This document shows, one piece after another, positions 1 through 64,000 of a DNA stretch of 64,000 nucleotides. The notes under the pieces were generated by a model. It ran no database searches, was not told the origin of the DNA, and saw only the letters and a program-made list of their open reading frames with translations. Position 1 is the stretch's first letter. The number at the start of each line of letters is the position of its first letter. This DNA is from an uncultured Acidobacteriota bacterium (GTDB lineage: Bacteria > Acidobacteriota > Thermoanaerobaculia > UBA5066 > Gp7-AA6): positions 130,264 through 194,263 of the forward strand of contig CAVQCH010000002.1 in the NCBI GenBank assembly GCA_963710945.1, read 5' to 3'. A program made the position numbers and the translations under genes.

Positions 1-638
1 CGCCTCCCGCCCGCGCCGAGCTCGACCCGCCGGTCCGGATCCACGAAGTCCCGCTCGTCGTTGGAGGCGAGGACGACGGCGCCGGACCGCCGGGCCGCGG
101 CGACGATGCCGAGGACGACCTCCCGGCCGGGGACGTCGAGGCCCTGCATCGGCTCGTCGAGAAGCAGGATCGGCGGGTCGAAGAGGCGGGCGAAGGCGAT
201 GCGGAGGCGCTGTTTCATTCCCGTCGAGTACTCCTCGACGCGCCGGCGCCTGGCTTCCTCGGCGAGGCCGACCTCGGCCAGGCGGCGCCAGACGTCGTCG
301 CGGCTCGCGCTGAAGCCCGCCGCCTTCCGGAAGAAGACGAGGTTTTCCTCGGCGGTCAGCTCGCCGTAGAGCGCGAGGTCCGGGCCGGACCAGCCGACCG
401 CCAGGCGGCGCTCGGCGGCCGTCAGAGGCGCCGCGCCCCCCGTCCGCTCGACCGTCACCCGGCCCGCCGAGGGCCGCGCGAGGCCGGCCAGGATCTTGAG
501 CAGGGTGGTCTTGCCGCTGCCGTTTCTCCCCGCGATGGCCACGAAGCCCTCGGAAACGGTCAGGGAGACGCCCGAGAAAAGCGCGGCGCCGGAAAAGGAC
601 TTGTCCAGGTTCTCGGCGGCAAGCGTCGTCTTCGGCAC
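1..638 (-). CDS. ccmA: ABC transporter ATP-binding protein, CcmA (heme exporter)-like; runs off the left edge
   Basis: Minus-strand translation from GTG at 638 gives Walker A GRNGSGKT, signature YSTGMKQRL and Walker B LLLDEP. It is short with a single ABC domain, and is divergent from the cox cluster. Not in the ORF track because it is truncated. Confidence 0.65.
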   Translation of the reverse strand, partial: MPKTTLAAENLDKSFSGAALFSGVSLTVSEGFVAIAGRNGSGKTTLLKILAGLARPSAGRVTVERTGGAAPLTAAERRLAVGWSGPDLALYGELTAEENLVFFRKAAGFSASRDDVWRRLAEVGLAEEARRRRVEEYSTGMKQRLRIAFARLFDPPILLLDEPMQGLDVPGREVVLGIVAAARRSGAVVLASNDERDFVDPDRRVELGAGGR

Positions 639-669
639 GGCCGGCGGAACGATACCACCGGCGGATTGC

Positions 670-699
670 TTGAAAAGGCGCTCCGGGCTTCGGTATGAT
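670..699 (+). promoter_or_regulatory. Candidate sigma70 promoter for the lipoprotein/cox operon
   Basis: TTGAAA-N18-TATGAT about 80 nt upstream of ATG 781. Confidence 0.4.
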
Positions 700-780
700 C
701 GCGCGGCTCTCGGGGACTCCGGCGCGCGGTGCGCTGGCGCGCCGGAGCGCTTCTAGAGAACTCACGAAGGAGCTTTTCCG

Positions 781-1590
781 ATGTTGAAGCGCGCTCTCTC
801 CCTGCTCGTCCTGACCTCCACGACCCTCGCCCTTCTCGCCTGCGGCGGGAAGAAGGACGAGGACGCGCTCATGGAAGACGAATCCGCCAAGCCGGCCGCG
901 TCCGGCTCGACGGCCGCCGCCCCGGCCGCGGCGCCCGCCGCCGCCCCCGCCACCGGCGGGGCAACGCTCACCGGCAAGGTGAACTTCGAGGGCACGGCCC
1001 CCACGATGCCAGCCATCAAGATGGACGCCGACGCCTTCTGCAAGTCCGAGCACAAGGAGCCGGTCTACGAGCAGGAGGTCGTCGTCAACCCGAACAAGAC
1101 GCTGCAGTGGGTGCTCGTCTACGTGAAGGAAGGCGTCAACGGGACGTATCCGGTCCCGACCGAGGCGGTGACGCTCGACCAGCACGGCTGCCAGTACCGG
1201 CCGCACGTCTTCGGCATCCAGGCCGGCCAGCCGCTGAAGGTCCTCAACAGCGACGGCACGCTGCACAACATCCACGCCCTGCCCAAGAAGAACGCGGAGT
1301 TCAACATCGGCCAGCCGTTCAAGGGCATGGAGACCGTCAAGAAGTTCGACAGCACGGAGGTGCCGATCCGGTTCAAGTGCGACGTGCACAAGTGGATGGG
1401 CGCGTACACGGGCGTCTTCAATCACCCGTTCTTCGCCGTGACGAACGATCAGGGCGCCTTCGAGATCAAGAATCTGCCGCCGGGCAACTACGTCATCGAG
1501 GCCTGGCACGAGAAGTACGGCACCCAGACGCAGAACGTGACGATCACGGGCAGCGACGCGAAAACGGTCGACTTCAACTTCAAGGGATAG
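781..1590 (+). CDS. Lipoprotein with cupredoxin-like domain and C-terminal carboxypeptidase-regulatory-like domain
   Basis: Lipobox LLAC, Ala/Pro linker, HNIH and CDVHKWM motifs, C-terminal GAFEIKNLPPGNYVIEAWHE. First gene of the cox cluster. Confidence 0.75.
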   Translation: MLKRALSLLVLTSTTLALLACGGKKDEDALMEDESAKPAASGSTAAAPAAAPAAAPATGGATLTGKVNFEGTAPTMPAIKMDADAFCKSEHKEPVYEQEVVVNPNKTLQWVLVYVKEGVNGTYPVPTEAVTLDQHGCQYRPHVFGIQAGQPLKVLNSDGTLHNIHALPKKNAEFNIGQPFKGMETVKKFDSTEVPIRFKCDVHKWMGAYTGVFNHPFFAVTNDQGAFEIKNLPPGNYVIEAWHEKYGTQTQNVTITGSDAKTVDFNFKG

Positions 1591-1609
1591 TCCGATACTC
1601 TACGCGACC

Positions 1610-2425
1610 GTGAACAACAAAATCCGGTTTCCCCGCGCCGCCCGGGCTCTCCGGACGGCGCTTTTCTTTTGCGGCGGCGGCGCTGCTCCCGCACGCCGCG
1701 GCCGCGTGGCCGCGGTGGATGAGCCTGCCCGAGCAGGCCTCGACCTACGCCCCGCAGATCGACTCGGCTGTTCCACCTCATCATGTGGATCACCGGCGTC
1801 ATTTTCGTGGTCGTCGAGCTGATGCTGCTCTTCTTCCTCTGGCGCTACCGGCATCGCGAGGGGCGCGTCGCGCACTACACGCACGGCAACAACCGGCTCG
1901 AGGTGGTCTGGACGATCGTCCCCGCGGTCATCTGCGTGATGCTCGCGCTGCTGTCGCGCCGCCTCTGGGAGGACATCAAGGAGCACATGCCGCACGACGC
2001 CCTGGAGGTCCAGGTCACGGGCGAGCAGTTCGCCTGGAACTTCCGGTACCCGGGGCCCGGACGGCAAGTTCGACACGCCCGACGACATCCTGACGCTCAA
2101 CCAGCTCCACTTCCCGGTCGGCAAGCCCGTGATCGTGATGCTCACGTCCAAGGACGTCATCCACTCCTTCTTCCTGCCGGAGTTCCGCGTCAAGCAGGAC
2201 GCCGTGCCGGGGATGAAGACGCGGATCTGGTTCGAGGGCAACAAGGTCGGCCACTGGGAGATCGCGTGCGCCGAGCTCTGCGGGCTCGGCCACTTCCGGA
2301 TGAAGGGCTTCGTCACGGTGGACACGCCGGAGGACTACGCGAAGTGGCTCGCCGAGCAGGCCGCGGCGCAGGCGGCCGAGCAGAGCCCGCCGGCCGCGTC
2401 GCCGGAAAAGGGGGGAAATTCTTGA
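1610..2425 (+). CDS. coxB: Cytochrome c oxidase subunit II (frameshifted in this assembly)
   Basis: Pieces in ORFs 1610, 1719, 1783 and 2129 join into signal peptide, 2 TM helices and a CuA domain with DVIHSFF...CAELCGLGHFRM. No fused cytochrome c domain. Confidence 0.9.
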
Positions 2426-4203
2426 GCACGGTCGCCAAACCGCGGGAAGTCCACCACGCCGGGGTCCACGCGGCCCCGACCTCCTTCTGGCGCAAGTACG
2501 TCTTCTCGGTCGATCACAAGGTGATCGGCATCCAGTACCTCCTCTACGCGCTCTCGATGCTGGTCGTCGGCGGCCTGCTCGCGACGCTCGTCCGGTACCA
2601 GCTCGCGTGGCCGGGTCGGGCGCTGCCCTTCATGGGCAAGCTCGCGCCGGAGGGCATGCCGGGCGGCCTGATGCTGCCCGAGTACTACAACTCGCTCTTC
2701 ACGATGCACGCGACGATCATGATCTTCTTCGCGATCATGCCGATCCTGATCGGCGCGTTCGGGAACTACGTCGTCCCGATCCAGATCGGCGCCCGCGACA
2801 TGGCCTTCCCGCGGCTCAACATGATGTCCTTCTGGGTGGCGGTGCCGGCCGCGGTGATCATCATCTGGTCGTTCTTCGTGACGGGAGGCGCGGCTGCCGG
2901 CGGCTGGACCTCGTACGCGCCCCTCTCGGCGATCCAGCCCCGCGGACAGACGCTGTGGCTCATCTCGCTGCTGATCCTGGGGCTGTCGTCGCTCTTGACG
3001 GCGGTCAACTTCATCACGACGATCATCAACCTCCGCGCGCCGGGCATGACGTTCTTCCGCCTGCCGCTGACGGTGTGGGCCCTCTTCATCACGGCGCTGC
3101 TGCTGCTGCTGGCGCTGCCGGTCCTGTCGGCCGCGCTGATCATGCTGCTCTTCGACCGCGTCCTCGGGACCACGTTCTTCCTGCCGGCGGGGCTCGTCGT
3201 CTCGGGCCAGCCCTGGACCAACGCCGGCGGCGGGCAGGTCCTCCTGTGGCAGCACCTCTTCTGGTTCTTCGGGCACCCCGAGGTCTACATCATGATCCTG
3301 CCCGCGATGGGCATCACCTCGGAGATCCTGCCCGTCTTCTCGCGCAAGCCGATCTTCGGCTACCGCGCCATGGCCTACTCGATGTGCGGGATCGCGGGCC
3401 TCGGGTTCATCGTCTGGGGCCACCACATGTTCCAGAGCGGCATGAACCCGATCCTCGGCACGACCTTCATGATCTCGACGATGGTCATCGCGGTGCCCTC
3501 GGCCATCAAGACGTTCAACTGGCTGGGGACGCTCTGGGGCGGCAACATCCGCTTCACGACGCCGATGCTGAACGCCCTCTCGTTCGTCTCGATGTTCGTG
3601 ATCGGCGGGCTGTCGGGCGTTTTCATGGCCTCGACCCCGGTGGACATCTTCATCCACGACACGTACTTCATCGTGGGCCACATCCACTACGTGCTCTTCG
3701 GCGGCTCGCTCTTCGGCGCCTTCGCGGGCCTGTACTACTGGTACCCGAAGATGTTCGGCCGGATGATGAGCGAGCGGTGGGGCAAGATCCACTGGGCGAT
3801 CACGTTCGTGACGTTCAACCTGGTCTTCTTCCCGATGCACTTCCTCGGGATGCGCGGGATGCCGCGCCGGATCTACGACTACTCGCAGTACACCCACCTG
3901 AAGGGCCTGCAGCCGATGAACCAGATGATGACGATCTCGCTCTTCGTGCTCGGCGCGGCGCAGATCATCCTGGTGCTCAACTTCTTCCTCTCGCTGCGCC
4001 GCGGCAAGGTCGCGGGTCCGAACCCGTGGCACGCCAACACGCTCGAGTGGCAGACGACCTCGCCGCCGCCCCACGAGAACTTCGTCGGGCGCGTGCCGAC
4101 GGTCTACCGCGGCCCCTACGAGTACAGCGCGCCGGGCCACGGCTCGGATTACTGGCCCCAGAGCGAGGCCCCCGGGCCTTCGGCGGCGAAGACGCATGCC
4201 TGA
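2422..4203 (+). CDS. coxA: Cytochrome c oxidase subunit I, type A1
   Basis: WFFGHPEVY, WGHHMF and HDTYFIVGHIHY motifs. TTG start overlaps the coxB stop. Confidence 0.95.
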   Translation: MSTVAKPREVHHAGVHAAPTSFWRKYVFSVDHKVIGIQYLLYALSMLVVGGLLATLVRYQLAWPGRALPFMGKLAPEGMPGGLMLPEYYNSLFTMHATIMIFFAIMPILIGAFGNYVVPIQIGARDMAFPRLNMMSFWVAVPAAVIIIWSFFVTGGAAAGGWTSYAPLSAIQPRGQTLWLISLLILGLSSLLTAVNFITTIINLRAPGMTFFRLPLTVWALFITALLLLLALPVLSAALIMLLFDRVLGTTFFLPAGLVVSGQPWTNAGGGQVLLWQHLFWFFGHPEVYIMILPAMGITSEILPVFSRKPIFGYRAMAYSMCGIAGLGFIVWGHHMFQSGMNPILGTTFMISTMVIAVPSAIKTFNWLGTLWGGNIRFTTPMLNALSFVSMFVIGGLSGVFMASTPVDIFIHDTYFIVGHIHYVLFGGSLFGAFAGLYYWYPKMFGRMMSERWGKIHWAITFVTFNLVFFPMHFLGMRGMPRRIYDYSQYTHLKGLQPMNQMMTISLFVLGAAQIILVLNFFLSLRRGKVAGPNPWHANTLEWQTTSPPPHENFVGRVPTVYRGPYEYSAPGHGSDYWPQSEAPGPSAAKTHA

Positions 4204-5197
4204 GTCGGCCTTCGGCCGCGCCGGGAGGCCCAACTCGGGCCTGCACCGGTTCGCGGTGCTGACCGCGGCGGCGACGCTCTGCCTCATCGTCGCCGGCGGG
4301 CTGGTGACGTCGACCGAGTCCGGCCTCTCCGTGCCCGACTGGCCGACGACCTACGGGCAGAACATGTTCACGTTCCCGGTGTCGAAGTGGGTCGGCGGCA
4401 TCCGCTTCGAGCATACGCATCGGCTCATCGCCTCGACGGTGGGGCTGCTGACCGTGATCCTGGCGGTCTGGCTCGCGCGGCGCGAGGAGCGGCGCTGGGT
4501 GCGCCGGCTCGGCTACTTCGCCGTCGCGGCCGTCGTCGCCCAGGGCCTGCTCGGCGGCCTGACCGTGATCTTCCTGCTGCCGACGGCGGTCTCGGTGGCC
4601 CACGCGTGCCTGGCGCAGACGTTCTTCTGCCTGACCGTGGCGATCGCCGTCGTCACCGCGCCGCGGTGGAAGGACCGCGAGCCGCAGGACATCCGCGCGG
4701 CCTTCGCCGCGGATCCCGTGGCGCGGACCGCCGCCGTCGCCGCCGGCCTCGTGTTCGCCCAGCTCGTCGTGGGCGCCGTGATGCGCCACACGAAGGCCGG
4801 CCTCGCGATCCCGGACTTCCCGCTCGCCCTCGGGCGCGTCGTGCCGCCGCTGACGTCGTTTGCGGTCGCGATCCACTTCGCGCACCGCGTGATGGCGCTC
4901 GTCGTGGCGGCGTTCGTCGGGATCTCGATCGGGCGGGCCTTCCGGTCCGGCCGCCGGGGCCTGGAGAAGGCGGCCCTCGGCCTCGGGGTCGTCGTGGCGG
5001 CGCAGATCGCGCTGGGCGCCGCGACCGTCCTGACGGGCAAGTCCGTCGTCGTGACGACGGCCCACGTGGCGACGGGCGCGCTGCTGCTCGGTTCGACCCT
5101 CGCCTTCGGAATCTCGTCGCTCGCGGCCGAGCGCCGCCGCGGCAACGTCGTGCCGATTCGTCCGGCCGTGGCCGGGAGGGCCGCCGCGTGGAAGTAG
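4196..5197 (+). CDS. ctaA: Heme A synthase (COX15/CtaA family)
   Basis: GLSVPDWP, FEHTHRLIA and HFAHR motifs, about 8 TM helices, cox operon context. Confidence 0.85.
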   Translation: MPESAFGRAGRPNSGLHRFAVLTAAATLCLIVAGGLVTSTESGLSVPDWPTTYGQNMFTFPVSKWVGGIRFEHTHRLIASTVGLLTVILAVWLARREERRWVRRLGYFAVAAVVAQGLLGGLTVIFLLPTAVSVAHACLAQTFFCLTVAIAVVTAPRWKDREPQDIRAAFAADPVARTAAVAAGLVFAQLVVGAVMRHTKAGLAIPDFPLALGRVVPPLTSFAVAIHFAHRVMALVVAAFVGISIGRAFRSGRRGLEKAALGLGVVVAAQIALGAATVLTGKSVVVTTAHVATGALLLGSTLAFGISSLAAERRRGNVVPIRPAVAGRAAAWK

Positions 5198-6072
5198 CGC
5201 CCGCCACCGGCCTGACCGTCGCGTCCTCGCGCGCGGCCGACTTCGTCGAGCTGACGAAGCCCCGGATCACCACGCTCGTCCTCGTGACGGCTGCCGTCGG
5301 CTACGCCGTCGGCGGGATCGCGCCATTCTCCGGGGCGGCCTTCCTGGTGTTCATGGCCGGGACCGCCCTCTTGTGCGGCGGCGCCTCCGCGCTCAACCAG
5401 TACCTCGAGCGCGACGCGGACGCGCGGATGACGCGCACGAGCCGCCGGCCCCTTCCGGCGGGCCGGGTGACGCCGGCCGAGGCTCTCGCCTTCGGGCTTT
5501 CGATCTCGGCGGTCGGCCTCGTCCTGCTCGCGGCCGTCAACCCGCTGACGCTCGCGCTCGGCGCCGTGTCGCTTCTCTCCTACGTTCTCGCCTACACGCC
5601 CTTGAAGCGCGTGACCTCGCTGTGCACCGTGGTCGGCGCCGTCCCGGGGGCGCTGCCGCCCCTGATGGGCTGGGCGGCCGCGCGGGGGAGCCTGGGGCCG
5701 GCCGGGTGGGGCCTCTTCGGCATCCTGTTTCTGTGGCAGCTGCCGCACTTTCTCGCGATCGGCTGGCTCTACCGCGAGGACTACGCCCGCGGCGGTTTCC
5801 CGATGCTCGCCGTCACCGACGGGGACGGCTCCTCGACGGGACGCCAGGCGGTCCTGTACGCGACGGCGCTGCTCCCGGTCACGCTCGCCGCGGGTCTGCT
5901 CGCGGCGGCGGGGAAGGCGTACCTCTGGGGCGCCCTCGTGCTCGGCGTCGGCTTCCTCGCGTGCGCGCTCGCCTTTCTCGGCAAGCGTTCGACGGCGGCG
6001 GCGCGGCGGCTCTTCCTCGTGTCGGTGCTGTACCTGCCGCTGCTGCTCGGCCTCATGGTGTTCGACCGATGA
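5188..6072 (+). CDS. ctaB: Protoheme IX farnesyltransferase (heme O synthase)
   Basis: LTKPRI, ALNQYLERDADARMTRTSRRPLP and WQLPHFLAIGW motifs. GTG start at 5188. Confidence 0.93.
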   Translation: MEVAPATGLTVASSRAADFVELTKPRITTLVLVTAAVGYAVGGIAPFSGAAFLVFMAGTALLCGGASALNQYLERDADARMTRTSRRPLPAGRVTPAEALAFGLSISAVGLVLLAAVNPLTLALGAVSLLSYVLAYTPLKRVTSLCTVVGAVPGALPPLMGWAAARGSLGPAGWGLFGILFLWQLPHFLAIGWLYREDYARGGFPMLAVTDGDGSSTGRQAVLYATALLPVTLAAGLLAAAGKAYLWGALVLGVGFLACALAFLGKRSTAAARRLFLVSVLYLPLLLGLMVFDR

Positions 6073-6176
6073 GCGCGACCGCCTCGGCCAATCGGCGCCT
6101 GCTCCTGATCCTCGTGGCGATCGGGGTCGGCCTTTTCTTCGGTTCGATCCTGTTCATCATCTCGCGGGCACATTAA
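6069..6176 (+). CDS. 35-aa single-TM small protein (MSATASANRRLLLILVAIGVGLFFGSILFIISRAH)
   Basis: ATGA overlap with the ctaB stop, one clear hydrophobic helix, inside the cox operon. Confidence 0.6.
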   Translation: MSATASANRRLLLILVAIGVGLFFGSILFIISRAH

Positions 6177-6413
6177 CCCGAACTATTCATGATCGACTCC
6201 GACCGCCGCTCCGATCTTTTCCGCCGAATGCTTCGTCAGCCCTCCTCGGCGATGCGCTCCGGCATCGCCGTCGTCGCGCTTCCTCGCCTCGACGAAAAAT
6301 CTCTGTCGCGGACGAGTTACGATGTGGATGCCTCCGCTCCCTTCTGTTTGCGAACGCGCTCGACCCAGAGACGCGCTGGTCTTTCGGCCGGGTGATCATG
6401 AATAATTCGGGTT
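6175..6413. mobile_element. MITE-like element with 20-bp terminal inverted repeats
   Basis: AACCCGAACTATTCATGATC (6175-6194) versus GATCATGAATAATTCGGGTT (6394-6413), 19/20 complementary. Internal hairpin CGGCGATGC-N6-GCATCGCCG. No transposase. Confidence 0.7.
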
Positions 6414-6425
6414 GAGGAGACGCCG

Positions 6426-6746
6426 ATGACGTCCGACGGACACACGATTCCGAACTACATGGCGATCTTCTGGTGGCTCCTGGGCCTGACGATCGTCGAG
6501 ATCGGCTGGGCGATCATGCCTCACCGCTCGGAGCTGATCCTGGCGGGCGGCATCGTGGCCATGGCGGTGATCAAGGCCGTGCTCGTCGCCCTCTACTTCA
6601 TGCACCTGAAGTTCGAGCGCAAGATCATGGGAATCCTGTTCGCCTCGACGCTGATCCTCGGGGCGATCCTGGTGTCGGTCGGCATCGGCGAGCTGCTGCT
6701 CCCGCGGCCGGGCTACCCGCACGGCGCCGTCCACAGCAGCCAGTAG
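6426..6746 (+). CDS. coxD: Cytochrome c oxidase subunit IV family protein
   Basis: 3 TM helices, KAVLVALYFMHLKFE motif, SD GAGGAG. Confidence 0.85.
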   Translation: MTSDGHTIPNYMAIFWWLLGLTIVEIGWAIMPHRSELILAGGIVAMAVIKAVLVALYFMHLKFERKIMGILFASTLILGAILVSVGIGELLLPRPGYPHGAVHSSQ

Positions 6747-6762
6747 GCAGGAAGAGAGAGAC

Positions 6763-7365
6763 ATGGACCACGCGGAAGCGATCACCTTCGACCCCCACGC
6801 CGAGGAAGACCGCACCTCCACCGGCATTCCCCACGACAAGATGGGGATGTGGGTCTTCCTCTGCTCCGAGGTCATGTTCTTCACGGGCCTCATCGGCTCG
6901 TACATCGTCCTGCGGTTCGGCTCGACGTGGCCCGATCCGAAGACGCAGCTGAACATCTGGCTGACGGCGGCGAACACGTTCATCCTCATCTGCTCGTCGG
7001 TCACGATGGTCAAGGCGCTCGAGTGGATCCAGCGGGGCGACGTCCGCAAGATGAAGCTCTTCATGTGCCTGACGCTGCTCGGCGGGTCGATCTTCCTGAG
7101 CGTCCAGGTGTTCGAGTACCGGCACCTGCTCCACGAGGGATTCAACCCGCACGTGTCCCTCTTCGGCTCGACGTTCTACACGATGACGGGCTTCCACGGT
7201 TTCCACGTGTTCTGCGGCGTCGTGTGCATCGCCTGGTGCACGGGAAAGGCCTTCCTCGGCAAGTACACGCCGGAGCACCACCTCGGGATCGAGACGCTCG
7301 GGCTCTACTGGCACTTCGTGGACCTCGTCTGGATCCTGCTGTTCGCGATCGTTTACCTGATCTGA
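6763..7365 (+). CDS. coxC: Cytochrome c oxidase subunit III
   Basis: WVFLCSEVMFF, FYTMTGFHGFHV and LYWHFVDLVW motifs. Confidence 0.95.
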   Translation: MDHAEAITFDPHAEEDRTSTGIPHDKMGMWVFLCSEVMFFTGLIGSYIVLRFGSTWPDPKTQLNIWLTAANTFILICSSVTMVKALEWIQRGDVRKMKLFMCLTLLGGSIFLSVQVFEYRHLLHEGFNPHVSLFGSTFYTMTGFHGFHVFCGVVCIAWCTGKAFLGKYTPEHHLGIETLGLYWHFVDLVWILLFAIVYLI

Positions 7366-7393
7366 CGGGATACGGGATACGGGATACGGGATA
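7366..7393. repeat. Heptamer tandem array (CGGGATA)x4
   Basis: Four perfect copies directly after the coxC stop. Confidence 0.9.
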
Positions 7394-7403
7394 AGACCTT
7401 CCC

Positions 7404-7844
7404 TTGGAAATTACGGATCTCCCGGCCGTCAACGCGACGCTGAACGGCATGTCCGCGGTCCTGCTCGTGCTCGCCTATCGCGCGATCCGGCGCCGCGAGA
7501 TCGAGAGGCACCGGCGGCTCATGCTCGCCGCGGCCGCGGTCTCGATGGTCTTCCTCGCCTGCTACCTGTACTACCACGCGCACGTCGGGTCGGTCCGGTT
7601 CACGGGGCAGGGACCGGTCCGCACCCTCTACTTCACGATCCTGATCTCGCACACGATCCTGGCGGCGGCGATCGTGCCGCTCGTCCTGCGGACCCTGTTC
7701 CTCGGTCTGAAGCGCCGGGACCCGCAGCATCGGCGGATCGCCCGCTGGACGTTCCCGATCTGGCTCTACGTCTCGGTGACCGGCGTCGTGATCTACGCGA
7801 TGCTCTACCAGCTTTACCCCCCCGGGGCGATTCGGGTAAGGTGA
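7404..7844 (+). CDS. DUF420 family membrane protein
   Basis: LPAVNATLN, HRRLML and IWLYVSVTGVVIY motifs. Commonly found with cox operons. Confidence 0.88.
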   Translation: MEITDLPAVNATLNGMSAVLLVLAYRAIRRREIERHRRLMLAAAAVSMVFLACYLYYHAHVGSVRFTGQGPVRTLYFTILISHTILAAAIVPLVLRTLFLGLKRRDPQHRRIARWTFPIWLYVSVTGVVIYAMLYQLYPPGAIRVR

Positions 7845-7849
7845 GGGCG

Positions 7850-8149
7850 ATGAAGACGGCCCTCCGGATCGCCGCCGTGGTCCTGCTCGTCGCAGTCCTC
7901 GTCCCCGCGCTCGCGGCGGCGTGCCCCCTCTGCAAGGAGGCGGCCTCCGACGCGGACAAGCCGGGATCGGGCTCGGGCGGGATGTGGCGGGGGATGTACT
8001 GGTCGATTCTCCTGATGGTGGGGATGCCGTTCGCGATGGTCGGCGGCATGATCTGGATGGTCGTGCGCGAGCGCCGTCGCCGCGAGAAGCTCCTGCCGCG
8101 CCCCGCGCCGCCGCTCGCGTTCCCCGAGTCGAGGGGGGCCCGCCCCTGA
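7850..8149 (+). CDS. Small exported/membrane protein with CPLC motif after the signal peptide
   Basis: Signal peptide, AACPLCK, then one TM helix and a basic tail. Confidence 0.65.
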   Translation: MKTALRIAAVVLLVAVLVPALAAACPLCKEAASDADKPGSGSGGMWRGMYWSILLMVGMPFAMVGGMIWMVVRERRRREKLLPRPAPPLAFPESRGARP

Positions 8150-9108
8150 GGCGCGGGGCGGCGCTCTCGGCCCTCGGGGTTCTCCTCTCCGCCTCGCTCT
8201 CGGCAGGGCCCGGTTCCGTCTCGCAGCTCGCGGCCTCGGCCGAGCTCGATCGCGTGGCGGCCCGCGTCGCCGCCGAGACCGTCGAGGAGTTCGCCGCGCA
8301 GGGCCTCACGGCCGAGGGCATCTCGATCGCCGTCATCGAGCTCACGGGCGCGGCGCCGGGCGCCGCCCTTCGCGCGGGCGCCTATCGCGGCGACGAAAGC
8401 TACTACCCGTGCTCGGTCGTCAAGCTCTGCTTCCTGTCCTACTACGAGGCGCAGAAGGACGCGGGCCGGCTGGCGGACAACCCCGAGCTCGTCCGCGCCG
8501 TGAAGGACATGGTCACGGTCTCCTCGAACGACGCCACGGGCTTCGTCGTGGACTCCATCACCGGCACGACCTCGGGCCCCGAGATCGCCGATCCCGCCGA
8601 GTGGCGGAAGTGGAAGGCGCGCCGCGAGGCCGTCAACGACTGGTACCGCCCGCGCGGCTACACGAACCTGAACGCCGACCAGAAGACCTTCTGCGAAGAC
8701 GCCTACGGGCGCGAGCAGGCCTTTCGCGACGGCGGGAAGAACCGCAACCGGATGACCGCGGTCGAGTCCGCCCGGATCCTCAAGGAGATCGTTCGGGGCG
8801 AGGTCGCCGGCCCCGCCCTGACCGACGAGATGCTGACGCTCCTCTCCCGCTCGACGGGGCCGGACAAACTCGACGAGACGGAGCAGGAGGACGCGCGCCT
8901 GGCCGCCCAGGGCCTGCCGAAGGGCAGCCGGATCTGGGCCAAGTCGGGCGACGCCTTCGATTTCCACCACCTCGTCGCCCGCGTCGTCCTGCCGAACGGC
9001 GCCGAGTTCATCGTCGCCGTCTTCACCAAGGGCGTGAAGGACGTGCCGCAGGTCATCCCGCGCGTCTACGAGAAGGTGGCGGCGTACTTCGCGGCGCCGC
9101 GCTCCTGA
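8146..9108 (+). CDS. Serine hydrolase, class A beta-lactamase-like (start uncertain)
   Basis: SVVK (SxxK), SSN and KSG motifs. Signal-peptide-like stretch follows CTG 8146. Confidence 0.75.
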   Translation: MRRGAALSALGVLLSASLSAGPGSVSQLAASAELDRVAARVAAETVEEFAAQGLTAEGISIAVIELTGAAPGAALRAGAYRGDESYYPCSVVKLCFLSYYEAQKDAGRLADNPELVRAVKDMVTVSSNDATGFVVDSITGTTSGPEIADPAEWRKWKARREAVNDWYRPRGYTNLNADQKTFCEDAYGREQAFRDGGKNRNRMTAVESARILKEIVRGEVAGPALTDEMLTLLSRSTGPDKLDETEQEDARLAAQGLPKGSRIWAKSGDAFDFHHLVARVVLPNGAEFIVAVFTKGVKDVPQVIPRVYEKVAAYFAAPRS

Positions 9109-9118
9109 GGAGGGCCGC

Positions 9119-9775
9119 GTGCTCTTCTCCCGCGTCGCGGCCGGATTCGTCGGCGCGGGAATCCTGGGGCTGCGGGCGACCATCCGCATCGAGGAGCTCC
9201 ACGGCGAGCGGGAATCGGCGCTCGCGGCGCGCGGCGTCCCCATCCTGTACACCCTCTGGCACGGGCGGATGGTCCTGCCCATCCTCGCCCACCTGCACCG
9301 GGGGATCGTCACGATGGCTTCGCGCTCCAAGGACGGCGAGATCATCGCGCGCTGGCTCGTGAGGAACGGCTACGTTCCCGCGCGGGGATCGACCCGGAAG
9401 GGCGGCGCCGCGGCCCTGCAGGACATGATCGAGATCGTCCGGGCGGGCCACGCCGCGGCCCTCACGATCGACGGGCCCAAGGGTCCGCCGCGCGTCGCGC
9501 AGCCCGGCATCCTGCGCCTGGCGCGCGAAACCGGCGGCTGGATCCTGCCCGTCTCCGGGGCGAGCACGCGGCCCTGGTTCGTGCGGTCCTGGGACCGCTA
9601 CCTCGTGCCGAAGCCCTTCTCGCGCTGCGTGGTCGCTTACGGCGAGCCGTTCCCGATCGACGCCGGGACGCCGGAGGAAGACGCCCTGCGCCGCATCGCC
9701 GAGGCGGTCGACGCCGCCACCCGCGAGGCCGACCGCGCCGTCGGCGTCCGGCCGCCTCCGCCCTGGGAGCCGTGA
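9119..9775 (+). CDS. Lysophospholipid acyltransferase family protein (DUF374)
   Basis: LWHGR, SRSKDGEIIA, RGSTRKGG and DGPKGP motifs. Confidence 0.85.
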   Translation: MLFSRVAAGFVGAGILGLRATIRIEELHGERESALAARGVPILYTLWHGRMVLPILAHLHRGIVTMASRSKDGEIIARWLVRNGYVPARGSTRKGGAAALQDMIEIVRAGHAAALTIDGPKGPPRVAQPGILRLARETGGWILPVSGASTRPWFVRSWDRYLVPKPFSRCVVAYGEPFPIDAGTPEEDALRRIAEAVDAATREADRAVGVRPPPPWEP

Positions 9776-9793
9776 ATAGGAGAAAATGCGCCC

Positions 9794-10792
9794 ATGCCGT
9801 TCAATCTTCGCAATCGCAGCGTCCTCGAAATGTCCGACTTTTCGCGGGAGGAGATCCGCTTCCTCCTCGACCTGTCGCGCGACCTGAAGCGCGCCAAGTA
9901 CGCCGGCACCGAGGTGCCGCGCCTGCGCGGCAAGAACCTCTGCCTGATCTTCGAGAAGACCTCGACGCGGACGCGGTGCGCGTTCGAGGTCGCCGCTTAC
10001 GACCAGGGGATGGGCGTGACCTACCTCGACCCCTCCGGCTCGCAGATCGGCCACAAGGAATCCATCGCCGACACGGCCCGCGTGCTCGGCCGCATGTACG
10101 ACGCGATCGAGTACCGCGGCTTCAAGCAGACGGTCGTCGAAGAGCTCGCCGACAACGCCGGCGTCCCCGTGTACAACGGCCTGACGGACGAGTCCCATCC
10201 GACGCAGATGCTGGCCGACCTCCTGACGATGGAGGAGCACGCCGACAAGCCCCTGCACCGCGTGGCGTACTGCTATCTCGGCGACGCGCGCAACAACATG
10301 GGCAACTCGCTGCTGCTCGTCGGCGCCCGGATGGGCATGGACGTGCGCCTGGCCGCGCCGAAGTCCCTGTGGCCGACCGAGCCCGTCGTGGCGCGGGCGC
10401 GGGCGCTCGCGAAGGAGTCGGGCGCGACGATCCTGCTCACGGAGGATCCGAAGAAGGGCGTGAAGGGGTGCGACTTCGTCCATACCGACGTCTGGGTCTC
10501 GATGGGCGAGCCCGCCGAGAAGTGGGCCGAACGGATCCGCCTCCTCAAGAAGTATCGCGTCACCGACGCCCTCATGAAGGCGACCGGCAATTCCCGCGCG
10601 AAGTTCATGCACTGCCTGCCGGCGTTTCACAACCGCGAGACCACGAAGGGCGAGGAGCTCTTCCGGAAGTTCGGGATGGAAGGCCTCGAGGTCGCCGAGG
10701 AGGTATTCGAGTCTCCGGCGTCGGTCGTCTTCGACCAGGCCGAGAACCGGATGCACACGATCAAGGCGATCCTCGTCGCGACGCTCGGCTGA
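9794..10792 (+). CDS. argF: Ornithine carbamoyltransferase (ArcB-like sequence)
   Basis: [17 protein letters not shown] and [11 protein letters not shown] motifs. Confidence 0.93.
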
Positions 10793-10797
10793 GGCGG

Positions 10798-11270
10798 ATG
10801 AAAAGGAAGGGGCACCTCTTGAAGAAATGGGCCGTGATCATTGGCCTCCTGGCGTGCGGCTTCGGGGGCTTTCCAGTTGCCGGGCGCCGCCGAGGGCCGG
10901 GACAAGCCGCCACGGGAGATCCGGCCAACAGGCCGAGGCCTGGAATCGGCACGACGTCGCTGCGTACGCGAGGCTCTTCGCCGACGACGGCGACGTCGTC
11001 ATCGTGAAGGGGGATGGCGGAGCCACCGGAACTAGAGACCAAGCGAAGGGTGCCTTTACCGGGGTGTTCGCGACAGCACCCTGGCGATCGGGGACGTGCA
11101 AGTGCGGCTCTTGTCGCCGACCGCGGCGGCTGCCGCGTCGGTGGACGATGACGGGCCGGATGCGCCCCGGCCCGAGCCCGAAGAGGGGATCCAACTCCTC
11201 GTGCGGAAGAAGTCGGGCCGGTGGCGTCGAGAACTTCCGCACGATCACGCTGCCCGGCGAAGTTTGCGGG
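10798..11270 (+). pseudogene. Degraded or frameshifted SgcJ/EcaC-like (NTF2 fold) exported protein
   Basis: Fragments in several frames: signal peptide, AWNRHDVAAYARLFADDGDVV, STLAIGDVQVRLLSP, LLVRKKSGRW. End coordinate approximate. Confidence 0.5.
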
Positions 11271-11422
11271 CGGGCGCCGAATGGCCGATCGTCAACCCCA
11301 AGATCTCGGCGGCCGACAGGCCAGCCGCGGGACGCTGTCTGGCCTGCACGGGCCCGGCCTCGGCGGGGTGTCCTCCGAGCGTCGGGTTTTGACATGATGC
11401 GGCCAAGAACAAAGGAGTCCTC

Positions 11423-13390
11423 ATGATGCGGATCGATCGGGGTCGCGGGCTCGCCCTATTCCTGTCGGCGCTCGGCGCCACACTGCTGTCCGGGTCGCTC
11501 GCCGCCCAGGCGCCCAGGCCGCCGGCACCGAAGTCCTCGGCGTTCCCGAGCGAAACGCCCGCCACGGTCGTGCCGCACCGGGAGAGCTTCGACTACGCCC
11601 GGCGCGACGTGATGATTCCGATGCGCGACGGCGTCAAGCTGCACACGGTCATCCTCGTGCCGAAGGGCGCGAAGGGCGCGCCGATCCTGCTGACCCGCAC
11701 GCCGTACGACGCGACGGCGCTGACGACGCACGCCGAGAGCAGCCATCTCGGTCCCACGCTCTACGGTTACGACAACGCCACGGACGTGATCGTCGAGGGC
11801 GGCTACATCCGCGCCGTCCAGGACGTGCGCGGCAAGTACGGCTCCGAGGGCGACTACATCATGAACCGCCCTCTCCAGGGCCCGCAGAACCCGACCCGGG
11901 TCGACCACGCCACCGACACCTGGGACACGATCGACTGGCTCGTGAAGAACCTCCCGGAGTCCAACGGCAAGGTCGGCATCATCGGCATTTCTTACGACGG
12001 GTTTCTGCCGCTGATGGCGCTCTTCCACCCGCACCCGGCCCTCAAGGTGTCCGTCCCGATGAACCCGATGGTGGACGGCTGGATGGGCGACGACTGGTTT
12101 CACAACGGCGCGTTTCGCGAGCAGGGCATGTCGTACATCTACGAGCAGGAGGCGACGCGCAAGAACGAGGAGAAGTGGTGGCGGAGTCACTTCGACGACT
12201 ACGACGAATTCCTGACCGCGGTCTCGGCCGGGGAGCTCGGGCGGATGCACGGCCTCGAGCAGGTCGGTTTCTGGCGAAGGATCCTCGAGCACCCCTCCTA
12301 CGACGCCTACTGGCAGGACCAGGCGGTGGACAAGCTGCTCGCGAAGGAGCCGCTCCAGGTGCCCGTGATGCTCGTCCACAGCCTCTGGGACCAGGAGGAC
12401 ATCTACGGCGCGATCGCGGTCTACAAGGCGATCAAGCCCAAGGACACCGGCAACGACAAGGTCTTCCTGGTCATGGGCCCGTGGCACCACGGCCAGTCGA
12501 TCGGCGACGGCAGCACGCTCGGCGCCTTGAAGTTCGGGAGCGACACGGCCCTGACGTTCCGGCAGGAGGTGCTGCGGCCGTTCCTCGACCAGTACCTGAA
12601 GGACGGGGCGCCCAAGGCCGACGTCGCGCCCGTGACGGCGTACGAGACGGGGACCAACGCCTGGCGGCGGCTGCCGGCGTGGCCGGCCGGCTGCGCGAGC
12701 GGCTGCACGGTCAAGGCGACGCCGTTCTACATGGGCGCGGGGACGAAGGCCTCTTTCTCGGCGCCGGCGGCCGGGAGCGCGGAGTTCACCGAGTACGTCT
12801 CCGATCCCGCCCGTCCGGTGCCGTTCATCTCCCGGCCCGTGAACGCGAGCGGCGCGCGCTGGTCGAAGTGGCTCTCGGACGACCAGCGCGAAACCTCCGG
12901 CCGGACGGACGTGGCCGTCTTCGTCTCGGACGTGCTGACGGCACCCGTCAAGATCAGCGGCCAGCCGGTCGCGAACCTCGTTGCCTCGACGAGCGGTACC
13001 GACGCGGACTGGGTCGTGAAGGTGATCGACGTCTACCCGGACGAGGTGGCCGGGGACCCGGGCATGGGCGGCTACCAGCTCATGGTCGCGGCCGACATCT
13101 TTCGCGGCCGGTACCGGGAGAGTCTCGAGACGCCGAAGCCGATCGCCGCCAACACGCCGCTCGCGTATCGGTTCGCCCTGCCCACCGCCAATCACGTCTT
13201 CCGGCCGGGGCACCGCATCATGGTGCAGGTGCAGTCGAGCTGGTTTCCGCTCTACGACCGCAATCCCCAGACTTTCGTGCCGAACATCTTCTGGGCGACG
13301 CCGGGAGACTACAAGGCGGCCGTGCAGCGCATCTATCACGCTCCCGACCGGGCGAGCTTCGTCGAGCTGCCCCTCGTCGGGACGCCGTGA
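11423..13390 (+). CDS. CocE/NonD family hydrolase (alpha-amino acid ester hydrolase-like)
   Basis: Signal peptide, MRDGVKLHT, QDVRGKYGSEG, nucleophile GISYDG, C-terminal QSSWFPLYDRNP. Confidence 0.9.
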   Translation: MMRIDRGRGLALFLSALGATLLSGSLAAQAPRPPAPKSSAFPSETPATVVPHRESFDYARRDVMIPMRDGVKLHTVILVPKGAKGAPILLTRTPYDATALTTHAESSHLGPTLYGYDNATDVIVEGGYIRAVQDVRGKYGSEGDYIMNRPLQGPQNPTRVDHATDTWDTIDWLVKNLPESNGKVGIIGISYDGFLPLMALFHPHPALKVSVPMNPMVDGWMGDDWFHNGAFREQGMSYIYEQEATRKNEEKWWRSHFDDYDEFLTAVSAGELGRMHGLEQVGFWRRILEHPSYDAYWQDQAVDKLLAKEPLQVPVMLVHSLWDQEDIYGAIAVYKAIKPKDTGNDKVFLVMGPWHHGQSIGDGSTLGALKFGSDTALTFRQEVLRPFLDQYLKDGAPKADVAPVTAYETGTNAWRRLPAWPAGCASGCTVKATPFYMGAGTKASFSAPAAGSAEFTEYVSDPARPVPFISRPVNASGARWSKWLSDDQRETSGRTDVAVFVSDVLTAPVKISGQPVANLVASTSGTDADWVVKVIDVYPDEVAGDPGMGGYQLMVAADIFRGRYRESLETPKPIAANTPLAYRFALPTANHVFRPGHRIMVQVQSSWFPLYDRNPQTFVPNIFWATPGDYKAAVQRIYHAPDRASFVELPLVGTP

Positions 13391-13441
13391 AGCGGGAGCA
13401 ATGACCGTTCACCCCGGGCCCTGGGAGTAGGAGGGAGGGGA

Positions 13442-13981
13442 ATGCCGAAGTACGTGGCCTTCCTGCGCGCGGTCAACGTGGGTGGGCGGATCGTGAAGAT
13501 GGACCGCCTCCGGGATCTCTTCGCGGAGATGGGCTTCTCCGACGTCGAGACGTTCATCGCCAGCGGCAACGTCATCTTCCGCTCGCCCGGGCGAAGCCCC
13601 TCGGCGCTCGAGCGCAAGATCGAAAAGTGCCTGGACGGCGCCCTCGGATACGCCGTGCCGGTCTTTCTCCGCTCGCCCGCGGAGCTCGCGTCGATCGCGC
13701 GCCACCGCCCCTTCGGCGAGGTCGTCCTGAGCGCGAAGAGCGCCGCGCTGTACATCGGCTTCGCCGCCGCGGTCCCGAAGCCCGACGCCCGGCGCCGGCT
13801 GGCGGAGCTCGGAGACGAGAACGACGATTTCCACGTTCGCGGGCGCGAGGTCTACTGGCTGTGCCGCAAGCGGATGGCCGGCTCGTTGTACTCGGGCGCC
13901 CAGCTCGAGAAGACGCTCGGGCTGCCGGTCACCTTCCGCAGCCACACGACGATCGCGAAGCTCGCCGCCCTGCACGCCTGA
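13442..13981 (+). CDS. DUF1697 family protein
   Basis: YVAFLRAVNVGG and VETFIASGNVIF motifs. Confidence 0.9.
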   Translation: MPKYVAFLRAVNVGGRIVKMDRLRDLFAEMGFSDVETFIASGNVIFRSPGRSPSALERKIEKCLDGALGYAVPVFLRSPAELASIARHRPFGEVVLSAKSAALYIGFAAAVPKPDARRRLAELGDENDDFHVRGREVYWLCRKRMAGSLYSGAQLEKTLGLPVTFRSHTTIAKLAALHA

Positions 13982-13996
13982 CGACGGCGGCGGCCG

Positions 13997-14467
13997 CTAG
14001 GGGCTCGACGGGGGCGGGTGGTGTTTCTCGAGCCGCCCGATGGGGCCGAGGACGATCCACCCGAAGAAGGCGCCGAGGATCGGCAGCCAGATGTGGCCGA
14101 GGCCCGCCCCGGTGCCGACGGCGGCCGTCAGCCAGATGCTCGCCGCGGTCGTCAGGCCGTGCACCTCGCCGCGATCGCCCAGCTTCAGAATCGCGCCCGC
14201 GCCGAGAAAGCCGATGCCGGCCACCAGCCCCTGGATGACGCGGCTCACGTCGGCCGAGGTCGCGCCCGCCTCGACCGCCGCCAGGACGAAGAAGGCCGCG
14301 CCGAGGCTGACGAGCATGTGGGTGCGCAGTCCCGCCGTACTGTGGACGCGCTCGCGCTGCAGGCCGAGCAGGGCGCCCAGAGCGAGCGCGAGGGCCAGGC
14401 GGACGACCGAGACGAGCAGGATGTGGGCGGTCGGCCAGTGGAAGATCGGGAGGTCCTCGGCGCCCAT
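13997..14467 (-). CDS. MgtC/SapB family membrane protein
   Basis: AGLRTHMLVSLGA, GIGFLGAGAI and GLTTAASIW motifs. Confidence 0.9.
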   Translation of the reverse strand: MGAEDLPIFHWPTAHILLVSVVRLALALALGALLGLQRERVHSTAGLRTHMLVSLGAAFFVLAAVEAGATSADVSRVIQGLVAGIGFLGAGAILKLGDRGEVHGLTTAASIWLTAAVGTGAGLGHIWLPILGAFFGWIVLGPIGRLEKHHPPPSSP

Positions 14468-14474
14468 CGCGAGG

Positions 14475-15878
14475 TTACTCGTCCGGCCCGGTCATCTTCT
14501 CGGGCTTGACCTCGCGGTCGAACTCCTCGGCCGTCAGGTGCCCGAGGGCGAGGGTCGCTTCCTTGAGCGTCGTGCCCTCGTGGTGCGCCTTCTTGGCGAT
14601 CGCGGCCGCCTTGTCGTAGCCGAGCTTCGGCGCGAGGCCCGTCACCAGCATGAGGGAGCGGCTCACGTGCTCACGGATGCGCTCGTGATCGGGCTCGATG
14701 CCCCGGGCGCAGTGCTGCTCGAAGGACTCGCAGGCGTCGGCCAGAAGCCGCACCGAGCGCAGTACGTTCGAGATGATGAGGGGCTTGTAGACGTTGAGCT
14801 CGAAGTTGCCGGAGGCGCCGCCGTAGGACACGGCGACGTCGTTGCCGAAGACCTGGCCGCAGACCATCGTGAGCGCCTCGGGCTGCGTCGGGTTGACTTT
14901 GCCGGGCATGATGGACGAGCCCGGCTCGTTCTCGGGGATCCGGATCTCGCCGAGGCCGGCGCGGGGTCCGGAGGCGAGCCAGCGGACGTCGTTGGCGATC
15001 TTGGTCAGCGCCACGGCGAGGGTGCGGATCGCGCCGTGGGCATGGACGAGCGCATCGTGCGCGGCCAGGGCCTCGAATTTGTTGGGCGCCGTGACGAAGG
15101 GAATCCCCGTCAGCCGAGCGATCTCGGCGGCCACCTTGTGGCCGAAGTCGGCGGGCGCGTTCAGGCCCGTGCCCACCGCCGTGCCGCCGAGCGCGAGCTC
15201 CTGGAGGTGGGGCAGCGACGCCTCGAGGTGCTCGCGGCAGTGGTCGAGCTGCGACACCCATCCCGAGATCTCCTGGCCGAGCGTCATCGGGACCGCGTCC
15301 TGGAGGTGCGTGCGGCCGATCTTGACGATGCCGGAGAACTCTTTCGCCTTGCGGTCGAGCGTGTCGCGCAGGATCGCGACGGCGGGTAGCAGGCGGTGGC
15401 GGATCTGCTCGACCGCCGCGATGTGCATCGCGGTCGGAAACGTGTCGTTCGAGGACTGGCTGCGGTTGACGTCGTCGTTGGGGTGGATCGGCTTCTTCGA
15501 GCCCATCTCGCCGCCGAGAATCTCGATCGCGCGGTTTCCGATGACCTCGTTGGCGTTCATGTTGGTCTGCGTGCCGCTGCCGGTCTGCCAGACCACCAGG
15601 GGGAAGTGTTCGTCGAGCTTCCCGGAGATCACCTCGTCGGCCGCCTGGACGATGGCCGCCGCCTTTTCGGGCGCCAGGGCGCCGCGGTCGCGGTTGACGA
15701 TCGCGCAGGCCTTCTTGAGGATGCCGAGGGCGCGGATCAGCTCGCGCGGAAAGCGCTCGCCGCCGATCTTGAAGTGCTCGAGGGAGCGCTCGGTCTGCGC
15801 CCCCCAGTAGCGGTCGGCGGGCACCTCGATCTTGCCCATCGTGTCGGACTCGGTGCGTGTCTTCCTGGGATCGCTCAC
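14475..15878 (-). CDS. fumC: Class II fumarate hydratase
   Basis: [19 protein letters not shown] and [13 protein letters not shown] motifs. Confidence 0.96.
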
Positions 15879-15948
15879 GATGCGGATGCTATCGCAGGCC
15901 CGGCGGCGGTGCGGGCGCTGGCGTATGCTCCGACGGACGGGAGAGTCC

Positions 15949-16335
15949 TTGGCGATACGCGTCGTTCAACTCGGATCCGCCCGCCACCGTGGCGAGGGAC
16001 CCCGGCTCGGGACCGTGCGGCGCCCCCCGCGCGGCGTGCCGAAGCGTGAATTCGCCTCGCGCAACTTCTACGACGTGTGGCTGCCCGTCCTGTCCCCGTC
16101 CGAGGGTCTCGTGCGGGCCGCCCGGCAGGCGCCGGACGCGCGGGCCTGGCGCTCCTTCGCGCGGCGCTACCGGGCGGAGATGAGCAAGCCCGAAGCGAGC
16201 CGGATTCTCGATCTGCTGGCCGTCCTGTCGTCGAACGCCGAGTTCTCGGTGGGCTGTTACTGCGCCGACGAGAGTCGCTGCCATCGCTCGATTCTCCGAG
16301 AGCTCCTCGAGGAGCGGGGCGCGACGATCCGCTAG
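15949..16335 (+). CDS. DUF488 family protein
   Basis: [19 protein letters not shown] and [12 protein letters not shown] motifs. TTG start inferred after GGAGAG. Confidence 0.8.
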
Positions 16336-16344
16336 GCGCGCCTT

Positions 16345-17120
16345 CTACCCGCTGCCACCCTCGCCGCCCGCGGCGCGCCGGCCGGCCGTGAGGCTCGCCT
16401 TGACGAAGTCGGCGTTCATCCGGGCGATGAACTCCATCCGGATACCCTTCGGGCAGGCCGACTCGCACTCCCCGTGATTCGTGCACGTGCCGAAACTCTC
16501 GGCGTCCATCTGCGCGACCATCCCGCGGACGCGCTGCCAGCGCTCGGGCTGGCCCTGCGGCAGCAGCGCGAGCTGGGAGACTTTGGCGGACACGAACAGC
16601 ATCGCGGAGGCGTTGGGGCAGGCGGCGACGCATGCGCCGCAGCCGATGCAGGCGGCCGCGTCCATCGCGAGGTCTGCGTTCTCCTTCGGAATCGGGATCG
16701 CGTTGCCGTCGGGCGCGCCCCCGGTCGGGGCCGAGATGAAGCCCCCGGCGGCGATGATCCGGTCGAAGGCGCCCCGGTCCACGACGAGGTCCTTCAGGAC
16801 GGGGAACGCCTCCGCGCGCCAGGGCTCGATCGTCAGCGTGTCGCCGTCCTTGAAGCTGCGCATGTGGAGCTGGCAGGCCGTCGTCCGCTCCCGCGGCCCA
16901 TGGGCGCGGCCGTTGATGACGACGCCGCACGTCCCGCAGATGCCCTCGCGGCAGTCGTGGTCGAAGGCGATGGGATCCTGGCCCTTCGCGATCAGGCCTT
17001 CGTTGACGACGTCCAGCATCTCGAGGAACGACATCTCCTCGCTGACGTCGTTGGCGGCGTACGTGACGAATTCGCCCTTCGCCTTCGCGTTCTTCTGGCG
17101 CCAGACCTTGAGCGTCACGT

Positions 17121-17124
<4 letters not shown>
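16345..17124 (-). CDS. sdhB: Succinate dehydrogenase/fumarate reductase Fe-S subunit
   Basis: [16 protein letters not shown] and [12 protein letters not shown] motifs. Confidence 0.95.
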
Positions 17125-19034
<1,910 letters not shown>

Positions 19035-19049
19035 GACGGCCTCCTCGGA

Positions 19050-19712
19050 CTACTTCACGATCCCGGCGAGGACCGCCAGGGGAAAGGAGATGTTGCCGAT
19101 GACGACGACCGCGGCGACGATCCACGCGGCGACGTGCGCCATGCGGATGTAGCGCGGGTGCGAGACGCCCAGCGTCTGGAACATGCTCCAGACGCCGTGA
19201 CGCAGGTGCAGACCGAGCGCCAGCATCGCGACGATGTAGAAGATCGAAACCGGGACGACACGGAAGCCCGCGACGAAGTTGTGGTAGACGTCGCCCTCGA
19301 TGAAGCTCGGGTGCACGGTCCCGATCGTGAAATGCAGCAGGTGGTAGATCACGAAGAGCAGGATGATCACGCCGCCCCAGCGCATCGTGCGCGACGCGTA
19401 GGTGGACTCCCGCCACTTCTGCTCCCGGTAGCCTTCCGGGCGGGCGCGCCGGCTGTCGAGCGTCAGCGACGTCGCCGACCAGATGTGCAGCACGACGGCC
19501 GCCAGCAGGACCACGCGGGCGATCCAGAGCCCCGCGCCGTGCAGCAGCTGGCGCAGCAAGACGCCGTAATGGTTCATGGCCTCGGCGCCCAGGTAAACCT
19601 GGAGGTTCCCGAGCATGTGGACGATGACGAAGCCGACGAGGATCGCACCCGTGATGGCCATGACGACCTTGCGGCCGATCGACGAACGAGCGAACCCGGG
19701 GGCCTCACTCAT
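19050..19712 (-). CDS. sdhC: Succinate dehydrogenase cytochrome b subunit (single 5-TM b558 type)
   Basis: SSIGRKVVMAITG, HMLGNL, HLLHF and HLRHG motifs. ATG at 19712. Confidence 0.9.
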   Translation of the reverse strand: MSEAPGFARSSIGRKVVMAITGAILVGFVIVHMLGNLQVYLGAEAMNHYGVLLRQLLHGAGLWIARVVLLAAVVLHIWSATSLTLDSRRARPEGYREQKWRESTYASRTMRWGGVIILLFVIYHLLHFTIGTVHPSFIEGDVYHNFVAGFRVVPVSIFYIVAMLALGLHLRHGVWSMFQTLGVSHPRYIRMAHVAAWIVAAVVVIGNISFPLAVLAGIVK

Positions 19713-19784
19713 GCTGTCCTCCGCGGCGGACGAACGCGCCACGGCCGGGATTATATGCGGGGGCGAAAAGCGTTCCATGATGCG

Positions 19785-20670
19785 ATGTCATCTTTCCGTC
19801 GCGCGGCCGCCGCCGCGCTGATCGGCGGTGTCGCCAGCGTGTTCGTGATCGCGCAGGAGGCCGCGCCGCCGCTTCCCGACGCGCACTCCTTTCTCGAAGA
19901 GGTCCGCAGGAACCTGCGCAGCGATCGCCTCCTCCTCGAGCAGTACACCTTCACGGAACGGCGCATCGAGCGCCGGCTCGACGGCAAGGGCGCCGTCAAG
20001 GAGACGAAGACGAAGACCTACGAGGTGTATCCGTCGGCGGAGCCCGGCAAGATGTACCGCCGGCTCGTCGCCCGCGACGGCGTCCCGATCCCCGCGAAGG
20101 ATCTCGCCGAGCGAGGACCGCAAGCACGAGGCGCGCGCCGAGAAGGAGGAGCGCGAGCTCGCCGACGAGAGCCCGGCTGCCCGCGCCCGGCGTCTGGCCC
20201 GCGAGCAGGAGGACCTCCGGCAGGAGGGCGAGGTCATCGACGAGCTCTATCGCATGGACGCGCTCGTCGTCGAGGGCCGCGAGCCCGTGGATGGCCGGCC
20301 GGCCATCATCGTGTCGTTCGCGCCGCGGCCGGGGTACAAGCCCGTGACGGCGGGCGGCAAGGTGCTGCAGAAACTGGCCGGCCGGGCGTGGATCGACGAG
20401 GAGGACAAGCAGCTCGTCCGGATCGAGGCGCGGCTGCTCGAGAACCTCGGCGTCGGGCCGGCCGGCATCGCGCGTCTCCAGAAGGGCGCCAGCGCCTACT
20501 TCCACCGCAAGAAGGTCAACCGCGAGATCTGGCTGCCGACCGAGGCCCGCTTCACGGGTGTCGCCAAGATTCTTCTCTTCTACGGCCCGCGGGTGGACGC
20601 CCTCTTCGAGTACGGCGACTACAAGAAATTCTCGGTCTCGACCGACGAGACGGTCACGACCGAGCCCTGA
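19785..20670 (+). CDS. Exported hypothetical protein (one frameshift near 20115)
   Basis: Signal peptide and beta-rich body (YTFTERR...AWIDEED...WLPT...YGDYKKF) split between two frames. Confidence 0.65.
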
Positions 20671-20680
20671 CCGGGCGCGG

Positions 20681-21811
20681 TCAGGCGGGAACGGGCTCCG
20701 CGCCGATCCCGGCGCGGACCACGCGGCGGTAGTCGGAATCCCGCTCGAAGGGCTCCCGGCCCGACTCGCGGATGATCCGCTCGAAGTCGGTGCGCGTCAT
20801 TCCCGATGCCGTCGTGGCGCCGGCGGCGTGCGTGATGGTTTCGTCCACGACCGTGCCGACGAGGTCGTCCGCCCCGAAGAAAAGCGCGACCTGCGCGAGC
20901 TTCGTGCCGATCTGGATCCAGTACGCCTTGATGTGCGGCACGTTGTCGAGAAGCAGGCGCGACGCCGCGATCACGCGCAGGTCGAGCTGGCCCGTCGAGG
21001 CCGGCAGATCGGCGAGCGGCGTGTTCTCCGGATGGAAGGCGAGGGGGATCAGTCCGGGGATGCCTCCGGTCTCGTCCTGGAGATCGCGCAACCGCAGGAG
21101 GTGGTCCACGCGCTCCTCGGCCGTCTCGACGTGGCCGTAGAGCATCGTCGCGTTGGTCCGCACGCCCTCCCGGTGGCACTCGCGCGCGACCTCGAGCCAG
21201 CGCTCGCCCGAGATCTTGTTCCTGCAGATGATGTCGCGCACGCGGCGGGCGAAGATCTCGGCGCCGCCGCCCGGGCAGGAGTCCATGCCGGCGTCGCGGA
21301 GCTGCCGGATCGCTTCGCCGACCGGCATCCGGCCGATCTGCGCGATCCAGTCGAGCTCGACCATGGTCCAGGCCTTGAGATGGACGCCCGGAAACCTTGC
21401 CTTGAGCGCCTGCAGGAGGCCCGTGTAGTACGAGAAGGGCCACGTCGGGTGCAGCCCGCCCACGATGTGGAATTCGGTCACCCTCTCGCTGTACCCCTTG
21501 CCGGCCTCTGCCACGCACTCTTCGATCGCCATCTCGTAGCCGCCGGGCTCGTTGACCTTTTTCGCCCAGGCGCAAAGCGCGCAATCCACCCAGCAGAGGT
21601 TCGTCGGGTTCAGGTACCGGTTGACGTTGTAGAAGGCGAGGTTGCCGTGGCGCTCTTCGCGCGCGTGGTTGGCCAGGCGGCCGAGGCCGAGGAAGTCCCG
21701 CGTCGCGAAGAGCGAGACGCCGTCGTCGAACGAGAGACGCTCTCCGGCGAGGACCTTTCCGGCGATCGGTTCGAGGTCCGAGCCGCGGAAGCTCGAAAGG
21801 AGGTCCGTCAC
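20681..21811 (-). CDS. mqnE: Radical SAM aminofutalosine synthase MqnE (CofH/MqnC/MqnE family)
   Basis: NRYLNPTNLCWVDCALC, EFHIVGGLHP, PGGGAEIF and HIKAYW motifs. GTG start overlaps the upstream stop. Confidence 0.82.
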   Translation of the reverse strand: MTDLLSSFRGSDLEPIAGKVLAGERLSFDDGVSLFATRDFLGLGRLANHAREERHGNLAFYNVNRYLNPTNLCWVDCALCAWAKKVNEPGGYEMAIEECVAEAGKGYSERVTEFHIVGGLHPTWPFSYYTGLLQALKARFPGVHLKAWTMVELDWIAQIGRMPVGEAIRQLRDAGMDSCPGGGAEIFARRVRDIICRNKISGERWLEVARECHREGVRTNATMLYGHVETAEERVDHLLRLRDLQDETGGIPGLIPLAFHPENTPLADLPASTGQLDLRVIAASRLLLDNVPHIKAYWIQIGTKLAQVALFFGADDLVGTVVDETITHAAGATTASGMTRTDFERIIRESGREPFERDSDYRRVVRAGIGAEPVPA

Positions 21812-22032
21812 GGGATGGCGGGCTTGGTCACCGGCTGGAACGGCTCCTGGGAAACGGGTGCGACGTCGTCGACGAACGGCGTGATGTACGCGTAGCAGTC
21901 CCAGCAGTAGCGCTCGTCCGCGCGGAACTGGAAGTCCACGACGCGGCCGACGGCCGGATAGTCGAGGATTTCCTTGCCGCAGCGGTGGCACATGTCCTTC
22001 TGTCCCTTGATGAGCCGCCAGACGGGTCCCAT
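21808..22032 (-). CDS. 74-aa protein with two CxxC motifs (putative Zn ribbon)
   Basis: MGPVWRLIKGQKDMCHRCGKEI...RYCWDCYAY. GTGA overlap with mqnE. Confidence 0.65.
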   Translation of the reverse strand: MGPVWRLIKGQKDMCHRCGKEILDYPAVGRVVDFQFRADERYCWDCYAYITPFVDDVAPVSQEPFQPVTKPAIP

Positions 22033-22055
22033 GGTTACCCCCGCCGAGGATGCTA

Positions 22056-23250
22056 TCAAGTTTCGAGGGCTCGTCCCCGGGCCGTCCGGACTCCGAAAAC
22101 CGCGAGCGCGACGCTGGCGGCGAGGGCGATCGCCGCGCCGATGAGGAACGCGACGCGCGGACCGAATGCCTTCCACCAGACGCCGAAAAGGACCGACGCC
22201 GGAAGCGCCGCCAGGCCCACGCTCGCGTGGAACGCCCCGAACGCCTTTCCCCGAAAGCCCGCCGGCGCGAGGTCGGCGACGAGGGCCCGCTCCGCCCCTT
22301 CCGTCAGGGCGTAGAAGAGGGCATAGAACGCGAAGAGTCCCCAGATCTGCCCGGCGCCGGCGGCGTAGCCGAAGCCGACGTACGAGACCGCGTAGACGAC
22401 CCAGCCGGCGATGATGGTCCGGACCCTGCCGAGCCGGTCCGCGAGGATTCCGCCGGGAACGCCGGCGGCCGCCTTGACCCCGTTGAAGAGTGCCCAGAGA
22501 AGCGGCAGCTGCCACAGGGCGACGCCGCAGTCGCTGGCGCGTAGCAGCAGAAAGGCGTCCGTCGAGCTCGCCAGCGTGAAGAGGACGAAGATGCCGATGA
22601 CGGCCCGCAGGCGCCCGGGCAGAGGGCCGGCCGCGGCGGCGGACTTTCCCTGCGGGCTCCGAATCTCGCGCGGGGCTTCGTGCACCTTGAAAACGAGGAG
22701 GGCGACGGCGAGCAACCCCGGTATCGCGGCCAGCAGGAAGACGGAGCGCTCGTCGGTGAAGACGAACCGGAGCAGCGCGGCGGCGAGGAGGGGCCCCGCC
22801 ACGGCGCCCGCGTTGTCCATCGCGCGCTGCAGGCCGTAGGCGCGGCCCCGATTCGCGGGCTCGACCATGTCGGCCAGAAGGGCGTCGCGCGGCGACGTGC
22901 GGATTCCCTTGCCGACACGGTCGGCGAATCGCACCGCCAGGACCTGGCCCCACGCGGAGGCGAGGCCGACGAGCGGCCGGACGACGGCCGCGATCGAGTA
23001 GCCGGCGACGACGATCGGCTTGCGGCGCCGCACGCGATCGGACCACCAGTCCGGAGAGCATCTTCATGAACGAGGCGGTCGTCTCGGCTATCCCCTCGAT
23101 GAGGCCGAGAGCGGCGGGCCCGGCGTGCAGCGTGCGGGCAAGGAAATCCGGAAGGAGGGGATAGATCATGTCGGAGGCGACGTCCGACAGGAACGACACC
23201 CAACCGAGAGCGTACACGCCTCGATTCAGGCGCTCTCTTTGTATGGCCAT
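22056..23250 (-). CDS. MFS transporter (one frameshift near 23050)
   Basis: SFLSDVASDMIYPLLP, DRVGKGIRTSPRDALLAD and GILADRLGR motifs. Confidence 0.88.
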
Positions 23251-23290
23251 ATTTAATTAGGTATTTTAGTAATTTATACTAAATTTATTA
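23251..23290. promoter_or_regulatory. 90% AT divergent promoter/operator between MFS and recO
   Basis: Only 4 G/C in 40 nt. Inverted repeat TTTAGTA-N5-TACTAAA at 23265-23283. Confidence 0.55.
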
Positions 23291-23329
23291 GGAACGAGTT
23301 CTTGGCCGCCGCGTCATCATAATCGCGGC

Positions 23330-24067
23330 GTGCGCCTCCACTCCTCCGATTCCTTCGTCCTCGGAACGCACGCCCTCAAGGAGACCGACCGGATCGTTTC
23401 CTTTCTGACGCGCGACGCCGGCAAGAAGCGCGGCGTCGCGAAAGGCGCCCGCCGCCCGCGGAGCGCCTTTTCCGGCGCCCTCGAGCCGATGACGGAAGCC
23501 CGGATCGTCTACTACGAGAAGGAAGGGCGCGAGCTCGTCTCGATCAACGCCGTGGACCCGATCCGCCCCTCGTTCTCCCTGGCGAAGGAGCTCGAGAAGG
23601 GACTTCTGCTCTCGACGCTCGCCGAGAGCCTCGAGACGTTCGTCTCGGAGTCCGATCCAGCCGAGCCCTTCTACCGCCTGGCCCGCCACACCATGGATGC
23701 GCTCTTCGGCGGCGCGCCGGCGCCGCTCGCGGCGGCTTACTTCGACGTCTGGATTCTCAAGCTCTCGGGCCTGTTTCCCTCACCGCGCGAGTGCGCCGGC
23801 TGCGGGCGCGCGCTCGAAGAGTCCGAGCCGCTGCTCTTCGACGAGCGCCGGCCCGGCTTCGTCGGCCCCGAGTGCCGCCAGGGCGAGACACTGCGCCTGA
23901 CGGCGGACGCCCAGTTGACTCTCGCGGGCTTTCTTTCCGCCCCCCTCGATCCCGCGGCTCGTCCTAAAGGCCTCCACGAGATCGCCCGCATCGCCCGCCT
24001 CGCCCGGCGGCACTTCCTCGGGCACGAGCTCAAGAGCCAGCGGGTGCTCGCCGAGGTTCTGGGATAG
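23330..24067 (+). CDS. recO: DNA repair protein RecO
   Basis: ETDRIVSFLTRDAGKKRGVAKGARR and Zn motifs CAGC/GPEC. Precedes glyQS. Confidence 0.92.
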   Translation: MRLHSSDSFVLGTHALKETDRIVSFLTRDAGKKRGVAKGARRPRSAFSGALEPMTEARIVYYEKEGRELVSINAVDPIRPSFSLAKELEKGLLLSTLAESLETFVSESDPAEPFYRLARHTMDALFGGAPAPLAAAYFDVWILKLSGLFPSPRECAGCGRALEESEPLLFDERRPGFVGPECRQGETLRLTADAQLTLAGFLSAPLDPAARPKGLHEIARIARLARRHFLGHELKSQRVLAEVLG

Positions 24068-24092
24068 AAAAAATTGCTCCCGCCGCGGGAGC
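24068..24092 (-). terminator. Intrinsic terminator, U-tract on the minus strand
   Basis: GCTCCCG-N3-CGGGAGC followed on the minus strand by AATTTTTT. Confidence 0.5.
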
Positions 24093-24390
24093 CCTCGACC
24101 TATCTTGCGGCGGCGCCATGCGCAGCGGCGTCCAGCGCGCTCCGGCGTTCTCGCTCTTGAGGACGCCCAGGTGCGTCGCGGCATGCACGACCTCCTCGAC
24201 GTGCCATCCTCCCTTCGTCCGGAAAGCCGGACGGATATTCAATTGCCTTGGGTATCTAGTTCCCGCTGGGGCAAGGGCGTTACGGCGCCCCGGGCGAATG
24301 GCGCTCCCGGCTGCGATAAACTGCGGATAGTGTTTTTCGAGGAGATTTCTTCCCGTGCCTGACCGCCGCGGCCTTCCTCCGGAGGCCCAC

Positions 24391-25326
24391 ATGAAGCATG
24401 ACGCCCACTTCGTCGATTCGCTCTCGGAGCGCCTCGGCACGTTCACCCTCCAAAAGCTCATCCGGGAACTGACCGCGTTCTGGGAGGGGGAGGGTTGCCT
24501 GATCGAGCAGCCCTACGACCTTCCGGTGGGGGCGGGGACCATGCACCCGGCGACGTTCCTCCGGGTCCTGGGGCCCGACCCCTGGCGCTGCGCCTACGTG
24601 CAGCCATCGCGGCGTCCGGCGGACGGCCGGTACGGCGAAAACCCGATGCGCCTCGGCAAGCACATGCAGCTCCAGGTCGTCCTGAAGCCCTCGCCGGACG
24701 ACGTCCAGGAGATGTACCTGAGAAGCCTCCAGCGGCTCGGCGTCGTCCTCGCCGACCACGACGTCCGCTTCGAGGAGGACAACTGGGAATCGCCGACCCT
24801 CGGCGCGTGGGGCGTCGGCTGGCAGGTCGTCATGGACGGGATGGAGATCACCCAGTTCACGTACTTCCAGCAGGCCGGCGGCATCGACCTGGCTCCGGTG
24901 ACGGCCGAGATCACCTACGGCCTCGAGCGGATCGCGATGTTCCTGGCCAAGGCGAACTCGGTCTTCGACGTGATGTGGAACGACACCCTCTCGTATGGGC
25001 AGGTCCGCCGGCGCGACGAGGTCGAGCTCTCCCGGTACGACTTCGAGCTCGCGGACGTGGAGCTCGCGACGCTGATGCTCGATCGCCACGAGAAGGAGGC
25101 GAAGCGCTGCCTCGAGGCGGGGCTCGTCCTGCCGGCCTACGAGGCGACGCTCGTCTGCTCGCACCAGTTCAACATCCTCGACGCGCGCGGGGCGGTTTCC
25201 GCCACCGACCGGGTCGGCATCGTTCGCCGGATCCGCGAGCTCGCCTGCGCCTGCGCGCGGGCCTACGTTTCCGGGAAAGAAGGACAGCGGTTCCCGCTCT
25301 CGGAGCCGGAGCCGGCGGCGGTTTGA
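24391..25326 (+). CDS. glyQ: Glycine-tRNA ligase alpha subunit
   Basis: [39 protein letters not shown] and ITYGLERI motifs. SD GGAGG. Confidence 0.96.
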
Positions 25327-25381
25327 GGGGTCGCGCATCGAGCGGCCGGCCGGGAAGGTCCCGGCGGCGAAGCAATCCAGA

Positions 25382-27456
25382 GTGAAGACGCAGGACTTTC
25401 TTTTCGAGATCCGGACGGAGGAGATCCCGGCACCGGCGCTGCTGCCGGCGCGCACGGAGCTCGCCCGCCGACTTTCGGACACGCTCGCCGAGGAAGGCCT
25501 GACGCCCCTGTCGGCCGAGTCCTACGCGACGCCCCGGCGCCTGGCGGTGATCGTGCGCGGGCTTCCCGAGCGGCAGGAAGACCGGTCGACCGAGGTCCTC
25601 GGGCCGCCGGCCGCCAGCGCGTACGGCGCGGACGGAATGCCCACGAAGGCCGCCGAAGGTTTCGCGAAGGCGCAGAAGGTGGATGTCGGCGATCTCGTCG
25701 TCGTGGATTCGCCGCGCGGCAAGACGGTCGCCGCCCGCCGCGTCGTCCCGGGCCGGGACGCCGCCGAGGTGCTAACGGAGGTCGTGCCGCGGATCGTGGC
25801 CGCGCTGACGTTTCCGAAGACGATGCGGTGGGGAGCGGGCGACCGCTCGTTCGTGCGTCCCGTGCGGGGCGTCGTCGCCCTGCTGGGCTCCCGGGTCGTG
25901 CCGATGGAGCTGTACGGGCAGGAGGCCGGCAACCGGACTCTCGGCCACCGCGTCCTGTCCGACGGCGAGATCACGCTCGCCGGGCCGGACGACTACCTCG
26001 CCAAGCTGCGCCAGGCCTTCGTCGAGCCCGACGGAGAAGCGCGCCGCATCCGGATTCTCGAGAAGGCGCGCCGCCTCGCGGCCGACGTCGGCGGGCAGAT
26101 CGAGGCCCACGCGGATCTCGCCGCCACGCTGGCGGACCTCGTCGAGTGGCCCGGCCTCGTGCGCGGCGCCTTCGCGTCGGAGTTCCTGGATCTGCCCGAA
26201 GAGATCACGATCACGGCGATGCGCACGCACCAGAAGTACCTGCCGGTGCGCGGCCCGTCGGGCCTGCTGCCGCACTTCATCGCGGTGATGGACAACGACG
26301 AGGATCGCCAGGGCCTCGTCGCCAAGGGAAGCGAGTGGGTGCTCAACGCGCGACTGGCCGACGCGCGGTTTTTCTTCGAAGCAGACGTCCACGAGAGGCT
26401 GGAGGCGCGCCTGCCGCTCCTCTCGCGCCTGACCTTCCAGGACAAGCTCGGGGACTACCGGCAGAAGACGAGCCGCATCCAGGACGTGGCCGAGGAGATC
26501 GCGAAGCTCGTCGGGCGCGCGGACCTGGTCGAGACCGTCCGGACGGCGGCGCTGCTTTCGAAGGCGGATCTCGACACGCTCGTCGTCAAGGAATTCACGG
26601 ACCTCCAGGGGGTCATGGGCGGCATCTACGCGCGGCGCGAACGCTACCCGGACGCCGTGTGGAAGGCGGTGTACGACCAGTACCGGCCCGCCTCGGGCAC
26701 CGACGATCCGCCGCGCGAGGCCTCGGGCGCGATCCTGTCGCTCGCCGACCGGTTCGACTCGCTGTGCGGCCTCTTCCGCGTCGGCCTCGTGCCGACGGGC
26801 TCGAAGGACCCGTACGGCCTTCGGCGGGCGGCGCTCGGCGTCGTGTCGATCGCGATCGCGAGGAATTGGCGCACCGACTGGAGGCCGATCGTCCGCAAGG
26901 GGCTCTCGCTCTTCCCGGCCGAGCTGAAGGGCCCGGGCACCGAGCAGACGCTCGAGGAGCTCGGCCGCTTTTTCGCCGACCGCATGCGCAGTCTCCTCGA
27001 GCGCCGCGGCCACCCCCACGACGAGATCTCGGCCGTCTTGAACGTCGATGTGTGGGACTTCGCGGACGCCGCCGACCGGGCGCGCGCCCTTTCCGAGGCG
27101 CGGCGGCACATGGACTTCAAGGCCCTCATCCTCGCGTTCAAGCGCATCCGCAACATCGTCGGGTCGGAGAGCCCCGGCGCGCCGCGCCCCGAGCTCTACC
27201 GCGAGGAAGCGGAGCGAGCTCTTGCCGCCGACTTCGCGCAGGCGAGACAGGCGATCGCGGGATTCGTCCAGGAGCGTCACTACCCCGAGGCGATGGAGAC
27301 GATCGCGTCGATCGCGCCGTCGCTCGACCGATTCTTCGTGGACGTCCTGGTCAACTGCCCGGAAGAGGACCTGCGTCGAAACCGGCTGGCGCTGCTCGCC
27401 GCCATCCAGCGGGAATTCACGGCCCTGGCCGACTTTTCGGAAATCGTGGTGGAAAA

Positions 27457-27460
<4 letters not shown>
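25382..27460 (+). CDS. glyS: Glycine-tRNA ligase beta subunit
   Basis: FEIRTEEIP, TPRRLAV, NARLADARFFF and GSKDPYGLRR motifs. Confidence 0.95.
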
Positions 27461-30177
<2,717 letters not shown>

Positions 30178-30187
30178 GGGAGGAAGA

Positions 30188-31834
30188 ATGTTGGCGACGA
30201 TCCTGATGGCGGCCATGATTGCCACAGTCCCCGCCGAACCGGCCGATCTCGTTCTCGTGTCCGCGAAGATCTGGACGGGCGATTCGAAGAACCCCGAGGC
30301 GGAGGCCCTGGCGGTGCGCGGCGGCCGGATCGTCGCGGTCGGCATGAACAGGGAGATCGAGGCGCTCAAGGGGCCGAAGACCGTCGTCATCGACGGCAAG
30401 TGGCGCCGCGTCGTGCCGGGGTTCATCGATTGCCACACGCACATGTCCGGCGGCGGCTTCGACCTGCTCGCGGTGGACCTGCGCAAGGCCGTGGACCCCG
30501 CGGACTTCACCCGGATTCTCGCGGCCTACGCGAAGACGCGACCCGCGGGGGAGTGGCTGACCGACGGCGCGTGGGACGAGACGCGGTGGACGCCGCCCGT
30601 CCTGCCGACGAAGGCCCTGCTCGACCCGGCCACGGGCGACCACCCCGCGTGCCTCTCGCGCCAGGACGGTCACATGATGGTGTGCAACAGCCTGGCGCTG
30701 AAGATCGCGGGCGTCACGGCGGCGACGGCCGATCCGCCGGGCGGCGTGATCGTCCGGGACGCGAAGGGCGAGCCGACGGGCGCCCTCAAGGACGGCGCGA
30801 TGGAGCTCGTGTGGGCGAAACGGCCGCCGCGCTCGCCGGCCGAGATGGCCGCCGCGCTGCGAGCCGCGATGAAGCACGTCGCGCAGTACGGCGTGACGTC
30901 GGTGCAGGACCTTCCGGGCACGGCGGCGGACGTCCTGGCCTGGGCGTCTCTGCGCGACGCCGGGGAGATGACCGTGCGGGTCAACTTCCGGCCCTCGCTC
31001 TCCGACTGGCAGAAAGCGAAGGAGCTCCAGTCCTCGATGAAGAACGACGACTGGTTCCGCATCGGCGGCGTCAAGGGCTTCATGGACGGCTCCCTCGGGT
31101 CCGGCACGGCCGTCATGTTCGAGGGATTCAGCGACGAGCCCGGCAACCGCGGCGTCTACGCCTCCGAGGCCATCCCCCTTTCGGCGATCGAGGGCCGGAT
31201 CGCGGGCGCGGACAAGGCCGGCCTGCAGGTCGAAGTCCACGCGATCGGCGACCGGGCCAACTCGGAGCTGCTCGACATCTACCAGCGCGTCGAGAAGCAG
31301 AACGGGCCGCGCGACCGGCGCTTCCGCATCGAGCACGCCCAGCACCTGCGCGCTTCGGACATTCCGCGCTTCGCCGAGCTCGGCGTCATCGCCTCCATGC
31401 AGCCGTACCACGCCGTGGACGACGGCCGCTGGGCGGACAAGCGCCTCGGCCCGGAGCGCGCGCGCACGACGTACGCCTTCCGGACGCTGCTCGACGACAA
31501 GGCGACTCTCGCGTTCGGTTCGGACTGGGACGTCGCCCCGATCTCGCCCGTCCTCGGGATCGCCGCCGCCGTCACGCGGCGCACGATCGACGGCAAAAAC
31601 CCCGGCGGCTGGGTCCCCGAGCAGAAGATCTCGGTCGAGGAGGCGCTGCGCGCCTACACCGTCTCGGCCGCCTACGCGGGATTTGAGGAAAAGGAGAAGG
31701 GGTCGCTCGAGCCCGGCAAGCTCGGCGACTTCGTCATCCTGTCCTCGGACCTCCTCCGGGCGAAGCCCGAGGACATCGACAAGATCACGGTCGACACGAC
31801 CGTCGTCGGCGGGCGGTTGGTGTACTCGAAGTAG
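30188..31834 (+). CDS. Amidohydrolase family 3 (YtcJ-like), exported
   Basis: PGFIDCHTH, HAIGDRA, RIEHAQ, FGSDW and GKLGDFVIL motifs. Confidence 0.9.
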   Translation: MLATILMAAMIATVPAEPADLVLVSAKIWTGDSKNPEAEALAVRGGRIVAVGMNREIEALKGPKTVVIDGKWRRVVPGFIDCHTHMSGGGFDLLAVDLRKAVDPADFTRILAAYAKTRPAGEWLTDGAWDETRWTPPVLPTKALLDPATGDHPACLSRQDGHMMVCNSLALKIAGVTAATADPPGGVIVRDAKGEPTGALKDGAMELVWAKRPPRSPAEMAAALRAAMKHVAQYGVTSVQDLPGTAADVLAWASLRDAGEMTVRVNFRPSLSDWQKAKELQSSMKNDDWFRIGGVKGFMDGSLGSGTAVMFEGFSDEPGNRGVYASEAIPLSAIEGRIAGADKAGLQVEVHAIGDRANSELLDIYQRVEKQNGPRDRRFRIEHAQHLRASDIPRFAELGVIASMQPYHAVDDGRWADKRLGPERARTTYAFRTLLDDKATLAFGSDWDVAPISPVLGIAAAVTRRTIDGKNPGGWVPEQKISVEEALRAYTVSAAYAGFEEKEKGSLEPGKLGDFVILSSDLLRAKPEDIDKITVDTTVVGGRLVYSK

Positions 31835-31843
31835 TCGGGGAGC

Positions 31844-31867
31844 GGGACAGATTCAAGGTCTGACCCC
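31844..31867. repeat. REP-like palindrome GGGACAGA-N7-TCTGACCC
   Basis: Imperfect inverted repeat between convergent genes at the edge of the Rhs block. Related to the element at 54957. Confidence 0.5.
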
Positions 31868-31889
31868 GGCCATTCACGAAGCGTCCGGA

Positions 31890-32435
31890 TCATGGCTCGG
31901 TGACGATCACCCCATTGAGCTCGCAGATGTAGGCTACGAACCTTCCGTCCGGCGAGACCGCCAGACTGTGACAGTTCTCGAGGCCGCTTCTCCAGAGGAC
32001 GTTTGCGGGTCCGCCGCGCGGGGTAACGACCAGCTCGGTACTCAATTCGGTTTGCTTGAGTTCTACGGTCGTGCCGTTTTTCATTGCCACCTTCCGGGCG
32101 CCGTGATCGCCCGCCTTGTCCCACTTCGCGACCGCGCTTGCTTCGATCGGCGTCAGGGCGGAGCGCTTTGCGACACCGATCGCCTGTTCGTGCCAGGTGC
32201 CCGGCTCGAGGACGAGCGACTCGAGCTCGACCTTCATCCACCGCCCCTCGATGTTGGCGGCCAGCGCATCCCCTTCCAGAGACCAGACCGGGTACTCATC
32301 GACGGCCTGCGAAGAAATGACCAGGGCCGAACGAACCCCCAGGCGTCGCATCTCGGAAAAGACCCCGCGGTCGGCCATGGGCGTGTTTGTACAGGCGAGA
32401 AGACAAAATGTCGCAAGGGCTGGCTGGAACTTCAT
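31890..32435 (-). CDS. Lipoprotein, candidate immunity protein for the Rhs lipase toxin
   Basis: SD GGAGG, ATG at 32435, lipobox LLAC, C-terminal SPDGRFVAY. Directly downstream of the Rhs gene. Confidence 0.65.
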   Translation of the reverse strand: MKFQPALATFCLLACTNTPMADRGVFSEMRRLGVRSALVISSQAVDEYPVWSLEGDALAANIEGRWMKVELESLVLEPGTWHEQAIGVAKRSALTPIEASAVAKWDKAGDHGARKVAMKNGTTVELKQTELSTELVVTPRGGPANVLWRSGLENCHSLAVSPDGRFVAYICELNGVIVTEP

Positions 32436-32568
32436 CACTCCACCTCCGTCGGTTAGCCGTCGGGGATCTCGAGAACACTTGCGCCGATGAAGACACGCAG
32501 TCTCGGTCCTGCCCTGTAATCTTGAGGTGAGAGGTCGCTTCTCGTAGAGAGCTCTCTCTCGACACCAT

Positions 32569-35500
32569 TCAGTAATGGTCCCAGACGACGTCCTGACGAC
32601 GATCTGCCCTTTGGGTGGCATCGAGCTGCAAGTGCGGCAGAGTGAAGTCCCAGGCCCCCGGACTGTGGAGTCCTCCGTGGGACCCGACCGGCCCAGAGTC
32701 GACGTTCCAGTTGATATTGAGTGCATTTGGCTGAGTCCGCGCGGCCGGTCCGAATTCCGCCGGAGATTCGTAGTTGCCTCCGCCGCGTATCTGGACGCCA
32801 TCGAAAGAGTTGAGTACGTTGACGAAGTTGGCAACCGCTGAGGGGTCCTGAAGATGATAGCCGGGCCGGGAGGGCGCTCCCAGGGTGACCAGGTTGGACA
32901 CGGTTCGACCCAGGCCCACGTTGACGGCCAGGATTGCCACGTTCCCTCCGTGGCTATGCCCGATGATGTTCAGCTTTTCGCCAGGGGAAAAGTTGTATGC
33001 CTTGATGAAGCCGGCGAGATCGTTTGCCGCCTTGACTCGTGCGTGATGGTTGTCGGCCCCCGACCATTGGAACGATGCGTACGCCCGATCGGGTACCGTG
33101 CTGACGACGTGTTCGTAGAAGCGTCCGCCCTGGCGGAAGTCCGCGCTTCCGCGAGCGTCGGTACCGTGAACGAGCACGGTCAGCAGCCCGTCCGGATCGA
33201 TGTGCTTCATCGGGTTCCCGAGCGTGTATGCGTACCGATTCCAGGTTTGAGGATTGCCGGGACTTCCGCCCACCCGATCCGGGCTCAGGAACCGGCCCAT
33301 CCCGTGATCGTGCGTGCGCGCGTGATCGTAGTAACGCGTCGCGCCCGCGTCCTTCTCCATGAGGCAGAACGACAGGGACTGGGCCGGCGGCACGCCGCTC
33401 GTCTCCTCGCCGTAGGGCCAGTACTTGTGCGTCTCGAGGAGCTGGCCGGATTGGTTGAAGACGACACGGGGGCTGCCGAGGTGATCGGAGGTCGTGTACT
33501 GCCAGCCGGCAGGAGACGCGACGTAGGAAGCGACGAGCGTGTTGCCGAGGAACACGTTGTCCCGGGTCACCGATAGCGTGGCCGTCGCGGATCCGCCGGT
33601 GCCTCCCGCCATTTCCGTCACGATGCGGTTCTGTTCGTCGCGAAAAGTATAGATCGACCCGCGGGGCACCGGGTGGTACGCGGCGGCCCAGGCGACGCCG
33701 CCGGGAACGGCCGGAGTCTTCGCCATCCATACCAGGATCTGCCAGGAGGTGACGTTGCTGCCCGGGCAGAACTGGAGGGGGCTCGTGCTGCAGCCGGAGG
33801 TGATCCCCTCGCTGTACAGCGTCTCGATGTACGGCGCGAACGCCGCGTAGGGGCCGGAGCAGGTCACGTCCGTGAAGATCCCGCGGCAGGCCGGCGCCGC
33901 GTACGGCTCGGGCTTGTAGCCCTTGACGACGAAGGCGGCCATCTGCGCGCGGGTGACCGGCGCGTCGGGACAGAAGTCGGATCCGTTGCAGCCTGCGGCG
34001 ACGCCGTGGATGTACAGGCTCTGGATGTAGTTCGCGTCCGGATCCGAGCAGGGCGGGTTGGTGAACGCCGATCCGGTGCAGGGATTCGGGGCGCTCGACC
34101 ATCCCGACTTGCCCGCGGCCTTGTTGGCCTCGGTGATCAGCCGCGCCATTTCGCGCCGCAGGACGGAGGACGCCCCTGGAAACTTCGCGATCCGTTCCCC
34201 CGCGCCGTTGAAGAGAAACACCCAGTCGCTCGATGCGTTCGTGTTGCGGTACTGGCGGTCGAGGCCGTCCCAGGCCATCGTGTCGCCGTTGTAGGCGGTC
34301 AGGTTGCCGCGCGAATCGTAGGACGCGCCCCAGCTCGTGACGCGGTTGGTGGCCGGGTCGATCGCGATCGAGCCGCCGTTTTGCGTCAGATTCCCGTAGC
34401 GATCGTAGGCGAACGTGCGGGGCGTGGAACCGTACTTCGCCGACGACAGTCGGGACCGCGAGTCGTAGGTGAATGCGTCCGAAGCGCCGATCTTGAGGAC
34501 GTTGCCGCCGCCGTCGTAGCCGTAGGCGCCGCTCGACCAGAGCGAGTTCGAGATGCTCGCGGGGCGCGGGAGCATCGTCGCGTCCTGGGCGATGATGGTG
34601 ACCATCGGTGCGCCGGAATTGCCCGCCGTCCACGAGGCGAGGCCGGCCGCGGGGTTCCAGGCCGCGGCCGTGACGACCCCGACGCCGTTGGCGCTGATCG
34701 CGGTGGGCAGGCCGTTCGTGTACGTGTCCGCGACCGTGAAGCTTCCGGTCGAGCGCGGATGGCCGTGACTCGACACGAGGCCGAGATTCCCGTAGGAGAA
34801 GGTCTGCGACGCGGACGCGGCGAGGTCGCCGTTGCCGACGGCGGCCGTCAGCTTCGAGAGCCGGCCGCCCGCGTCGGAGTACTCGAACTGCTCGTCCACC
34901 ACGGGGCCGGCCGTCGGGATCCAGTTGTAGCCGTAGCGCCGCGTGAGCTTTCCACCCGGGTAGGCGCCGCCGGCGGATCCGGGGCTGCCGTCCACGCACG
35001 CGCCCGCGCCGTCGTAGCAGTTGACGACGTGCTTCGAGCCGCCCGCATCCTCCTCGACGGACCGTCCGGCGAAGTCGAACTTGCGCGCGACGACGAGGCC
35101 GCCCGGGCGCGTTTCCTTCAGGACGTTTCCGAGGCTGCCGATGCCGTCGTAGGAGACGGCCCCGCCCTCGGGCGTCGTCTCGGAGCGCAGGAAGCCGTTG
35201 GCGTCGTAGCCGAACGTGCGACCCTGGGCTCCCTGCGTCACGGACGTCAGCTTGCCGTTGACGTCGTAGCCGTAGGTCGTGCTCTCGCCGGTCGGCTCGG
35301 TGAGCTTCGTCAGACGGCCGAAGGCGTCGTGCTCGGCCGTGGATACGGGGTTCAAGCCCCCCGACGCGCAGGTCGCCTGCCCGAGGTTCGCGAACTGGGC
35401 GTTGACGCAGTAGGTTTTCACGGCCTCGCTCGTGTCGCTGTAGGGCTCCGCCCCGTCCGTGCGGTCCACGGTGTGCAGGCTCGAGTGCTTCGCGCCGACG

Positions 35501-38337
35501 ATCTGCTGGGGGCGGCCGAACGGGTCGAAGCACAGGCGGTACGTTCCCGGCGCCGCCGAGGGCCGGGACGTCGCCAGCGGGCCGCCGCTGAAGGCGCAGG
35601 TCGTGGCGAGGTCGGCCGTGACCGTCTCGGATGTCGCGTCCGGCACCCACTCCGACGCGAACCGCGCGTTGCCGGTCCCGTCGAATAGCGTGAACTTCTT
35701 GACGACGGACGCTCCTGGCTGCAGCCGCTTTTCGCGGATCCCGCGGCCGAGGCCGTCGTACTCGTAGCGCTGCCACGTCGCCGCGGCCGCGTTCGTCGGC
35801 GCGACGGGACAGGATTGCCGCGTTGTCGCGCGATAGGCCGACGTGGCGTTGGGCCCCTCGTAACAGACCCACGTCTTGAGCTCCGCGGAGGACGGCGGCG
35901 TGATCTGGCGGACCCGTCCGAGGGAGTCGTATGTGTATGCGGTCGTGCGGCCGGCCGGGTCGGCCGCGGTCTTGATCCAGCCCGTCGTCGCGTCCCGCGT
36001 GTAGCCATGCAGAGCGAAGGTCGGCGTCCCGACGGCGCCGTTCACGAACCGTTCCGTCAGGAGCTCGCCGTTCTGGTGCGTGTAGGTCTTGCCGAAGAGG
36101 TCGCCGTCCTGGCCGACCGAGCCCGGAAACGTGGCGTAGTTGGCCGAACAGTAGGTTCGCGACGGCGTCGAAGGCGAGGCGAAGGTCTTCGTGAACTCCT
36201 TGTCGACGCTGCCGTGCCCGTCGTCGTAGCGGCAGGCGAGAAACGCGAGGTCCCGCGCGGCGTCGTAGACGAAGCGTCCCTTGAGGAATCCGTCGGAGCG
36301 GTCGAACTCGAAATACTCGTCCCGCACCGACGAGCCCTCCGTCACCGTGCGCCGTTCGTAGACGTTCGGCAGGACGAGGCCGCCCGCGGGCGGGCCCGTG
36401 ATCCAGTTGACCGGGTTCCAATCCGTCACGATCGTGCGGGCGTCGCCGCCGAGGGTGCCGCCGTGCGTCTCCGTGTCGTAGTGGCGGCCGTTGTTCTCCC
36501 AGGTGTCGTTGACGGCCGAGAAGGTGGTCAGGTGGTACGGGCAGCTGGCGCAATTTCCGGCGCCGTGGATCGTCTTCTCCGACTGCAGGCGCCGGTTCCC
36601 GACCTTGTCCGTCGGGTTGTCGTACTCGAACGTCTTCTGGAGGACGCGCAGGGCCTTGCTCGCGCAGAACGGCTTGTCGGTCGCGTCTCCGGGGCAGAGC
36701 GGCTCGGAGAGGTCGGCCTGCGAGGGCTCGGTCTCGAAGACGCGCTCTTCGACGTCGGCGCCCACGCGGTCGCCCGGCGCGCTGTACTTCGCCTGGGCGG
36801 GGAAGGGTCCGAGCAGCCGCGGGCTGCTCGTGAAGAGGAGTACCTTCGCGCGCCTGCGGCCCGCGTCGGCGGCGGCGTTGCGATCGGTGGCGGGCTGCAC
36901 GACGATCGTCAGCGTCTGCGGCTCGCCCGACCCCGACTCGCCGCGCGGCAGCGCGTACTGCTTGTAGTCGGTCACGTTCACGGACGCGCCCACGGTCTCC
37001 GTGCGCTGGATGACGCCCGTCTGCACGTCCGTCCACCGCAGCTCGTTGTCCTCGACGCAGTCGCCGGGAGCGATGTCGGGCGCGAGCTCCTCGGGGTCCG
37101 CGCCTCCGCAGAACTGCCCGGTGTAGGGCACGAGGATCGATGCGATCGAGGGCGGGGCGAGCGAGGGGCAGCCGTTCCGGAGCGCCCCGCTGCGGCCGTG
37201 ATGGAAGTTCCAGTTCGCCCAGCAGTATGCGATCGATCCCTGCGTGGGAAGCGTGACCTTCGCGAGGAACCCCTTGACATAGGTGAACTGGTACTTCGGC
37301 GCAGCGCCCGAATCGTCGGCCGGCAGGTCCAGGCTCGCGAGCTCCTGGAGGTTCGCATAGAGCCACAGGGCGTTCCCGTTCGCGCTGCCGCAGAACTTGC
37401 CGTAGCTCTCGGCGGTCGGCGCGTAGCGCAGCGTCCACGACCGCGTGGCCGCGGCACCGTCGACGAATACCGGGAAGTCCACCGAAGTGATCATGTCGGC
37501 GACGCCGTTGACGGTCCCGAGGTTGACGTGGATCCTGCTGCCGGAAGGCAGCGTGACGTCCTTCGGCACCCACCCGCCGGCGGGCGGCGGCGTCGTGCAG
37601 AGCATCTTCATCCGCGACGCGATGACCGTTTCGCAGGTCGAAGCGCCGTACGTCCAGCACGGACTGAGCCCCGTGTAGTAGCTGACGGAGTAGGAATTCC
37701 CGAAGGGATCCGCGACGGAGGTGAGGTACCAGCCGTCTCGCGCGAGCTGGAAATCGTGGGTGCCGGTCACGCCGGCGCCGCTGACCTGCTGGTCGAACGA
37801 ATAGTGGTTGCCGTCGCCGTCCCACATGTCGAAGGGGCCGGTGCCCGTCAGGAAGAGCGGCGATCCGTCGCTCGTGACCCAGCCGTTGCCGCGCTCGGCG
37901 TTGAAGGCGTGCTGGCTGCCGTCGGGGCCGAAGTAGCAGTTCGACCAGGTCGCGCCGTGCTTGCACTGCTTGATCGCGCCGAGCGTCAGCTCCCATCCGA
38001 TCGGGAGCGACGGGTTGCCGACGAGCGGTTTGTAGAAGAAGTCGGGACTCTGCAGCTGCGAGGCCGGGCTGCCGAACTCGTCCACCCGCGAGTTGTAATT
38101 GAGCGCGAACTGGACGCGAAGTTTCGGTCCGACGGGATACGACGGCCCGATCGCGATCGGGATCGTCAGCTGGCCGTTGTACAGGTTGATCGAGTCGATC
38201 GGGCCGTGGTCGAACACGCTGTGCACGTATCCCGGAGCGCCGTCGGAATCGTTGTCGGGGCCGCTCTGGGCGCGGCTGGCAGAAACGTTTGTCACCAGGG
38301 AGCAGAGGGCGAGCACCGGCGCGAGCATCCTTCTCAT
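32569..38337 (-). CDS. Rhs/YD-repeat polymorphic toxin with signal peptide, internal SLH domains and C-terminal alpha/beta-hydrolase
   Basis: YD repeats, Rhs core DHLGSPR...WNRYAYTLGNPMKHIDPDG, SLH motifs VTRAQMAAF and GITSGC, C-terminal GHSHGG. Confidence 0.92.
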   Translation of the reverse strand: MRRMLAPVLALCSLVTNVSASRAQSGPDNDSDGAPGYVHSVFDHGPIDSINLYNGQLTIPIAIGPSYPVGPKLRVQFALNYNSRVDEFGSPASQLQSPDFFYKPLVGNPSLPIGWELTLGAIKQCKHGATWSNCYFGPDGSQHAFNAERGNGWVTSDGSPLFLTGTGPFDMWDGDGNHYSFDQQVSGAGVTGTHDFQLARDGWYLTSVADPFGNSYSVSYYTGLSPCWTYGASTCETVIASRMKMLCTTPPPAGGWVPKDVTLPSGSRIHVNLGTVNGVADMITSVDFPVFVDGAAATRSWTLRYAPTAESYGKFCGSANGNALWLYANLQELASLDLPADDSGAAPKYQFTYVKGFLAKVTLPTQGSIAYCWANWNFHHGRSGALRNGCPSLAPPSIASILVPYTGQFCGGADPEELAPDIAPGDCVEDNELRWTDVQTGVIQRTETVGASVNVTDYKQYALPRGESGSGEPQTLTIVVQPATDRNAAADAGRRRAKVLLFTSSPRLLGPFPAQAKYSAPGDRVGADVEERVFETEPSQADLSEPLCPGDATDKPFCASKALRVLQKTFEYDNPTDKVGNRRLQSEKTIHGAGNCASCPYHLTTFSAVNDTWENNGRHYDTETHGGTLGGDARTIVTDWNPVNWITGPPAGGLVLPNVYERRTVTEGSSVRDEYFEFDRSDGFLKGRFVYDAARDLAFLACRYDDGHGSVDKEFTKTFASPSTPSRTYCSANYATFPGSVGQDGDLFGKTYTHQNGELLTERFVNGAVGTPTFALHGYTRDATTGWIKTAADPAGRTTAYTYDSLGRVRQITPPSSAELKTWVCYEGPNATSAYRATTRQSCPVAPTNAAAATWQRYEYDGLGRGIREKRLQPGASVVKKFTLFDGTGNARFASEWVPDATSETVTADLATTCAFSGGPLATSRPSAAPGTYRLCFDPFGRPQQIVGAKHSSLHTVDRTDGAEPYSDTSEAVKTYCVNAQFANLGQATCASGGLNPVSTAEHDAFGRLTKLTEPTGESTTYGYDVNGKLTSVTQGAQGRTFGYDANGFLRSETTPEGGAVSYDGIGSLGNVLKETRPGGLVVARKFDFAGRSVEEDAGGSKHVVNCYDGAGACVDGSPGSAGGAYPGGKLTRRYGYNWIPTAGPVVDEQFEYSDAGGRLSKLTAAVGNGDLAASASQTFSYGNLGLVSSHGHPRSTGSFTVADTYTNGLPTAISANGVGVVTAAAWNPAAGLASWTAGNSGAPMVTIIAQDATMLPRPASISNSLWSSGAYGYDGGGNVLKIGASDAFTYDSRSRLSSAKYGSTPRTFAYDRYGNLTQNGGSIAIDPATNRVTSWGASYDSRGNLTAYNGDTMAWDGLDRQYRNTNASSDWVFLFNGAGERIAKFPGASSVLRREMARLITEANKAAGKSGWSSAPNPCTGSAFTNPPCSDPDANYIQSLYIHGVAAGCNGSDFCPDAPVTRAQMAAFVVKGYKPEPYAAPACRGIFTDVTCSGPYAAFAPYIETLYSEGITSGCSTSPLQFCPGSNVTSWQILVWMAKTPAVPGGVAWAAAYHPVPRGSIYTFRDEQNRIVTEMAGGTGGSATATLSVTRDNVFLGNTLVASYVASPAGWQYTTSDHLGSPRVVFNQSGQLLETHKYWPYGEETSGVPPAQSLSFCLMEKDAGATRYYDHARTHDHGMGRFLSPDRVGGSPGNPQTWNRYAYTLGNPMKHIDPDGLLTVLVHGTDARGSADFRQGGRFYEHVVSTVPDRAYASFQWSGADNHHARVKAANDLAGFIKAYNFSPGEKLNIIGHSHGGNVAILAVNVGLGRTVSNLVTLGAPSRPGYHLQDPSAVANFVNVLNSFDGVQIRGGGNYESPAEFGPAARTQPNALNINWNVDSGPVGSHGGLHSPGAWDFTLPHLQLDATQRADRRQDVVWDHY

Positions 38338-38341
38338 GTCT

Positions 38342-38363
38342 CGAACTCCTTTGTCGGAGTTCG
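38342..38363 (-). promoter_or_regulatory. Hairpin covering the Rhs Shine-Dalgarno
   Basis: mRNA CGAACUCC-GACAAA-GGAGUUCG-AGAC-AUG. Perfect 8-bp stem containing GGAG. Confidence 0.5.
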
Positions 38364-38431
38364 CCGGCGAATCTCTGGTTATGAATTGTCGCGAGCGGCC
38401 ACGCGCGCCGTGGCGGACTTGCGGGGGAGAG

Positions 38432-41060
38432 CTATCGGCCGCGGCCGAGCAGGCGCGACCAGAAGGTCGGCCTGCGCCAGGACTCGATGTTCTTCACGAA
38501 ATAGAGCGCGCTTTGATAGTGCTGGCACGAGTACGCGTAGGACGTGCCATCGGGCGTCATCACGACGGCGCGCACGGCCACGCCCGCGGTGTCCGGCGGC
38601 GCGAGCTCCTTCCAGAGCGTCGCGCGGCCGCTTTCGACGTCGATCTTCTCGACTCTTGCCGGAATCTCGCCCATGCGGAAGACGAAGAAACTCTTGCCAT
38701 CCGCCGCCCACTGGACGGGAACGAGGAGCCCTGTCAGGCCCGGGACCGGGCGCGGTTGCCCTCCGTCGACGGGGCACAGCGCGATCTGATTCTCGGGCGA
38801 GCGCGCAACCACCAGGAGCCCGTCCGGCGAGAGCGCGTTGCCCCCGGCGACGAGCTCGTACCCTTCCGGAGCGATGCGCCGCGGCTCGCGCCCCTGCGGG
38901 TCGACGACGAAGATGCCGGTCTTCCCGCCCTTCGCCTGCCCCCACACGAGAACCCTCTTGCCGTCGCGGAACCAGCTTGCCCACCGGATGGCCTCGAAGA
39001 ATCCTTCGCTCACCGTTCTCGGCGCTCCGGCCGCCGTCGGGAGCGCCAGGAGCTTGCCATGCTGGCTCGCGAGCACCCACGCCCCGTCGGGCGAGAGGCC
39101 CGTGCGCGACACCTTCACCCAGTCGAACCGGCGGCGAATCGTCCCCCTTCGCGATCCAGACGTTCTCCGCCTCCTGCACGAAGGCGTCTCGCAGGACGAT
39201 CAGTCTTGCCGTCGTCGGAAATGTCGACCACCCGCAGGTCCGTTCGGCTGACGACGCGCGATTCGGACTTCTGGCCCGACGAGCAGGCCGTGTGCCCATT
39301 CTTCCTGGTCGAAGAGCGTGAGCAGGGCTCTCCCATCGCGGGAGACGTCGTGCAGGTCGGCGGTGAACGGCGCGCGGTCGATCATGCGCTGCCGGCCCGA
39401 GAGGTCGATAGCGATGAGGGGTGTCGACGCCGCCTCGTCGTTGGTTGCCGGAAGCCAGACCTCGTCGCCGTCCGGCGACCACGGGGAGCTCCACCAGTCC
39501 GGCCAGAGGGGGCCGAGCACGGTCTTGCGGTTCTGAGAGTCGATGACGGAAAGCGAGTAGCCGTTGTAAGGCAACCCTTCGTAGAAGAGGATTCGGCCTC
39601 CCGATGGGAGACACGCGCGGCGACAGAATCCAGGCCGAGCTCTCGTACACCAGTCGGCCGGGCGGGTATTCCAGCCGCTGATGTGCGCCGTCCTGTCGGA
39701 CCACCGCGAGGTCCTTTCCATCGGGCCCCCAGTCGGCAAACTGCACGTCGCGCAGGACCTCGCGGGGAGATCCGCCCGAAAGCGGCACGACCGCCAGAGT
39801 CCCGCGGCGGGTGTAGAGGTTGTAGTCGATCTTCGGCTCGAGAAGGATGGCCATTTCGCCGCGCGACGAAACGGACAGAAGCTCCGCGCTCGGCAGGGGC
39901 AGAGCCGTGGATTCCCGACCCCCCGGGCGCGTCGAGAAGATCCGGGATGGCGTCCCGTCCCAGTCGGCGCTGTAGAGAATCGTCTGGCCGTCCGGGGCGA
40001 AGCGGGCGTTGCTGATGAAGCCGCGCCGGTAGGTGAGACGTTCGTAGGTCGGAAAAGAGCGGGCCCTGGCGCCGGCGAACCATGACCCTGCCAGGGCGGC
40101 GGCAAGCAGCGCCAGCGCTGTCGCGACGGCCATTCGGGCGCGCGACCGGCGGGGAAGGCTTGCTTCCGTCACTCGCGCCGCGCCGCTCGTCGTTGGAAGG
40201 CCCGATAGCGCCTCGAGGGCGAAGGCGATGTCGCTCGAAGCGGACTGGAACCTGCGCTCGGGGTTCTTCTCGAGGCAGTGGCGCAGGATGCGCTCGAGGC
40301 CCGGGCTGACGTTCTGGTTGGTGACGGAGAGGTCCGGCGGGTCTTCCTTCAGGATCGCGGCCATCGTTTCGCCGGCCGAATCGGCGTGGAACGCGCGCTT
40401 GCCCGAGAACATCTCGTAGAGGATTGCCCCGAAGGAGAAGATGTCGCTCCTCGCGTCGGCCGGCCGTCCCTTGACCTGCTCGGGCGACATGTAGGCGAGC
40501 GTGCCCATGACGACGCCGGGCTCGGTCGCGGAGGCGACGGTCGGCAGGTTCGTCGCGCCGGCGGCCGGCTCGACCTGCGTCAGCTTCGCCAGGCCGAAGT
40601 CGAGGATCTTGACGCGGCCGTCCTTCGTGACGAAGAGGTTCTCGGGCTTCAAGTCCCGATGGACGATGCCCTTGTCGTGCGCGGCGGCGAGGCCCTGAGC
40701 GATCTGGATGGCGTGGTCGATCGCGCTGCGCAACGGCAGGCTCCCGGAAGCGAGCGCCTGGCGCAGCGTCTCGCCCTCGAGCAGCTCCTGGACGACGTAG
40801 GGAGCGCCGTCGCTCGGGTTCGTCCCGATGTCGTAGACGGCGGTGATGTTCGGGTGGTTCAGGACTCCCGCGGCTTTCGCCTCCTGCTCGAATCGTCTCA
40901 GCCGGTCGGCGTCGTTCGAAAACGAGGCCGGAAGAACCTTGATCGCGACATCGCGGCCGAGCCGCGGATCCTTCGCCCGGTACACCTCTCCCATGCCGCC
41001 CGCGCCGATCGGCGCGAGGATCTCGTAGGGACCGAGCCTCGTTCCGGCGGCGAGGCTCAT
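38432..41060 (-). CDS. Hanks-type Ser/Thr protein kinase with TM and PD40/TolB-like propeller (frameshifted)
   Basis: [20 protein letters not shown] and GTLAYMSPE motifs. Repeated SPDG/APDG motifs across several frames. Confidence 0.88.
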
Positions 41061-43746
41061 GGGCGTTTCTGGTCCGAGAGCGTCATGAGCCAGAGCGAGG
41101 AGCCGCCGTTCTCACGACAGTAGTAGAGGAACCGTCCGTCGGGCGAGATCGTCGGCTCTTCCAGAAAAAGTCCCGCATCGGGAAAATGGGTGACCTGCTG
41201 GAGCGGCCCGCCCCCGGTCGGAACGCGATAGATGTTGCGGTGGCTCGGCTGGATGTAGATCCACTTTCCATCCGGCGAAAAGAACGGATGCCGCATCCGC
41301 TCGTAGCCGGTCGTCAGCTGCTTCAGCGGGCCGCCGGCGGCGGGCATGCTGAAGAGCTGGACGATGCCGTCCTTGGTGCCCGTGATCGCGATCCACCTTC
41401 CGTCGGGGGAGAAGACGCTGTCGAACTTCGCGCCGGGCGTATCGGTGAGCTGGGTCGCCTTGCGCGTGTCGAGATCGAAGGAGAAGATCTGCTGTACCCC
41501 GTTGACCTCGTCGGAATAGAGGAATCTCTTCCCGTCCGGCGACGGTCCGATGGCGAAGGCGCCCTGGGCCACCCGCGTGAAGACCTGCTCCGCGCGGCTG
41601 CCGTCCAGGGCGACGATCCAGTTCGAGCTGCGCTGGCCCTCTTCGGAGCGGCTGACCAGCGAGTTGACGTCCGTCCAGCCAGACGGTGCCCACTTGCGCG
41701 ACGTCTTCCCCGGGTAGCTGCAGCCTCTCGCGGCGGCGGCTCTCGACGTCGAGCACTTCCACTTCCTTGTGGCCGAGGGTGTCGCTCACGAGGGCGACGC
41801 GCCGGCCGTCGGGCGACACGCTCGGATAGCTGTCGGTGACGCGGCCGCTCGTCAGCGGCTCCTCGGGTCCGGCGGGCGATTCCCCTCCGGGCGAGAGCGG
41901 CAGCCGTGTCAGGTTGCGCGAGGCCTCGAGCTCCGGGACCGCGAGCCGGAGGCCGTCGCGGGTGATCGCGAATTCCAGGACTTCGGTGGTCATGAGGCTG
42001 ACGGTGGACGGGGCGCCCCCGACGACCTGGCCATTCGACGAGACCTCCACGAACTGGATACGGCTGCCGCCCTGCGGGTCGCGGACGATGAAGTAAAGCC
42101 GGTTCGAAGAGGGATCCCATGCATGGCCGAGGCCGGCGGCGACCAGCGGGTGCGCCTTTCCGCCCCCGGCCGGCATCAACATGATGCCGTCGGGCTGCGT
42201 CTCGAGGCTGATCCATCTTCCGTCCGGCGAGCACGCGATCCGGCTGATCTCCCACGTCGAGGCCTCGCTCGGCAGCACCGCCCGCGGCGCGCCGCCGCTG
42301 GATGGCACCTCCATGATGGAACGCCGGACCTCGGAGCCGCTCACGTAGAGAATGCTCTTGCCGTCCGGGCGCCACGCGGGGAAGTTGGCGTCCGGAGCCA
42401 GGCGCCGCGCGGCGCCGCCGAGAGTCGGTACTGTCCAGAGATCTCCTCCCAGCGTGCGGACGTTCTGGCCGTACGTCCCGCCGATCCGGATGAGACCGCT
42501 CTTCGAGGAGCGGGTCGAGACGAAGGCGACCGCGTTTCCGTCGGGAGAGAAGGCGGGCTGGACGTCCTGGGCGGCGTCGCTCGAGATGTTGATGTCCTGT
42601 CCGGCGTCTCCGCGGCGGACGTAGACCTCGAAGTTCCCGCTGCGGTCGGAGGCGTAAGCGAGAAGGCTGCCGTCCGGCGACCAGCTCGGCCACTCGGAAT
42701 GACCCCCGCCGCGCGTGATGCGCGCGAGCTTCGTGACGACGGGGATACGGGCGCCTGCTGGATGCGGAGCGAAGCGCCAGGACAGGACGGACGCGAGGAC
42801 CGCCGCCGCGATCGCCGAGGCCACGAGCGTCCATGGTCGCGCCCCGCGACGGCGGGCAGACGCCGCTTCTGGCGCCGCCGTCGGCGCTTCTTCGGATGTC
42901 GCGTCGATCTCGAGCCGGGCGTCGGCAATGTCGTGAAGCCGCCGCGTCGGCTCGCGGTCGAGGCAACGCTTCAGGAGCCGGCGGACGGAGGGAGGCGTCG
43001 AGGCCGGAAGCGCCGTCCAGCCCGGCTCGGTCTTCAGAATTGCCGCGAGCGTGTCGGAGACCGTCTCTCCCTCGAACGCCTTGCGCCCGGTCAGCATCTC
43101 GTAGAGAACGGCGCCGAAGGCCCAGATATCCGTCCGCTTGTCGACGGGTTTCCCGCGGGCCTGCTCGGGAGACATGTATGCCGCCGTGCCGATGACGACG
43201 CCCGCCTGCGTGGCGGCGGCCGTGAGCGTCGGAGAGTGGGAGATCTCGGGAGACGAGGCGTCCCGGGTCAGGGCCTTGGCGAGGCCGAAATCGAGGACCT
43301 TGACCTTGCCCTCCGGGGTCAGCTTCACGTTGGCCGGCTTCAGGTCCCGGTGAACGATCCCCTTCTCGTGCGCGGCCTCGAGCGCGTCGGCGATCTGCCG
43401 CGCAATGGCGAGGGCCTCGTCGACCGGGATCGGGCCGGACGCGATCCTTTCCGCCAGCGTCTCGCCCTCCACCAGCTCCAGGACGAGCGCTCGCGTGCCG
43501 CCCGATTCCTCGAGGCCGTGGATGTGCGCGATGTTCGGATGGTTGAGAGACGCCAGGACCTGCGCCTCGCGCTGGAAGCGCGCCAGCCGCTCGGCGATCG
43601 GCGGCGAAGGCGTCGGGCAGCACCTTGATGGCCACCTCGCGGTTGAGCTTGCCATCCCGCGCCCGGTACACCTCTCCCATCCCGCCCGCGCCCAGAGGCG
43701 AGAGGATTTCGTAGGGTCCGAGCTTGGTGCCCGACGAGAGGCTCAA
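41057..43746 (-). CDS. Hanks-type Ser/Thr protein kinase with TM and PD40/TolB-like propeller (frameshifted)
   Basis: TTG start, [29 protein letters not shown] and many SPDG repeats. Stop overlaps the next kinase ATG. Confidence 0.88.
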
Positions 43747-43819
43747 GGCTCCCTTCGTGAGTTCCGTTGGTGCTGGCGGGATTCTATCCGGCGCGCGAGG
43801 CGGGCGATACACTCCCGCC

Positions 43820-45559
43820 GTGGCCCGCATTCACCGTCTCGAGAGCCCCGTCATCGACCGCATCGCGGCGGGGGAGGTCGTGGAGCGGCCCGCCTCGGCC
43901 GTCAAGGAGCTCGTCGAGAACGCGCTCGACGCCGGCGCGTCCCGCGTGGACGTGGCCGTGGACGGCGGCGGCGTCGACCGGATCCTCGTCCGCGACGACG
44001 GTTCCGGAATGTCGGCCGAGGACGCGCGGCTCTCGCTCGAGCGCCATGCGACCTCGAAGATCGCGACCGACGCGGACCTCTCGGGCGTCGAGACCTTCGG
44101 GTTCCGGGGCGAGGCTCTGCCCTCGATCGCCTCGGTGTCGAAGCTGACCCTGACGACTTCCGACGGCTCCTCGCCGGAAGCCGTCCGCCTGCGGATCGAG
44201 TTCGGCGGCCCCGTCTCCGAGGAGCCGGCGGCGCGCGCGCGCGGCACGGACGTCCTCGTCGAAGGCCTCTTTTCCCGGACGCCGGCGCGGCGCAAGTTTC
44301 TGGCGTCGCCCGAGGCGGAGGCGCGCGCCGTCGCGGCCGCGGTCACGAAGGCGGCGCTTTCCAACCACGCCGTGGCCTTCACCCTGCTGTCGAACGGCCG
44401 CGAGACGCTCGAGGCGCCGGCCGCCGTGGACCGCGGCGCCCGCATCCTCCAGGTGTTCGGCCGCGCGGCTCTCGGCGAGCTCGAGCTCTTCGAGGCGCGG
44501 TCGGGCGCGCTGCGGCTGGTGGGCTACGCGACGCGCGGCGCGGTGACCTTTCCGAGCCGCCGGTACCAGTACCTCTTCGTCAACGGCCGGCCGGTCGAGG
44601 ATCGCGCGCTGTCGCGCGCGATCGGCCAGGCCTCGCGCGACGCGATCCGGCTGGATCGCCATCCGGCCGTGTTCCTGTACCTGACGGCCGAGCCGGGCGC
44701 CGTGGACGTCAACGTCTCGCCGGCGAAGACGCAGGTCCGCTTCGCGGACGGCGCGACCGCGTTCCGCCTCGTGTACCACGCGATGAACTCGGCGCTGCTC
44801 GCCGGCAAGGAGGAACGCCGCCTGCGCCCGGTGCCGTCGGGCGGCCTCGTCGCCGAGCCGCCCGGCGAGTACCGGGACCCATTTGCCGTCTCGGTCGGCG
44901 TTCCGGTCGGCGTTCCCGCCCCGCCGCGGGAGGAAGGCGCGCCGGCGCCGCAGGCCCGCCGCCGCCCGCGCCGGAGAAACGCCCGCCGGACATCGTCCCG
45001 ATCGGCCAGCACCGCGAGTCCTTCATCGTGGCGACGGGGCCCGAAGGCCTCCTCGTCATCGACCAGCACGCGGCCCACGAGCGCACGCTCTACGAACGCA
45101 TCCGCGACCGGGTCGCCTCGGGACGGATGCTGTCGCAGCGCCTGCTGTTGCGGGTGCTCTTCGAGGCGACGCCGGAGGAAGTCGAGACTCTCGGCGCGCG
45201 CCTCTCCGACCTCGCGGCGGCCGGTTTCGAGATCGAGCCCATGTCGGGCCGTTCCTACGCGATCGCCGCGCTTGCCGGCCGAGGCGACCGACCGCGATCC
45301 CGCCGAGACGCTGCGGATGGCGCTCGCGGCGCTCGCCGATTCCGGGAGCGCCGACGAGGCGCTGCGCCGGGATCGCCTGGCCGCGAGCCTCGCGTGCCGC
45401 TCGGCGGTGACGATCCGGTACCATCTCGCGCCCGAGGAGATCCGGCACCTGATCTCGGACTGGGCGAAGACGCGCGACCGCTTCACGTGCCCGCACGGGC
45501 GGCCCGTGGTGCTCTCGATGTCGGAAGAAGAGCTCGAGAAGTACTTCAAGCGCCGCTGA
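43820..45559 (+). CDS. mutL: DNA mismatch repair endonuclease MutL (frameshifted)
   Basis: [40 protein letters not shown] and CPHGRP motifs. GTG at 43820. Confidence 0.93.
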
Positions 45560-45567
45560 AAACGAAA

Positions 45568-45589
45568 GCGGGAGACTTTCGTCTCCCGC
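45568..45589. terminator. Intrinsic terminator between convergent mutL and the ECF operon
   Basis: GCGGGAGAC-TTTC-GTCTCCCGC, with TTTCGTTTT following on the minus strand. Confidence 0.7.
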
Positions 45590-45618
45590 CTGGGTCTACC
45601 CGTGCCGGGCCTGTCGGC

Positions 45619-46217
45619 TTACTGGCTCCGCGGCGGCATTCCCGCCTGGGCCTCGGTCTCGTTGCGGCGCTTGCGGACGTGGCTGACGATCAGCACCAGG
45701 CCGAGGAGGATGAAGGCCAGCGGGCCGCCCCATTCGGACATGAAGGACCAGTCGATCTCGAAGTAGCGGTCGATCAGGAGCAGCGCGCCGAGGCCCACCA
45801 GGATGACGCCCCAGGTCAGCCCGCCGGTTCCCGCGGCGGCCTTGCGCATCTGCTGCTCGGGCGCGAATCCCGCCTCGCGCGAGCTCTCCCCGGTTGATCG
45901 CCTTGGCCTGGCGCACCGCGTCGATGATCGCGAAGAACCAGACGAACGCGATGAGCGGCCCGAAGAACTCGCCGGGTCCGCCGTGCGACGTCATCATGAT
46001 CCCGAGGATGAACGCGCCTCCCACCGCGAACGCGCGGGGGTAGAGGCCGAGATACAGGTGGCCGAGCCCCGGGAACATCGAGAGGAATCCCGGCCAGCGC
46101 CGGCGACTTGCGATCCACGACGACCGTGTACGGGGCGGTCGGCGGCGGCATCGTCGGCGGGGCGGCCGGAGGCGGCGGGGGCGGTGCCGCGGGCTGGGCG
46201 TTGAAGGTGTCGTTCAT
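45619..46217 (-). CDS. Hypothetical multi-TM membrane protein (frameshifted), last gene of the ECF operon
   Basis: Pro-rich N-terminus, PGLGHLYLG motif, C-terminal WGVILVGLGALLL helices, split over three frames. Confidence 0.65.
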
Positions 46218-47086
46218 GATTTGCTCCTCGTCGTCGTTCTGTCGTCGCTCTTACACACGAAATCGCGGGGGAAAGGTTCCCGGCGGCCGCCGCCCGCGAG
46301 CTGAAAGTCTCCCGAACCCGACGCCGCGCCGCCGTCCTTGCCGAGGCGCGGCCGGTTGTTCGGCGTCTTCTTCGATTCCGGCCTCCACACGATCGCGATC
46401 GCGTTGGAGACCGCCGCGCGGCCGTAGCCGCCGATGTGTCCCTTCCAGACCGCCAGCGTGCGCAGCGCCTTCTCCTGGAACGCGCCGAGCCGGTCGCCGA
46501 CCGAGCTCTGCGCCACGGTCACGACGTTGCGGGTGCTCTCGCCGAGGCCGGCGAAGCCCGCCCGGCGCACGACGGCCGTCGGATTCAGGCCGAGGAGCAT
46601 CACGAGCACCGCGGCGGTGTACGCGTACGCGACGACCATCTTTCCGGAGAAGGCCGCGCGCCAGAACGACTTCTTCTTCGTCTCGGGACGCGCGGCGGCC
46701 AGGCGCGTCGCCAGCCAGGCGGGCGGCGCGGGCGCCTGCAGGTCGCGCATCGCGAGCAGCGCGCCCGCCGCTTCCGTGCAGCGCGCCGCAGCGCGACAGG
46801 TGGCTGCTCAACCGCCGCGAGTCCGCGTCGTCGAGCGGGCCCTCGAGGCTCGCGGCGACGAGCGTGTCCGCGCCCTCGCACGAAACGGTCTGGCGCGGGA
46901 TGTCGAGCAGCGCCATGCGCAGCGCCGGGGCTCCAGGCCGGAGGCTGCAACCCGGCGGCGTACGAGGACCGCGCGGTCGAGGTCCGCGCCGAGGCGCGCG
47001 CACTCGCCGCAGGTGCGCCGGTGCGCCTGCTGCTCGGCGTCGGGCGCGCCGGCGACGAAGAGGCGCTCGAGCTCGCGGCAGCTCAT
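46214..47086 (-). CDS. Zinc-binding anti-sigma factor with two HxxxCxxC motifs (frameshifted)
   Basis: HRRTCGEC and HLSRCGAC-type motifs, then a TM helix. Overlaps the sigma stop. Confidence 0.75.
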
Positions 47087-47703
47087 ACGATCCCCGCCGC
47101 GGCCATGGCGATCGTCGCGAACGCTCCCGGCGTCGTCCTGCTCTCGTGGCGCTGCCGGATCGTGCGGGCCACTTCGGCGCGCGCCCGGAAGAGGCGCGAC
47201 TTGACCGTGCCCTCCGGCAGCTCGAGCGCCTTGCCGATCTCGTCGTAGGCGAGCCCGTTCAGGTCCCGCAGGATCAGGATCTCGGCCAGGTCCTCCGGCA
47301 CCTCGGCGAGCGCGGAGAAGAGCATCTGGGTCCGCTCTTTCTTCAGCGCCATGTTCGCCGGGTCGTCCTCGGACTTCAGGAGCGAGGTGACCGCCTCGTC
47401 CGAAACGAAGCGGAACGACTTCTCGCGCTTGCGGCGCCGGTAGCGATCGATGCAGAGGTTGCGCGACACCGAGAGGATCCACGCCACGAGCGGAAAGCCG
47501 CCGTCGTAGCGGTGGAGGTTCTCGAAGAGCTTCAGGAAGATCTCCTGCGACAGCTCCTCGGCGTCCTCGCGCTTCAACGTGAAGTGGTACGCGATCGCGT
47601 AAACCTTCTGCCCGAACCGGTCCACCAGCTCCCTCCAGGCGTCGTCGTTGCCGTCCCGGCAGCGGGCGACCAGGTCCTTTTCGTCGGTCGTGCTGGTGCT
47701 CAC
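47083..47703 (-). CDS. ECF RNA polymerase sigma factor
   Basis: DAEELSQEIFLK, WILSVSRNLCID, LAYDEIG and GTVKSRLFRAR motifs. GTG start. Confidence 0.92.
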   Translation of the reverse strand: MSTSTTDEKDLVARCRDGNDDAWRELVDRFGQKVYAIAYHFTLKREDAEELSQEIFLKLFENLHRYDGGFPLVAWILSVSRNLCIDRYRRRKREKSFRFVSDEAVTSLLKSEDDPANMALKKERTQMLFSALAEVPEDLAEILILRDLNGLAYDEIGKALELPEGTVKSRLFRARAEVARTIRQRHESRTTPGAFATIAMAAAGIV

Positions 47704-47720
47704 ACTGCCCTCATTGCCAC

Positions 47721-47745
47721 TAGACGCAGGCCGGCAGGAATGTTC
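47721..47745 (-). promoter_or_regulatory. Candidate autoregulated ECF promoter GAAC-N16-GTCTA
   Basis: Motif 17 nt upstream of the sigma start. Resembles generic ECF -35/-10 elements. Confidence 0.45.
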
Positions 47746-47843
47746 GGGAAAGCGGATGGCGACGCGGAGGCTGGCCGCAACTCGCGGAAAGTCTAAGCGT
47801 AACAAATCACCCGCGACTGGCCGTCCGCCGTCTCGCCTCCCGG

Positions 47844-48744
47844 TTATGCCGGCGACAGGACCGGATTTCGGGCCTTTTCGGGAAAGAAGGCATACCCCAG
47901 CAGCTTGTAGCAGAGCTTGGCGATCATGAAGTCCGGGGCCCGGTTTCCGGCAAGGGGGGCGTGCTCGACGACGTCGGCGCCCACGATCTTCCGCTCCGAG
48001 GCCACGCGCCGGATGATCGAGAGGGCCTGGTCGTAGGTGCCGCCGCCCGGCTCGGGAGTCCCGGTGGCCGGCACGAGCGAGCCGTCGAAGAAGTCCACGT
48101 CGAAGGTGACGTAGACCTCGCCCGTCAGCTTCTTCAGGGCCTTCTCGAGCCAGGCGTCGGAGCGGTGCATCTCGCGGTTCGAGACGATCATCGTCCCGCT
48201 TTCCCGGACGTAGTCGATCTCCTCCTTCGAGATCGAGCGGATGCCGACGTGCACGGACGGGATTCCGAGCTCGACCCATCGGCGCGCGGCGCACGCGTGC
48301 GAATACTTCTGGCCCTCGTACTCGTCGCGCAGGTCGCCGTGCGCGTCGAAGTGGAGGATGGACATCTTCGGGTACTTCGCGAGGTGCGCCTTGATCGGCC
48401 CCGGCGCGATCGAATGCTCGCCGCCGAGCGTCAGGACGAAGCGGCTCTTGCCGAGAAGCCCGCCCACGACCTTCTCGAGGCCCGCGACGCAGGCCTCGGG
48501 CTCCATGTTGTCCGGCAGCCAGGCCGGCAGCGTGTGGACGCCGATCCGGTAGACCTCCTCGTCGAGCTCGTCGTCGTACAGCTCGACGTAGTGCGACGCC
48601 TCGAGGATCGCCGCCGGTCCGTTCTTCGTGCCCACGCCGTAGGAGACGGTGCGCTCGTACGGGCAGGGCAGGACCGCGACGCGGCTCTTCTCGAGCGTGT
48701 TCTCCTCGGGCGGAATGCCGAGGAAGTTGTGAGGAGAGGAACAT
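47844..48744 (-). CDS. speB: Agmatinase (one extra base just after the ATG)
   Basis: PYERTVSYGVG, GGEHSI, HFDAHGD and TFDVDFFD...PATGTPEPGG motifs. Confidence 0.9.
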
Positions 48745-48761
48745 GGGCGCGGATTGTATCG

Positions 48762-48789
48762 CGGAATTCGGATCTCGGATTTCGGATTC
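48762..48789. repeat. Degenerate heptamer array CGGA(A/T)NN x4
   Basis: CGGAATT CGGATCT CGGATTT CGGATTC between pcnB and speB. Confidence 0.75.
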
Positions 48790-48798
48790 GAGGCGCGC

Positions 48799-50170
48799 CT
48801 AGCCCGCCGCCGGGCCCCGTCGCGCGCGTCCGCCCCGGCGCCGCCGGCGCTTCGGGGGAGGCGGCGGGGGAGGCGGGATCTCGCCCGTCTCGCGCGCGCG
48901 GGCGATGCGCGCCTGCAGGGCGCGCCAGTCGCGGACGAGCTCCTGGCCGCGCCCGGTCGCCATCGCCGTCAGCTCGAAGATGTCGAGCGCCGTCGCGAAG
49001 GCGTCCCGGAAGGCGAGGCGCCGGCTCGGCAGCTTGTTGTCCGGCCGGTGCGAGAGCTTGCCGACGATCGCCAGCGCCTGCTTGATCCGATCGGTGGAGG
49101 CGCGCGGCAGGGACATGCGGAAGGCCAGGGGCGAGACGACCTCCTCGATGATCGTGGCGAGGCGGTTCGGGTCGGGCTCGCCGTCGGGGGCGATGTCGCT
49201 GACGCGGGCGCGGACGATGGGCAGGTACATCACGGCGAAGAGCGCGGTGTCGTCGAAGACGCGCCCGCGGCGGCGCTCGGCGTCGAGCACGTCGAGCAGC
49301 GCCCAGAACAGGTGCCCGGTGCCGTGGGCGTGGTCGGGATCGATCTGGCGCAGCACCGCGGCGAGCTCGGGCAGGAGGGCGTCGAGCAGCCCGACCTCGC
49401 GCATGAGCAGCAGCGTCGGCAGCGCGTGGCCGCCGCGCAGCGCCTGCGCGAGCTCCTCGGTCACCCGGGGCGGCGCGGACTTCACGATCTCCTTGCGGTG
49501 GCGCAGGATCGCCTCGTAGGCGTCCGGCGTGATGGCGAACCCGAGCCGGCTGGCGAACTCGACGGCGCGCATCATGCGGACCGGGTCCTCCTGGAAGCGG
49601 ATGTCCGGATCCCCGATCGTGCGGATCAGCCCGGCCCCGAGGTCCTCGAGGCCGCCGACGTAGTCGATGATCGAGAGGCTGGCGATGTCGTAGAAGAGGC
49701 CGTTGATCGTGAAATCGCGGCGCAGCGCGTCCTCGTAGGGCGTGCCGAACGTGTTGTCGGAGGTCTGGAGCAGCTCCCGGCCCTCGGCGTCCTGGACCGG
49801 GTCCGGCCGCCGCCGGAACGTCGCGACCTCGATGACCTTCCCGTTGGCGAAGAGGATGTGCGCGAGGCGGAACCGCCGGCCGATCATCCGGCAGTTGCGG
49901 AAGAGCTTGCGCAGGCGCCGCCGGATGGGCGTCGGTGCCGATGTCGAAGTCCTTGGGGACACGGGACAGCAGCAGGTCGCGGACGCTGCCGCCGACGAGG
50001 TAGCCCTTGTACCCGGCGCCCTGGAGCCGGTAGAGGACCTTGAGCGCGTCGGGGTCTATCTGCGACCGCGAGATGGGGTGCTCGCCCCGCGGCCGGATGC
50101 GCGGAGCGGGCTCGGAGCGCGGAGCGGGGGGGACGGTCGGATCGGTCGGGGATGAGCGGGTGTCGCTAAT
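48799..50170 (-). CDS. pcnB: Poly(A) polymerase I with probable ATT start (frameshift near 49930)
   Basis: YLVGGSVRD, PKDFDI, PAP signature IGRRFRLAHI and RRDFTIN. No ATG/GTG/TTG in frame between the upstream TAG and the catalytic domain. Confidence 0.88.
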
Positions 50171-50301
50171 GAAGGTGTGCCTCTCTCTCGGAGGGGGATT
50201 CTAGCCTAAGGCATTGACAGAAAGGATGTTTTGACTTTTCTTCGCCCGGTGCGAAAGAATACGCCGTCTTTCGGCAATCCGGAAACGAGGAGGGCTCGAT
50301 C

Positions 50302-51459
50302 ATGAGGTCCCGCATTCTTGCCGCAGTCTGTCTGGCGGCAGTTTTGGCCACGACGCTGTCCTGCGGCTCGAAAGGATCCCAGAAGGAGATCGTGATCGGC
50401 GAGTACGGCTCGCTGACCGGGGGCATCGCGACGTTCGGCATCTCCACGAAGAACGGCTCCGAGCTCGCCGTCGAGGAAGTCAACGAGAAGGGTGGCGTGC
50501 TCGGCAAGCAGATCAAGCTCCTGGTCGAGGACGACCAGTCCAAGCCCGAGGAGGCCGGGACCGTCGTCACCAAGCTGATCAACCAGAACAAGGTCGTCGG
50601 CCGTGCTCGGCGAGGTCGCCTCGTCGCACTCGCTGGCCGCCGGCGCCGATCTGCCAGTCGAACCAGATCCCGATGATCTCGCCCTCCTCGACCAACCCGC
50701 GGGTGACCGCAGGTCGGCGACTACATCTTCCGCGTCTGCTTCATCGACCCGTTCCAGGGCGCGGTGATGGCGAAGTTCGCCGCCGACACGCTGAAGCTGA
50801 AGAAGGTCGCGATCCTGTGCGACGTGCGCAGCGACTACTCGGTCGGCCTCGCCGACGTTCTTCCGCCAGCAGTTCCGGCAGCTCGGCGGCGAGATCGTCG
50901 TCGAGCAGTCGCTACAGCCAGGGCGACACCGACTTCCGCGCGCAGCTCACGGCGATCAAGGCCGCCAAGCCCGAGGCGATCTTCGTGCCCGGCTACTACA
51001 CCGAGGTCGGCACGATCGCCCACCAGGCGCGCGAGCTCGGCATCACGGTGCCGCTCCTCGGCGGCGACGGCTGGGACTCGCCGAAGCTCTCGAGATCGGC
51101 GGGGACGCGCTGAACGGCTGCTACTTCTCGAACCACTACTCGCCCGACGACCCGAACCCGGCCGTGCAGAAGTTCGTCGCGGACTACAAGGCCAAGTACG
51201 GCGCAGACCCCGGACGCGATGGCGGCGCTCGGCTACGACGCCGCGCACATCCTGGCCGACGCGATGACGCGCGCGGGCTCGACCGACGGCGCCGAAGCTC
51301 CGCGACGCGATCGCCGCGACCAAGGACTTCCCGGGCGTGACCGGCACGATCACGATCAACGCCAAGCGCAACGCGGTCAAGCCGGCCGTGGTCCTGAAGA
51401 TCGAGAACGGGAAGTTCCTCCTGGTCGAGACGATCAAGCCCGAAGCGGTGAAGCTGTAG
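50302..51459 (+). CDS. livK: Branched-chain amino acid ABC transporter substrate-binding lipoprotein (multiply frameshifted)
   Basis: Lipobox LSC, GLTGGIATFG, EDDQSKPEEA, DFRAQLT and GGDGWDS motifs across frames. Confidence 0.82.
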
Positions 51460-51473
51460 GCGGCCCCCGGGGA

Positions 51474-51501
51474 GCTGACAGCTGAAGGCTGACGGCTGAC
51501 A
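51474..51501. repeat. Heptamer array GCTGA(C/A)N x4
   Basis: GCTGACA GCTGAAG GCTGACG GCTGACA between livK and livH. Confidence 0.8.
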
Positions 51502-51509
51502 GCTCGGGC

Positions 51510-52416
51510 ATGAACACCTTCCTCCAGCAGCTCATCAACGGCCTGTCGCTCGGGTCGATCTACGCGCTGATCGCGCTCGGCTACACGATGGTCTACGGCG
51601 TGCTGCGGCTCATCAACTTCGCCCACGGCGACGTCTACATGGTGGGCGCCTACGCCGGCTACTACCTGTCGCCGCGCGGCTCGCAGGGCGCGCAGCCGTC
51701 GCTTCGTGTCGGCGCTCGCTCGTGATGCTCGGCGCGATGGCTCGCGTGCGCCGCTGCTCGGGGTGCTGATCGAGCGGCTCGCGTACCGGCCGGTGCGCCG
51801 GGAGCCGCGGCTCACGCTGCTCATCACGGCGATCGGCGTGTCGCTCTTCTCGAGAACGTCGGCCAGCTCGTCTTCGGGCCGGACCCGCGGTTCTTCCCGC
51901 CGCTCGCGCCGCGCGACGGACTTCCGCGATCGGCGGCGTGCGGCTGACGAACGAGCAGCTCACGGTCATCGTCGTCTCGCTCCTGCTGATGCTTCGGCCT
52001 GCAGTTCTTCATCATGAAGACCCGCACGGGCAAGGCGATGCGCGCGGTCTCCTTCAGCCTCGACGCCGCCAAGCTGATGGGCATCTCGACGGACCGGGTC
52101 ATCTCCGTCACCTTCGCGCTCGGCTCCGCGCTGGCCGCGGCGGGCGGCGTCCTCGTCGGCGCTGCCGATCCCGAAGATCGACCCGCTGATGGGGCTCATC
52201 GACGGCCTGAAGGCGTTCGTCGCGGCGGTGCTCGGCGGCATCGGCAACGATCCCGGGCGCGATGCTCGGCGGCCTGCTGATCGGCCGTCCGAGGTCATGG
52301 TGGTCGGCTACCTCTCGTCCACGTACCGCGACGCGATCGCCTTCGCCATCCTGATCCTCGTGCTGTTCCTGCGCCCCCAGGGCCTGCTCGGCCGCGTGCA
52401 CAAGGAGAAGGTGTGA
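51510..52416 (+). CDS. livH: Branched-chain amino acid ABC permease (multiply frameshifted)
   Basis: QQLINGLSLGSIYALIALGYTMVYG, INFAHG, TRTGKAMRA and KAFVAAVLGGIG motifs. Confidence 0.85.
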
Positions 52417-53455
52417 AGGCGGTGGCTCGCGGCGGCGGGCGTCTTCGCGGCGCTCCTCCTCCTCACCGCGGTCTTCGCCGGCTCGCTGGTGCCCGGCGTC
52501 GCCATGCCCCCCTACCTGCTGCAGGTCCTGTGCCTCGCGGGCATCAACATCACGCTGGCGGTGAGCCTCAACCTGATCAACGGCTTCACCGGCCAGTTCT
52601 CGATCGGCCACGCCGGCTTCATGGCGGTCGGCGGCGTACACCTCGGCGTACTTCACGGTGTACCTTCGGCGAGACGGCTGCGGGCGCTCGTCGGCTTCAC
52701 TGCCGGGCTTCGGGCGGCGCCAGCGTCGTGCTGCTCGTCGCCCTGTCGTCGGCGCCGTGCTGGCCGCGCTCGCGGGGTTCTTCGTCGGCGTGCCGTCGCT
52801 GCGCCTGCGCGGCGACTACCTCGCGATCGTGACGCTCGGGTTCGGCGAGATCATCCGCGTCTTCATCCTCAACATCGACGCGGTCGGCGGCGCGCGCGGC
52901 TCACCGGGCGATCCCGAACTCACCAACTTCTTCTGGATCTCTTCGTTCGCGGCCGCTGACGATCCTGGTCGTCACCGGCATCGTCCACTCGACGTTCGGG
53001 CGCGCGCTGGTCGCCATCCGCGAGGACGAGATCGCGGCCGAGGCGATGGGCGTCCACACGACCCGCGCCAAGGTGCTCGCGTTCGTCGTGTCGCGCGCCT
53101 TCGCGGGCGTGGCGGGCGGCCTCTTCGCCCACTACCTGATGTACGTCCACACCAACTCGTTCACCTTCGTGCAAGTCGATCGAGGTCATCGTCATGATCG
53201 TGCTCGGCGGCATCGGCTCGATCACCGGCGCGGTGCTCGGCGCGGCGCTCTGACCATCTGCTGCCCGAGGCGCTGCGCGCAGTTCGCCAGCAGTACCGGA
53301 TGGTGCTCTACTCGCTGCTGCTGATCGTGCTGATGATCTTCCGGCCGCAGGGGCTCTTCGGGCCACAGGAGTTCGTGACGTTCCTGGCCCGCCGCCGCCG
53401 TGCGCTCGGAGCCGCGCCCGGCACCAGCCGGGACGACCTAGGGTGTCCCGGCATG
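52413..53455 (+). CDS. livM: Branched-chain amino acid ABC permease (multiply frameshifted, end approximate)
   Basis: SLNLINGFTGQFSIGHAGF, LRLRGDYLAIVTLGFGEI and FRPQGL motifs. Confidence 0.82.
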
Positions 53456-54221
53456 TCCGACCCTCCAGCTGTCCCGGGTGACGATGCGCTTCGGCGGCCT
53501 CACGGCCGTCAAGGCGCTCGACGCTCGAGATCCGCGCCGGGCCACGCTCTACGGCCTGATCGGCCCGAACGGCGCGGGCAAGACGACGGTCTTCAACGTG
53601 ATGACCGGCGTCTACACGCCGACCGAGGGGACATCCGCTTCGACGGCAGCTCGATCGCGGGCGAAGCCGCAGCGGATCACCCGGCTGGGGATCGCGCGCA
53701 CGTTCCAGAACATCCGCCTGTTCGGCGACATGACGGTGCTCGACAACGTCATGGCGGCGCTTCACCTGCCGGCAGGCGACCACGCTGACGACGCCGTGCT
53801 GCGCACGGGCGCCCACCGCTCCGAGGAGGAGCGCGTCGGCCGGGACGCGCCTCGAGCTGCTGAAGATCTTCGGCCTCGACCACCTCGCGGACGAGCGGCG
53901 CCAACGAGCCTGCCCTACGGCAGCCAGCGGCGGCTCGAGATCGCCCGCGCGCTCGCGACCGAGCCGCAAGCTGCTGCTGCTCGACGAGCCGGCGGCCGGC
54001 ATGAACCCCCAGGAGTCGCACGAGCTGATGGAGCTCGATCCGCTGGCTCCGCGACGAGTTCGGCATGACCATCCTTCTCGTCGAGCACAACATGAAGGTC
54101 GTGATGGGCATCTGCGAGACGATGCAGGTGATCGACTACGGCGAGACGATCGCCGATCGGGCCGCCGGCCGAGATCCAGCGCGACCCGCAGGTGATCGAG
54201 GCGTACCTGGGGGGCGCGTGA
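53453..54221 (+). CDS. livG: Branched-chain amino acid ABC ATPase (multiply frameshifted)
   Basis: GLIGPNGAGKTT, ARTFQNIRLF, LPYGSQRRLEIARAL and LLVEHNM motifs. Confidence 0.82.
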
Positions 54222-54929
54222 GCGCGATCCTCGAGGTCCGCGAACCTGTCGGTGTCCTACGGCGCCATCCACGCGCTCCAGGGCGTGTCGTTGACGCTGT
54301 CCGAGGGCGAGATCGTGACCCTGATCGGCGCCAACGGCGCCGGCAAGTCGACGACGCTGCGCGCGATCACCGGGCCTCGTCCGCGCTCGCGCGGGCGAGG
54401 TGCGGTTCGACGGCGAGCCCACGCGCCATCCCGACGCACCGGCTCGTGCGCGCGCGGCCTCGTCCATCGTGCCCGAGGGGCGCAGCGTCTTCGCGAACCT
54501 CACGGTGCCGAGAACCTCGAGATGGGCGCCTACGCGCGCCGGGACCGCGGCGTCGCGGCCGATCTCGAGCGGGTCTTCGCCCTGTTCCCGCGCCTGAAGG
54601 AGCGGCTGCGCCAGCCGGCGGGCACGCTCTCCGGCGGCGAGCAGCAGATGCTCGCGATCGGCCGGGCGCTGATGTCGAAGCCGAGCGTCGCTCCTGCTCG
54701 ACGAGCCGTCGCTCGGCCTCGCGCCGATCGTGGTCCAGGCCATCTTCGAGGCGATCGTGGAGATCACCGGGAAGGCACGACCGTGCTGCTGGTCGAGCAG
54801 AACGCCAACGCGGCGCTGCGGCACTCCGACCGGGCGTACGTGCTCGAGACGGGCCGCGTCGCGCTCGAGGGGACCTCGGCGGAGGTCGCGTCGAACCCCA
54901 AGGTGAAGGAGGCGTACCTGGGCGAGTGA
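54218..54929 (+). CDS. livF: Branched-chain amino acid ABC ATPase (multiply frameshifted)
   Basis: GANGAGKST, LSGGEQQMLAIGRALM, LLVEQNA and AYLG motifs. Confidence 0.85.
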
Positions 54930-54956
54930 TCCCGGACTCGATCGCCGGGGCTCCCG

Positions 54957-54987
54957 GGGGTCAGACACCCTGCGGGTGTCAGACCCC
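54957..54987. repeat. REP-like palindrome GGGGTCAGACACCC-TGC-GGGTGTCAGACCCC
   Basis: 14-bp arms with one mismatch between convergent livF and pckA. Confidence 0.7.
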
Positions 54988-54989
54988 TG

Positions 54990-56546
54990 TCAGACCTTCT
55001 CGATCGCCTTCGGGATCACCGGATCGAGCCCCGGGAACTTCGCCAGCCACTCTCGCCGCTCGGCGCGCAGCTTGTCGATGAGGGCGGCGTACTCCTCGGC
55101 CGAGTAGTGCCGGCGCGGGTCGTACTTGGCCAAGTCGATGCCCGGCACGTCCTTCGGGACGTCGTAGCCCCAGTCCGGGTCCTTCTCCCAGCGGATGCCT
55201 TCCTTGGCGATCTGCTTCATGATCTCGGTCGAGATCTTGATGGTGATCTTGTCGCCCGCCGACCCGGCCGTGGGCGAGCGGGCTTTCGCCCCGATCGAAC
55301 CCGTGTTGAGGATGTAAGCGTGCATGTCCGGGTTTGCGCGCAGGATCGCGAGCACCCGGTTGCCTTCCTCGGCCTCGGGCCCGACGATGAAGGGATTGGT
55401 CCCGACTTCGCGCTTGGCCTGGCCGGCCTTCGACGGATCTCCCGCGGACGTCTCGATCGACTCGCCCAGCATGAAGTAGGCGGCGGCCTGCTCCGAGGTC
55501 AGGCGCGCGCAGACGGGGACCACGTCGTTGCGGCGGGTGATGAAGACGATCTTGTTGGCCTTTTCGAGGTCGATCCCGTCGCCCGATCCCTTGATGAAAC
55601 GCCGCAGCACCACGCCCCGGCCGTTGGAGGTGAGGGAGGTGTCGAGGAAGTCGACCTTGCCCTTCTCGCCGACCTTGATGTTCTCGTACGCCGCCGTCGG
55701 ATGGGTGGCCGCGCCCCACAGCACGGTCTGCGAGGGCTCGAGGCCCTCGGTCTTGATGTAGAAGCCGTCCTCGGTGCCGAACGCGCGCCCGTCCTTCGTC
55801 AGGAGGACGACGTCGTCCTGCTTGATGATGGCCTTCTCGGGCTCCTGGAGGCCGTGGTCGTGGAGTGTCAGCGTGGTCTTTCCGGTGCCGGAGAGACCGA
55901 AGAGCAGGAACCCGACGTCGCGCAGCTTCCCGTCGGGGCCGTTGACCCGGAGGATCTTCGAGCCGGCGTGCAGGCCGAGGCCGCCCTTGCGCTTGATCCA
56001 GTACATCGCCTGCCGCAGCATCGACTTCTTGGCCTCGCCGGGATAGTCGGTGCCGAGGATGTACGTGTAGCCCTGGTCCACGTCGCAGAAGATGAAGGTC
56101 TCCGGCCAGTCCGGCACGTACACCGAGATGAAGTCCGGCTCCTTCGCCGAGTCCGACGGGAAGAGCATGTTGTGCCACATGTACGCGATGCGCGCGTAGT
56201 CCTTCGGGACGAAGAGGCGGCAGCGGATCGGCACCTCCGTGCTCATGCCCATGCGGCGGTCCACCTGGATCAAATCCATCTTAGCGAGCGCGTCCTGGAC
56301 CTCGCGGATCTTCTCCATGGCGCGGGCCGCCTCGATGGGCTGCTGCATGACGCCCACGGCGACGTCAGCCACGACGTAGGTCTTCTTGGCCGAGCGGTTC
56401 TTGATGCGGGTGGCATAGACGGGCGAGCCGTATTCGGTCGTGGTTTCCTCGGAACGGGCGAGCGCGCGCAGTTCGTCGCCGGAAAGGTCCTTCTGGATCG
56501 AACGGGCGCGAATGGTCCGGGGAGAAACGGTCTCGACGGTGCTCAT
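54990..56546 (-). CDS. pckA: Phosphoenolpyruvate carboxykinase (ATP)
   Basis: YPGEAKK, LHAGSK, FGLSGTGKTTL, DDVV and EDGFYIKT motifs. Confidence 0.88.
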   Translation of the reverse strand: MSTVETVSPRTIRARSIQKDLSGDELRALARSEETTTEYGSPVYATRIKNRSAKKTYVVADVAVGVMQQPIEAARAMEKIREVQDALAKMDLIQVDRRMGMSTEVPIRCRLFVPKDYARIAYMWHNMLFPSDSAKEPDFISVYVPDWPETFIFCDVDQGYTYILGTDYPGEAKKSMLRQAMYWIKRKGGLGLHAGSKILRVNGPDGKLRDVGFLLFGLSGTGKTTLTLHDHGLQEPEKAIIKQDDVVLLTKDGRAFGTEDGFYIKTEGLEPSQTVLWGAATHPTAAYENIKVGEKGKVDFLDTSLTSNGRGVVLRRFIKGSGDGIDLEKANKIVFITRRNDVVPVCARLTSEQAAAYFMLGESIETSAGDPSKAGQAKREVGTNPFIVGPEAEEGNRVLAILRANPDMHAYILNTGSIGAKARSPTAGSAGDKITIKISTEIMKQIAKEGIRWEKDPDWGYDVPKDVPGIDLAKYDPRRHYSAEEYAALIDKLRAERREWLAKFPGLDPVIPKAIEKV

Positions 56547-56640
56547 GGCGACAAGTCCTTCTATGACAGCGGGTTTGGGCTCCCAGGGGAACGTTATTTA
56601 TACCAGATTCCCTCGCGTCCGCCGAGTGCCGGCCGGCACT

Positions 56641-57228
56641 TCAGAGGCCGATTTCGTCGGCGATGGGCTTCAGGGCCTCGATCAGGAATCCGATGTGCTC
56701 CTCGAGCGGCACGCCGATGGCTTCCGCGCCGCCGTAGACGTACGACCTGTCCACCGAGCGGGCGAAGGCCTTGTCCTTCAAGCGTTTGACGACCGACGAC
56801 GCGGGCAGGTCGGCGATCTTCTTCGTGGGCCGCACCTTCACGCAGGCCCCGATGAAGCCCACGAGCTCGTCGCAGGCGTAGATCGCCCGCTTTAGCGGCG
56901 TGTCCCGGGGGATTTTCATGTAGTCGGCGTGGGACTCGATCGCCTCCACCATGTCGAGGGCGTATCCCCGTTCCCGCAGGATGCGGCCGCCCACGTGGAG
57001 GTGCGTGTCCTCCGTCGGATTCTGCTCGTAGTCGAAGTCGTGGAGCATGCCGACGATGCCCCAGCGCTCGATCTCGCCGGCGTCCGTGACGCCCGCCCGG
57101 CGCGCGCAGGCCCGCATGGCCTCCTCGACGGCGCGGCCGTGCTTGCGCAGCGCGTCGGACTGCGTGAACTCGAAGAGCAGCGCTTGCGCTTCGTCGCGCG
57201 AGGGCCAGCGGACGGCGTCCGTAGTCAC
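56641..57228 (-). CDS. HD/HDIG domain metal-dependent phosphohydrolase
   Basis: LRKHGRAVE, LHDFDYE, AIESH, CDELVGFI and KDKAFARSV motifs. GTG start inferred. Confidence 0.85.
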   Translation of the reverse strand: MTTDAVRWPSRDEAQALLFEFTQSDALRKHGRAVEEAMRACARRAGVTDAGEIERWGIVGMLHDFDYEQNPTEDTHLHVGGRILRERGYALDMVEAIESHADYMKIPRDTPLKRAIYACDELVGFIGACVKVRPTKKIADLPASSVVKRLKDKAFARSVDRSYVYGGAEAIGVPLEEHIGFLIEALKPIADEIGL

Positions 57229-57243
57229 ACCGGAATTGTAGGA

Positions 57244-57300
57244 CGGGATGCGGGACGCGGGATGCGGGATTCGGGATGGGGGGATTGGAGTGCGGAATGC
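57244..57300. repeat. Degenerate heptamer array CGGGA(T/C)N, about 7 copies
   Basis: CGGGATG CGGGACG CGGGATG CGGGATT CGGGATG then decaying copies, in the HD/glnA divergent spacer. Confidence 0.8.
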
Positions 57301-57413
57301 ACTCGAAAATGTGCATGAACGTCCACTTTTTGGTGTCAATCTGGCAAATTGGACCTTGATTTTCGTGAAAATGGCCGTAAGATCCTGCTCCAATGTCAAA
57401 AAAGGGGGGCAGG

Positions 57414-58787
57414 ATGGCAAAAGCGAAGGTCCTGAAATTCGACGCGGCGGGCCCGGGTCTTTCCAAGTCGGAAATCCTCAAGGTGTGCGAGGCGGAAAAC
57501 GTCCGCTTCATGCGGCTGCAGTTCACCGACATCTTCGGCGTCATCAAGAACGTCGAGCTGCCGAGCTCCCAGTTCTCCAAGGCGCTCGACGGCGAGATCC
57601 AGTTCGACGGTTCCTCGATCGAGGGGTTCACCCGGATCGAGGAGTCCGACATGAACCTCGTTCCGGACCTGAATTCCTTCGCCATCTACCCCTGGGCGCA
57701 TTCCAACGGCCAGAAGGTCGGCCGGCTGATCTGCGACGTCTACAACCCCGAGGGGACCGCCTTCGCCGGCTGCCCCCGCATGACGCTCAAGAAGCAGATG
57801 GACAAGGCCGACGCCGCCGGCTACACGCTGGTGACCGGGCCCGAGGCGGAGTTCTTCCTCTTCCGCCGCGACGCCAACGGGGATCCCATCGTGGACACCC
57901 ACGACGAGGGCGCCTACTTCGACCTGACGCCCGTGGACCGGGGCGAGGAGGCGCGCCGCGACATCGTGCTCGCCCTCGAGCAGATGGGCTTCGAGGTCGA
58001 GGCCGCCCACCACGAGGTGGCCGCCGGCCAGCACGAGATCGACTTCAAGTACGCCGAGGCCGTCACGACGGCCGACCGGGTCTCGACCTTCCGCTTCATC
58101 GTCAAGAAGGTCGCGATGGACCACGGCCTGCACGCGACGTTCATGCCCAAGCCCATCTACGGCATCAACGGCTCGGGAATGCACGTCCACCAGTCCTTCC
58201 TCGACAAGAAGGGCAACAACGTCTTCTACGACGCCAAGGCCAAGTACCAGCTCTCGAAGACCGCGATGCACTACACGGGCGGCATCCTGCGCCACGCGCG
58301 CGGGTTCGTCGCGATCACCAACCCGCTCGTCAACTCCTACAAGCGGCTGGTGCCGGGCTACGAGGCGCCGATCAACGTGGCCTGGTCCATGCGCAATCGC
58401 TCGCCCCTCGTCCGCGTCCCGGCGCGCCGCGGCATGGGCACGCGCATCGAGGTCCGCATGCCGGACCCGTCGTGCAACCCGTACCTCGCTTTCGGCGTCA
58501 TGCTGGCCTCGGGCCTCGACGGCGTGAAGAACCGCATGGATCCGGGCGAGCCCGTGGACCGCAACATCTTCAAGATGAGCGAGCGCGAGAAGCGCCGCCT
58601 GCGGATCGACCAGCTCCCGGCGAACCTCTCGGAGGCGCTCGACAACCTCGAGAAGGACGACGTCGTCACCGAGGCGCTCGGCGAGCACATCCTTTCGCAT
58701 TTCCTCGAGGCCAAGCGCGGCGAGTGGGCCGAGTACATTTCGCGGGTGCAGCCGTGGGAGACGGAGAAGTACCTGGAGACGTACTGA
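57414..58787 (+). CDS. glnA: Type I glutamine synthetase
   Basis: FDGSSIEGF, HHEVAAGQHEI, ATFMPKP...NGSGMH and RIEVRMPD motifs. Confidence 0.96.
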   Translation: MAKAKVLKFDAAGPGLSKSEILKVCEAENVRFMRLQFTDIFGVIKNVELPSSQFSKALDGEIQFDGSSIEGFTRIEESDMNLVPDLNSFAIYPWAHSNGQKVGRLICDVYNPEGTAFAGCPRMTLKKQMDKADAAGYTLVTGPEAEFFLFRRDANGDPIVDTHDEGAYFDLTPVDRGEEARRDIVLALEQMGFEVEAAHHEVAAGQHEIDFKYAEAVTTADRVSTFRFIVKKVAMDHGLHATFMPKPIYGINGSGMHVHQSFLDKKGNNVFYDAKAKYQLSKTAMHYTGGILRHARGFVAITNPLVNSYKRLVPGYEAPINVAWSMRNRSPLVRVPARRGMGTRIEVRMPDPSCNPYLAFGVMLASGLDGVKNRMDPGEPVDRNIFKMSEREKRRLRIDQLPANLSEALDNLEKDDVVTEALGEHILSHFLEAKRGEWAEYISRVQPWETEKYLETY

Positions 58788-58792
58788 AGAGA

Positions 58793-58840
58793 GGAGATTC
58801 GGAATTCGGAATTCGGATCCGAGATCCGGCGATTCCGAAC
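58793..58840. repeat. Degenerate heptamer array (CGGAATT) folding into a hairpin
   Basis: GGAGATT CGGAATT CGGAATT CGGATCC ... GATTCCGAA after the glnA stop. Confidence 0.65.
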
Positions 58841-58842
58841 TT

Positions 58843-58878
58843 AATAAGGCCAGAGACATACTCTGGCCTTATTTTTTT
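58843..58878 (+). terminator. Intrinsic terminator of glnA
   Basis: AATAAGGCCAGAG-ACATA-CTCTGGCCTTATT followed by TTTTT. Confidence 0.88.
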
Positions 58879-58907
58879 AGGCAATGAAGTCGTATAGACT
58901 ACCAACG

Positions 58908-59845
58908 ATGGGCGTGCTGTCGAAGCGGTTTCTCGAGCGGCTGCGGACGGGTCTGCCGCTGCTGCTCGACGCGGCGATGGGGACCGAGCTCCAGCGGCGG
59001 GACTGCGTCACGACGCTGCCCCTCTGGAGCGCCCGCGCGCTGCTCGACGACCCGGAGCTCGTGTGGACGATCCACGGCGACGAGGTCGCCGCCGGCGCCG
59101 ACATCGTCACGGCGAACACGTTTCGCACCCAGGCGCGCGCGCTCGGCAAGGCGGGACTCGGCGAGCGCTCGGGCGAGCTGACGGCCCTGGCGGTGCGCCT
59201 CGCGCACCAGGCGGCGGCGGCGCCCGGGACGCGAGGTCTTCGTGGCCGGGTCTCTGCCGCCGCTCGAGGACTGCTATCGGCCGGACCTCGTGCCCGACGA
59301 CGACGCGCTCGAGCGCGAGCACGCTGCGCAGGCGCGGTTCCTGGCCGAGGCCGGCGTGGACCTGATCCTGGCGGAGACACACAACACCATTCGCGAGGCC
59401 GTCGCCGCCGCGCGCGCCGCGAAGGCGACCGGGCTGCCCGTGGTCGTTTCGCTCGTGACCGACGGGCGAGGGACGGCTCCTCTCGGGCGAGTCGATCGAG
59501 CAGGCCGCGGCGGCGCTCCTGGCGCTCGGCGCGGACGCTCTCGGGATCAACTGCGTGCCGGCCGCGCGCCTCGGCGCCGACCTCGCGCGCCTGGCGGCCG
59601 CCGCTCCCGGCCGGCCGCTCGCGGCCTACGGCAACCTCGGCCTGCCGGCCGACGGTCCCGGCTGGAGCTTCACCGAGGAGCTCGCCCCGATAGAGTACGC
59701 GGGCGAGGCGGCGGGCTGGCTCGCCTCCGGCGCCCGGATCGTGGGCGGCTGCTGCGGGACGACCTCCGATCACACGCGGGGCCTGCAGCGCCTTCTCGCC
59801 GCGGGCAACGTTCAGGAGCGCGAGGGCTCCGTCTCGATCTCGTAG
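58908..59845 (+). CDS. Homocysteine S-methyltransferase family protein (frameshifted)
   Basis: LLDAAMGTEL, AGADIVTANTF, GSLPPL, GINC and VGGCCGT motifs across three frames. Confidence 0.82.
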
Positions 59846-60961
59846 ACGTCGATGCCGGTGCCCGCGCCGGCGAAGACGTCGATCGGGCTGCGGCGCGCGA
59901 CCGAGAGCCACCAGGGCCGCCGGGTCTTCCCGAAGATCGCGAGCGTGATGCGGTGCTCGCGGGCGAAGCGCAGCAGCTCCTGGGCCACGTTCTCCGAGGA
60001 GAGCCAGACGACCTTGGCGCCGAGCTCCATGGCCAGCGTCACGTTCTCGGAGAGCAGGCGGTGCTCGCGGGCGGACATCCGCTGCGGGCTGTCGCGCGGC
60101 GTGCGAACGTAGACCGCGAACCAGTTCGTGTTGAGCTTGCCCGCGAGCGCCGACGCGCGGCGCAGCAGCAGCCGGGTCGTTTCGGGGTTCGAGGACATCG
60201 CCACCATGGCCTTCGTCCCGACGGGCTCGGTCGAGGCCGCGGCGTGCGGGCCGCGGCGCTCGGCCTCGAGGCGGTCGGCGATCTGGCGCATCGCGAGCTC
60301 GCGCAGCGACGCGAGGTTCTCCTCGGTGAAGAAGTTCTCGAGCGCCGGGCCGATGCGCTCGGCCGGGTAGATCTTCCCGGCCTTGAGCCGCTCGCGCAGC
60401 TCCTCGGACGGCAGGTCCACGTTCACGATCGCGTCGGCCTGGCGCAGGATCCGGTCCGGCACGCGCTCCTGGACGTCCACGCCGGTCACGCGGGACACGA
60501 TGTCCTGCAGGGACTCGAAGTGCTGGATGTTGACGGCCGTCATGACCGAGATGCCCGCGGCCAGCAGGTCCTCGACGTCCTGGTAACGCTTGACGTTTTC
60601 GCTGCCGGGGACGTTCGAGTGCGCGAGCTCGTCCACGATCACGACCTCGGGCTTGCGCCGGAGGATCGCGGGCAGATCCATCTCCTCGAGGGCCTTGCCC
60701 TTGTAGGGGATCGCGACGCGCGGAACGACCTCGAGCCCGGCCGTCCGTTCGGCCGTGTCGGCGCGCCCGTGCGTCTCGACGAGGCCCGACGACGACGTCG
60801 ACGCCCTGCTTCTTCAGGGTGTGCGCGTCCTCGAGCATCTGGTAGGTCTTGCCGACGCCGGCGGCGTGGCCGATGTAGATCTTGAGCTTCCCCCGACGGG
60901 ACTTCTCGAGCAGCCGGAGGAAGACGTCCGGAGAGGTGCGCCGGCTTTCTTCCTGCGGCAT
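59812..60961 (-). CDS. kdpD: KdpD N-terminal sensor plus Usp domain, no kinase domain (frameshift near 60780)
   Basis: GKLKIYIGHAAGVGKTY, VDELAHSN, KRYQDV, LRELAMR and a Usp-like tail. About 380 aa with no TM or HisKA region. Confidence 0.82.
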
Positions 60962-60971
60962 GGCGTCAATT

Positions 60972-61552
60972 CTAAGGGCGCGCCGCGAGCGACCGGTCGA
61001 GGTCGAGGTTCGTCAGGAGCACGTTGACGCGCGGCTCGCCGATGAACCCGAGCGTTCGCGGCTCGACGTGCCGGCGGATGATGCCCGCCACCTGGTCCTC
61101 CGGCACCCCGCGCGCCTTCGCGATCCGCGCGGCCTGCCAGAGCGCGGCGTCGGGGGAGAGGTGGGGATCGAGGCCCGAGGCCGACGTGGTCACGAGGTCG
61201 GCCGGCACCGGCCGGTCGTCGCCGGGCCGGTCGGCCCGCGCGGCGGCGACGGCGTCGGCGATCGACTTCGCGAGGCCGGCGTCGGTCGGGCCCTTGTTCG
61301 TCCCGGTGGACGCCGTCCCGTCGTAGCCGTCCTTGCCCGCCGCGGAAGCGCGCGGATGAAGATAGCCGGGCCCCTTGAAGTTCTGGCCGATCAGCGAGGA
61401 GCCGACCACGCGCCCGTTCCGGCCACGAACGAACCGTCGGCCTTGTCCCTCCAGAAGATCCGGGAGACGGCGGTCACCGCGGCGGGGTAGAGGCCGCCGA
61501 GGAGGACGGTCAGGACGACGACGTAGAGAGTCGAGCGAATGGCGAGTTTCAT
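60972..61552 (-). CDS. kdpC: K+-transporting ATPase subunit C (frameshifted)
   Basis: GSSLIGQ, YLHPRAS, VTTSASGLDPH and EPRVNVL motifs. Confidence 0.9.
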
Positions 61553-61562
61553 GACTTCTCCC

Positions 61563-63597
<2,035 letters not shown>

Positions 63598-63602
63598 CCT
63601 CC

Positions 63603-64000
63603 TTAGAAGAGAACCCCGGCCTTCATCAGGAGCTGCTCCACGATGGGGCCCAGCGAAAAGGCGGGGAAGAAGGTCAGCGCCCCGACGATGACGATCACGC
63701 CGACGAGCAGGAAGCTGAAGAGCGGGCCGGTGACCGGAAACGTGCCCGCCGACTCGGGGACTTTCTTCTTGGCCGCGAGCGAGCCGGCGATGCCGAGGAT
63801 CGGGATCAGCATGAAGAAGCGGCCGAAGAACATGTCGAAGCCGAGGGTGGTGTTGTAGAAGAGCGTGTTGGCGTTCGAGACCCGCGAAGGCGGAGCCGTT
63901 GTTGCCGGCGCCCGACGTGAAGGCGTAGAGGATCTCGGAGAAGCCGTGGGGGCCCTGGTTGTTGAGCGAGGAGAGGCCCGCCGGCAGGACCGATGCCGCG
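63603..64000 (-). CDS. kdpA: K+-transporting ATPase subunit A, C-terminal part (runs off the right edge)
   Basis: [27 protein letters not shown] and GALTFFPA motifs. Confidence 0.92.

Follow-up and report, generated by a model that had tools for sequence, protein, structure and literature searches.

The 64,000-nucleotide stretch of DNA analyzed here (the window) comes from an uncultured, soil-type Acidobacteriota bacterium and encodes a long Rhs/YD-repeat protein, P0001, with an S-layer homology (SLH) module inserted in its shell. Rhs toxins are mostly viewed as T6SS cargo or as Gram-positive wall proteins of the WapA type. The locus raises the question of how an Rhs protein with a signal peptide is positioned in a lineage lacking T6SS, and what an SLH module does within a toxin shell. 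We consider it probable that P0001 leaves the cytoplasm through Sec, independently of any T6SS, and that a pyruvylated glycan of the envelope holds the Rhs capsule in place. The features of the locus are listed in Table 1.

Table 1. Features of the P0001 locus (positions are those of the window; residues are those of P0001).
Feature	Position	Strand	Evidence or remark
Rhs/YD-repeat polymorphic toxin gene P0001	32569..38337	(-)	1922 aa, single intact ORF
Predicted Sec (SPI) signal peptide, residues 1-23, MRRMLAPVLALCSLVTNVSASRA↓Q	38269..38337	(-)	Read from sequence
N-terminal region and main YD-repeat shell, residues 24-1385, 25 Cys	34183..38268	(-)	AlphaFold2 and Foldseek
SLH-triad insert (predicted fold), residues 1386-1562 (177 aa)	33652..34182	(-)	PF00395, AF2, Foldseek
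Insert part 1, LRREMAR helix			TRAE-type motif of the split third repeat
Insert part 2, SLH repeat A			GVAAGC...FCP...VTRAQMA
Insert part 3, SLH repeat B			GITSGC...FCP...VTSWQ
Insert part 4, short tail			Contains W
Four local Cys pairs in the insert			1420/1430, 1450/1456, 1484/1493, 1516/1524
Last shell hairpins and Rhs-associated core, residues 1639-1718 (TIGR03696)	33187..33651	(-)	49.2 bits (cut-off 32.5)
DPDG, predicted self-cleavage site, residues 1714-1717	33187-33198	(-)	End of Rhs core
Predicted C-terminal toxin, residues 1718-1922, small alpha/beta-hydrolase, LipA-like lipase/esterase	32572..33186	(-)
Candidate immunity gene, 181-aa lipoprotein-like protein (MKFQPALATFCLLAC...)	31890..32435	(-)	SD GGAGGTG upstream

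Predicted export and architecture of P0001

By sequence inspection, the N-terminus of P0001 shows a charged n-region, a hydrophobic core and an SRA↓Q site. A Sec signal peptide had been proposed in the initial annotation, and the pattern recurs in more than 100 homologs, being found ahead of (A)QNGPDND in most of the 119 homologs. The Cys in the hydrophobic core was considered as part of a lipobox and ruled out, since it is unconserved and has Leu at position -1. Genes for Omp85 and secretins show that the host, a diderm, has an outer membrane; a path by which P0001 would cross this membrane was not identified.

P0001 is the sole Rhs gene found by a genome-wide search of the 3.97-Mb assembly. 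RHS_repeat (PF05593) matched it in four stretches (E 3.7e-22), TIGR01643 matched with an E value of 8.3e-16 and the Rhs core profile scored above its cut-off, which confirms the YD repeats and the canonical core ending in DPDG that were noted initially. The core motif RYYDHARTHDHGMGRFLSPD...NRYAYTLGNPMKHIDPDG↓L is kept across the family. PAAR, prePAAR, VgrG, VgrG-binding and clade domains were not found by Pfam and NCBIfam searches (residues 1-719 to E 10), in agreement with the earlier statement on PAAR/VgrG; residues 1-719 do not contain any Pfam domain even at E values up to 10. The number of Cys residues, first put at about 30 with many of them paired, is exactly 34, eight of which are within the insert. 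The reported lack of T6SS in the window holds beyond it: TssC (PF05943) is absent from 19 of 19 genomes of the genus, including that of the host (79% complete) and six genomes that are 92-98% complete. The same search detected TssC in three genomes of another family.

The AF2 model of residues 519-1718 has a pLDDT of 86.4 and a pTM of 0.84, and its beta-hairpins are continuous. Its best Foldseek matches are the Rhs cocoons 8QJA, 7Q97 and 8QJC, TcdB2-TccC3 and teneurins (E 1e-31 to 1e-24 against 8QJA, 7Q97, 8QJC, 6H6G and teneurins). In this model at least five beta-hairpins and the Rhs core come after the insert-bearing hairpin, which is therefore not the last YD hairpin as had been stated.

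The SLH insert and the SLH modules of the host

The insert had been placed after FNGAGERIAK, and its borders are now exact: FNGAGERIAK (1376-1385) lies directly before it and YTFRDEQNRIVTE (1563-1575) directly after it, which refines its position to that in Table 1. Against the SLH profile PF00395 (GA cut-off 20.8), the whole protein scored 22.3 bits, and the insert alone reached 30.6 bits in two stretches. In a phmmer search of the insert against the PDB, matches were found to the SLH domains of SbsB and Sap only. The AF2 model of the insert has a pLDDT of 92.2. All of its top 15 Foldseek matches in the PDB, over 154-166 aligned columns, are SLH trimers (6BT4, E 1.4e-6, TM 0.66), several of which were solved with a pyruvylated ligand. 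The initial annotation was right in calling this an SLH module, but its count of two repeats plus a partial third does not describe the fold, which in the model is a complete SLH triad. At the sequence level there are two full SLH repeats and a split, degenerate third, and the third TRAE position reads TSWQ.

[quoted passage not shown] Two of the three ligand sets are retained in the insert (the Arg of LRRE and TRAQ together with G1449 and G1515), and the third is lost (TSWQ). The invariant residues of the insert are R1394, R1395, G1449, R1463 and G1515, both GxxxG glycines being invariant in 64 sequences. The mean identity to P0001 is 0.56 in the insert, 0.60-0.66 in the shell and 0.29 in the C-terminal toxin. 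From these conserved positions, the insert is predicted to bind a pyruvylated glycan.

The insert resembles the SLH domains of Sap (3PYW/6BT4) and SpaA (6CWC/7SV3) in its Pfam SLH match and its three-pronged spindle fold (TM up to 0.66), and it shares with SpaA a TRAE-type Arg and a GxxxG Gly in two pockets. It differs from them in showing only 14-21% identity and in carrying two putative local disulfides per repeat. Its third repeat is split between its two ends, and it sits within a beta-hairpin and not at a terminus. Location in the turn of a hairpin would bring the N- and C-terminal ends of the insert next to each other. We expect it to lie outside the shell, because a 177-aa domain that is folded, stapled by disulfides and has a ligand-binding role would contend with the toxin for the lumen.

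There are 81 SLH matches in the same genome. The Cys-SLH triad of the insert recurs in about 50 ORFs coding for proteins of the secreted type, where it mostly forms the very C-terminal end, and the P0001 insert is 33-45% identical to these tails. Choice-of-anchor domains, an S8 protease and an M36 peptidase are found among the SLH-tailed ORFs. Across the genus, SLH modules are found at 26-94 matches per genome. One PF04230 pyruvyl transferase gene (146.9 bits), which shares its frame with a GT2 domain, is located on contig C5, approximately 5-8 kb from two SLH-tailed genes. The PF04230 search also matches E. coli and other control genomes, and since the family also modifies exopolysaccharides, its presence is permissive and not specific.

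The C-terminal toxin and its neighboring genes

The C-terminal domain has the nucleophile elbow GHSHGG. It matches Abhydrolase_8 with 24 bits (GA 20.5), and the matches to PGAP1, Lipase_2/3 and Tle3 are weaker. Its PDB sequence matches are almost all lipases; the best is B. subtilis LipA (E ~0.01, AHSMGG vs GHSHGG). Lipase activity is predicted from these matches. The GC content drops to 0.57-0.61 in the toxin region. The C-terminal toxins of the relatives are variable (51 C-terminal clusters among 120 proteins).

The 181-aa lipoprotein-like gene downstream is present in a single copy in the genome and its product does not belong to a Pfam family. Two tandem homologs (41% and 38% identity; E 5e-48 and 2e-40) are found at locus L027, directly downstream of the Rhs gene P0020, whose toxin is 66% identical to that of P0001. 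We provisionally assigned the 181-aa lipoprotein as the immunity protein to the P0001 toxin. The assignment is provisional because other loci with related lipase toxins have a different downstream gene, coding for a small membrane protein; a gene of this type, as found at L010 and L028, is absent from the window. A 90-aa ORF abutting the stop codon of P0001 (32296-32568) was also considered. It overlaps the 181-aa ORF in another frame and was rejected, as homologs downstream of a related toxin exist for the 181-aa ORF only.

P0001 is located between MutL and Amidohydro_3, in synteny with loci L010 and L027 of its relatives. In the relatives MutL is directly upstream of the Rhs gene, whereas here the interval is a kinase/PD40 region with frame switches. 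The coding-frame switches are found at 38379-41785, just upstream of P0001, and suggest indel errors or decay.

Function of the insert and comparison with known systems

With frame switches next to P0001 and a host assembly that is 79% complete and in 7 contigs, the insert might have been an assembly or annotation artifact, such as a chimeric join or a frameshifted neighbor. We regard this as effectively refuted. The ORF is uninterrupted, and 76 independent protein clusters drawn from assemblies of NCBI, ENA, JGI and Logan carry an insert of 165-181 aa at the identical point with the same junctions. Insert-bearing Rhs proteins are found in at least 14 genomes of the genus, and orphan cassettes in another genome (G007) also contain the SLH insert. 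The concern about misassembly in the initial annotation is thus removed, and the pattern it proposed to look for, a shared insertion point with variable C-termini, is present. Approximately 30 relatives have only a turn of 5-12 aa at this point. In the tree, the hairpin-SLH state is spread across deep branches and the insert-free forms fall mostly in one nested clade, which indicates that the insert is old and was retained. In a separate clade (support 100), a canonical SLH triad (3x) occupies a different site of the shell, which makes it an independent second solution. The hairpin that carries the insert in P0001 is taken up in a sister clade by an unrelated beta-rich domain, approximately 130 aa long, for which no Pfam family was found.

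An insert that is old and retained could still be a structural relic that does not bind glycan and is kept for shell stability or oligomerization. One of its three repeats is split and has lost the Arg (TSWQ), clear conservation is missing at the Trp13 positions, and some lineages lost the insert but keep an apparently intact Rhs. We consider such a relic very unlikely, as the most conserved positions of the insert are the Arg43/Gly29 equivalents and the Cys pairs, a second clade gained a full canonical triad independently, and solved, working SLH trimers also use only one or two grooves (PMC6081394). If the insert binds glycan, the glycan could also be that of the target: the SLH triad would then be a targeting module with which a released cocoon recognizes pyruvylated glycan on related cells, much as a receptor-binding domain would on a toxin particle that is complete in itself. 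Polymorphic toxins act mainly on close relatives, which would show the same glycan, and all genomes of the genus have many SLH modules. The different domain in this hairpin of the sister clade gives the impression of a site where binding modules can be exchanged. In TcB and teneurins, partners are bound by domains looped out of the YD shell. However, the insert is closely paralogous to the C-terminal anchors of the producer itself, and one would most simply expect it to bind the polymer of its own cell first. If the target is a diderm, polymer bound to its wall would be under the outer membrane, and no machinery for release or uptake was identified. Targeting therefore appears unlikely to us, less so than the relic.

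We thus favor a tether to the envelope of the producer. The signal peptide would be removed and the protein would fold outside the cytoplasm, with its Cys residues forming disulfides. The YD-repeat cocoon would enclose the LipA-like lipase toxin, and the Rhs core would cut the toxin free inside the cocoon at DPDG↓L, as we infer from the known behavior of Rhs and TcC cores. The SLH trimer-type domain, grafted into one hairpin turn of the shell 155 residues before the cleavage site, would bind the pyruvylated envelope glycan via its two retained Arg43/Gly29 pockets. Placement of the anchor in a loop would be explained by the nature of the Rhs C-terminus, which is a caged, cleaved toxin, so that no C-terminal anchor is possible. 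Tethered in this way, the loaded capsule would stay at the envelope of the producer, either at a wall polymer in the periplasm or, if the outer membrane is also crossed, at the cell surface. The periplasm is where SLH domains act in characterized diderms (bioRxiv 10.1101/2021.05.31.446380). The toxin would then be used against neighbors, and the lipoprotein encoded downstream would shield the membranes of the producer itself.

Among the closest known systems are the wall-associated Rhs/YD toxins of the WapA type in Gram-positive bacteria, such as B. subtilis WapA. S. suis WapA is of the same type (PMC12704120). P0001 and WapA have in common a Sec signal peptide, a YD-repeat shell, an Rhs core and a polymorphic toxin with an adjacent immunity gene (a candidate one in P0001). 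Both do without T6SS, and a dedicated wall-binding module retains WapA, and would retain P0001, at the wall. The wall-binding repeats of WapA are N-terminal and non-SLH and its hosts are monoderm; P0001 has an internal SLH triad and an outer-membrane host. Firmicutes proteins with SLH domains and a YD shell likewise combine a signal peptide, an SLH anchor and a YD shell in one polypeptide, with variable caged toxins. Their SLH domains are terminal, canonical and Cys-free, whereas that of P0001 is internal and offset by half a repeat with four Cys pairs, and it comes from Acidobacteriota. P0001 also differs from them in having a canonical Rhs core with DPxG.

The T6SS Rhs proteins (RhsA 7Q97, Tse15 8UY4, RhsP 8H8A) and TcB-TcC (4O9X, 6H6G) resemble P0001 in the cocoon, the core, DPxG and the caged toxin. 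TcB carries a beta-propeller domain inserted in its shell. P0001 differs from these proteins in lacking PAAR, VgrG, a clade domain and a T6SS in the genus, in that no TcA partner was found, and in having a signal peptide, 34 Cys and a longer shell of ~1500 aa excluding the insert. With regard to bacterial teneurin-like proteins (TLP), the TEN_YD-shell match is faint, TLP 9IFO ranks 14th with a TM of 0.24 for the model of residues 519-1718, and FN-plug, NHL and TTR domains were not detected in P0001 by Pfam, including residues 1-719.

A Sec-exported, wall-anchored Rhs/YD-shell toxin is in general an idea that is already known. What is new here is the internal placement of the SLH domain and the host lineage. 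In agreement with the initial annotation, no published description of an SLH domain within an Rhs shell was found in the literature that links SLH domains to Rhs or YD-repeat proteins and polymorphic toxins. A survey reported that SLH/CsaB is practically absent from Gracilicutes (bioRxiv 10.1101/2021.05.31.446380). The present locus exposes a large SLH-anchored exoproteome (~50 proteins) together with a pyruvyl transferase in Acidobacteriota.

A YD shell can evidently accommodate an entire folded domain within the turn of a hairpin. SLH triads occur at two or more different sites of the shell, one of which holds a different domain in the sister clade, which is relevant to the engineering of Rhs/Tc cocoons as display or delivery scaffolds. 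As a speculative extension to which we give little credence, the late-shell hairpin might be a modular display socket in a family of self-sufficient Rhs capsules that need no T6SS, a socket where binding domains are gained, exchanged and lost and which takes an SLH triad, the ~130-aa beta-rich domain or nothing, with the SLH triad reading a lineage-specific pyruvylated glycan on targets. If so, the capsule would be a kin-addressed toxin particle, a one-polypeptide analog of Tc toxins, and would form part of an extensive and unexpected system for surface display through SLH domains and pyruvylated glycan in a Gracilicutes lineage. Many Rhs proteins exported by Sec occur in other diderm phyla, and for the question of their placement and delivery this family provides a tangible starting point that can be tested: a well-understood ligand-binding module, with its key residues known, is grafted onto a capsule in a lineage lacking T6SS.

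Architecture of the Rhs protein and fold of its insert

The Rhs gene is an uninterrupted ORF encoding a protein of 1922 aa, P0001. Pfam and NCBIfam searches found RHS/YD repeats (E 3.7e-22) and, across residues 1639-1718, a TIGR03696 match of 49.2 bits (cut-off 32.5); this Rhs-associated core ends in HIDPDG/L. The same searches found neither a PAAR or VgrG domain nor any other domain linked to T6SS in P0001. The N-terminus was judged by inspection to be a Sec-type signal pattern (MRRMLAPVLALCSLVTNVSASRA/Q); most of the 119 homologues share this pattern, with (A)QNGPDND after it. These features agree with the initial annotation, whose estimate of roughly 30 Cys is corrected to 34, eight of them in the insert. 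A tblastn search with P0001 found no second Rhs in the 3.97-Mb assembly.

Residue 1385 is the last of the motif FNGAGERIAK and 1563 the first of YTFRDEQNRIVTE; the insert therefore comprises residues 1386-1562. An insert of about 170 aa after FNGAGERIAK had been proposed, and its boundaries are now refined. The whole P0001 gave a single SLH match barely over the Pfam threshold (22.3 bits, threshold 20.8), and the insert alone matched PF00395 in two stretches with 30.6 bits.

Features of the Rhs locus, by window coordinates or by place within the insert
Feature	Position	Strand	Basis
Rhs toxin gene	32569-38337	-	intact ORF, RHS repeats, TIGR03696
SLH-triad insert	33652-34182	-	residues 1386-1562, flanking motifs
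Helix VLRREMAR	insert, first part	-	TRAE-type helix of split third repeat
SLH repeat A	insert, second part	-	F-T-N...GVAAGC...FCP...VTRAQMA
SLH repeat B	insert, third part	-	F-T-D-V...GITSGC...FCP...VTSWQ
Short Trp-containing tail	insert, last part	-	sequence
Candidate immunity gene	31890-32435	-	181 aa, lipoprotein-like start (MKFQPALATFCLLAC), strong SD

An AlphaFold2 model of residues 1371-1577 built with 64 sequences (pLDDT 92.2, pTM 0.86) shows terminal beta-strands with six helices between them. In a Foldseek search of the PDB the top 15 matches were SLH-domain trimers only, aligned over 154-166 columns, and all matches beyond these had E above 0.3. They are Bacillus anthracis Sap, as 6BT4 (E 1.4e-6, TM 0.66; solved with pyruvylated ligand) and 3PYW, and Paenibacillus alvei SpaA (7SV3, 6CWC and others). 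A PDB sequence search returned SLH proteins only (SbsB, Sap). The module thus has the complete three-pronged-spindle fold, more than the two repeats and partial third first described; by sequence two repeats are full and the third is split and degenerate. The half-repeat offset puts both ends of the insert together, which is what grafting into a hairpin turn calls for.

Pyruvate is bound by SLH-Arg43 of TRAE and SLH-Gly29 of GIIxG, and SpaA is functional with TRAE/TVEE/TRAQ and two active grooves (Blackler et al., PMC6081394). In the insert, R1394/R1395 (LRRE), R1463 (TRAQ), G1449 and G1515 are invariant in the 64 sequences and the third Arg of the triad is lost. These Arg and Gly residues and the Cys pairs are its best-conserved positions. 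The Cys residues pair at short range by position (1420/1430, 1450/1456, 1484/1493, 1516/1524), which suggests two local disulfides per repeat.

The AlphaFold2 model of the shell (residues 519-1718, 39 sequences) is an extended series of beta-hairpins with pLDDT 86.4 and pTM 0.84. T6SS Rhs cocoons rank top in Foldseek (8QJA, 7Q97, 8QJC, 8UY4), followed by TcdB2-TccC3, teneurins and the teneurin-like protein 9IFO. In the model, the helical module is flanked by strands at positions 864-869 and 1044-1048, consistent with placement in a hairpin turn. At least five further hairpins and the core come after it, so the interrupted hairpin is not the last one, contrary to the initial annotation.

Distribution and age of the insertion

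Residues 1300-1720, used as query, retrieved 500 relatives, of which the best 120 were aligned with MAFFT. In 76 clusters of these, ...GERxxK and YTxRDxxNRxxTE are separated by an insert of 165-181 aa, in most cases with 8 Cys. About 30 others have only 5-12 residues at this point (...ERVAK-[turn]-YTLRDE...), and in seven an unrelated stretch of about 130 aa, containing 2 Cys, is inserted here. Named records among the relatives are Thermoanaerobaculia (Acidobacteriota); among 30 related genomes, full-length matches with the insert occur in at least 14 of the genus and in one of another family. The insert has a mean identity to P0001 of 0.56, against 0.60-0.66 in the shell and 0.29 in the toxin; by this measure the insert is conserved about as well as the shell. 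The initial annotation had allowed for a misassembly. The same junction in 76 clusters from independent sources (NCBI, ENA, JGI, Logan), together with the shell-like conservation, excludes this to the extent that other assemblies permit; the insertion is real and conserved.

A tree was built from the flanking shell columns, with the insert columns omitted. The hairpin-SLH state is spread across many deep branches, most insert-free forms group in a single nested clade with 27 members, and those with the 130-aa insert form a clade of their own. Five state changes are needed, versus about 39 with shuffled labels. The simplest reading is one ancient gain, then losses and one replacement.

The 130-aa insert of this sister clade (P0089, P0109, P0111, P0113, P0115, P0117, P0119) is beta-rich with one Cys pair (…FYTITPCRLLDTR…GNLTVV.P…STLNY..G..RANNF…IDVSGYF), occupies the same hairpin turn and matched no Pfam family. 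Because an unrelated domain sits at the identical turn, the turn looks like a permissive socket for grafted domains.

A separate Rhs clade (P0100, P0105, P0087, P0120, P0081, P0094) carries a canonical three-repeat Cys-SLH triad at another shell site, some 200 aa farther towards the N-terminus; P0081 and P0094 have an IPT/TIG domain ahead of the triad. This clade stands apart on the shell tree (support 100); the same anchor was placed here independently. In another genome of the genus (L029, G007:C6:309000-328900), at least four orphan cassettes lie after a full-length Rhs gene with the SLH insert (an ORF of 2080 aa). These four are homologous to residues about 1161-1718, each beginning about 220 residues ahead of the insert and containing its own SLH insert and core.

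Toxin, neighbouring genes and T6SS

The 205 C-terminal residues after DPDG are predicted to form a small alpha/beta hydrolase, probably a lipase. Abhydrolase_8 matched with 24 bits, and lipase and Tle3 matches were weaker. PDB sequence matches are lipases almost throughout, the best being B. subtilis LipA, whose AHSMGG aligns with GHSHGG of the toxin. The C-termini of the 120 relatives fall into 51 unrelated clusters, in line with the variable C-termini anticipated for this insertion point; other types include a thioesterase/Tle1-like hydrolase, an eCIS_core domain and zinc-peptidase-like forms. The same toxin types are found on shells with and without the insert.

Two tandem homologues of the 181-aa downstream protein (41% and 38% identity) directly follow a relative's Rhs gene with a 66% identical toxin (L027), and small membrane proteins follow more distant members of the toxin family. 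Downstream genes of this one lipase-toxin family are thus of two unrelated kinds: some encode secreted or lipoprotein-like proteins of ~180 aa (one here, two in L027), others small proteins of 69-119 aa that span the membrane 2-4 times (L010:11880-12089; L028:5223-6157). A periplasm-facing lipoprotein would suit, as putative immunity protein, a lipase attacking membranes from outside the cytoplasm. GC is 0.57-0.64 at window 32350-33250 (toxin domain and start of the downstream gene) versus about 0.69 for the window, and 0.57-0.61 over the toxin and next gene, consistent with a horizontally exchanged toxin/immunity cassette.

Upstream, window 38379-41785 (minus strand) holds a Ser/Thr kinase ORF of 893 aa and then PD40/WD40 beta-propeller sequence. 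GC3 indicates coding-frame switches at about 39800, 39350 and 39200, therefore either assembly indel errors or a decaying gene. In L010 and L027 this block is missing and MutL adjoins the Rhs gene.

The lack of a T6SS, first noted for the window, extends to the genus: neither this genome nor any of the 18 others, six of them 92-98% complete, has TssC (PF05943). That the search can detect TssC is shown by its presence in 3 of 12 genomes belonging to other families of the order.

SLH anchors of the genome and a possible role of the graft

About 65 ORF entries in the assembly match P0001 residues about 1390-1541 by tblastn (33-45% identity). About 50 are distinct proteins, with the Cys-bearing SLH triad mostly at the extreme C-terminus; Pfam gives 81 SLH matches. 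Sampled proteins carry choice-of-anchor Q, J and GloVer domains, S8 protease, M36 metallopeptidase and Vgb-like propellers, typical exported or surface cargo for which other phyla use different C-terminal sorting tags. Examples (among L017-L026) are C3:451263-456730, C7:206735-213758, C7:553915-586055 and C5:39500-43222. The tail consensus is PPxC..F.DV.C...GITxGC....YCP...TRxQMA, three times, often preceded by an IPT/TIG domain. The genome's only PF04230 pyruvyl transferase domain (146.9 bits) was found at C5:47939-51000 (L033:940-3999), about 5-8 kb from two SLH-tailed genes. It shares one open frame of >1020 aa with a GT2 domain; this is either a genuine fusion or the product of an assembly error that merged two genes.

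The SLH triad is likely the general anchor of this lineage. The C-terminus of an Rhs protein is a caged, cleaved toxin; the anchor therefore cannot sit there and was likely grafted into a loop, and the triad at another shell site in the separate clade supports this reading. P0001 would be exported by Sec, lose its signal peptide, fold oxidatively into a cocoon and cleave itself at DPDG/L, the lipase staying caged. The SLH module would presumably face outward, and its two pockets would tether the cocoon to a pyruvylated envelope glycan, and the toxin would be delivered against neighbours. The principal alternative is a targeting role, in which the triad would direct the capsule to related target cells bearing the same glycan. 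For a tethered cocoon the compartment may be periplasmic and sacculus-bound or the surface. The host encodes Omp85 and secretins and is a diderm.

WapA is a Sec-exported, wall-anchored Rhs toxin of Gram-positives, and TcB has a propeller inserted in its shell. S. suis WapA is likewise a Sec-exported, wall-anchored Rhs toxin (PMC12704120). Recently described bacterial teneurin-like proteins carry a Sec signal and, at the N-terminus, an SLH or cell-wall-binding domain (bioRxiv 10.1101/2025.11.11.687626), whereas the SLH triad of P0001 is inserted into the shell sequence. Literature searches found no paper describing an SLH triad within the shell or the P0001 family, as the initial annotation supposed.

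Characterised diderm SLH domains are periplasmic and bind pyruvylated wall polymer, and SLH/CsaB was described as "practically absent in the Gracilicutes" (bioRxiv 10.1101/2021.05.31.446380). Across the genus there are 26-94 SLH matches per genome (none in one genome), and 0-5 in other families of the order. This Gracilicutes lineage thus has a large SLH-anchored exoproteome, in contrast to the near absence reported in that survey.

What the first reader, a model, noticed from the sequence alone, without database searches (positions are those of the whole stretch)
50098..50205. pcnB appears to start at ATT, as E. coli pcnB does
Seen (minus strand): an in-frame TAG lies 11 codons upstream of ATT at 50170. 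ATT is in frame with RIRPRGEHPIS...GGSVRD and follows GAGAGG by 9 nt. No ATG, GTG or TTG occurs in frame before the catalytic motif. Established: E. coli pcnB and infC initiate at AUU, which keeps expression low and IF3-sensitive. Inference: the same non-canonical control of poly(A) polymerase in a distant phylum. Gene callers would mis-start or truncate this gene.
Basis: partly seen in the sequence, partly recalled or inferred. Interest (0 to 1): 0.65.

Follow-up and report, generated by a model that had tools for sequence, protein, structure and literature searches.

The report
pcnB gene starting at ATT
This soil-type Acidobacteriota (Thermoanaerobaculia) bacterium most likely starts its poly(A) polymerase gene at the weak codon ATT, as E. 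coli does; about 60 related species share the habit, but this assembly's copy also carries a probable one-base sequencing error.

Summary
On the minus strand, ATT at 50170-50168 is in frame with the conserved PcnB N-terminus. GAGAGG lies 9 nt upstream and TAG lies 11 codons upstream. No ATG, GTG or TTG precedes the catalytic motif.

Comparative data support ATT as the start codon.
- 60 of 79 Thermoanaerobaculia genomes carry ATT (46), ATC (12) or ATA (2) at this column, and never a canonical start.
- All 60 have a GGAG/GAGG core 4-14 nt upstream.
- The distance to the conserved Ile of PRIRPR takes seven lengths, all multiples of 3.
- 29 genomes have an in-frame stop just upstream and no canonical start.
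- ATT makes up 76% of codons here, against 4.6% of internal Ile codons in the same genes.

NCBI's pipeline starts these proteins 24 codons downstream, at the ATC of RIRPR. That codon is probably wrong. Other gene callers truncate or over-extend the gene.

The window copy has an extra base at 49915/49914 that frameshifts pcnB. The site also sits at the edge of a 4.9-kb stretch dense in 1-nt indels, probably a long-read assembly error.

This is a new member of a known kind, and weak-start control itself is inferred.

The parts
50198..50203 (-). TAGAAT, a -10-like promoter hexamer.
   Evidence: It is invariant in 23/23 congeners. A TAGAAT, TACAAT or TAAAAT lies 24-53 nt (once 88 nt) before the AUH codon in 57/60 clade genomes. 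The same element sits 8-10 nt before a canonical ATG in sister clades. Promoter function is inferred, because no RNA data could be obtained.
50180..50185 (-). Shine-Dalgarno-like GAGAGG, part of GAGAGAGAGG at 50189-50180, 9 nt before ATT.
   Evidence: Seen. A GGAG/GAGG core lies 4-14 nt upstream of the AUH codon in 60/60 genomes with 50 distinct upstream sequences. The background inside pcnB is 14%.
50168..50170 (-). ATT, the proposed initiation codon of pcnB.
   Evidence: The column holds ATT 46, ATC 12 and ATA 2 across the window plus 59 relatives, and never ATG, GTG or TTG. Among the 59 relatives, ATT is 76% of codons here, against 4.6% of 1375 internal Ile codons of the same genes (odds ratio 67).
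50099..50167 (-). N-terminal extension of 23 codons (SDTRSSPTDPTVPPAPRSEPAPR). It is variable and rich in Pro, Ser, Thr and Glu, and it contains the C7 run at 50132-50126.
   Evidence: The distance from AUH to the Ile of PRIRPR is 66, 69, 72, 75, 78, 93 or 99 nt, always a multiple of 3. The last residues are under protein-level selection: Pro at -2 is 60/60 with CCC, CCG or CCT, and Arg at -1 is 58/60 including AGA and AGG.
50096..50098 (-). ATC, the Ile of RIRPR. This is the codon that NCBI's annotation uses as the start in relatives, and it is the rival start site.
   Evidence: P0008, P0019, P0026 and P0031 begin MRPRSEH. An SD core is present in only 11/60 genomes. The codon is GTC, GTT or GTA in 8/60 genomes, and the codons upstream of it vary only synonymously.
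49916..50170 (-). First reading-frame piece of pcnB (85 codons). It includes the catalytic GGSVRD at 49993-49976 and DFD at 49951-49943.
   Evidence: Translation. It scores 75 bits against TIGR01942 at profile positions 3-57.
49914..49915 (-). CC where relatives have a single C or G. This is a one-base insertion that frameshifts pcnB in this assembly.
   Evidence: It is absent from all 22 congeners and from 9 more distant relatives. It was also called as a window-specific insertion against both G006 and G020.
48799..49914 (-). Second reading-frame piece of pcnB (371 codons plus the stop at 48801-48799). It includes RRDFTINGLFYD and an Arg-rich C-terminus.
   Evidence: Seen. It scores 238.7 bits against TIGR01942. 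Intact orthologues score 337 and 330 bits against a cut-off of 305.65. The best solved structure is E. coli PAP I.
50231..50260 (+). Divergent promoter-like site TTGACT-18-AAGAAT for the livJ-like gene, whose ATG is at 50302.
   Evidence: Found. Both hexamers lie in invariant blocks of the congener alignment.

Best explanation
The gene is a PcnB-subfamily nucleotidyltransferase, the closest solved relative of which is E. coli poly(A) polymerase I. In the intact form of the gene, translation most likely begins at AUU 50170.

The likely sequence of events is as follows. A short mRNA starts a few bases after the conserved TAGAAT. The GAGAGG 9 nt upstream of AUU positions the 30S subunit. Initiator tRNA then reads AUU with a third-position mismatch, giving a 456-aa protein with a 23-residue variable N-terminal extension.

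AUU, AUC and AUA are poor start codons that IF3 discriminates against. This start would therefore keep PcnB synthesis low and tie it to IF3 activity, as shown for E. coli pcnB.

What is shown by sequence comparison: the position of the start, its conservation, the SD, and the absence of alternatives. What is inferred: the promoter, the low output and the IF3 dependence.

The extra base at 49915/49914 that breaks the frame in this window is most likely an assembly error.
For: Identity of the gene:
- The two pieces score 238.7 + 75 bits against TIGR01942.
- Intact orthologues score 337 and 330 bits, above the 305.65 cut-off.
- E. coli PAP I structures 3AQK/L/M are the best PDB hits at 261 bits, against 119 bits for CCA-adding enzymes.

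Position of the start:
- In 23 congeners the aligned codon is ATT (18) or ATC (5). The downstream spacing is always a multiple of 3, whereas the TAGAAT-to-ATT spacer takes any length from 25 to 88 nt.
- Among 79 named Thermoanaerobaculia loci, a frame-blind motif search finds the AUH codon in 60. All are in frame, across 7 length classes.
- An in-frame stop lies within 20 codons upstream in 34 of 59 genomes scored, as close as 4 codons. In 29 of those 34 there is no canonical start before PRIRPR.
- An SD core is present in 60/60 genomes, against 11/60 at the rival codon and a 14% background.
- ATT is 76% of codons at this column, against 4.6% of internal Ile codons, although third-position GC (GC3) is about 0.9.
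- The 5' region is not structured, with z = +0.7 to +1.2.

Age of the trait:
- On a PcnB tree the AUH state covers most deep branches of the family. It has switched among T, C and A several times and never to G.

Context:
- infC of the same genome starts at ATC, with a stop one codon upstream, in 20/20 genomes of the genus.
- The E. coli precedent for the AUU start, and the proposal that excess PAP I is toxic, are in PMC2939334.
Against: - There is no direct evidence of initiation.
- GC3 in the extension is only 0.76, against 0.91 in the domain, so its coding signal is modest.
- No good -35 hexamer accompanies TAGAAT (one search found no minus-strand promoter by the two-hexamer rule).
- A conserved ATT/ATC/ATA column is also what a conserved internal Ile would give. 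The case therefore rests on the stops, the SD, the frame conservation and the codon bias together.
- The counts are not phylogenetically independent.
- The window itself is locally error-ridden and its copy is frameshifted.
- Two genomes have a sporadic in-frame TTG 5 codons downstream, and one has an ATG 10 codons downstream.
Confidence: 0.82

Rival explanations
1. Translation starts 24 codons further down, at the ATC of RIRPR (50098-50096). NCBI's pipeline annotates relatives this way. On this reading the ATT region is 5' UTR.
For: NCBI-named PcnB proteins of the clade (P0008, P0019, P0026, P0031) begin MRPRSEH. The family profile TIGR01942 begins near here, with profile position 3 at residue 27. 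The E. coli crystal constructs also begin at the homologous VIPREQH.
Against: - An SD core lies upstream in only 11/60 genomes, close to the background rate.
- The codon is GTC, GTT or GTA, which are not start codons, in 8/60 clade genomes.
- The two codons before it vary only synonymously: Pro is 60/60 with three codons, and Arg is 58/60 including CGN-to-AGR switches.
- The upstream segment keeps frame through 7 length classes.
- Sister clades place canonical starts 17-19 codons upstream of this motif, so the segment is normally translated.
Confidence: 0.07
2. A canonical start exists, but indel or base errors in this poor stretch of the assembly hide it or shift it out of frame. Alternatively, the true start is an upstream TTG or ATG, as some gene callers propose.
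For: The window has about 57 private small indels in 49914-54763 and a frameshift inside pcnB itself. Some database calls extend upstream to 464-503 aa.
Against: - The window's TAGAAT-SD-ATT-AGCGAC context matches the consensus of 59 relatives. These include short-read MAGs and long-read MAGs that are 97-98% complete in 2 contigs, and none has a canonical codon there.
- The upstream region does not keep frame and carries in-frame stops in 34/59 genomes.
- The upstream extensions run through the conserved -10-like element and into the divergent livJ leader.
Confidence: 0.03
3. Translation starts at a canonical GTG or TTG inside the conserved domain, as Prodigal-type callers report. The upstream conserved residues are then not part of the protein.
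For: Many ENA and JGI calls are 383-413 aa long, for example MGGSVRD... and MLYRLHGGG.... In this window the only canonical-start ORF is the 387-aa GTG ORF at 49962.
Against: - These starts delete residues that align to E. coli PAP I and to the family profile (PRIRPRxEHxISRSxIDPDALKVLYRL). In this window they also delete the GGSVRD...DFD catalytic motif.
- The positions of these codons are not conserved among relatives.
Confidence: 0.03
4. The window's pcnB is a genuine pseudogene. On this reading the extra base at 49915/49914 is real, so the start codon is moot in this strain.
For: The frameshift is in the assembled sequence and is unique among more than 30 aligned relatives.
Against: - It sits at the boundary of a 4.9-kb stretch with about one private 1-nt indel per 85 nt. 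That stretch breaks the livJ-like gene 8 times and extends to 54763, while flanking regions are nearly clean. This pattern points to local consensus failure rather than decay.
- Apart from this one base, both pieces are full-length and free of stops.
Confidence: 0.1

Closest known systems
E. coli pcnB (poly(A) polymerase I), translated from AUU (Binns & Masters 2002, as cited in PMC2939334 and PMC2830850)
   Same: - Same protein subfamily: TIGR01942, and the best PDB hits are 3AQK/L/M.
- No canonical start lies ahead of the conserved N-terminus.
- An AUU codon sits behind an SD.
- An N-terminal extension of about 23-30 residues precedes the (V/R)IPR...H.ISR motif.
- infC of the same genome also uses an AUH start.
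   Different: - A different phylum (Acidobacteriota, class Thermoanaerobaculia).
- The N-terminal extension shows no evident sequence similarity to E. coli's.
- Sister clades of the same order use ATG, NTG, leaderless or uORF-coupled starts, so the trait probably arose independently.
- Here the start codon drifts among AUU, AUC and AUA.
- Initiation, low output and toxicity of over-expression are not demonstrated here.
infC (IF3) AUU/AUA/AUC start and IF3 autoregulation
   Same: A conserved AUH start behind a strong SD. It is present in this genome too, as GGAGG-TGA-AAG-ATC.
   Different: infC autoregulates through its own product. pcnB would be only a passive target of IF3 discrimination.
NCBI (PGAP) annotation of Thermoanaerobaculia PcnB with a non-canonical start
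   Same: It recognises that the gene has no canonical start and uses an ATC/ATT codon.
   Different: It picks the Ile of RIRPR, 22-33 codons downstream of the SD-preceded AUH codon (24 codons in this window). The comparative evidence argues against that choice.
Proposed ATC start of the pcnB homologue of Meiothermus silvanus (PMC2830850)
   Same: A comparative inference of an AUH start on a pcnB-like gene outside the Proteobacteria.
   Different: It concerns a single genome in the Deinococcus-Thermus group and is based on one alignment. Here the evidence comes from 60 genomes with several independent lines.

Membership tests
PcnB subfamily of class II nucleotidyltransferases (TIGR01942) | Whole-protein score above the curated cut-off of 305.65 bits | tested here: met
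   Intact orthologues read from the AUH codon score 337.4 and 329.8 bits. The two frame pieces of the window score 238.7 and 75 bits. The E. coli-type equivalog NF008634 (cut-off 702) is not reached (283.7 bits), so this is a subfamily member rather than an equivalog.
PcnB subfamily of class II nucleotidyltransferases (TIGR01942) | Catalytic head motifs GGxVRD...DxD and RRD | tested here: met
   GGSVRD lies at 49993-49976 and DFD at 49951-49943. RRDFTINGLFYD is in the second piece.
PcnB subfamily of class II nucleotidyltransferases (TIGR01942) | Closer to poly(A) polymerase I than to CCA-adding enzymes, with a separate CCA-type paralogue in the genome | tested here: met
   PAP I structures score 261 bits, against 119 bits for the best CCA-adding enzyme. 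A second, weakly similar nucleotidyltransferase lies at G000:C6:276703-277164. Its identity as a CCA-adding enzyme was not tested.
PcnB subfamily of class II nucleotidyltransferases (TIGR01942) | Poly(A)-adding activity on RNA 3' ends | not testable with these tools
   This needs an enzyme assay.
AUU-initiated pcnB (E. coli-type weak-start control) | No ATG, GTG or TTG available between the nearest upstream stop and the conserved N-terminus | tested here: met
   This holds for the window. It also holds for 29 of the 34 relatives that have a stop within 20 codons upstream.
AUU-initiated pcnB (E. coli-type weak-start control) | AUU (or AUH) codon in frame behind a Shine-Dalgarno sequence at working distance, conserved among relatives | tested here: met
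   60/60 genomes have the SD core 4-14 nt upstream. The codon is ATT 46, ATC 12 and ATA 2.
AUU-initiated pcnB (E. coli-type weak-start control) | Initiation at that codon shown directly, by N-terminal sequence, toeprint or reporter | not testable with these tools
AUU-initiated pcnB (E. coli-type weak-start control) | The weak codon limits expression (AUU-to-AUG raises it) and IF3 discriminates against it | not testable with these tools
   The support is indirect. The third base never becomes G in 60 genomes despite several T/C/A switches. The strong ATT bias runs against the genome's codon usage. infC uses ATC.
Leaderless mRNA initiation | A start codon (normally AUG) at or within a few bases of the transcript 5' end | tested here: not met
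   In the window ATT lies 27 nt after TAGAAT, with an SD in between. Sister clades do show ATG 8-10 nt after TAGAAT.
Programmed +1 ribosomal frameshift (considered for the extra base at 49915/49914) | The frameshift site is conserved in relatives | tested here: not met
   None of 22 congeners and none of 9 more distant relatives has the extra base.

The most novel reading that the evidence does not exclude
Weak initiation of pcnB may be a convergent, selected solution in distant phyla. On this reading, a family of Thermoanaerobaculia has kept an AUH start on pcnB since its origin, alongside an AUC start on infC, which re-creates the E. coli infC/pcnB pair. Its sister lineages would reach a similar end by other unusual routes: CUG starts, leaderless AUG, or an overlapping 8-codon uORF. 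If so, capping poly(A) polymerase synthesis at the initiation step, and coupling it to IF3 activity, would be a general requirement of bacteria that carry PcnB.
Probability: 0.45. Interest if true: 0.55.

Novelty: new member of a known kind. Interest (0 to 1): 0.4.

Why it matters
- It extends one of the two classic chromosomal AUU-start genes of E. coli to another phylum. The comparative evidence is unusually clean, and the origin appears independent. That supports the idea that poly(A) polymerase dosage must be limited at translation initiation.
- It has a practical side. Public proteins of this clade are annotated with at least four different N-termini (383-503 aa). The NCBI start, although non-canonical, is probably 24 codons too far downstream.
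- The ATT-versus-ATC codon-bias test used here is a simple way to tell a start AUH codon from an internal Ile codon in high-GC genomes.
- It is not a new mechanism.

Tried and rejected
- **Read and RNA evidence.** The C7 run, the extra base at 49915/49914 and the transcription start could therefore not be checked.
- **Assembly quality from rpoB and rpoC.** Neither gene is in the assembly, so this check was uninformative. It was replaced by a three-way indel comparison with two good congeners.
- **GC by codon position in the 23-codon extension.** The signal is only modest (0.65/0.65/0.76). The 10 codons upstream look similar because of the conserved SD block, so this is not decisive.
- **RNA structure around the start.** None was found beyond shuffled controls. 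A riboswitch or thermosensor reading is therefore rejected.
- **Programmed frameshift at 49915.** Rejected, because no relative has the extra base.
- **Is L059 the same genome?** Its contig has almost the same length and the same gene position, which raised the question. It is not, since identity in this region is only about 87-90%. The coincidence remains unexplained.
- **tblastn of the livJ-like gene.** It gave blurred, overlapping HSPs. A k-mer diagonal scan was needed to count the frame changes.
- **First locus script.** It failed because loci are stored many to a file and are not oriented.

Full report
**Observation**

On the minus strand the sequence reads ...GGC TAG AAT CCC CCT CCG AGA GAG AGG CAC ACC TTC ATT AGC GAC ACC CGC.... 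The coordinates are:
- TAG at 50203-50201;
- GAGAGG at 50185-50180;
- ATT at 50170-50168;
- the C7 run at 50132-50126.

The frame opened by ATT reads ISDTRSSPTDPTVPPAPRSEPAPRIRPRGEHPISRSQIDPDALKVLYRLQGAGYKGYLVGGSVRDLLLSRVPKDFDIGTDAHPAA. It contains no ATG, GTG or TTG.

After ...TDAHPAA the protein continues in another frame (LRKLFRNCRMIGRRFRLAHILF...). The window has 'GCGGCGCCTGCGC', whereas all 22 congeners have one base fewer. The extra base lies at 49915/49914.

The only canonical-start ORF in the window is a 387-aa GTG ORF from 49962. It lacks the GGSVRD...DFD motif.

The neighbouring livJ-like gene (50302-51459, plus strand) changes frame eight times relative to an intact congener. I compared the window with two high-quality congeners, each 97-98% complete in 2 contigs. 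About 57 window-private 1-2 nt indels fall between 49914 and 54763, and few fall in the flanks.

This is the signature of a local consensus failure in a long-read MAG. Many relatives are 'MFD' long-read MAGs.

**Identity of the gene**

- The two pieces score 238.7 and 75 bits against TIGR01942 (pcnB subfamily).
- Intact orthologues read from the ATT-column codon score 337 and 330 bits, above the 305.65 cut-off.
- The best solved structures are E. coli poly(A) polymerase I (3AQK/L/M) at 261 bits. The best CCA-adding enzyme scores 119 bits.

**The start codon within the genus**

All 40 relatives searched carry the gene. In an alignment of 23 genomes of the genus, the column under ATT holds ATT (18) or ATC (5). 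It is preceded by a conserved GAGAGG-type block.

From ATT to the conserved CGC ATC CGG (RIR) the distance is 63, 66, 69, 75 or 96 nt, always a multiple of 3. The TAGAAT-to-ATT spacer takes any length from 25 to 88 nt. The coding region therefore appears to begin at or near ATT.

**The start codon within the class**

Eighty named loci of Thermoanaerobaculia MAGs were fetched. A frame-blind search for the motif AT[TCA]-ANC-GAN finds exactly one hit in 60 of 79 usable genomes, counting the window.
- All hits are in frame with the domain. The distance to the Ile of PRIRPR is 66, 69, 72, 75, 78, 93 or 99 nt.
- The codon is ATT 46, ATC 12 and ATA 2.
- A GGAG/GAGG core lies 4-14 nt upstream in 60/60 genomes, which together have 50 distinct upstream sequences. 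The background inside pcnB is 14%.
- An in-frame stop lies within 20 codons upstream in 34 of 59 genomes scored, as close as 4 codons. In 29 of those 34 no canonical start exists before PRIRPR.
- A TAGAAT, TACAAT or TAAAAT hexamer lies 24-53 nt upstream in 57/60 genomes.
- The 5' region is no more structured than shuffled sequence.

**A test that separates a start AUH codon from an internal Ile codon**

In these high-GC genes the internal Ile codons are ATC 1303, ATT 63 and ATA 9. At the candidate start column the 59 relatives give ATT 45, ATC 12 and ATA 2. The odds ratio is 67 and the Fisher p-value is about 1e-42, uncorrected for shared ancestry.

The column is therefore under a different selection regime from ordinary Ile codons.

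**The rival non-canonical start**

NCBI-named PcnB proteins of this clade begin MRPRSEH, that is, at the ATC of RIRPR (window 50098-50096). Four observations argue against this codon:
- an SD core lies upstream in only 11/60 genomes;
- the codon is GTC, GTT or GTA in 8/60 genomes;
- Pro at -2 is 60/60 using CCC, CCG and CCT, and Arg at -1 is 58/60 including AGA and AGG, so these codons are translated;
- sister clades place canonical starts 17-19 codons upstream of this motif.

Other callers give 383-413 aa (truncated into the domain) or 464-503 aa (extended through the promoter element).

**Phylogenetic setting**

On a PcnB tree of 83 sequences with the sister family as outgroup, AUH lineages occupy most deep branches of the family. 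Two nested clades have moved to another start column.
- One clade uses a leaderless-looking ATG 9 nt after TAGAAT.
- The other uses ATG, TTG, GTG or CTG, with CTG in 6 of 11 genomes.

Two sister families of the order use ATG. In one it lies 8-10 nt after TAGAAT. In the other it overlaps the stop of an 8-codon uORF that follows a TACAAT.

The AUH start is thus old within one family and has switched among T, C and A several times, but never to G. It is probably independent of the E. coli case.

**Context for the mechanism**

infC of the same genome reads GGAGG-TGA-AAG-ATC. The same arrangement holds in 20/20 genomes of the genus, and sister families use ATC or ATT. The lineage therefore uses AUH initiation where IF3 autoregulation is expected.

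The literature confirms that E. coli pcnB starts at AUU, that this limits its translation, and that excess PAP I was proposed to be toxic (PMC2939334). A Deinococcus annotation paper had already suggested an ATC start for a Meiothermus pcnB homologue (PMC2830850).

**Verdict**

This pcnB most likely initiates at AUU 50170 behind an SD on a short leader (confidence about 0.8). Low, IF3-sensitive output is a reasonable inference but remains untested.

It is a new member of a known kind, and its interest is moderate. The window's own copy is frameshifted, probably by assembly error, and sits in a poor stretch of sequence. The window alone would therefore not have carried the claim. The relatives do.

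Noticed in passing
window 49914-54763: This stretch holds about 57 window-private 1-2 nt indels, mostly 1-nt insertions, relative to two high-quality congeners. It covers the 5' part of pcnB and the livJ-like gene, which changes frame 8 times, and extends through the syntenic sequence downstream of it. The flanks at 43.8-49.9 kb and 55-59 kb are nearly clean. This is probably a local consensus failure of a long-read assembly.
   Followed up: partly
G000:C2:489206-489230 (own genome, outside the window); L120, L123-L151: infC has no canonical start. It reads GGAGG-TGA-AAG-ATC-GAT-AAG..., with a stop one codon before the ATC, in 20/20 genomes of the genus. One sister family has AGGAGG-N6-ATC, and another uses ATC or ATT.
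   Followed up: yes
L033-L038 (sister family f2), about 60 nt upstream of PRILPR: pcnB there starts at a canonical ATG that overlaps (as ATGA) the stop of a conserved 8-codon uORF, ATG TCG ATT CGA CAT CCC GCG GGA TGA. The uORF begins 8 nt after a TACAAT. This looks like a leaderless uORF with translational coupling.
   Followed up: no
L023-L030 (sister family f3) and L099, L102, L109-L111: A canonical ATG lies only 8-10 nt after the conserved TAGAAT. The pcnB mRNA there is probably leaderless or nearly so.
   Followed up: no
L083, L091, L093, L094, L097, L108 and relatives (L084, L086, L092, L104, L107): In one nested clade the start column, 19 codons before the Ile of PRIRPR, holds ATG, TTG, GTG or CTG. 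CTG occurs in 6 of 11 genomes, and no SD lies nearby.
   Followed up: partly
window 50205-50262, both strands: The intergenic block AAGTCAAAAC...TGTCAATGS is highly conserved. It contains two GTCAA(A/T) repeats between the divergent pcnB and livJ-like genes. On the plus strand it forms TTGACA and TTGACT -35-like hexamers. It may be a shared regulator site.
   Followed up: no
L059 (CAWJKC010000001.1, 575,655 nt) versus G000:C2 (575,600 nt): A public contig has almost the same length as the window's contig and carries pcnB at almost the same coordinate (178-180 kb). It is nevertheless only about 87-90% identical across the pcnB 5' region. This is unexplained.
   Followed up: partly
G000 (whole assembly): rpoB (TIGR02013) and rpoC (TIGR02386) give no match anywhere in the 7-contig, 3.97-Mb assembly. 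The 79% completeness therefore reflects missing sequence as well as broken genes.
   Followed up: no
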